Virus record (IMG/VR): IMGVR_UViG_3300010381_000016
Coordinates: 1-24,629 of that record
Strand: one strand, 5' to 3'
Source of the DNA: a virus
Lineage: Duplodnaviria > Caudoviricetes
Length of the DNA: 24,629 nucleotides
Position numbers and translations under genes: made by a program. Under the pieces are notes generated by a model, which worked only from the letters and a program-made list of their open reading frames with translations, had not been told where the DNA came from and did not search any database. This document shows positions 1 to 24,629 of this stretch, piece by piece. How positions within the stretch are numbered: the stretch's first letter is position 1; each line of letters opens with the position of its first letter.

Positions 1-513
1 CTAATCTGTATCATTTGGTGTGTCACCTTTAACTATAGTTTTATGGGAATCATCCAGAACCGTATAATCCGCATCAATGGCGGAATTGAGCTGCTTTTTG
101 CTGAGTAGATCAGCTATGCGGGAATGGACCTCTGAACGGGACAGATTGAAGTTGATATCACCGGAAACGTCTATTTGCTGCTTTTCGCTATATAAGCCAG
201 CCATTTCAAGGATTACTTTACCATGCTGGAATGAGCCGCGCAGAGCTTCGCGGACAAAAGTATTCAGGACAGGAGCGATAGCATTATCAACCAATTCCTT
301 GGACTTGGCTTTATATAAGGCTTTAAACTCTGGTTTATTGAATGCTGCATAGTATGTAGTTCTACCGATTGCAGCTATGGTACACAATTCTTTAATAGAC
401 TTCATCCTATAATCTGGATTCAGTAATACATCCATTAGCTTTTCTTCTGACTCAGTTAACTTATATTCTGTTCTATTTTGTTCTATTAACGATGTATTGC
501 TAATTTCTTCCAT
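1..513 (-). CDS. phBC6A51-like helix-turn-helix protein, probable terminase small subunit
   Basis: 170 aa; HTH (SIKELCTIAAIGRTTYY..FNKPEF) followed by helical region ending ILEMAGLYSEKQQIDVSG; located at the end of the early/middle region. Confidence 0.65.
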   Translation of the reverse strand: MEEISNTSLIEQNRTEYKLTESEEKLMDVLLNPDYRMKSIKELCTIAAIGRTTYYAAFNKPEFKALYKAKSKELVDNAIAPVLNTFVREALRGSFQHGKVILEMAGLYSEKQQIDVSGDINFNLSRSEVHSRIADLLSKKQLNSAIDADYTVLDDSHKTIVKGDTPNDTD

Positions 514-550
514 TTACATTCATCCTTCACTTAAAGTTATTCAACTACAT

Positions 551-679
551 TTAGTTTACTCTTTTGCCACATCTACTACAATATAACTTCTGCCATACAT
601 ATTCGTAGCCGAACATATCCTTTTCGTGCGCAGATACAGTCTTTTTACTGTGCCCAAATAATTTACATATCAATTTCAT
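551..679 (-). CDS. Small DUF1660-like phage protein (42 aa, not in ORF track)
   Basis: Manual translation MKLICKLFGHSKK...LYCSRCGKRVN; CKLFGH...CxRCG signature; ATGA overlap with upstream gene and GGAGGA SD. Confidence 0.7.
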   Translation of the reverse strand: MKLICKLFGHSKKTVSAHEKDMFGYEYVWQKLYCSRCGKRVN

Positions 680-1266
680 TTATCTTCCTCCGTCTTGCTA
701 TTATCTTCACCCAATATATCCGGTACTTCTTCATCATAGCAATTCCAATCTATTCCATATCGCTTCAATATGTCTGCAAAATCTTCCCGGTCGTGTTCCT
801 CCAGCTTCAAGCCCTTTTCGCCTATTCCCACATGCTTCAATTCATGCAGCATCAATATTTTCCGCTGATTCTCGCTTAATAGCTCAGTATTCGGCTCATA
901 GAACGTGATAATAAAGTCGTACGGCAGCCATGCCTGATATTTCAGTTTAACTTTGGTACAGTCTGCGTATTTTACCTTTGTTCCGGGTGGATTCTCCTGA
1001 CTCAGCACATAGCCAATCCGTATGCTATATTCCGGTATTATGCTCAACTCAGGAAACTTATTTATAATCTGATCAGCCAGCTTGTACATATCCTTATTTG
1101 GTTCTGCATCCCTTATACTTAATTCTTTTTGAAGCTTTTTTACCAACTGGTGCCGGTCCGTTGCCCTGGTCTGCCTATATATCTCCAGCAACTTATTTAT
1201 GGCTGGACAATTACTCTCGCATATATCAGATAATCCGCACTTATCGCACATGGCACAATCTCGCAT
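676..1266 (-). CDS. Putative phage metallopeptidase with N-terminal Cys cluster
   Basis: YDFIITFY...LMLHELKH...HDREDF motif (HExxH); AGGGAG SD. Confidence 0.8.
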   Translation of the reverse strand: MRDCAMCDKCGLSDICESNCPAINKLLEIYRQTRATDRHQLVKKLQKELSIRDAEPNKDMYKLADQIINKFPELSIIPEYSIRIGYVLSQENPPGTKVKYADCTKVKLKYQAWLPYDFIITFYEPNTELLSENQRKILMLHELKHVGIGEKGLKLEEHDREDFADILKRYGIDWNCYDEEVPDILGEDNSKTEEDK

Positions 1267-1322
1267 GTAATCAACTCCCTCTACCTCTATTGTACCTTAC
1301 ATACGGCACGGTCAAATCGTGC

Positions 1323-1351
1323 TTGCAATCCTGCCCAATCTGCAATATAAT
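1323..1351 (+). promoter_or_regulatory. Sigma-A promoter for the RHH gene
   Basis: TTGCAA(1323-1328)-17 bp-TATAAT(1346-1351). Confidence 0.8.
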
Positions 1352-1386
1352 ACTGTATATACAATGGATTTACAGGAGGATAATAT

Positions 1387-1605
1387 ATGGGTGACAATTA
1401 CAGGAGATCAGAGACAACACATACATCGTACCGGCTGCCACCGGCCACAAAATTCAAGCTTGAGCAGCTATCGGATTATTACGGTTCGACTCGTACCGAA
1501 ACGCTGAAACGCTTGATAAATGAGCATTACACGGCAAAGCAAGCCGAAATAAAAGAATTTTGCAATCTGCGGGATAATGAGAAAAAGGCAGATAAACGAA
1601 GCTAA
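1387..1605 (+). CDS. Ribbon-helix-helix (CopG-like) DNA-binding protein
   Basis: THTSYRLPPATKFKLEQLSDYYGSTRTETLKRLI fits strand-helix-Gx[ST]-helix pattern; AGGAGG SD. Confidence 0.7.
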   Translation: MGDNYRRSETTHTSYRLPPATKFKLEQLSDYYGSTRTETLKRLINEHYTAKQAEIKEFCNLRDNEKKADKRS

Positions 1606-1629
1606 CCGAATGATAATTTGAGCTAATCG

Positions 1630-1657
1630 CCGCTAATCGATTTTTAGCGGTTTTTTT
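1630..1657 (+). terminator. Intrinsic terminator
   Basis: CCGCTAA-7 nt loop-TTAGCGG followed by T7. Confidence 0.8.
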
Positions 1658-1662
1658 GCACC

Positions 1663-1691
1663 TTGAAGCGTGTTTCGTTTGGATGTATCAT
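1663..1691 (+). promoter_or_regulatory. Sigma-A-like promoter of the ribozyme-punctuated operon
   Basis: TTGAAG(1663-1668)-17 bp-TATCAT(1686-1691), directly after the terminator and upstream of an SD/ATG. Confidence 0.6.
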
Positions 1692-1734
1692 AAAACTATC
1701 GAAAGCGCAACACACATTGAAGGGAGATACAAAA

Positions 1735-1911
1735 ATGAATAAATCTCAAATGTCCAATCACATCAAGTCGACTTACAACGGTTTAATGCAGAAAATCTTA
1801 TTAGCTCAGCTTGATTACTTAAAAAGTGGCAAATCGTACAAATTTCACTTTGACGGTATAAGCTACAGATTAACGAACAATAAAGGAATATTTGAAATAA
1901 TCGAGGCGTAA
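1735..1911 (+). CDS. Hypothetical protein, 58 aa (cassette ORF1)
   Basis: AGGGAG SD then ATG at 1735; the track's TTG start at 1663 is the -35 box. Confidence 0.75.
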   Translation: MNKSQMSNHIKSTYNGLMQKILLAQLDYLKSGKSYKFHFDGISYRLTNNKGIFEIIEA

Positions 1912-1918
1912 TGCCTCA

Positions 1919-1969
1919 CCGTAATGCGGATATTCCGGTTCCAATCCCGGAGGCAGGCGCAGAGGACGG
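1919..1969 (+). ncRNA. Twister ribozyme, type P1
   Basis: P1 CCG/CGG; U^AA 1922-1924; P2 UGCG/CGCA; P4 UUCCGG/CCGGAG; 8-nt L4 UUCCAAUC; pseudoknots UCC(1940-42)/GGA(1964-66) and GA(1929-30)/UC(1945-46); conserved GA 1962-63. Confidence 0.88.
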
Positions 1970-1982
1970 AGAACCTTGACAA
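1970..1982 (+). promoter_or_regulatory. BoxA-like antitermination motif
   Basis: AGAACCTTGACAA, identical to the 13-mer at 22050-22062 (- strand); no -10 box follows the embedded TTGACA. Confidence 0.5.
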
Positions 1983-1987
1983 CCTAA

Positions 1988-2069
1988 CAGCAATCCCCGA
2001 TGAACCTGCATTGCAGGATATACGGCGAAGCGCATAGCGCAGAATAGCCGGAGCGATAAGGGAAAACTG
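1988..2069 (+). ncRNA. Unassigned multi-stem RNA element
   Basis: Nested pairings CAG/CUG and UCCC/GGGA enclosing CCUGC/GCAGG and CGGC-GCGC/GCGC-GCCG arms; no ORF with SD. Confidence 0.5.
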
Positions 2070-2106
2070 GTCTGCACGTAGCGAAAATATAAAGGAGTGT
2101 TGAACA

Positions 2107-2430
2107 ATGTCAAGACCAACGGAACAGGAATTAAAAGCATATGCTGAAATGAAGGCAGAAACCATAATAATTAGGACATGGGATGGAAAGGAGTACGAGA
2201 GCAACAGCAGTGATGACCGGCGGGACACTACACCGGAAGAAAAGAAAATCATTGAATCTGTTATTTTCGGAGGGCTTCTGGCGATCCGGTCAGGAGCGGA
2301 CAAACAAAGCGTAAAACACGCTTGTGAGTACATCGGAAATATTCTAATGGAGGATATCGTCCGCGAAGGGCGAATGAACGGCTATGACAGCATCTACAAC
2401 CCCATCGGCGATTATCCCGAAATGAAATAA
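2107..2430 (+). CDS. Hypothetical acidic protein, 107 aa (cassette ORF2)
   Basis: AAAGGAG SD, ATG start, no recognisable motif. Confidence 0.85.
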   Translation: MSRPTEQELKAYAEMKAETIIIRTWDGKEYESNSSDDRRDTTPEEKKIIESVIFGGLLAIRSGADKQSVKHACEYIGNILMEDIVREGRMNGYDSIYNPIGDYPEMK

Positions 2431-2506
2431 ACTCCACCGGAGGAGTATAAACCGCTTTAGGTCCGGTGCGGTGCAGGAAAGTAGGAGGGCTTCTCCTGCA
2501 TGTAGC
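2431..2506 (+). ncRNA. Pistol ribozyme
   Basis: P1 ACUCC/GGAGU; loop ACCGGA pairs with UCCGGU(2462-67); AUAAA linker; P2 GCU/AGC; UUAGG; conserved GCG 2468-70; P3 GUGCAGGA/UCCUGCAU; G^U at 2502/2503. Confidence 0.92.
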
Positions 2507-2527
2507 AAATTGAAAGGATGTGGATGT

Positions 2528-2728
2528 ATGTACAAATTTAAGTTCAAAGAAAAAAAGACTGGAATTATTTTAAGTCCAACCGATATTGCAAGACTCAATT
2601 TAGCAATTGACCCTATTACCGGACGGGCGGCGGCTTTTTTCGTAGATGATACTGGAAGTAGCGGTAAAGCTAGTAAGTGTCACGCAAACCGAATTACGAC
2701 CGACGATTACGAAATTATTATTGAATAG
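2528..2728 (+). CDS. Hypothetical protein, 66 aa (cassette ORF3)
   Basis: GAAAGGA SD before ATG 2528; the track's longer start lies inside the pistol. Confidence 0.75.
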   Translation: MYKFKFKEKKTGIILSPTDIARLNLAIDPITGRAAAFFVDDTGSSGKASKCHANRITTDDYEIIIE

Positions 2729-2781
2729 TCGAAACCGCCCACTTGCGGCGGTCTGCGTCAGATAGGCGCGCTGATGAGACT
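2727..2781 (+). ncRNA. Hammerhead ribozyme, type II
   Basis: AGUC-GAAA-CCGCC/GGCGG-UC^(2753)-UGCGUC/GGCGCG-CUGAUGA(2771-77)-GACU; complete catalytic core with open stem II. Confidence 0.95.
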
Positions 2782-2798
2782 TGAAAGGATGTGTATAT

Positions 2799-2951
2799 AT
2801 GGAACTAAGCGAAAAAGCATTAAAAATATGCCGTGAAAACTACAAAGCAAGCTGCCACAACTGCCCGATCAGACCGGAATGCGTAAGTCATATAAACAAG
2901 ATGGATGAATGGACAGACAGCATTAACAAAGCAGCGGAAAGGACGTGTTAA
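2799..2951 (+). CDS. Small Cys-rich hypothetical protein, 50 aa (cassette ORF4, not in ORF track)
   Basis: MELSEKALKICRENYKASCHNCPIRPECVSH...; GAAAGGA SD; C..CxxCPxxxxC possible metal site. Confidence 0.75.
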   Translation: MELSEKALKICRENYKASCHNCPIRPECVSHINKMDEWTDSINKAAERTC

Positions 2952-2957
2952 GAAATA

Positions 2958-3014
2958 GCAGATGGGTCCGGCTCCGGCCGGATTAATGCACAGCCTGAGT
3001 CCAAAGTCTCGGGC
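2958..3014 (+). ncRNA. Twister ribozyme, type P5 (circular permutation)
   Basis: GCA-GA-UGG; P1 GUCCGGC/GCCGGAU; U^AA 2984-86; P2 UGC/GCA (only 3 bp); P4 GCCUGAG/CUCGGGC; L4 UCCAAAGU; pseudoknots CCA/UGG and AC/GU. Confidence 0.78.
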
Positions 3015-3029
3015 AGAAGGGAGAATAAA

Positions 3030-3557
3030 ATGGCAACAGCATTAAAACTCACAAAGAAGCAGGAAGAAATGCTTTATTTACTCAGATTGGACGGTCTAAG
3101 ACGTGAAATTGAATGGCGCGAAGCCGAAGAAGCCTATAAAAAGGCACAGGCGATTGAAAAAGCCGTCAGCCAGTACGTAGTTGACAACAACGTATATTAC
3201 ATCAGCCAACTAGAACATGATATGCCGGAAACGAAGAACGGTGATCGGGTAACAGATGAATTTGATATGTGTCTGGTGGACGAGGAAATTTTCAAGAATG
3301 ATTTTCTGCCGAAAGTCAAAGCTGTATACATGGAGCTTTACGGTATCGACAACCCGCTAAACTTTGTTTACTCGCATCCGATGTTTGAGCGTAAATTGAA
3401 AGCTGAAAAAGCCTATCACATGATAGCAGTTGACTTTCTGAAAATATCCGGCCGGCCGGAAGCTGTACAGCTTGAAAAGGCCGTAAATAGCTACCTAAGT
3501 CCAAAGATTAAAGAACGGTTAGTAGCTATAACAAAAAGCTTTATAGATGGCAAATAG
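3030..3557 (+). CDS. Hypothetical protein, 175 aa (cassette ORF5)
   Basis: AAGGGAG SD, long ORF, no recognised motif. Confidence 0.88.
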   Translation: MATALKLTKKQEEMLYLLRLDGLRREIEWREAEEAYKKAQAIEKAVSQYVVDNNVYYISQLEHDMPETKNGDRVTDEFDMCLVDEEIFKNDFLPKVKAVYMELYGIDNPLNFVYSHPMFERKLKAEKAYHMIAVDFLKISGRPEAVQLEKAVNSYLSPKIKERLVAITKSFIDGK

Positions 3558-3567
3558 AACGTAGCAA

Positions 3568-3592
3568 GCCGAGTCGGGCGGCATATCCCGGC
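3568..3592 (+). ncRNA. Compact H-type pseudoknot upstream of SD
   Basis: GCCG(3568-71)/CGGC(3579-82) crossed by GUCGGG(3573-78)/CCCGGC(3587-92). Confidence 0.65.
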
Positions 3593-3608
3593 AGATTGGA
3601 GGAAAGTT

Positions 3609-3800
3609 ATGGTATACATCACCTATGGTAATTTTAAAAAAATTGACCTAGAAAAGCTAGAAACTGTCTGCGAAAAGTACGGTGCAAGGATTGAACACAA
3701 AACGAAACGGATTTTTTATGAGCCATCTAAGGTAAACGGCAAGGAATTTTACAGAGAGCTTGACGAGTGTGCAAGCGGAGGCGGCTTTTACGGTGATTGA
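3609..3800 (+). CDS. Hypothetical protein, 63 aa (cassette ORF6)
   Basis: GGAGG SD, ATG. Confidence 0.8.
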   Translation: MVYITYGNFKKIDLEKLETVCEKYGARIEHKTKRIFYEPSKVNGKEFYRELDECASGGGFYGD

Positions 3801-3807
3801 TTTATTT

Positions 3808-3835
3808 TACCGCCGCCCGTCCGGTATAGGCGGGC
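3808..3835 (+). ncRNA. Compact H-type pseudoknot upstream of SD
   Basis: ACCG(3809-12)/CGGU(3822-25) crossed by GCCCGUC(3815-21)/GGCGGGC(3829-35). Confidence 0.65.
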
Positions 3836-3850
3836 AGATTGGAGGATAAC

Positions 3851-4027
3851 ATGACCGATAAATTATACAAGTGTTGCAATACTTGCGCGCACAAAGACAA
3901 TAGCTTATATGGATGCAGTAAGGCATCGGAATGCTACAACGGATTTAGCGCATATAGTCCAAACACTGACATACAGGAACAAGAGGAAGCCGCTCTCCAT
4001 ATAGTGAGCAGAAAGGAACGCATATGA
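3851..4027 (+). CDS. Small Cys-rich hypothetical protein, 58 aa (cassette ORF7)
   Basis: GGAGG SD then ATG 3851; CCNTC...C...C. Confidence 0.75.
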   Translation: MTDKLYKCCNTCAHKDNSLYGCSKASECYNGFSAYSPNTDIQEQEEAALHIVSRKERI

Positions 4028-4119
4028 GCAGAAAATATCTTATCCGCCTTATCCGCATGTACTGTAACGCATCCCCTATCGGCAGGAGCAGGAACGCCGA
4101 GCACGTTTCGCCCGGATAA
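4024..4119 (+). CDS. Possible 31 aa peptide (cassette ORF8)
   Basis: GAAAGGA SD, ATGA overlap with ORF7; MSRKYLIRLIRMYCNASPIGRSRNAEHVSPG. Confidence 0.45.
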   Translation: MSRKYLIRLIRMYCNASPIGRSRNAEHVSPG

Positions 4120-4185
4120 TGGCGGCGAATAAAAGTATTATGACAAAATAATCAGGGTGGCGGCCTGCGCCGGAGGGAATGAAAG

Positions 4186-4353
4186 ATGCAAAACAATGTC
4201 ATGCTGTACAAGAAACAGATCATCAGTTTGATCGAACAAATTCAAGATTGCTTGAAATACGAAAAGACAATCCCAATACCTGGGAGTTATGCGGATGAAT
4301 TTTTAAAAGCCGCAAACGAGTACAACAAGGCAATAAGAGAGCAAACTAAATAA
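4186..4353 (+). CDS. Hypothetical helical protein, 55 aa (cassette ORF9, not in ORF track)
   Basis: GGAGGG SD; MQNNVMLYKKQIISLIEQIQDCLKYEK...AIREQTK. Confidence 0.7.
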   Translation: MQNNVMLYKKQIISLIEQIQDCLKYEKTIPIPGSYADEFLKAANEYNKAIREQTK

Positions 4354-4416
4354 GTCCCGAGGTTCTCGCCTGGTAAAATTCCAGGGCGGCAGAAATGCCG
4401 TAACGCTTATAGACTT
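4352..4416 (+). ncRNA. Twister-sister-like ribozyme (variant lacking P3)
   Basis: P1 AAGUC/GACUU; internal loop CCGAG opposite GCUU^AUA; P2 GUU/AAC; P4 CCUGG/CCAGG with 7-nt loop UAAAAUU; P5 GCGGC/GCCGU. Loop 4 deviates from the usual UGCAAGU. Confidence 0.58.
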
Positions 4417-4436
4417 TGGAAAAGGGGATTGATATT

Positions 4437-4706
4437 ATGTCTAAAAGTTATATTGAAAAATATGGAATGGATATGGTTAAAAAGCATTTGCGCAATCGGC
4501 ATAATGGCAGATATTTTAAGGTTCATGGCGATTATTGTAATATCGGAATTGTTATTTTTAATGAAAACCTTTTCAAGTCCGATATTGATTTATTTAACTT
4601 CCCAATCGTTAAAACAAACCAAAACGGCTGGAATTTGTCAAAGGCTCCGACACCAGAAGAGTTTGAGGTAATTTATAATTATTTAAAGCAGGAGGTCACA
4701 AAATGA
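4437..4706 (+). CDS. Hypothetical protein, 89 aa (cassette ORF10)
   Basis: AAGGGG SD before ATG 4437; ATGA overlap with resolvase. Confidence 0.8.
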   Translation: MSKSYIEKYGMDMVKKHLRNRHNGRYFKVHGDYCNIGIVIFNENLFKSDIDLFNFPIVKTNQNGWNLSKAPTPEEFEVIYNYLKQEVTK

Positions 4707-5281
4707 ATTATAGCTATGAACGTGTCTCCACATTGCATCAGGACGAGCGCAGGCAGGAAATCAGCCTGGAACACATCAAAATAGACAGACGGTACATTGA
4801 CAAACGAACCGGCAAAAACGCAGACAGGCCGCAGCTGAAGCAGCTTATTGCGGATGTAAAAGCGGGCGATCATGTGTACTGCGAGAGCATCAGCCGATTA
4901 GGCAGGAACGTCGACGATCTGCGCCGATTGACGGAGCAATTTGTCTCAATGGGTGTCACTGTCCATTTTGTGAAGGAAGGCATCGACACATCCGGCAGCA
5001 CGTACAAATTTCTACTTACCATCCTGGGCGCGGTTGCTGAAATGGAGCGAGAAGTCACTGTTGACCGTGTCAGGGAAGGTGTAGAAAAAGCTATGCGATT
5101 CGGCACAAAGACAGGCAGACCGTTTGGCAGACCTGAACCGGAATTGCCAGATACATTCCCGAAATACTACGCCAAAATGCGGGCTGGAGAGATTACAAAA
5201 GTTGAAATGTCACGCTTGCTCAAAGTCGGGCGCAGTACGGTTTATCGGTGGATAAATCTGCATGAGAAAAGCCGGAGATAA
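4703..5281 (+). CDS. Small serine recombinase (resolvase/invertase family)
   Basis: YERVSTLHQ catalytic motif, RPQL, ISRLGRN, GRP hinge and C-terminal HTH (VGRSTVYRW). Confidence 0.95.
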   Translation: MNYSYERVSTLHQDERRQEISLEHIKIDRRYIDKRTGKNADRPQLKQLIADVKAGDHVYCESISRLGRNVDDLRRLTEQFVSMGVTVHFVKEGIDTSGSTYKFLLTILGAVAEMEREVTVDRVREGVEKAMRFGTKTGRPFGRPEPELPDTFPKYYAKMRAGEITKVEMSRLLKVGRSTVYRWINLHEKSRR

Positions 5282-5297
5282 TCCGGCTTATTTTTTT
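5267..5297 (+). terminator. Intrinsic, probably bidirectional terminator closing the cassette
   Basis: AAGCCGG(5269-75)/CCGGCTT(5283-89) followed by T7, between convergent genes. Confidence 0.8.
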
Positions 5298-5938
5298 GTG
5301 TGCTTATTGAAGTATTCTAGTAAGGCTAAACTGATAATATCCTGTTGCTTTTCTTGTGGGTGCTTCTCAACATATCTATGTATTTCATCATCAGCTTGTT
5401 TGTACAGGCGATATGTCTTTTTAACTACCTCACCCGCTAAATCTTCTATTGTCGGACACTTGTCGGACACTTGTCGGACACGTTTCAAATTAAGCCTCCC
5501 TTGCCCGTCCAATGCCGTATCTGACAATATTTCACACAATGTATACTCTCCACACATCAATTTATCGAGCGGACACTTTTCACAATCTACAGCCGTACAA
5601 TTTTCCGCAATATCCTTTATTCGTTTCAATAATTTTTCTACTTGTGACATCGGTATAACCCCCTCATTAGCGTTTTTGCCGCCTATAGCCTCTAAAATTT
5701 CATATTTGTTTACTCGGAACTTTTTTACGACAGAGTTTACATTATAAAAATTCGGGCTGTCCATTATCTTTTTTATCTCTGTCAATAGTTCCGGTGTAAG
5801 TTTTCGTCCGGGCAATCGGTGGGATTTACCTTTTGCAATCTGCAATGCAACCTCGGATGAGAGCTCACAGTACCACATTATTGCAGTGTATAATGCCACA
5901 TATGCCGTATCTCTTGGGTCATTCTCAGTAAATCCCAC
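5288..5938 (-). CDS. Hypothetical DNA-binding protein with Cys cluster and C-terminal RHH-like domain
   Basis: 216 aa; C..CEKCPL..C; C-terminus KKTYRLYKQADDEI...QQDIISLALLEY. Confidence 0.7.
   Translation of the reverse strand: MGFTENDPRDTAYVALYTAIMWYCELSSEVALQIAKGKSHRLPGRKLTPELLTEIKKIMDSPNFYNVNSVVKKFRVNKYEILEAIGGKNANEGVIPMSQVEKLLKRIKDIAENCTAVDCEKCPLDKLMCGEYTLCEILSDTALDGQGRLNLKRVRQVSDKCPTIEDLAGEVVKKTYRLYKQADDEIHRYVEKHPQEKQQDIISLALLEYFNKHTKK
5449..5481. repeat. Three perfect tandem copies of TTGTCGGACAC
   Basis: 11-mer at 5449, 5460 and 5471; each contains the palindrome TGTC-G-GACA. Confidence 0.95.
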
Positions 5939-5960
5939 CCTATCACCCCTCTCTATCGTA

Positions 5961-6131
5961 TCACTGTTGCCTTGCCTTCCTCACCCTATCCCGCCCCATG
6001 TCATTCACAGCACATATATCTCTATTGGCTTGCCACGGTTCGGGCTTTTGCTTTGGCTCAACTTTCCCGCACCGCTTATTGCTGCACTTTCCATCCCGGA
6101 TGATGCTGCCGCATACCTCGCAAAATTGCAT
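5961..6131 (-). CDS. Small zinc-ribbon-like protein, 56 aa
   Basis: MQFCEVCGSIIRDGKCSNKRCG...; coupled to upstream stop (TAATG). Confidence 0.65.
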   Translation of the reverse strand: MQFCEVCGSIIRDGKCSNKRCGKVEPKQKPEPWQANRDICAVNDMGRDRVRKARQQ

Positions 6132-6301
6132 TATGTATCACCGCCCTCATTGCCTATAACAACCTCAAATTTGTCCCATAGCCACCGCAGTATATTTAGC
6201 AGATCATCTTTTGTTGTGCCATTGTGGGTTACAAGGTCTATCTCCTGTTGACAGGCTTTTATTTTTTGTGGCTCAGTCATTTTGTCCCAATCGTATTTCA
6301 T
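6131..6301 (-). CDS. Hypothetical protein, 56 aa
   Basis: MKYDWDKMTEPQK...; SD-like GAGGGG/AGGAG upstream; fills the gap in the operon. Confidence 0.65.
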   Translation of the reverse strand: MKYDWDKMTEPQKIKACQQEIDLVTHNGTTKDDLLNILRWLWDKFEVVIGNEGGDT

Positions 6302-6305
6302 CCCC

Positions 6306-6818
6306 TCACGCTCCTATCTCTTCCAAAAATTCTTTCACATTATACCGATAATGTACCTTTTTCAGCTCGCCTTTTATCTCAATGCCATTCTCCTGTATAA
6401 ATTTTAGCGGGAAGCTCTTTGACTCGCTGTGATAGAAAAAATAATGAACGTGCCGAATTGGTACAAAATATGTAAACTCCAAATCTCTGAAGTTAAATAT
6501 GTATCCCGTTATGATTCCTGGAAAATGTGATGCTTTTTCAAGATCATTTAATTGCTTCTCTTTGCTCCATGTGTTTTTTTCTTTGTCATACTTCCCCATC
6601 ACCGCCGTATACGGAAAGCTCTTTCCCAAATGGCTTTTTAGCTCAATCAGCCACATTCGCCCATCATGGAGAAGGAAGTCACATATATTCTGAGCTTGAA
6701 AGCGTGTCTGTTCCTGTTCTCCCCATGCTGCCGTACCATCCTTGAAGCGATAATGAAATACTGAGTCTGGAACGGATTTTATAAAGTCCTGCTCAAAGGA
6801 TTTACCAGCGTTAGGCAT
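6306..6818 (-). CDS. recU: RecU-like Holliday junction resolvase
   Basis: GKSFEQDF...ICDFL...LIELKS...QL..L motifs; start at MPNAG with GGAGG SD. Confidence 0.8.
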   Translation of the reverse strand: MPNAGKSFEQDFIKSVPDSVFHYRFKDGTAAWGEQEQTRFQAQNICDFLLHDGRMWLIELKSHLGKSFPYTAVMGKYDKEKNTWSKEKQLNDLEKASHFPGIITGYIFNFRDLEFTYFVPIRHVHYFFYHSESKSFPLKFIQENGIEIKGELKKVHYRYNVKEFLEEIGA

Positions 6819-7542
6819 TGCGTTCCACCTCCCTCCGCAGATCCTCCTTGATGTAATAATCCATATGATACGATTTACATATCCGCTCAGCACGCTGCCC
6901 AAAATCTTTCCAATTGGTGTCTGATGGGTAATAATTCAGTTTCCCTATTTTGTATCTATCAATGTAACCAACATTTAGTTCCAGTAAATTAAGAATATCA
7001 GCCGAATCTAAAACAGGTTCCATTGATATCCATGTTTTAATGCCCAATTTGTGTGCCCTATCTAGTGCAGCCAATCGATATGCAACGGCCCCAGAATTCG
7101 GCTCTGCTGCGGGTGATTCAAACAAACTCCCGGTTGAATATCCCGCATATGTAACACCAAACCAATCGTCTTTGTCTAGTAAGTCAAAATCCCGTTCCGC
7201 ATCCTCGCCATTCTTTGTAAGTATCTGAACATGGTTGCCTGCGTCTTTTATGACATTTATAATTTTTCTTGTTATTGAGGAATCAAAGCCTTTCGGGTAT
7301 GCGTCGCCGATGAATGGAATGTGAATCAGTTTTCCTGTGATGCCCTCTTTATCAAGCTGTTGTTTTGTGGCTTCAATGATTCCGGGGCGGTATCCTTTGT
7401 AATCGAAAAATTCTTCTTTTGTCTTATGAAGGACAGCAGGAGCGTAACAATAAAAGCATTTATGCGGACATGTGTTATGCAAGTTTATAGCAAGTTCTCC
7501 GTATTCCTTCGCTCTACCTTTGGGCACGTATATAGGTTTCAT
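6811..7542 (-). CDS. Radical SAM protein (SplB-like phage family)
   Basis: CPHKCFYC motif, ILTK, TWISMEPV, IGKLNY. Confidence 0.88.
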   Translation of the reverse strand: MKPIYVPKGRAKEYGELAINLHNTCPHKCFYCYAPAVLHKTKEEFFDYKGYRPGIIEATKQQLDKEGITGKLIHIPFIGDAYPKGFDSSITRKIINVIKDAGNHVQILTKNGEDAERDFDLLDKDDWFGVTYAGYSTGSLFESPAAEPNSGAVAYRLAALDRAHKLGIKTWISMEPVLDSADILNLLELNVGYIDRYKIGKLNYYPSDTNWKDFGQRAERICKSYHMDYYIKEDLRREVERNA

Positions 7543-7874
7543 TTTGTTTTCTCCCTCTCAAACCAAAATCGTCCATCCCACTCCTGTACCTTGATAATCC
7601 CGTAGTCCTCCGCAATTTTACATATGTATATGTCCCGTACCCTTTGGTGCAGCGTCAGGAGCATCTTGCGGAAGTATTCCAGAGTGTGCGCCCGCTTATA
7701 GTGGTTACAGCGGCGGCAGGATGGATTTTTATTTCTTATATCGTTAATGCCGATATCTAAGATGTCATACCTGTCAATCCTTTTAGGCATTATATGGTCT
7801 ACCTGCATATCCTTGTACTCTATCTCTCTGCCGCCGTATTTGTTGTATATCTGCAACCGTTCAGCTTTTGTCAT
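7539..7874 (-). CDS. HNH endonuclease (N-terminal CxxC missing)
   Basis: MQVDHIMP...N..PSCRRCNHYK. Confidence 0.8.
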   Translation of the reverse strand: MTKAERLQIYNKYGGREIEYKDMQVDHIMPKRIDRYDILDIGINDIRNKNPSCRRCNHYKRAHTLEYFRKMLLTLHQRVRDIYICKIAEDYGIIKVQEWDGRFWFEREKTK

Positions 7875-8488
7875 TCCCCCACCACCTCCGCAATCTTTGG
7901 AAGGGCTTCTCTTACAGGCTTTCTTGCTCTTGCGCCCTCTGCCTCATTCTCAAACTCAGCTTCATCCATTACAAACTCCAGCGCTCCCCTTGCCTGTTTC
8001 AGCGCCACCACATCAGCGGGGTTATGGTAAGCGACGGGTGTGCCGGAAATAGTTTTATAAAACTGCTGTATCTCCTGTAACGCAATTCCAACCGTATGCC
8101 AAACACCTGTACCGGGTTTGACATATTCTGTGGCCTGTTCGATGACCTTAAAACGCGATTCCGCTATTTCCAACGCCTCCCGCATCCTTGCCGCCTGCGC
8201 CTGTAGCTGCTCATACAAGTCTGTCATATGTTCCAAGTTCATTTCTGAGTTCATATTGTCACATCGTAACTGCTCATTCTCCTGTTGCAATTTCTTCCAG
8301 TTTTCATTCGTCACAGCATAGCATTTTTGCAGGCTGTCAAGTTCCTGCTGTAGTGCTTCTATATCCTTGCTTCTCACAGTTATATCTTCTGCCAACTCCC
8401 ATTTATCCCTTGACGAGCATTCAATACATGGATGTGATGCCGAACTCCTATACCTGCATGTTTCGCATAATCTCTTTATTAGGTTCAT
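7871..8488 (-). CDS. Hypothetical coiled-coil protein with N-terminal CxxC pairs
   Basis: 205 aa, overlapping start/stop with neighbours. Confidence 0.8.
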   Translation of the reverse strand: MNLIKRLCETCRYRSSASHPCIECSSRDKWELAEDITVRSKDIEALQQELDSLQKCYAVTNENWKKLQQENEQLRCDNMNSEMNLEHMTDLYEQLQAQAARMREALEIAESRFKVIEQATEYVKPGTGVWHTVGIALQEIQQFYKTISGTPVAYHNPADVVALKQARGALEFVMDEAEFENEAEGARARKPVREALPKIAEVVGE

Positions 8489-8919
8489 TTATCTCCCTCC
8501 AATTTCCGTTCAACCTCTATCCATTTCGGTATGTTCCATTTTCCAGTCGTTTTAACAAGTTTATATTTTTGTAATCTGTCGTATATCCTGTCTATGCAAT
8601 CGGTACCGCCGTTTAGCCCTGTCTTGCATTCCTTTGTCCCCACATCAAAACATTCACAGCGAGGGCAAACAAATTCATAAGAGTAATTCGTCAAATCTTC
8701 TTCAAAGAAGTCTGACGTTAGTCCCTCGTCCGGTGAAAACCAGTTCCAGAGTTTTTGCACTATGCAATCGCATTTCTCATGAGATTTGAAATCCCAACTT
8801 TCTTTGCCATCGACAATAAATTGATAAACATATTTTTCACCTTTGATGATTTTGCCACGGCATAACCCGCAACGGTGTTCCTTCCTCGCTTTGTGCGTTT
8901 CTGTTTTTAAGGCTTGCAT
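8485..8919 (-). CDS. Cys-rich phage hypothetical protein
   Basis: KARKEHRCGLC...I.KGEKY motif; SD present. Confidence 0.8.
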   Translation of the reverse strand: MQALKTETHKARKEHRCGLCRGKIIKGEKYVYQFIVDGKESWDFKSHEKCDCIVQKLWNWFSPDEGLTSDFFEEDLTNYSYEFVCPRCECFDVGTKECKTGLNGGTDCIDRIYDRLQKYKLVKTTGKWNIPKWIEVERKLEGDK

Positions 8920-8959
8920 AACCTCACCCCTCCAAATCTATTCTTCGCATTGTCCTTTT

Positions 8960-9184
8960 TTACGAGATATGTCCTTTACACCCCGTTTGATAATCAAAGT
9001 TGTCACAATCACCCATAGGTATTACTCTCCACCCCTTTGCAAGGCAATCGTATAAATATTCCCTTGCTTCTTCGTGTGTTAATTTCTTACCTGTTTCGTC
9101 TGTAAAAACGCCTTTTAAAGAATTTTTCCGAGTATGGTTATTTAACATTCCGCGTATATCGGCGCACATATGTATCGTTTTCAT
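8960..9184 (-). CDS. Hypothetical protein, 74 aa
   Basis: Start MKTIHMC after GAGGGG SD. Confidence 0.75.
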   Translation of the reverse strand: MKTIHMCADIRGMLNNHTRKNSLKGVFTDETGKKLTHEEAREYLYDCLAKGWRVIPMGDCDNFDYQTGCKGHIS

Positions 9185-9222
9185 CCCCTCACCCCTTCCG
9201 CAGATTATCCTGCTTATACGAA

Positions 9223-10329
9223 CTAAATCACCTTGTCTTCCCAACCAACACCGATGTAATTCAGAACACGACCCCAACCATACTTTTCACCAGTCTTTTT
9301 ATCAGTGCAGCAATGATACATCCAGAATTCCCATTCCTTTAAATTTCTTTCCCTAAGATAATCAAACCTGTGAGGGCGCTTTTCCATATGGACCCCAAAC
9401 CCACACATAGAGCAGCCTGTACGTTGTGCCTTAGTGGTGCAAAGCATTCCTTTTGAATTCTTCTCAATTACGCCATAGACTTCAGGCACTGGAGCATTAA
9501 GCTCGCGATTTAGTCTCAAAATGTCTTCCCTCAAAAATGGAGCAAAAGGGCAGCTTCTAATGACTGTTTTGCCGTAATAATTACAACCGTGTTCTATCAG
9601 CGATTCTTCACGTTGTCCACCCTCGGAGGCCATCAGCCCAAGATACGGATAGCTGTTATTTTCTTTTGCCCAATCGTCACAAGGTTTTTCCTTTGTCCAA
9701 TAGCAGCAATCATTCGATACGAGGAAGTCCGCCTCCTGAAAGTCAGTCCCATATTCCTCGTTTACCATTCCTGCAAAAAGTTTTAACCATTTTTGAGGCA
9801 TTTGCATTCTGCTTTTTTTAGCATAATGTCCTTGCTTTCCGCATTCTCCGGTTATTATCGCATGTCTGACAGTCTTATTTTTTTCTGTAGGATGCTGCAA
9901 AGTATCGATTCTTCCAGCAATTTTCTTTGATATGACAGGGAAACCGATATTATTAAGAATATCCACCTTGGACTTGTACGGTATCAGTTTTATGACGCCC
10001 AGTTGATCATGGATTCGTTGAATGCTTTTATCCTCCAGGACTGATACAGATATGGCAGGTACATCAATACCAATATGGCGTAGAAAAACCAATAGTGTTA
10101 TACTATCAAGGCCTCCTACAGATATATGGCACTCGTGGCCTCGCTTTGTCATTTCTGTCATGAACTCATAGGCCCGCTGTTCTGCTCTTCGTACCTTGAC
10201 CTCGTACGGGAGCTGCTGCATTGCTGTAAATTCAGCCTTTTTGCGTGCCTTTTCTTTTTTCCATTCCTCAAGCTCTTTTTCTCTTTGGGCTTCATCTATT
10301 TCAGCTTTTTCAAGTAATGCTGTACTCAC
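9223..10329 (-). CDS. PAPS-reductase-like (adenine nucleotide alpha hydrolase) protein
   Basis: PP-loop-like ISVGGLDS, CC..KEKP, RTGCSMCGFG; GGAGG SD, GTG start. Confidence 0.85.
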   Translation of the reverse strand: MSTALLEKAEIDEAQREKELEEWKKEKARKKAEFTAMQQLPYEVKVRRAEQRAYEFMTEMTKRGHECHISVGGLDSITLLVFLRHIGIDVPAISVSVLEDKSIQRIHDQLGVIKLIPYKSKVDILNNIGFPVISKKIAGRIDTLQHPTEKNKTVRHAIITGECGKQGHYAKKSRMQMPQKWLKLFAGMVNEEYGTDFQEADFLVSNDCCYWTKEKPCDDWAKENNSYPYLGLMASEGGQREESLIEHGCNYYGKTVIRSCPFAPFLREDILRLNRELNAPVPEVYGVIEKNSKGMLCTTKAQRTGCSMCGFGVHMEKRPHRFDYLRERNLKEWEFWMYHCCTDKKTGEKYGWGRVLNYIGVGWEDKVI

Positions 10330-10372
10330 TTTATTGACCTCCCTTACTTCGCATTCTTTTTATTTTCCGCAC

Positions 10373-10963
10373 CTACTCCAATATCCAAACTTCCAACTCC
10401 CGCCGTCCAAACTCCATGCAAGCCGTATTATCGGCTATGAACACATCAATGCAGCCATCTTTTATTGATCCGCCTCGGTCCTGCACCGTAAACACGCCAT
10501 TATTAGGCATTTCAGCGAAATAGGGTATGAATATTTGCGTCCCAAATGGCAGTTCTGGTCCTGCTGCAACCGTGTACCATTCTTTCACTCTTTCGCCGGA
10601 TGCCGTTATGCCATACTCGGGATGATTCGGCAGTTTCCCGCAGGATTTATACGACAGGTCATACGCCGTAACTTCCATAATCCGCTTTGTGCCGCGCTCC
10701 CCGCCCCTGTCCGTCTTATCCTGCTTACGGTCTAACTGCTGCTGCATTATGTCAAGCTGTGCGGATAGGTCGGTGAGCTGAGCGGATAGATTTGCGTTTT
10801 CTTGGGATAATATATCCGATTGCCCCTGTAACGTCCTACAAGCCAATTCTAGCTTAGGTAATATACTTTCACATTCAGCCACTTTTTGATTGCTGGACAA
10901 GTACAAGGCGGCGCAAATTGATACGGTTAAAATTAATGCTATTATGTAACGTATTGGTTTCAT
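10373..10963 (-). CDS. Membrane-anchored/secreted 3D-domain protein (MltA-like peptidoglycan enzyme)
   Basis: N-terminal hydrophobic segment, coiled coil, VTAY...GITASG...DRGGSIKDGCIDVF. Confidence 0.88.
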   Translation of the reverse strand: MKPIRYIIALILTVSICAALYLSSNQKVAECESILPKLELACRTLQGQSDILSQENANLSAQLTDLSAQLDIMQQQLDRKQDKTDRGGERGTKRIMEVTAYDLSYKSCGKLPNHPEYGITASGERVKEWYTVAAGPELPFGTQIFIPYFAEMPNNGVFTVQDRGGSIKDGCIDVFIADNTACMEFGRRELEVWILE

Positions 10964-10989
10964 GGCGTGACCTCCTTCTCGTATATGTC

Positions 10990-11243
10990 CTGTCTGGATT
11001 TAAAATCCCTTTTGGGTATAAAAACCTTGCACCTGCGTTGCTTAGATATGTGCATGGCGGGTGAGCTATCATCATGTCCCATCCTTGATTAAGTATTTCA
11101 AGTACATCCCTTTGAATGTGATATGTCGGGTCTGAATCCGTTGGTATAATGTCGCAGCTCCACGCATCATGTCCCTTTCTTCTGAATGCATCCCGTACAA
11201 CTCCACTAAATTCACATGCTACAAGTATTTTCATTTTCGTCAT
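10990..11243 (-). pseudogene. Truncated C5 DNA-cytosine methyltransferase (N-terminal motifs only)
   Basis: ILVACEFSGVVRDAF...SCDI...WDMMIAHPPCTYLS, then similarity stops after ~85 aa and the frame runs into the next gene. Confidence 0.75.
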
Positions 11244-11296
11244 AGTCCTTTCCCGTCGAAAAGGCCGGTACCGTTTAAAAGCTTACCTATGACGCT

Positions 11297-11449
11297 TTAA
11301 TCAAATATTTGCCCTTCTTTTTCGCTTAGCCTGCTCCTGACGTACTCGCTGCCGTTTTCGCAGGTCATACATGGCCCCTGCGTTATATTCAGCGGGAGAT
11401 ATCGGCAGGTGGCACATTGCGGGTATGGCAGACCATCTATTTGCTGCAT
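11297..11449 (-). CDS. Small Cys-containing protein, 50 aa
   Basis: GAGGTG SD; CATCRY...PCMTC. Confidence 0.6.
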   Translation of the reverse strand: MQQIDGLPYPQCATCRYLPLNITQGPCMTCENGSEYVRSRLSEKEGQIFD

Positions 11450-11495
11450 GGTATCACCTCACAAATTTTGGTTTGTATTGTGCTGCTTATGCGGA

Positions 11496-11663
11496 CTAAA
11501 CCAGTACGACAGGTTCATTGCTTTTGAGCGGGTATTTCTGCAATACCGCACTTTTCATGCTGGATTTGTTGTGCCGTGTAAAATATGGCTCCCAAGCAAC
11601 GAAATCCCGTATGGTATAGGTAATCTGTGACCCGTCTTTGAAAATGATTTTAAGTCTTTTCAT
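11496..11663 (-). CDS. Hypothetical protein, 55 aa
   Basis: MKRLKIIFKDGSQITY...; AAGGAG SD. Confidence 0.65.
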   Translation of the reverse strand: MKRLKIIFKDGSQITYTIRDFVAWEPYFTRHNKSSMKSAVLQKYPLKSNEPVVLV

Positions 11664-12006
11664 GCTTCCTGCTCCTTCCTTTCACACCTTCCTTAAATAT
11701 CCTTTGAATTTTAACCAAGCATTTGCTACAAATCCTCATTCCACAGCCATATTCATCACAGAAGGAGAATGACATACCGAGAAAAAACCTTGCCTTTCTA
11801 CCGCAAACGTTACATTCGCCATGAAACCACGTCTTGTAATGCTCTTCGTCAGGCTTCTCCAACCAATCTTTCATCCATCCCCAATTCCTTAGATTCTTCT
11901 GAAAATCATGGCTTGCGACCATTCCTTCGAGCCTTTTCCTTTCAGCCATAATATCGTCCATGATGTCTATAACAAAAGGTTCCTTGTCGATTTTATTCAC
12001 ACCCAT
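11650..12006 (-). CDS. Hypothetical protein with two CxxC motifs
   Basis: CNVCG...ICSKC. Confidence 0.7.
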   Translation of the reverse strand: MGVNKIDKEPFVIDIMDDIMAERKRLEGMVASHDFQKNLRNWGWMKDWLEKPDEEHYKTWFHGECNVCGRKARFFLGMSFSFCDEYGCGMRICSKCLVKIQRIFKEGVKGRSRKHEKT

Positions 12007-12062
12007 CCCCCCTACTTCACCTTATTTTCCGCTACAAATTTTCTATCAGCCTGTTTATTTCC

Positions 12063-12219
12063 TCATCCGACATTTCGCAACCGGATTAATATATCCGTGC
12101 AGTATCGCTTTATCGTCCTCTTGCAGCAGTGGAACTTGGCCGCCAGTTGTCGGTATGTCCACCCGTGTCTACGCAGTCGGATGATTCGCCATTTCGTCTG
12201 GCTATCAAAACATCTGCAT
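12063..12219 (-). pseudogene. Frameshifted small HTH gene
   Basis: Removing one base from the A4 run at 12207-12210 gives MQMFDSQTKWRIIRLRRHGWTYRQLAAKFHCCKRTIKRYC (HTH). Confidence 0.55.
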
Positions 12220-12340
12220 CGGCTTTCCTGAACTCTCGGCATGTATTATCACCCCTGAAATTTTCTTGATCTAACCTGTTACATCCGGCACATTTCCAGC
12301 ATTGCGTTAAGGCTAATGCAGCTTTATCAATCCCTGCCAT
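12110..12340 (-). CDS. Small Cys-rich protein (C-terminus probably extended by the frameshift)
   Basis: QCWKCAGCNRL...C; overlaps the helicase loader stop. Confidence 0.6.
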   Translation of the reverse strand: MAGIDKAALALTQCWKCAGCNRLDQENFRGDNTCREFRKADADVLIARRNGESSDCVDTGGHTDNWRPSSTAARGR

Positions 12341-12863
12341 TGGTTAACGCCAACCTTTCAGCCAATCCGGCTATAAGTTCCCTTGTGGACTCCGGCAGCA
12401 TTGCTCTTTCTTTTTCTTGCGTCGTCCTGGCTTTGTATGACCGCATAAAGTTACTTTGAATCACACTATCCACTGTTTCAGCCTCCATGACCGCCCAATC
12501 TCTTAACTGGCTTGCCCCGCCAACCACTTTCTGAATAATAGGCGGCAACCTTTCAAAATTTTCTCTTGCACCGTAATAACTTATAGCACCCCTCACTATT
12601 TGCCAGGCTTCCATTTCAGTAAGTTGTTCAGGCTGCGTTATCATATTAATTTTTTCTTTTACATCTGCAATGGCCGGCGGATATTTAAGGGTACACATGA
12701 GAGATTTAACAGCTTCGGTCACTATCAAAGCAGAATCAGACTTAAATATTCCCGCCCATAAATCAATAATTCTGTCTGCATCTGCAGCTTTCAGATCTTT
12801 ATAAAAATTTGGATATCCGGCTTTTAATACTGCAAGAATAGCTTGTGTTTCTTCCCTTGTCAT
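12327..12863 (-). CDS. Replicative helicase loader/inhibitor (G39P-like N-terminus)
   Basis: MTREET..ILAVLKAGYP...W...KYPPAIADV; directly follows the initiator. Confidence 0.8.
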   Translation of the reverse strand: MTREETQAILAVLKAGYPNFYKDLKAADADRIIDLWAGIFKSDSALIVTEAVKSLMCTLKYPPAIADVKEKINMITQPEQLTEMEAWQIVRGAISYYGARENFERLPPIIQKVVGGASQLRDWAVMEAETVDSVIQSNFMRSYKARTTQEKERAMLPESTRELIAGLAERLALTNGRD

Positions 12864-12874
12864 GCTTGCCTCCT

Positions 12875-13528
12875 TTACAGAAATGGATTACTAGATTCTT
12901 CTTTGTTGCTACGTTCCCATGTCCTTACCGCTGCTTTCCAATCCTTCATTTTGTTTTTACCGATCATCCAACCTTTGGAGGAATAAAAATCAATAAACGT
13001 TTCAGGGCTTACTTGATTTCTGCGTTCATTGCAATAGGTTTTTACTTCTTCAATGGTGGGCGGAGTGAATTTCCCTAATATATTACTTTCCTTTACTTTA
13101 CTTTCCTTTACTTTACTTTCCTTTATATGGGTAGTTTCTGCGGCAGAAATCTTTTGTTCATACGCAACCCGCATTCTCTCGCGCTTTTCAAGGACTGACA
13201 CCGCGCGTTTTTTTACCCCATTTGATGTTAATTTTCGCGTATCATCGAAGTATGTTTTATCAAATAAATTCTTCTTCAACGCACTTTCTAAAATCTGATT
13301 ATATTCATCAGCAGAAATGTGTAATTTCTGTGCTATTACTTCCCTAGTTTCTGTGTCAGAAATATCAAATTCAAGGTTAGCGCTGCGGTAGATATATTCC
13401 AAATGGATGAAATAAAAAGCGTATCCTTTTGCGCCATAGAGTAATAATAGAGGTTCTAATTTAGGGTCACTTGCAGCATATACATCGTGTGGAAAGTAGT
13501 CTAATCCTTCTTTTTGCGGTCTTGCCAA
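12875..13528 (-). CDS. Phage replication initiator (DUF4373/Lin1244-like N-terminus)
   Basis: MARPQKEGLDYFPHDV; C-terminal FTPPTIEEV...MKDWKAAVRTWE. Confidence 0.85.
   Translation of the reverse strand: MARPQKEGLDYFPHDVYAASDPKLEPLLLLYGAKGYAFYFIHLEYIYRSANLEFDISDTETREVIAQKLHISADEYNQILESALKKNLFDKTYFDDTRKLTSNGVKKRAVSVLEKRERMRVAYEQKISAAETTHIKESKVKESKVKESNILGKFTPPTIEEVKTYCNERRNQVSPETFIDFYSSKGWMIGKNKMKDWKAAVRTWERSNKEESSNPFL
13083..13125. repeat. ~2.9 copies of 15-mer TTACTTTCCTTTACT inside the initiator gene
   Basis: Seen directly; encodes KESKV repeats; typical position of a phage origin region. Confidence 0.85.
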
Positions 13529-13669
13529 TCTATCACCACCTTATCAGAGGGGTTGAAGGCCCCCTCTCGGAATCCTTATGAACAAATATTAAATTTTTAA
13601 TCAAGTACAGTAAAAAAGTTACCTTTCGTTTTTTTTATTCTCGTGCCCTGCCTTCACCGGGCAAATGAG

Positions 13670-14476
13670 TCATAATTCAGAATAATGTAGTATTTTTGTA
13701 ACCTTCTTTGTTTCCCGGCAATACTGGCACTTTTCACACTTTACCGGTTGTACAATTCTGTTTTTAACTTCAAGAATGTGTGGCATATAGAATTCAATTT
13801 TTTCAAGTTCATAATTAAGCTCCTCATCATTGAAAAACAGGATAGCTTTGTCGGGCACCTCCTCTTTACTTACTGCCACGATTAAAGGATTAAGTTTCTG
13901 AGTTCTGCCGGAGTACAGCATTTCAAGGTGTGGATATACCGCCATTTGTCCTATGTAGCCGTATGCTTCAATCCAATGTTCATATATGCGCTGGCGTTCA
14001 TTCCAAACTCTTTCAGATAGGCTTTTAGTTGTCTTTAAGTCAACGATTCTGCCCTTTTCAACATTCCAAACGTCAATTTTAGCTTTCCACATGCAACCGG
14101 CGAATTCAGCAGTTATGATTTTTTCTTTCTCACCTTCAAGAGCGTTCATACACCATTCATCAGCTTTTAAAGTTTCAATCATGGTATCAGCTATTTTGTA
14201 AGTGGATTTTAGTTGCCCTTTTGTTGCCCCTTGAGAGGAAAACAGTTCAGGATGTTCGACTTTAAATTGTTCTATTGTTCCCTCATTCCATGAATGAACG
14301 TAACTGCCAAGCAGTAAGGCTTCGGAAGGTGGTTCCTCCCACCCTCCGTATATTTGTGCCATTGCCCTAGCCTCACAGCCGCCCAATTCCGGTACAAATG
14401 ACTTATACTGGCTATAAGACATATACTCTCGATTTGCCTCGTCAGAGTAGTAGTTTTTAGCCGTAAGTTGCAGCAT
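13670..14476 (-). CDS. PD-(D/E)XK exonuclease, DUF3799/RecE-like
   Basis: MSYSQYKSF, LLLGSYVH, WKAKID...IVDLKT, YIGQMAVY; adjacent to RecT. Confidence 0.88.
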   Translation of the reverse strand: MLQLTAKNYYSDEANREYMSYSQYKSFVPELGGCEARAMAQIYGGWEEPPSEALLLGSYVHSWNEGTIEQFKVEHPELFSSQGATKGQLKSTYKIADTMIETLKADEWCMNALEGEKEKIITAEFAGCMWKAKIDVWNVEKGRIVDLKTTKSLSERVWNERQRIYEHWIEAYGYIGQMAVYPHLEMLYSGRTQKLNPLIVAVSKEEVPDKAILFFNDEELNYELEKIEFYMPHILEVKNRIVQPVKCEKCQYCRETKKVTKILHYSEL

Positions 14477-15321
14477 CACTTACCACCCGCCGATTCTTTT
14501 TTGATTTGGTCGAAAACATCACCTTGAGCAAAATTATTCTGCAAATCAGCCCTTGTCTGTTCCATAACCTCATAATCAGCCTCGATTGGGTTTGCATCCG
14601 GGTACTCAATCGAATCATCTTCGTCCAGGTTATCTTTTTTGATAATCCCTTGGTCAACCTTTAATGCCGTCTGCATTTCGATTGATAAAATGCCCCACTT
14701 TGTCAAAGTTTTCTTGATCGCTGTCTTTAAACACATTTCATCAGGATTTGTCTGCCATGGCCCATTTCCAAAAGTCTTTGAATATCGCTTGCCATGCGCC
14801 AATAAGTCTTTTTTAGGGAAATACGCTGTCTTTGAGAACCCATTAATCAACTCAAAATAAACCGCAAAGCCTTCAATTTCACCCTCACCATTAACAGAAA
14901 AGTCAGCTTCTAAAGTTTCCGTCAGCCCATTCCATGATTTGAATTGATTTTTATAAACAGGTATGGCATTCATTTTAGTGTATTGCCCTGTCCTTAACGC
15001 AAGCTGTACAAAGCCTTTGTAGCCCATTTGGAACTGAGCCTTGCCAGCATAAGGTACTATGTATGAAAACCCTAAATTCGGGTCAATGGGAAGGTCTAAT
15101 GTGGCAGCTACCACCGCAGCGCTCATTACTGTCTGAGCATCAGCAGTTTTAAGCAGTTTGTTATTGCTGGTTACATTCATAACCGAGGACATAAATCCTT
15201 GTGCTTTCTTGCCTAGAATTTCCTCAAACCTCTTTTTTATTTTTTCATCACTGAAAAGTGATTTTATTGTTACGGGTAAATTTTCGCCCCTCTTTTGTAT
15301 TGCTGTGTCAAGTTCGCTCAT
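14476..15321 (-). CDS. recT: RecT-family single-strand annealing protein
   Basis: LDLPIDPNLGFSYIVPY..AQFQMGYKG.VQLALR; W....EMCLKT. Confidence 0.93.
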   Translation of the reverse strand: MSELDTAIQKRGENLPVTIKSLFSDEKIKKRFEEILGKKAQGFMSSVMNVTSNNKLLKTADAQTVMSAAVVAATLDLPIDPNLGFSYIVPYAGKAQFQMGYKGFVQLALRTGQYTKMNAIPVYKNQFKSWNGLTETLEADFSVNGEGEIEGFAVYFELINGFSKTAYFPKKDLLAHGKRYSKTFGNGPWQTNPDEMCLKTAIKKTLTKWGILSIEMQTALKVDQGIIKKDNLDEDDSIEYPDANPIEADYEVMEQTRADLQNNFAQGDVFDQIKKESAGGK

Positions 15322-15347
15322 ATCTACATAACCCCTTTACATAATAT

Positions 15348-15710
15348 TTATTGATTCCCTTCCGCATCATCAAGTATGGCATCAATCATTGCGTACATTT
15401 TCCTTCCCCATGATGTTTCAGTTGTCTTTTTTATGAAATTAATTACTGTATCTTTGTTGGCTTTGAAAATTTCAGGAATCCTTTTTTCATAGTCAACTGT
15501 TCCAAGCGCATAATTGTAAATGCTGTCTCCGGTATAAAAATCAAGCATTTCACAGGCAAAATGATGAATCCATTCATTTGAACCGCTATAACTACAAATA
15601 AGTCCTTTTTGTCTATAAATCATTTCGCTTGCTTCGGAAGTGAGAAAAAACCTTCCACACTCTGTATCAAACCAAACATATTTACTGCACTGAATTTTAT
15701 TTTCTTCCAT
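15348..15710 (-). CDS. Hypothetical protein
   Basis: GGAGGT SD before MEENK. Confidence 0.75.
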   Translation of the reverse strand: MEENKIQCSKYVWFDTECGRFFLTSEASEMIYRQKGLICSYSGSNEWIHHFACEMLDFYTGDSIYNYALGTVDYEKRIPEIFKANKDTVINFIKKTTETSWGRKMYAMIDAILDDAEGNQ

Positions 15711-15811
15711 AGCCTTTCTACCTCCCATAATATTTTCATCCCCATGCACCGCCAGCCGTGCTTATGCGCTCGCGTTCGGCAGCTATACCGGCGTGGCGGA
15801 GCGGGGAAAAG

Positions 15812-16012
15812 CTAAACTTGTGCGCTTTCCAGTTCCTCAATCTTATCCTGTAGCTCTTTATTCTCTTCTTCCAATTCCTCAATGCGACTATTTGCATCGT
15901 CCAATTCTTCTTCCAGTTTTTCAATCTCAGGTACAAATTCCTGCAACTTTGAAACAATGTCGTCCAAATCGGCGTTTGATGGCAAATGATATGTACTTAC
16001 TGTTGTTTTCAT
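15812..16012 (-). CDS. Small acidic coiled-coil protein
   Basis: IEKLEEELDDANSRIEELEEENKELQDKIEELE heptads. Confidence 0.75.
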   Translation of the reverse strand: MKTTVSTYHLPSNADLDDIVSKLQEFVPEIEKLEEELDDANSRIEELEEENKELQDKIEELESAQV

Positions 16013-16191
16013 TTCGACCACTCCTTCACCCACGGCTTGCACACTCGCCAGCTCTCCTTCGCATCTACGCCCATTATGGCGCGATACGCAGCGTATGCCG
16101 CCTCATTGCCCCCATTGATGTATTCCTCATGTACCCGCTGCTTTACGTCCACTATGGCGTATTTGCGCGTGTCAACTAATCTGTATCGCAT
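16009..16191 (-). CDS. Hypothetical protein, 60 aa
   Basis: AAAGGAGG SD; ATGA overlap downstream. Confidence 0.75.
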   Translation of the reverse strand: MRYRLVDTRKYAIVDVKQRVHEEYINGGNEAAYAAYRAIMGVDAKESWRVCKPWVKEWSK

Positions 16192-16206
16192 TGTGTAGCC
16201 TCCTTT

Positions 16207-16725
16207 CTATTCCAATAACAGAACTGATTTAATCTTTTCCTTGACAAACTCGGTATCAACCTGTGCCTTTACGCTTGAATCAACCTTGATTTCCGGTGTC
16301 TCAATGCCGAGCGCATCAGCCAATTCTTTTAGCCTTGCAGGCGATCTTGAAGCCTTTGCAGCCTTTATAGCCGCATCAAACTTGTCGCTTATCTCGCCTC
16401 GCTTATTTCGCGCTGTATCAAGAGAGCGTATCTTTTCAGCCAACCCATCGATTACGCCGTCAAGAATTGCCGTAGTTGGTTTATTGTGATAAAAATACCC
16501 ACATCTTTCCGAAAGAGCGTTATCGTGTGCGATTTCCTTGAACTTCTTTTCAACTGCCCCCATACCTGCGTATACAGCTTTTGCCGCTGTTTCAAGTTCA
16601 AGTATTGCGGCTTTGAATTCATCAGAAACCAGGCAAGCCGCCTGTACTCTACATTCTTTTGTATGTTCCTGTAATGCTTTCCACTTGTAATCCTCTAATA
16701 GCTGAATAAAATTTGACCTTTCCAT
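16207..16725 (-). CDS. Hypothetical helical protein
   Basis: GGAGG SD; 172 aa. Confidence 0.82.
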   Translation of the reverse strand: MERSNFIQLLEDYKWKALQEHTKECRVQAACLVSDEFKAAILELETAAKAVYAGMGAVEKKFKEIAHDNALSERCGYFYHNKPTTAILDGVIDGLAEKIRSLDTARNKRGEISDKFDAAIKAAKASRSPARLKELADALGIETPEIKVDSSVKAQVDTEFVKEKIKSVLLLE

Positions 16726-16753
16726 GCATCCTCCCTCTGCGGCTCTACACCGC

Positions 16754-16825
16754 TTGCAATTTGCGTAAATTGTGCTATACTGTAGCTAACTGTTTATCTT
16801 TGCCGCTTTAATGCGGTATTTCTTT
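16754..16825 (+). promoter_or_regulatory. Antisense promoter plus terminator (short RNA)
   Basis: TTGCAA-16 bp-TATACT with extended -10 TG, then hairpin TGCCGC/GCGGTA + TTTCTTT. Confidence 0.55.
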
Positions 16826-17213
16826 ATTCGCAGATATACCAGGTACTTTGCAAGATTTCGGAACAAGATAAACCGTTACCATTTTGATCTCTCATCCATG
16901 AATTCAATGTAATGTGCGGGTTATACGTGCGAGTATAACAGCTTTGTTTGCTTTCCACCGTCTTACCTTCACTGTATGCCTTTACTGCGTCCATGAAACT
17001 GACGAGCTGAGGAACAAGTTCCCATTCATCCGACAATAGCGGAGATTCGGCAGACTTGCCACCCCTCAAATAAGTGTCTACAATTACGCCTAGATGTATC
17101 TTTTCGCCCGTCATGTACATTACGCCATCTGATACCCTTTTAAACTCCAATTTAGGATTATCCGTCAGTGCCTTTACTACTTCCCAAGTTTTCAATACCC
17201 TCTCTCCCTTCAT
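16824..17213 (-). CDS. Hypothetical phage protein
   Basis: 129 aa; VSFMDAVKAYSEGKTV motif; true start may be TTG at 17195. Confidence 0.78.
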   Translation of the reverse strand: MKGERVLKTWEVVKALTDNPKLEFKRVSDGVMYMTGEKIHLGVIVDTYLRGGKSAESPLLSDEWELVPQLVSFMDAVKAYSEGKTVESKQSCYTRTYNPHITLNSWMRDQNGNGLSCSEILQSTWYICE

Positions 17214-17410
17214 CCCCTCAAATTAATGCGCCGTTCTGCGCTCCCTAACGGCTTGCTTGCCTGCTGCTTCTGCTGTGCTTCTCTCTTGTCGCATACCTCG
17301 TCAATTTTCAGCATCAGCACCCCAAATAAGATGCTGGCATTTTCGATAATAAACAGTATGCCAAAACAGATTAGCATTCGTGTAAATGGACTAAATAGTT
17401 ACCAATCCAT
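17210..17410 (-). pseudogene. Small membrane protein gene with in-frame TAA at codon 4
   Basis: GGAGGT SD, ATG GAT TGG TAA then open frame with hydrophobic stretch MLICFGILFIIENASILFGVLML. Confidence 0.45.
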
Positions 17411-17413
17411 AAG

Positions 17414-17644
17414 CTACCTCCCCGTACTGTTTAATTCGCCTGATAATGCGTTGTGCTGGCTCTGCGGTGTTTTAAACATCCGCATTCTTACATATGCGAC
17501 AAGCCCACCGAATTTCTTGATTTGCAATCTTCTCCAAGCTGTTTTTATCTTGTTATTGCCATTTGCACTTTTAAGCTTGTTGCGAGCCACTTTGCGGTTG
17601 TACACCGGATTATGTGGCTGTGGATTTTTGTGATTGCCCTTCAT
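17414..17644 (-). CDS. Basic hypothetical protein, 76 aa
   Basis: GGGAGG SD. Confidence 0.75.
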   Translation of the reverse strand: MKGNHKNPQPHNPVYNRKVARNKLKSANGNNKIKTAWRRLQIKKFGGLVAYVRMRMFKTPQSQHNALSGELNSTGR

Positions 17645-17671
17645 TGATTCAACCTCCCTATTTCATTTTGT

Positions 17672-18110
17672 TTCGGGAGAGGCAGCTGCAGTCTGCTCTC
17701 CCATGTATCAGCGTCCAGGGCGTAACCAATGCCATAAAGCCCCGGAATGGCTGATTTGCCTATTGTCCATCATCATATATTTTATTTGCCGTGTGCCTGT
17801 GCCCTCATAGCACCGGTTTACCCTAATCATCGGGTACAGGCTAATGGGTTTGGGGCAGTTATCGCACTGCCGGGCGGCATGTTCTCACCTGATTTATACT
17901 CTCAGTCGGTACATGCTTCGTGTGTGGAGGTGGGCTGGATACGCTCCAGCGGGCGGGGAAAGGTTCATGTCTGGCTGCTTGCCGTTTATTCCCATCGACA
18001 CTATAACCGGTGCCAGCTTCGGAGGCTTCGTTCAGGACTTCCTATAACCCATGCGCCATTCACATTTTTTGTTAGTCCGCGTAGTATTGGGCTGGGAACC
18101 ACCCAGCAGA
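17672..18110 (-). ncRNA. Candidate long structured non-coding RNA region
   Basis: ~440 nt with no - strand ORF of 60 aa or more, dense with nested helices (see findings). Confidence 0.45.
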
Positions 18111-18114
18111 TAGG

Positions 18115-18372
18115 TTACAATTGCGAAAGAATGCTTGAAAGCGTTTTCGACGTTTCTTCTGCCTTATCAATGGCAAACCTTATTTTTGATTCAACGCAAT
18201 CTGCCGGTGTATTTTTACCTTCTACACAAGGCGCTTCGCAATCCCTGAATAGCTTTCCAAATACTGAATCTGCTTTGTTTGCCGTTGAGTGTACCAAATC
18301 TAGGAGCACATTTAACCGCTCATCAATTGTTGGCTCTTTAGCCGTTTGCGCTACACATTTTGCCTCGTTCAT
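18115..18372 (-). CDS. Hypothetical protein, 85 aa
   Basis: GGAGGT SD before MNEAK. Confidence 0.75.
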   Translation of the reverse strand: MNEAKCVAQTAKEPTIDERLNVLLDLVHSTANKADSVFGKLFRDCEAPCVEGKNTPADCVESKIRFAIDKAEETSKTLSSILSQL

Positions 18373-18407
18373 ACTTTTACCTCCCATAAATTTATTCGCC
18401 TTTCGGC

Positions 18408-18490
18408 TGGTGGAGAAGGCCGGTATCGAACCGACATTTCATGTTTTACCATGGCAACATGCGTGTTTGCCCTATTGTCACCACTTCCCC
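18408..18490 (-). tRNA. tRNA-like gene with enlarged anticodon loop (isotype undetermined)
   Basis: Acceptor GGGGAAG/CUUCUCC-A-CCA; D arm GUG/CAC; T arm GUCGG-UUCGAUA-CCGGC; anticodon stem CAUGU/ACAUG closes 12 nt instead of 7. Confidence 0.8.
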
Positions 18491-18536
18491 ATATAAAGGC
18501 GGCGAACCGCCTTGCGAAGTGTGATGCTATTGCGAA

Positions 18537-19493
18537 TTAAGCTACTAAGCCTAATTCTTGATAAAAATGTTTGTACCGTTTACCTCTTTCGTGGTCAAGG
18601 TATTGAGTTAAAAAGTCCATGCCGTGAAATGCTTGATGCACATTGCCCCAATTGGCAAGAGGTATATATATCCGCCGGGTTTCTTCTGTAATCAAGCTAT
18701 CAGGCTGACCTTCGTATATCTTTTGATACCTCATTACGCATGCATTTTGGTTTAATGACTTGAGTAAATTCAAGCGATACAAGGCGTCATTGATATCTTC
18801 CAACACTGTTTTATCGGGACGGTCTTTGCATCCGACCAAAACATAGAAATTGCTTTTGTTTATGCCTTTACTCTTAAGAATCTTAACTTTTGATTCGATT
18901 ATTTTATCCATTGATGAATGATCAAAAGCAAAATGATACTCAACGTGGCTGATATACTTGGTACTCAGTAGTTCAGCTACATCGCTATCTAAAAGCCTTA
19001 TATCAAGTCCCTGATTAAAATCAATGCAGAGTTTTTCTTTGTGTAACTGATCACAAATACGCTTAAAATGATCAGGCAAGGCAAGAATATTGTTGTCGTA
19101 CAAAATTAAGTTTTTACTCTGACCATCCCAAACATCATATATTTCAGCTTCTTCGTGGACATAGCCTTCTTTTTCGGGAACCACACAAAACTTGCAATGC
19201 CGTATGCATCCGCGAGAGCAAAAACCGTAATTACATTTTGGCCTAAGCTGATCAATTTCGTCAGGCAGTTTACTCTTGACATCAAATCCAGTACCTCCAC
19301 ATATTGCTCTTGGATCGGCTTCTGATTTGTCAGTAAAGGTAAATATGCTGGAACAGTAAATACGATCGTATGTATGGGCTTCAATACCCACATAGTCAAT
19401 GCATTCATCACCCTCTGATTTATGATATAGTCTCAGTTTTTCCTGTGCATAATTTTTCAATTGTGGTTCTAAATTTTGGAATGCAACCCGCAC
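18537..19493 (-). CDS. Radical SAM protein
   Basis: SRGCIRHCKFCVVPEKEG, LYDNNIL, DFNQGLDIRL; GTG start after GGAGG SD. Confidence 0.9.
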   Translation of the reverse strand: MRVAFQNLEPQLKNYAQEKLRLYHKSEGDECIDYVGIEAHTYDRIYCSSIFTFTDKSEADPRAICGGTGFDVKSKLPDEIDQLRPKCNYGFCSRGCIRHCKFCVVPEKEGYVHEEAEIYDVWDGQSKNLILYDNNILALPDHFKRICDQLHKEKLCIDFNQGLDIRLLDSDVAELLSTKYISHVEYHFAFDHSSMDKIIESKVKILKSKGINKSNFYVLVGCKDRPDKTVLEDINDALYRLNLLKSLNQNACVMRYQKIYEGQPDSLITEETRRIYIPLANWGNVHQAFHGMDFLTQYLDHERGKRYKHFYQELGLVA

Positions 19494-19627
19494 TATTTCA
19501 TCCTCCCTTCCTTCTGCCACCTCTCGCGCTTACATCATTCCACTGACTGGCGTTCAAGGCTATGCTATTTTCAACGTACATTTCTGCCGAATGCAGACGC
19601 TTATTAAGCCTGTAGCGGTTAGGCTGA

Positions 19628-20359
19628 TTAGGCTAATTCCTGCTCAATCACCGGAAGTATGCCAGACTTTTTCAATAAGCCGTAAATGAACAATCTGCCT
19701 TTTTGAGTCCATTTTGTGTTCATGGTGATGTCTGGCCTACCATCTTTACGTGTGATATTGATTGTTTCAGAATGGGTATAGCCCTTGTCTTGATATTTGG
19801 TGTACAATAACCATTGTTCACTCTGCTTGTACTGGACGCCGTTTTCATGAAGCAAAGAATTCATTTCCTGTCCGCTCATGCCGTAATCTTTAGCGATTTG
19901 TGTAATAGTGACTAATCCCTTATTTTTGAGAATTGCGTCCGTGTAATCGGCTTTAGGCTTTAATTCTTTGATAACCTGGTCTTTCATAGTAAGTTGAAGC
20001 GTAAGCCCTTCGAGCTGTTTCTGCGCAAATTGTAAAGCCCTAGACATGATAGACTCTGGACTATTCCACTTCTTTTCAAGTTCGATGAAATATTGGCGGG
20101 CCTCTTTACCTTTTTCTGTACGCTGGAGCATACAGAGTTCTTTTGCCATGTCGATAGTGAGTTGATGATCTGTTGACGGTCTGCCTCCGGTACTTTCGCT
20201 CAAAATTGAGCAGAAGTCTATCCCTTCATTAAAACCGTATTCGCACATTCTCGGAAACCAATCTTTATATAAGGTTGCGACTTCCAAAAATTCATGTAAT
20301 GATCTGCCGCTTACTGTCTGCCTGTCGTTGTCATAATTAATTGGTATAAGATTATTCAT
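19628..20359 (-). CDS. Phage antirepressor (AntA/AntB N-terminus + KilAC C-terminus)
   Basis: VSGRSLHEFL...DMAKELCMLQRTEKGKEARQYFI; KPKADY...TKWTQKGRLFI. Confidence 0.93.
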   Translation of the reverse strand: MNNLIPINYDNDRQTVSGRSLHEFLEVATLYKDWFPRMCEYGFNEGIDFCSILSESTGGRPSTDHQLTIDMAKELCMLQRTEKGKEARQYFIELEKKWNSPESIMSRALQFAQKQLEGLTLQLTMKDQVIKELKPKADYTDAILKNKGLVTITQIAKDYGMSGQEMNSLLHENGVQYKQSEQWLLYTKYQDKGYTHSETINITRKDGRPDITMNTKWTQKGRLFIYGLLKKSGILPVIEQELA

Positions 20360-20384
20360 TAGCGTTATCCTTTCTACCTCCCTA

Positions 20385-20393
20385 TGGTATAAT
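20385..20393 (+). promoter_or_regulatory. Extended -10 promoter of YjzC-like gene
   Basis: TGgTATAAT just upstream of AAAGGAGGTG SD. Confidence 0.65.
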
Positions 20394-20416
20394 GTGGATG
20401 AAAGGAGGTGATTTTA

Positions 20417-20614
20417 TTGGCAAAGTCTATCAATGTAAAGCCGGGCGAAAATGTTATAAAGTCGGGTCAATATGAGCTAACTGGAATACGTGGCGGTCAT
20501 TTAAAAAAGGAAGTCACCCTTGTTAAAAATGAAACCGTTCCTCCTACACCCCAAAAAGGGCAATCATACACATTAGTTGACCCCACAAAGAACAAATCTG
20601 GCACCGGTGAATAA
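20417..20614 (+). CDS. YjzC-like protein
   Basis: KPGE....SGQY...G.RGG....EVT......PPT...G..Y.LVD.TK pattern; TTG start after perfect SD. Confidence 0.8.
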   Translation: MAKSINVKPGENVIKSGQYELTGIRGGHLKKEVTLVKNETVPPTPQKGQSYTLVDPTKNKSGTGE

Positions 20615-20620
20615 TCCCTT

Positions 20621-20651
20621 GGCTTCCTGATAACGCAGGAAGCCTTTTTTT
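20621..20651 (+). terminator. Intrinsic terminator
   Basis: GGCTTCCTG/CAGGAAGCC + T7. Confidence 0.88.
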
Positions 20652-20814
20652 AATCACTGAATATAAAGCCGGTGTCCTTGAAAGTGTTTTCAGTAAGCTC
20701 ATACAAGTCTTTTACAGTAAAGTTCTGTGATGCTATTTTGTGAGCTTCATCTTCGTTGTCTGCGGCAAGCAAATGCCTTTTTGCCTTAGTTGATATGGCG
20801 ATAAAATATTTCAT
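20650..20814 (-). CDS. Hypothetical protein, 54 aa
   Basis: AAAGGAGG SD; MKYFIAISTKAKRHLLAADNEDEA... Confidence 0.65.
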   Translation of the reverse strand: MKYFIAISTKAKRHLLAADNEDEAHKIASQNFTVKDLYELTENTFKDTGFIFSD

Positions 20815-20897
20815 ACAATTCCCTCCTTTCCTTTAGCGATCCTCCTATCAGGATAAATAAAATAAGTGAACATGCGTTTCTGCGTAGGGCATGGGCG

Positions 20898-21665
20898 TTA
20901 AGCCAGATGCTTAATCCTGTACTCCTTGATTATCCCTGTGTAAATCTCTTTGAGCCGTTTATCTTCCTCAATACAGTCAAGCTTGCAGTAATCCTTTTGA
21001 GCCGTCTTAGTCGCGCCGACATCTTCAAGTCTCTTTTTACCGTTTCTTAACCTGGTAGATAAATCAGCACCGGCTTTTTCTTCAAGGAGTTTATAGCTGT
21101 CTGAGCGCAAATCTTCATGATTTTGACCTTTGTTGCCGAGTTTAATTCCAATTTCACCCAAGCTTGAGTTAACCCACTTGCGCCATTGGTCTTTAGGCAG
21201 TTCTGCCATAGTGTCTTTGATCGTCTGTGTTGTAGATTCAAGCTTTTCAACTTTAGCCTCAAGCTTTGCGGATGCCATAAGCAGGTGAGATACCATTTGT
21301 AGTTCTGGGGAAAGTTTGGAATAGTCGATAGCTTGCTGCTTGTATTTTTCTTCTACTTTAATGAAGTAATCTCTGAACATATGCGCCTTTTCTGTCCTTG
21401 CCAACATGACAAGATGTTTCGCCATATCCAGTTTCATAATGAAGTCTTCCACTTCGTTACCCTCGACTTCAAGTCGAACCCTATAAAAATCAACGTTTTC
21501 AAAGAAAAATTCATTTTCAGTGATGTTTACGTTCGCCCATCTACTGAATTGGCCTGCTGCTAATTCAAGACCTTTGTACAATTCTCTCGCGCTTACCGCT
21601 CGCGTACCCTTTTCAGATTGATAAACTGGAATTATGCCATTTTCGATAATAGATAAGTTATTCAT
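20898..21665 (-). CDS. Second AntA/AntB-family antirepressor
   Basis: VSARELYKGL...LDMAKHLVML.RTEKA...RDYFI; start MNNLS after AGGAGG SD. Confidence 0.88.
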   Translation of the reverse strand: MNNLSIIENGIIPVYQSEKGTRAVSARELYKGLELAAGQFSRWANVNITENEFFFENVDFYRVRLEVEGNEVEDFIMKLDMAKHLVMLARTEKAHMFRDYFIKVEEKYKQQAIDYSKLSPELQMVSHLLMASAKLEAKVEKLESTTQTIKDTMAELPKDQWRKWVNSSLGEIGIKLGNKGQNHEDLRSDSYKLLEEKAGADLSTRLRNGKKRLEDVGATKTAQKDYCKLDCIEEDKRLKEIYTGIIKEYRIKHLA

Positions 21666-22049
21666 CGGCGCCCTCCTATACAAAAGATAATATTTGCGTA
21701 TTAGTTGTGGACAATTTGTCCATTGCTTGTTATAATTGCTTTAACCCTGTAGGGTTAAGAAAGGGGATGGTTTTATGCTCAGCGCGTTAACCAAACTTTT
21801 AATTTTCCCCAGTTCCTTTGTGCGTGAACGGCAACTGTAACGGCGCATCATACCGGCTCGCCACCGATTGTGTTTTCGCAATTATCAACGTGGGGGTTGT
21901 TTTCCAGAACCGTACTGGAAAGTGATAATCACATATTGGGCCCAATATGTGCAAAGGTTAAATTCGGCACTGTATAGCCGGTCTCTGCAACGGCGTAAAT
22001 TCCCGGTTAGCCACCGATGGGGCTATACAATTGTTTCCCCTTTCTTAAC

Positions 22050-22062
22050 TTGTCAAGGTTCT
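22050..22062 (-). promoter_or_regulatory. BoxA-like antitermination motif downstream of cro-like genes
   Basis: AGAACCTTGACAA, identical to 1970-1982. Confidence 0.5.
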
Positions 22063-22072
22063 ATTCTAAGTA

Positions 22073-22258
22073 TCAGAAGAATATTTCATCTACCGATACA
22101 TGGAACGCTGTTTTAAACTTCTTAATAAACCGGTATGTAGGCTCTCTTAAACCGCTTTCCACTTTGTAGTACAGAGATTCGGATACGCCTATTTCCTTCG
22201 CCATTTGTTTTGGCGTTTTGTTCTGCGATTCGCGGAAAGTTTTTAAGCGGTTATTCAT
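22073..22258 (-). CDS. XRE/Cro-like HTH regulator
   Basis: NRLKTFR...QMAKEIGVSESLYYKVESG.REP. Confidence 0.9.
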   Translation of the reverse strand: MNNRLKTFRESQNKTPKQMAKEIGVSESLYYKVESGLREPTYRFIKKFKTAFHVSVDEIFF

Positions 22259-22391
22259 GTCTGGCCTCCTGCATTTTCAATCTCTCAACCGTTTCCTTAA
22301 CTTTTCCTTCTCTTATAATCCGCTTAATAGCGACATCAAGATAATAAGCAAAGGTCTTCTTGTCTTCCTCTGTCATAATCCACTTGTCCAT
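22251..22391 (-). CDS. Hypothetical protein, 46 aa
   Basis: AAGGAGGT SD; MDKWIMTEEDKK... Confidence 0.65.
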   Translation of the reverse strand: MDKWIMTEEDKKTFAYYLDVAIKRIIREGKVKETVERLKMQEARHE

Positions 22392-22403
22392 AGGAATACC
22401 TCC

Positions 22404-22604
22404 TTAACCTGCATTTCTTATATACAGGCGTTCAACCGGTATGTTTAATTTTTCTGAGATTTGAAACAGGACATCTGCGGACGGCTTTCGTTTGCCGTTC
22501 AGGAGCTGGCTTACAAAAGATTGGGATAAACCGAGCAATTTCGAGAATTCAACCTGAGACATGTAACTGTACTTCTTGTCATAATAATACTTTAATTTGA
22601 ACAT
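22404..22604 (-). CDS. Cro-like XRE HTH regulator
   Basis: SQVEFSKLLGLSQSFVSQLLNGKRKP; first gene divergent from the repressor. Confidence 0.9.
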   Translation of the reverse strand: MFKLKYYYDKKYSYMSQVEFSKLLGLSQSFVSQLLNGKRKPSADVLFQISEKLNIPVERLYIRNAG

Positions 22605-22636
22605 TAGCCTCACCCTTTCTTTATCTGAATCAATTG

Positions 22637-22768
22637 TATCGCAATTGCGATAGTTTTTCCAATTGCAAAGTATTCCAATTGCAATGTTTATGTTAAATTA
22701 ACGTTATTTTTCTAGCAATATGTTGACATATCGCAGTTTTTTAACTAATATATATTGCAGGTGCAATA
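22637..22768. promoter_or_regulatory. Genetic switch region with repeated palindromic operators and repressor promoter
   Basis: Perfect TATCGCAATTGCGATA (22637-52); variants TTTCCAATTGCAAA, ATTCCAATTGCAAT and TATTGCAGGTGCAATA (22753-68); TTGACA(22723)-17-TAATAT. Confidence 0.75.
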
Positions 22769-22786
22769 GAAAAGAGGGTAAAACAT

Positions 22787-23101
22787 ATGTTTGATACAGT
22801 TAAAAGAATATTTGAGCTTCGCGACAATAGAAATATGACTACGAATGAGTTTGCTAAATTTGCAAAAGTGTCACAGCCTTATCTATCAGAACTTGAAAGC
22901 GGGGCAAAGAAAAGAGTTAGTGTTAGTTTTGTAGAAAAAATTTGTGATGCTTGTGGAATAAATTTGTCAGAATTCTTTAAAGGTTCAGACAATCCAGCTA
23001 ATATTAAAGCATCTATATTGTCTCGCGAAAAAGACGACCTAATAGATCGAGTCGAAAAGCTAAAGATAGAACTTGACCATATTCAAGACAAATTGAAATA
23101 G
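22787..23101 (+). CDS. CI-like XRE repressor
   Basis: EFAKFAKVSQPYLSELESG HTH plus C-terminal coiled coil; upstream of integrase. Confidence 0.88.
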   Translation: MFDTVKRIFELRDNRNMTTNEFAKFAKVSQPYLSELESGAKKRVSVSFVEKICDACGINLSEFFKGSDNPANIKASILSREKDDLIDRVEKLKIELDHIQDKLK

Positions 23102-23141
23102 CTAAACAATAAATTAATAAAATAATTGTGAGAGTGATTTT

Positions 23142-24629
23142 ATGAAAGCCGCACTTTACGTCCGTGTATCAACTGTAGAGCAAGCACAAGAGGGATATTC
23201 CATTCCTGCGCAAATTTCCTTGTTAAATGACTATGCTAAGACATTTGATTACGATGTATATAAAATTTATCAAGATGCTGGAATAAGCGGCAAAAATATC
23301 AAAGATCGTCCTGCGTTAAATGATCTGCTCAAGGATGCGAAAAATAAAAAGTTTGATATAGTCATAGTCTGGAAACTCTCCAGGTTAAGTAGAAGTCTTG
23401 TAGATTTGCTGTCAATGGTAGATATTTTTACTCAGCACGGAGTATCATTTCAAAGCTATTCTGAAAAATTTGACACATCAACACCAATCGGTAAAATGCT
23501 TCTACAGCTATTAGGCTCCATTGCGGAATTTGAGAGAAACACCATTGCTGAAAACGTTAAAATGGGATTGAATGAAAGATTTAAACAGGGATACTCAAAG
23601 GGTGCCATTCCCTTTGGATATAAACACGAAAATAAACAGGCCGTAATAAACCCTGAGCAAGCTGAAATTGTACGATATATATTCAGTACATACCTCAATA
23701 GCCCCGATGGCAACTGCCTTACTGCGTTGGCAGAAGAAATGAACGCTAAAGGCTTCCGTACCCGCACAGGCGGTCTATGGTCACGGAATGTTGTTAAAGA
23801 TATGCTGATCAATCATTTTTACGCTGGATATGTAAGAACCGGCATACACTGTCACGGAAGACAGTTCAAAAATGCCACAGTATTAAAAGGTAGCCACGAG
23901 GCCATTATCGATGAAGAAACATTTAAGAGGGTAAATGAGAAGCTTATTTCTAAAAAGCAAGAGAAAGTTGTAAGATGCCCGGATAATGGGAGCATATTAA
24001 CCGGCCTTATTGTTTGCCCTTTATGCGGCGCCAAAATGTTTGCTCTGAACACGTATAACCATCATAAAAAGAAAGATGGTACAGTATCCGGATATCCTAT
24101 TAGAATGTATAGATGTAACAATAAGGATAAGGGCAAGGGGATATGTAAAGGAATTTACATCTCTGCAAATAAAATCGAGGATCCTTTTATTCAAATGCTT
24201 AAAGATTCCGTTTCCGGAAACGATATAAACGACGTAGCAAATCTGTCGAAGCCGGACGCAGACAACAAACGTCTTGATGATATTGATAGTAAATTGAAAC
24301 AATTAAACTCTATAAAGAATAAATACTTTAGCCTGTTTGAGACAGGGAAGGTGGATCCTTCAAAATTTGCCGAAAAAATCAATGATATATTAGAAAAAAT
24401 AGAAACACTGGAAAGAGAAAAAGAGTCGTTAGTGATCAACAGATCTGCAAGTGTTGACCCCTCCGAAATAACGAAAAACATCAAAGATTTTATTTCTTAT
24501 TTCGATATGCTCTCAAATCCCGAGAAAAAAGCTCTCATAAGATGTTTTGTTCAAGAAATAGTCATTACAAAAAACAAGACGATAGATTATGTGTTGTTCA
24601 AATCAGGGCAAAAATGTTACTATCGTTAA
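23142..24629 (+). CDS. Large serine recombinase (prophage integrase)
   Basis: ALYVRVST..Q, D.G.SG, SRLSR, recombinase domain (PFGY, HEAIID), zinc ribbon CPLCG...YRC, coiled coil. Confidence 0.96.
   Translation: MKAALYVRVSTVEQAQEGYSIPAQISLLNDYAKTFDYDVYKIYQDAGISGKNIKDRPALNDLLKDAKNKKFDIVIVWKLSRLSRSLVDLLSMVDIFTQHGVSFQSYSEKFDTSTPIGKMLLQLLGSIAEFERNTIAENVKMGLNERFKQGYSKGAIPFGYKHENKQAVINPEQAEIVRYIFSTYLNSPDGNCLTALAEEMNAKGFRTRTGGLWSRNVVKDMLINHFYAGYVRTGIHCHGRQFKNATVLKGSHEAIIDEETFKRVNEKLISKKQEKVVRCPDNGSILTGLIVCPLCGAKMFALNTYNHHKKKDGTVSGYPIRMYRCNNKDKGKGICKGIYISANKIEDPFIQMLKDSVSGNDINDVANLSKPDADNKRLDDIDSKLKQLNSIKNKYFSLFETGKVDPSKFAEKINDILEKIETLEREKESLVINRSASVDPSEITKNIKDFISYFDMLSNPEKKALIRCFVQEIVITKNKTIDYVLFKSGQKCYYR

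Follow-up and report, generated by a model that had tools for sequence, protein, structure and literature searches.

Why phages fill operons with self-cleaving ribozymes is an open question, and the non-cleaving structures of such settings are described as having no known function (PMC6765202). One such case is a 24,629-nt stretch of a Caudoviricetes virus (IMG/VR record IMGVR_UViG_3300010381_000016), here called the window, in which most genes lie on the minus strand and a plus-strand cassette (1387–5289) comprises a small regulator, a terminator, a promoter, ten short ORFs, a resolvase, and a closing terminator. Between a twister ribozyme and the second ORF of this cassette, an initial annotation had placed a three-way junction (1988–2069) of no recognized class, for which it offered three options: a new ribozyme, an antitermination element partnering a boxA, or a small RNA. 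What is this RNA, and what might it do in a ribozyme-bearing operon?

The cassette begins with a gene for a small CopG/ribbon-helix-helix-like regulator (1387–1605, plus strand), which lies upstream of the cassette promoter, has weak PHROGs matches to repressors and homologues in L128, L259, and L308, and is closed by an intrinsic-terminator-like hairpin (1629–1651, plus). A sigma-A-type promoter (TTGAAG-17-TATCAT, 1663–1691, plus) marks the predicted start of the cassette transcript, and a TATCAT or TATGAT −10 box is also found ahead of the homologous leaders. ORF1 (58 aa, 1735–1911, plus), without a homologue in 12 related loci, is inserted together with its type-P1 twister (1918–1970, plus; predicted cut 1922^1923) between the promoter and a boxA, and a different ORF plus twister occupies the matching place in L259. 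Soon after the promoter, half a boxA (ACATTGA, 1713–1720) is fused to the Shine-Dalgarno sequence of ORF1, which suggests that ORF1 and its twister entered at the boxA. Downstream of the junction and a short conserved tail lie the Shine-Dalgarno sequence (AAAGGAG, 2091–2097, plus) of ORF2 and ORF2 itself (107 aa, 2107–2430, plus; one relative found), which appears to be exchangeable cargo between the tail and a pistol ribozyme (2431–2507, plus; enzyme strand 2431–2478, own substrate 2495–2506, predicted cut 2502^2503). Rfam further places hammerhead II (2727–2786), twister-P5 (2957–3011), and a RAGATH-36-like RNA (4366–4467) in plus-strand cassette gaps, and a resolvase gene (PF00239) with a terminal terminator (5269–5289) ends the cassette (4703–5289, plus). 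Twister-P5 is the only Rfam ribozyme match in the cassette above its gathering score; the type-P1 twister reaches 29.1 bits (RF03160, E 0.014; gathering score 67.2) and the pistol 31.7 bits (RF02679, E 0.024), slightly below its gathering score of 34.5.

Several other features were seen in these loci. RAGATH-36-like RNAs, all below gathering score, occur near the cassette end in the window (4366–4467, with additional 5′ pairing), L163 (4666–4721), and L225 (379–484). A small pseudoknot-like motif that ends in CAGA before a Shine-Dalgarno sequence recurs in the window (3563–3600 and 3810–3845) and in L163 (3550–3585); with apparent compensatory changes and no Rfam match, it is a candidate further ribozyme or motif. 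An intergenic stretch of the window (4105–4190) looks structured, is without an Rfam match and folds no better than its shuffles, and the minus strand at 18408–18490 resembles a tRNA or tmRNA 3′ end with CCA (Rfam tmRNA match weak). Near-perfect antisense promoters directly upstream of the resolvase are aimed back into the cassette in L122 (5989–5962, minus) and L128 (5902–5874, minus). Cassette cargo elsewhere includes DUF932 and RadC/JAB genes (L121 3900–4844; L163 3063–3542), which are typical early genes of mobile elements.

The RNA at 1988–2069 is a real three-armed structure and a new motif. P1 (1988–1997/2060–2069) leads through J1/2 (1998–2004) into P2 (2005–2017), J2/3 (2018–2022) follows, and the third arm consists of P3 (2023–2026/2047–2050), an internal loop (2027–2029/2041–2046), and P4 (2030–2040) with an AUA loop, before J3/1 (2051–2059) returns to P1; the linkers listed in the initial annotation (CGAUGAA, GAA/AGAAUA, and GAGCGAUAA) were all located where it had put them. 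Taken singly, 1988–2069 folds modestly (−22.8 kcal/mol, z −2.06, with 7 of 200 shuffles equally good), and its reverse strand is comparable (z −2.22). An alignment was built from 10 distinct phage sequences that are 66–95% identical, leaving out exact duplicates, L163 and L236 (core the same as in L122), L261 (identical to L259), and the contigs of X3–X6. In this alignment 93.6% of 249 cells are paired and 11 of the 26 pairs have changed on both sides, such compensatory changes being spread over all four helices; none of 500 shuffles reaches this level (the shuffle ignores relatedness), and slid partners pair in 28–42%. P3 pairs take three different Watson-Crick states across homologues, RNAalifold recovers the identical fold unaided, and no variation is seen in 19 of the 36 unpaired columns, which take in AUA of J2/3, GAGC of J3/1, and the greater part of the internal loop. 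The three-way junction originally described therefore stands, with the covariation among homologues expected of it. In the window copy the closing helix P1 is weak, its pair probability being about 0.35 in a 156-nt piece and below 0.1 in longer transcripts.

G-U wobbles outnumber A-C mismatches 6 to 1, which favours the plus strand, and a minus-strand RNA was rejected on this ground. A coding explanation was rejected, as a 156-aa minus-strand ORF has no counterpart over L121 3067–3191. An 11/12 antisense promoter at 2113–2086 was discarded because it uses the first codons of ORF2, which vary in homologues; a K-turn at P1 fails since the G-A neighbours are not conserved (an alignment judged by eye), and GGAG as a Shine-Dalgarno sequence lacks a conserved start. 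The initial boundaries fit the junction and are too narrow for the conserved feature, which also takes in the boxA (1971–1987) and the tail (2070–2083). In one contig of depth 3 (X3), the distal arm is swapped for another hairpin, so the core looks to be the junction and not the AUA-capped arm; since every core collection pattern demanded the distal arm, variants of this kind were missed.

Searches for relatives returned few. With the resolvase as bait, 42 loci were collected; an nhmmer search recovered the element from 3 of 43 loci (E ~1e-12), pattern scans added more, and four further partial homologues came from landfill, wastewater, and unlabelled runs. One RNA run, from the possible source sample, contained a contig that is a 40-kb whole phage. 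Direct similarity search found none in phages (chance matches only, E 2–6) and none in plasmids, none of the listed matches to a loose pattern (119 loci in all) is a homologue, a second pattern gave 0, and a GTDB pattern scan gave 12 loci with no homologue. A core-only pattern that did not require boxA was more productive: all 6 viral matches are true, as are 11 of the 49 from metagenomes; the other 38 metagenome matches were dropped as chance, having neither pairing nor boxA. Conversely, 26 of the 32 loci found in a boxA-only viral scan were without the element. The combined boxA and junction pattern occurred in 0 of 401 genomes, and model R1, run over 151 class and 151 family genomes, gave three weak matches, of which L271 looks like chance, L272 is a 16S-leader boxA, and L330 is a boxA plus an unrelated stem. 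In L330 (1501–1600) this boxA precedes a long stem-loop (z −2.96) and itself follows a terminator-like hairpin. Each phage record searched whole with model R1 holds one copy of the element. Element and boxA are jointly absent from four related phage records and from 22 of 23 loci with the neighbouring metallopeptidase gene, and 14 of those metallopeptidase loci, scanned with Rfam, have no ribozyme either. G156, a related and complete ribozyme-array phage whose genes are separated by twisters, lacks boxA and element alike; not every ribozyme array thus depends on the leader. The family is rare.

Nor does the junction fall into a catalogued family: no Rfam 15 family matches 1988–2069 at E ≤ 1 in the window or in 13 loci, RAGATH families included. 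RAGATH motifs are non-cleaving RNAs, located by name near twister and hammerhead genes, and the element shares this genomic setting, with a RAGATH-36-like RNA in the same cassette. Neither a boxA-linked junction within ribozyme arrays nor a gene-split pistol turned up in the literature searched; an earlier unnamed prediction may exist in the alignment sets of PMC10690425 and PMC5737381, and those supplements of PMC10690425 that were searched contain no match to the element. The junction is an uncatalogued RNA, a new motif without an Rfam family, which would function like a nut or rrn leader if the mechanism proposed below is right.

The 17-nt boxA (GAACCUUGACAAC core, 1971–1987, plus; a predicted NusB-S10 site) abuts P1 on its 5′ side with zero gap in all 10 aligned sequences, adjoins every true match of the core-only scans that did not ask for it, and is unpaired in the consensus fold, an adjacency in keeping with the boxA partnership raised as one of the three original options. 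When a pattern made from the phage copies was run over 61 Clostridia-class genomes, it matched 51 times, against 8 for the reversed control. Thirty boxA loci were retrieved: L279, L280, and L287 lead 16S rRNA genes, L299 lies after rrn spacer tRNAs, and L291 is ahead of a 14-tRNA cluster; most of the 30 are not beside rRNA, and the remainder are other leaders or chance occurrences in coding sequence (18 of the 30 were scanned with Rfam). The 16S leaders, like the phage copies, carry CAG after boxA. By these letters the phage boxA is of the rrn type, the same as in Clostridia 16S leaders, and from this match the host is taken to be a Clostridia-class bacterium. Bacillus subtilis NusB binds a boxA-like rrn RNA (PMC13753749); the phage boxA resembles it and is predicted to bind NusB-S10. 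It lies 16–35 nt after the −10 box in 6 of 10 copies and 100 nt in one, while no promoter was found for another; in two of the 10 (the window and L259) an ORF plus twister sits between promoter and boxA. Three Clostridia genomes (L288, L289, and L298) share an unannotated conserved sequence directly after boxA, without an Rfam match.

We propose, tentatively and with slightly less than even confidence, that the element is the cis-acting structured half of a nut/rrn-like loading site, which would anchor the host Nus complex on RNA polymerase. NusB-S10 would bind boxA as it emerges, and a host factor, either NusA or RNA polymerase, would be gripped a second time by the invariant unpaired bases of the junction. 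The second grip is assigned to a host factor because no conserved phage N-like gene was found: none of 11 cassette proteins is a conserved arginine-rich one (the densest stretch has 4 Arg in 15 aa), and only the regulator and the resolvase are common among the cassette proteins of 12 related loci, many of them partial. With this grip the complex would stay on polymerase once the nascent RNA has been severed by the twister, pistol, and hammerhead ribozymes, and the 3.6-kb cassette would thereby be transcribed fast and with resistance to pausing and to Rho.

Known systems offer partial parallels. As described in PMC8632103 and PMC10250234, the nut-like site of rrn leaders (boxB-boxA-boxC; NusB-S10, NusA, NusG, SuhB, and S4) is alike in boxA type, near-promoter place, long closing helix, and downstream cut site, whereas the phage element heads a protein-coding cassette, has a three-way junction as its 3′ partner, and is followed by a pistol substrate instead of an RNase III stem. 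In lambda nut (boxA plus boxB, with N protein) a structured RNA likewise follows boxA immediately, and the site lies close to the front of a phage operon, in some cases behind the first gene (PMC8632103); the phage element differs in having an 82-nt junction where lambda has a single boxB hairpin, and with no N-like protein either, a lambda-type nut was rejected. HK022 put, B. subtilis EAR, and conAn2 are cis-acting structured RNAs of mobile elements or long operons proposed to ride polymerase, but put consists of two hairpins in 65 nt, conAn depends on a dedicated protein, none gives an Rfam match here, and the phage element differs from all three in its obligatory boxA and near absence of internal terminators.

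Counting for the nut/rrn-like reading are the zero-gap boxA, its identity with 16S leaders, the leader position, the single copy, and the joint absence of element and boxA; against it count G156, without boxA and element, and the location of most of the 30 boxA loci away from rRNA. The need for antitermination is also not obvious, since internal terminator-like sites are nearly absent (on the sense strand, the window, L121, and L128 have such sites at the cassette ends alone, and L122 has a single weak one inside) and G exceeds C on the sense strand (884 vs 687). Moreover, boxA alone suffices for rrn complexes (PMC13753749), so precedent leaves the role of the junction unexplained.

The tail adds a second strand to the argument. 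Ten of 11 loci examined carry CUGCAC-R-U-AGY after the junction, L128 being the exception, and this sequence duplicates the substrate strand found in the cassette pistols, whose cut site shows G, A, or C. The motif has two occurrences in the window, this one (2070–2083, plus; CUGCAC-N-U-AGC, predicted cut G2078^U2079) and the site of the pistol itself at 2496. The predicted cut at 2078 is therefore, on the evidence of the motif, a pistol site and not a property of the junction; the likeness to pistol (RF02679) concerns the tail only, and the substrate here differs in lying upstream of the enzyme half and across a gene. Seven loci have a pistol enzyme half 265–886 nt downstream of the tail (396 nt in the window). 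P3 pairing of 6–10 bp between tail and downstream enzyme is available in all seven, a P2 strand in six, and the two-base junction is also present. PMC6154101 describes the G-U site of pistols as only modestly conserved and two-piece pistols as folding and cutting in vitro.

Whether the tail is used as a substrate is less clear-cut. The upstream tail is the stronger partner of the enzyme in L122, L236, and L255 (−12.4 vs −9.1 kcal/mol; L122 and L236 are near-identical), the two strands are about equal in L261, and the enzyme's own strand is the stronger one in the window and in L121. In L212, where the pistol consists of an enzyme half alone and is fused to a twister, no substrate other than the upstream strand is visible. 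By contrast, L163 and L225 keep the tail with no pistol enzyme found within >2 kb downstream. In the X4 and X5 contigs 185 other letters replace ORF2 between the tail and the same pistol, so cassette exchange may also make use of the tail as a repeat. Double cutting at the tail and pistol sites would excise the ORF, and its ends could be ligated.

Under the nut/rrn-like mechanism, the leader held at the exit channel would place the upstream pistol substrate beside the enzyme half when the latter leaves the polymerase behind the first ORF, a tethered delivery that we liken to the bringing together of leader and trailer in rRNA operons, with a cut at 2078 freeing the leader. In the rrn complex the 5′ site is fixed at the exit channel and the RNA loops out (PMC8632103), which is a precedent for such delivery. 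The preference for the upstream tail in three of seven loci and the missing own strand in one count in its favour; equilibrium tail–enzyme pairing below 1% (computed without pseudoknot or tether), two tails without a pistol, two own-strand preferences, and the tail-less L128 count against it. The fullest version, which we regard as improbable, is that these cassettes mimic an rRNA operon: boxA and junction would tether the leader and deliver substrate to the pistol, the first ORF would be cut out at 2078 and 2502 and its ends could be joined by the same pistol into a circular mRNA, and the junction would be a new RNA anchor sustaining antitermination on a repeatedly severed transcript.

The same cut sites admit a different use of the leader. 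The initial annotation had supposed that cuts at 1922 and 2078 liberate a 156-nt RNA; the length holds, as 1923–2078 is 156 nt, and release is plausible, but the 2078 cut is not made by the junction and would need the enzyme half 396 nt downstream. We consider it unlikely that the element is a small RNA released to act in trans (156 nt here, about 130–145 nt in leader-type copies), for instance as a decoy that draws NusB-S10 from host rRNA operons. Ribozyme sites on both sides (5′ of it a twister in the window and L259 or a hammerhead-like core in an X3 contig, 3′ of it the pistol substrate in 10 of 11 loci) and the self-contained fold given by P1 closure are in keeping with release, but the RNA has no terminator of its own and no variable guide segment in the alignment, the element stays at the operon head, and L128 lacks the 3′ cut site. 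Still less probable is a passive role as 5′ stabilizer or folding scaffold, in which the RNA would shield the end of the transcript and stop boxA and the pistol substrate from pairing: P1 does start directly after boxA and end two bases before the substrate strand in every tail-bearing copy, but a simple hairpin would do as much, and the invariant junction bases are left unexplained.

A new class of self-cleaving ribozyme, perhaps a diverged hammerhead-like fold, has a similarly slight, marginally lower probability and has become the weakest of the three options first offered. Its appeal lies in the four known ribozyme types of the cassette, in the 19 invariant unpaired columns, and in J1/2, which reads CUGAUGA in L212 and CCGAUGA in 6 of 10 sequences. 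A hammerhead core combines CUGANGA with GAAA after stem II, UH before stem I, and a one-base junction. CUGANGA is exact in one of the 10 sequences, with C at position 4 in the rest and G5 absent in three; G12 occurs in one of 10 and U16.1 in none, and J3/1 has 9–11 nt instead of one. The hairpin ribozyme requires N^GUC in loop A together with loop B; the internal loop here reads AGUAUA, AGGAUA, or AGAAUA, never GUC, and no loop B helix pair is present. A pistol enzyme has a P1-loop pseudoknot, GCG before P3, and a P3 strand that pairs with the substrate; as such an enzyme the junction fails too, having no conserved GCG, and P4 changes in the window and L225 are compensated within P4 and not by the tail. 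The failure of these three cores agrees with the initial annotation. Furthermore, the element is single-copy and usually ahead of the first gene, whereas known ribozymes recur between genes; a predicted pistol site already sets the 5′ end of the first ORF, and the distal arm is swapped in one contig. Least probable of all is a ligand- or protein-sensing leader (riboswitch-like or autoregulatory) controlling the cassette, for despite the leader position and a conserved purine-rich junction typical of aptamers, there is no expression platform, neither a terminator nor a Shine-Dalgarno-masking helix downstream, the downstream genes vary between loci without a consistent class, and the predicted cut lies between element and first ORF.

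The nut/rrn-like reading would link a ribozyme operon to the host Nus machinery, and the same locus exposes a natural pistol apparently split across a gene. If the anchoring of the Nus complex proves true, the element would exemplify boxA-linked antitermination by an RNA in a Gram-positive phage without an N protein, and could provide a compact tool for Clostridia.

Follow-up and report, generated by a model that had tools for sequence, protein, structure and literature searches.

The operon and its ribozyme-like elements

The window, i.e., the whole 24,629-nt stretch analysed here (IMG/VR record IMGVR_UViG_3300010381_000016, Caudoviricetes), is a provirus record, 53% complete, from a sediment sample. 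Its small DNA-binding gene (1387-1605) has its closest relative, according to one source, in Clostridiaceae, and the phage genes include RecT and a PDDEXK-like protein. A rightward block of small ORFs (approximately 1690-5290), flanked by promoter-like and terminator-like sites, separates the integrase/replication genes from the terminase-side genes. The features considered here are as follows.

1663-1691, plus strand: candidate sigma-70-like promoter (consensus 9/12) of what is inferred to be a ribozyme-punctuated operon
1918-1970, plus strand: twister (type P1)-like element (Rfam RF03160, 29.1 bits, below the gathering score)
1974-1983, plus strand: conserved CCTTGACAAC motif just 5' of X, identified from the alignment and from L042/L043, L077 and L147
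1988-2069, plus strand: element X, an 82-nt structured RNA directly 5' of the upstream site (closing helix 1988-1997/2060-2069; hairpin 2005-2017; helix 2023-2026/2047-2050 capped by hairpin 2030-2040)
2071-2083, plus strand: upstream pistol substrate strand (P3' 2071-2077, P2' 2080-2083; predicted cut G2078/U2079)
2092-2097, plus strand: Shine-Dalgarno-like AAGGAG of ORF2, recognised from the sequence
2107-2430, plus strand: ORF2, 107 aa, with a stop codon that abuts pistol P1
2431-2478, plus strand: pistol enzyme core (Rfam RF02679, 31.7 bits), consisting of P1 (2431-2435/2442-2446), pseudoknot (2436-2441/2462-2467), AUAAAC, P2a (2453-2456), UUAGG (2457-2461), GCG (2468-2470) and P3a (2471-2478)
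2481-2487, plus strand: repeat of the P3 enzyme strand, located in the P3 loop and able to pair with 2493-2499
2495-2507, plus strand: local pistol substrate strand (predicted cut G2502/U2503)
2727-2786, plus strand: type II hammerhead-like element (Rfam, 28.5 bits, below gathering)
2957-3011, plus strand: type P5 twister ribozyme (Rfam, 44.8 bits, above gathering)
4366-4467: weak match to RAGATH-36 (Rfam, below gathering)

Among the Rfam ribozyme and RAGATH matches (P1 twister, pistol, hammerhead, P5 twister and RAGATH-36), the P5 twister alone passes the gathering score. Ribozyme clusters of this kind are already known, according to the available text of two papers (PMC4604425; PMC6765202). 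The TGTATCATAAA stretch of the promoter candidate also precedes X in relatives, and the predicted cut of the P1 twister, at 1922/1923, would define the 5' end of an X-bearing fragment in the window phage. The CCTTGACAAC motif is presumably comparable to the rrn boxA antitermination signal.

Several further sequences in the window attract attention. The RAGATH-36-like region (4350-4415) and a region of L202 (approximately 6655-6700) start with the same AATAAGTCCCGAGGTT stretch. Two intergenic elements, 3565-3605 and 3810-3846, share a 25-nt repeat with a GGCAGATTGGAGGA end and represent a candidate further motif with no match in Rfam; the former is found again in L020 and L032. A perfect 17-nt inverted repeat has its two arms, 1176 nt apart, in a coding region (2617-2633) and in a leader (3810-3826). 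On the minus strand, 18408-18490 resembles a tRNA or the 3' end of a tmRNA (Rfam E-value 4.8e-05, below gathering) and is a possible remnant of an integration site.

ORF2 has 47 homologues, with no match in Pfam or PHROG and none above a TM score of 0.5 in the structure atlas; a profile search of genomes with ORF2 likewise yields no match. It is an interchangeable cargo, unrelated to the cargoes found in the equivalent position in L147 and L068.

One pistol core and two substrate strands

The window pistol (2431-2507) reaches 31.7 bits against the Rfam gathering score of 34.5 bits and is one base short between P1 and P2, compared with 59-70 bits for homologous pistols with a full local strand (RF02679). 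P1 (ACUCC/GGAGU) and the 6-bp pseudoknot (ACCGGA/UCCGGU) are present and co-vary in homologues, and AUAAA, UUAGG (G33) and GCG (G40-C41-G42) are all found in the window core; roles of G33 and G40 in the pistol are given in the available text of PMC10946891.

The original prediction was that a second substrate strand of this core lies upstream of ORF2. The sequence 2071-2083 (UCUGCAC-GU-AGCG) does repeat 2495-2507 (CCUGCAU-GU-AGCA), with 10 of 13 positions identical; both sites are present in the span initially proposed, the end of which has to be moved from 2506 to 2507, the last base of the local site. The upstream strand pairs, as claimed, with GUGCAGG (2471-2477) through seven pairs (six Watson-Crick and one G.U) and with CGCU (2453-2456) through four P2 pairs, compared with three at the local site. 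Thus, the pairing totals in the window are 8+3 for the local and 7+4 for the upstream site, each with a two-base GU junction. The fourth P2 pair with the upstream site is a peculiarity of the window: P2a is GGCU in 11 of the 11 other distinct site-bearing loci tabulated, and three P2 pairs form with the upstream site in all 10 other loci with a parsed P3. A site of the 7+GU+4 type occurs only at 2071-2083 on both strands of the window; in a post hoc test, such a site appears in 0 of 500 dinucleotide shuffles of the operon (1370-5281) and 0 of 2000 shuffles of 1370-2430, and a 7+GU+3 site, in an equally post hoc comparison, is present in 2.6% of 500 operon shuffles.

The predicted cuts are 424 nt apart and the upstream one would leave a 28-nt leader on ORF2, exactly as first calculated. 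The statement that this leader resembles those of the other modules holds for the local pistol alone (25 nt); the leaders left by the hammerhead, P5 twister and P1 twister are 45, 45 and 184 nt long, respectively. Near-copies of CCUGCAU occur three times, at 2005-2011, 2071-2077 and 2495-2501, the 5' arm of the first X hairpin being identical to the local P3' strand. The two-site repeat was recognised at the outset, with no mention of X or of the repeated enzyme strand within the P3 loop.

This loop copy (2481-2487) forms with 2493-2499 a hairpin of -10.7 kcal/mol, and 4 of 1000 loop shuffles are equally stable. Re-pairing of at least four bases of the local strand with a loop copy is seen in 9 of 11 X-type pistols vs 5 of 60 other pistols; the copy is missing in L013 and weak in L057/L068. 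This pairing could free P3a, in which case the copy would act as an aid to strand exchange.

Other peculiarities of the P3 region can be noted. The P3 loop of the window contains a Shine-Dalgarno-like AGGAGG (in the 2484-2505 region), and in the window and L068 (approximately 1944-1960) the local cleavage site falls within a start-stop AUG-UAG, the ORF2 group having ACG at this position. The pistols of L093 and L113 carry long inserts in the P3 loop, with the substrate strand 95 and 112 nt from P3a, respectively, and pistols of this type get poor scores from Rfam-type models. The pistol cores of L103, L162 and L180 show an apparent 3-bp P3 and a CU junction.

Element X and the recurrence of the upstream strand

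Considered by itself, element X is a new structured RNA. Its AUGA, AUAC, UAG and GGAGCG segments are invariant, and 15 of its 19 base pairs change on both sides among ten sequences. In the alignment, 85.7% of the cells are paired, compared with 65.2% in shuffles (0 of 500 as high) and 31-42% when the structure is slid, the structure having been drawn from the same ten sequences, five of which represent one lineage. For the window X, the MFE fold coincides with the comparative fold. A comparison of X with 4227 Rfam families gives no match at E-values up to 1-5; an earlier description outside Rfam is possible. Identification of X as a hammerhead, HDV-like, hairpin, hatchet or degenerate pistol ribozyme was rejected: the required cores are absent by eye and no Rfam match points to them. 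The GAUGA and GGAG strands of X might be read as k-turn-like.

A relaxed X pattern yields 40 viral matches, 35 of which were judged to be chance matches (the stricter first pattern yields 0), and 8 of 8 matches in GTDB genomes were judged likewise; the candidates L055 and L198 were dropped for the same reason. A BLAST search with X against plasmids gives no match, and model R1, the sole positive control of which is a training sequence, finds no new X in 99 further loci or 50 virus records. X is often the first element of the operon, closely preceded by the promoter and the CCTTGACAAC motif, and there are also cases of X without a pistol. Twelve of the 14 distinct X sequences have the site and a downstream pistol, and two (L042/L043 and L077, in records that are 74%, 24% and 25% complete) have neither, so that X without the site is found solely in records where no pistol was found.

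The constant position of the site, always a few nucleotides 3' of the X closing helix, raises the question of whether it belongs to X itself, i.e., whether X is a ribozyme or switch, the 3' tail of which pairs with the arm of the first hairpin, the likeness to the pistol being historical. The CUGC of the site is indeed identical to the 5' arm of the X hairpin in the window, the ORF2 loci and L147, and L042/L043 retain a CCUGCA tail without a pistol. However, X is found without the site (L042/L043, L077), the site of L057/L068 matches the X arm (GCCAA) at only four of five positions and fits the pistol P3a better, and X contains no conserved partner for the P2 strand AGY, so that this explanation is highly improbable.

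The distribution of the site among relatives of ORF2 follows that of the pistol. The 36 loci of such relatives that were fetched include 14 with a pistol after the ORF. The conservation that the original prediction implied for homologous loci is borne out: the upstream site is kept in 11 of 11 pistol-bearing ORF2 loci that hold the upstream region, and is present in 0 of 22 ORF2 loci without a pistol (2 of which hold at most 30 nt upstream). In the seven ORF2 loci compared base by base, the site is identical to that of the window at 11 of 11 bases in every case, with the ORF DNA 64-68% identical and the 15 nt that precede the site matching the window at 1-7 of 15 positions (ungapped). Ten ORF2 loci compared share 90-100% identity among themselves and 68-70% with the window, and are therefore counted as one lineage. 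An exact 17-mer scan of viral contigs gives five matches, all unrelated, and a BLAST search with the module against phages gives none.

Altogether, the upstream site recurs in four lineages with three unrelated cargoes, and the two-base junction, GU or AU, and the P2 strand are kept in all four; the case for co-variation rests on these four lineages. L057/L068, found by the X pattern alone, contain X, a site UUUGCAC-AU-AGUA, two ORFs unrelated to ORF2 and then a pistol (59 bits) with P3a GUGCAAG, the site and P3a forming six Watson-Crick pairs and two G.U pairs. Between upstream site and core, across 704 nt, a G-C pair of the window is replaced by A-U; the local copy has the same change, so that copying between the repeats could mimic this co-variation. 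AU junctions also occur at natural local sites (L105, L163 and L185).

L147, detected by the pistol-core pattern alone, shares the upstream gene and the promoter with the window. X and the site are followed by an unrelated ORF of 145 aa and then by an intact core, the P3a of which forms seven Watson-Crick pairs with the site, the G.U of the window P3 being replaced by A-U. No local substrate strand was found in L147 in the 454 nt up to the contig end, the best candidate there having 5+1 pairs. When ten pistol loci for which no local strand was parsed at first were re-examined, L147 was the sole one with a 7+3 GU site upstream but no such site close by; in six of the others, the local P3 stem is long or very short, and three give no clear parse. 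L147 is a single contig and could reflect a recent deletion that left a relic core behind. A P5 twister lies directly 3' of its pistol core; on the minus strand at approximately 2040-2085, between the orphan core and the twister, there is an 11-nt repeat of the twister cleavage-site strand, possibly a mark of rearrangement or a second twister substrate.

As a control, an upstream GU/AU site was found in 2 of 73 other pistols (59 of which hold at least 400 nt upstream), namely L099, where it belongs to a tandem duplicate with its own core, and L163, where it lies 1367 nt away. The upstream site is present in 9 of 11 X-type pistols, and the remaining two hold only 312 and 79 nt of upstream sequence.

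The tandem pistols of L099, with near-identical substrate strands, illustrate how such a repeat might arise neutrally, as a scar of a tandem pistol duplication in which the upstream core was lost or, as originally proposed, of a circular cassette that integrated at the cleavage site, with recombination keeping the copies alike. The phage-encoded RecT and PDDEXK-like protein are compatible with such a history, as is L019, where the leader after the local pistol site (733-780) is the same as the ORF2 leader of L011-L013 at 45 of approximately 46 nt. This leader is what the predicted circle junction would look like at the DNA level and is explicable by crossing-over at the repeat or by misassembly. 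However, the site is invariant, in contrast to the flanks and the ORF, where drift amounts to a third. In the window and in L057/L068, 3 of 13 positions distinguish the two copies in each case, and all these differences keep or improve upstream pairing or fall in the junction. The empty allele expected under this explanation (X and the site without a pistol) is absent among the 14 distinct X sequences, and L147 has retained the upstream copy and lost the local one. No related phage that lacks exactly this module was found; L202 lacks both X and the pistol. Given the recurrence in four lineages, the co-change with the core, L147, the invariance of the site and its absence where there is no pistol, a neutral scar is unlikely, and a history of duplication or integration is rated as improbable; integration in particular is an unlikely sole explanation, even if the repeat does seem to be a recombination point, as in L019. 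Judged by this comparative sequence evidence, 2071-2083 is a real, selected feature.

Proposed mechanism and comparison with known systems

Because 2071-2083 is conserved and co-varies with the downstream core, the core likely folds back across ORF2, and cleavage of the upstream site by this core is, on the same evidence, a probable outcome. The reading that best accommodates these observations is a natural circularly permuted pistol in which the gene occupies the P2-P1 linker and the local cut is followed by the upstream cut. This mechanism is considered reasonably likely, given that an engineered permuted pistol and two-piece pistols both cleave. The assembly of a permuted pistol across the ORF, as initially suggested, thus gains support from conservation, co-variation, swapped cargoes and L147, with the upstream cut itself a prediction.

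Under the proposed mechanism, the local P3 hairpin would form during transcription and the local site would be cut at G2502/U2503, after which the downstream product, held by three pairs, would depart. The upstream strand would then dock in P2 and exchange into P3, and the displaced local strand would pair with the loop copy. The cut at G2078/U2079 would free X with a 9-nt tail and leave a 424-nt RNA with the Shine-Dalgarno sequence, the ORF and the core. Once local P3 had re-formed, the 5'-OH and the 2',3'-cyclic phosphate, the ends that Mg2+-dependent pistol self-cleavage produces, would lie side by side in the active site, so that the product would be a loop closed by pairing and perhaps ligated in part. 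The outcome common to the lineages would be a delayed cut, with X parted from the message only once the cargo is transcribed and the 5' end of the message held in P2 beside its own 3' end.

The folding models bear on the order of these events. In uncut RNA, the local P3 hairpin wins in all five loci (P 0.83-0.99), so that the upstream cut should come second, and in nascent L147 the upstream pairing has P 0.005. Each of three features makes upstream docking cheaper in a nested folding model, namely the local cut, a folded X and the loop copy; barring the loop after the local cut adds 2.5-5.7 kcal/mol. After the local cut, docking costs 0.1-0.3 kcal/mol with a 5' end at 1986, 0.7-2.3 at 1960 and 6.3-7.9 at 1923, the cost (0.1-7.9 kcal/mol overall) varying with the 5' boundary and being worst at 1923, the realistic end after the twister cut. 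In other loci, the cost is 0.6-7.3 kcal/mol (1.6 in L147), and all absolute values are unreliable. The model ignores ribosomes and tertiary contacts.

The same models lend some weight to another explanation, namely that in dual-site loci the upstream strand pairs but is rarely cut, serving either to tune local cleavage, as a decoy, or to close the message non-covalently, as a clasp. Local P3 is dominant in uncut RNA, docking may cost 6-8 kcal/mol, and co-variation demonstrates pairing rather than chemistry. However, the length of the junction, its GU/AU identity and the P2 strand are kept in all four lineages, beyond the needs of a decoy, and L147 has no local cut to tune. Pairing without frequent cleavage is accordingly considered a minor possibility, and the permuted, cleaving pistol is the preferred reading.

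Whether the 424-nt RNA becomes a circle is a separate question. The proposal that its ends are juxtaposed for ligation has plausible geometry: for an RNA cut at both sites, the modelled cost of keeping its ends in the active site is 0.1-1.8 kcal/mol, a result obtained for 9 of 9 dual-site loci. Circularisation cannot be the common function, though, because L147 is without the local site that a covalent circle needs. Accumulation of a covalent 424-nt circle is therefore doubtful, and so is the fuller proposition that an mRNA cassette excises and seals itself, with one core cutting at both flanks to give a translatable, exonuclease-proof circle of Shine-Dalgarno sequence and ORF and to free X. 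No circular joints were found in two contig sets of one sample, possibly the one from which this DNA comes, a search that covered assembled contigs only; the RNA-labelled run holds the phage as a single 40.7-kb contig and so reads as DNA. An endless reading frame on the 424-nt circle was considered and rejected, since all frames stop. A 2021 paper by Lihanova and Weinberg, to go by its title, reportedly concerns pistol ligation. Most small ribozymes favour cleavage over ligation, as stated in the available text of PMC10761166.

The locus can be compared with known systems, as far as these are described in the available text of the papers cited. X resembles the RAGATH and orphan RNAs found near ribozyme clusters (PMC6765202) in that its structure is conserved and its phage operon is rich in ribozymes; in contrast to the RAGATH families, X matches no Rfam family. 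The VS and hairpin satellite ribozymes (PMC6765202) likewise have repeated cut sites that delimit a unit, and the same ribozyme can ligate the circle; there, the units are replicon monomers within a multimer, each with its own core, whereas here one core and two sites surround an interchangeable phage gene, and neither a rolling-circle template nor a reverse transcriptase was seen. Natural circular permutation is known for the hammerhead (types I-III) and twister (P1, P3 and P5) ribozymes (PMC6765202), which are compact and enclose no gene; no permuted pistol is listed alongside them in that text. With the pistol of RF02679 (PMC4604425), the window element shares P1, the pseudoknot, P2, P3, AUAAA, UUAGG, GCG and the two-base GU junction, as well as the phage/Firmicutes-type context among other ribozymes. 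It differs in having a further substrate strand at a distance, 5' of the core, a duplicated enzyme strand in the P3 loop and, in the window, one base fewer between P1 and P2, and L147 lacks the local strand. Two-piece pistols cleave, at an estimated rate of at least 10 per minute, and the identity of the junction varies somewhat (PMC4604425).

The roles of bacterial and phage self-cleaving ribozymes are, in the available text of PMC6765202, largely open, with processing of polycistronic messages suggested and unproven. If upstream cleavage takes place, the active site assembles across a translated gene, so that the cut would be delayed until the gene is transcribed, and a single core processes two sites. 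Covariance searches miss such permuted forms, and the class may therefore be undercounted; no natural permuted or two-site pistol was found in the available text of the literature searched. If ligation follows, circular mRNA would arise in bacteria without the help of proteins, and the locus would offer a design from nature for circularising RNA.

The closest parallel is the engineered circularly permuted pistol, the original paper on which reportedly appeared in ACS Synth Biol in 2021. According to the available text of PMC10103173, this molecule, with its 5' and 3' ends linked and L3 opened, cleaves and accepts inserts in the P2-P1 linker. Its strand order, P3'-GU-P2', linker, P1, core and P3, is the same as here, and this topology, with the substrate strand 5' of P1 and an open P3, is present in the window and is the sole arrangement in L147. 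The engineered pistol is synthetic and compact, whereas the element described here is natural, with a linker made up of Shine-Dalgarno and coding sequence (350-640 nt), and the native local strand is retained as well in most copies. Thus, if upstream cleavage is real, this phage operon contains a natural permuted pistol, a form that was found in print only as an engineered scaffold.
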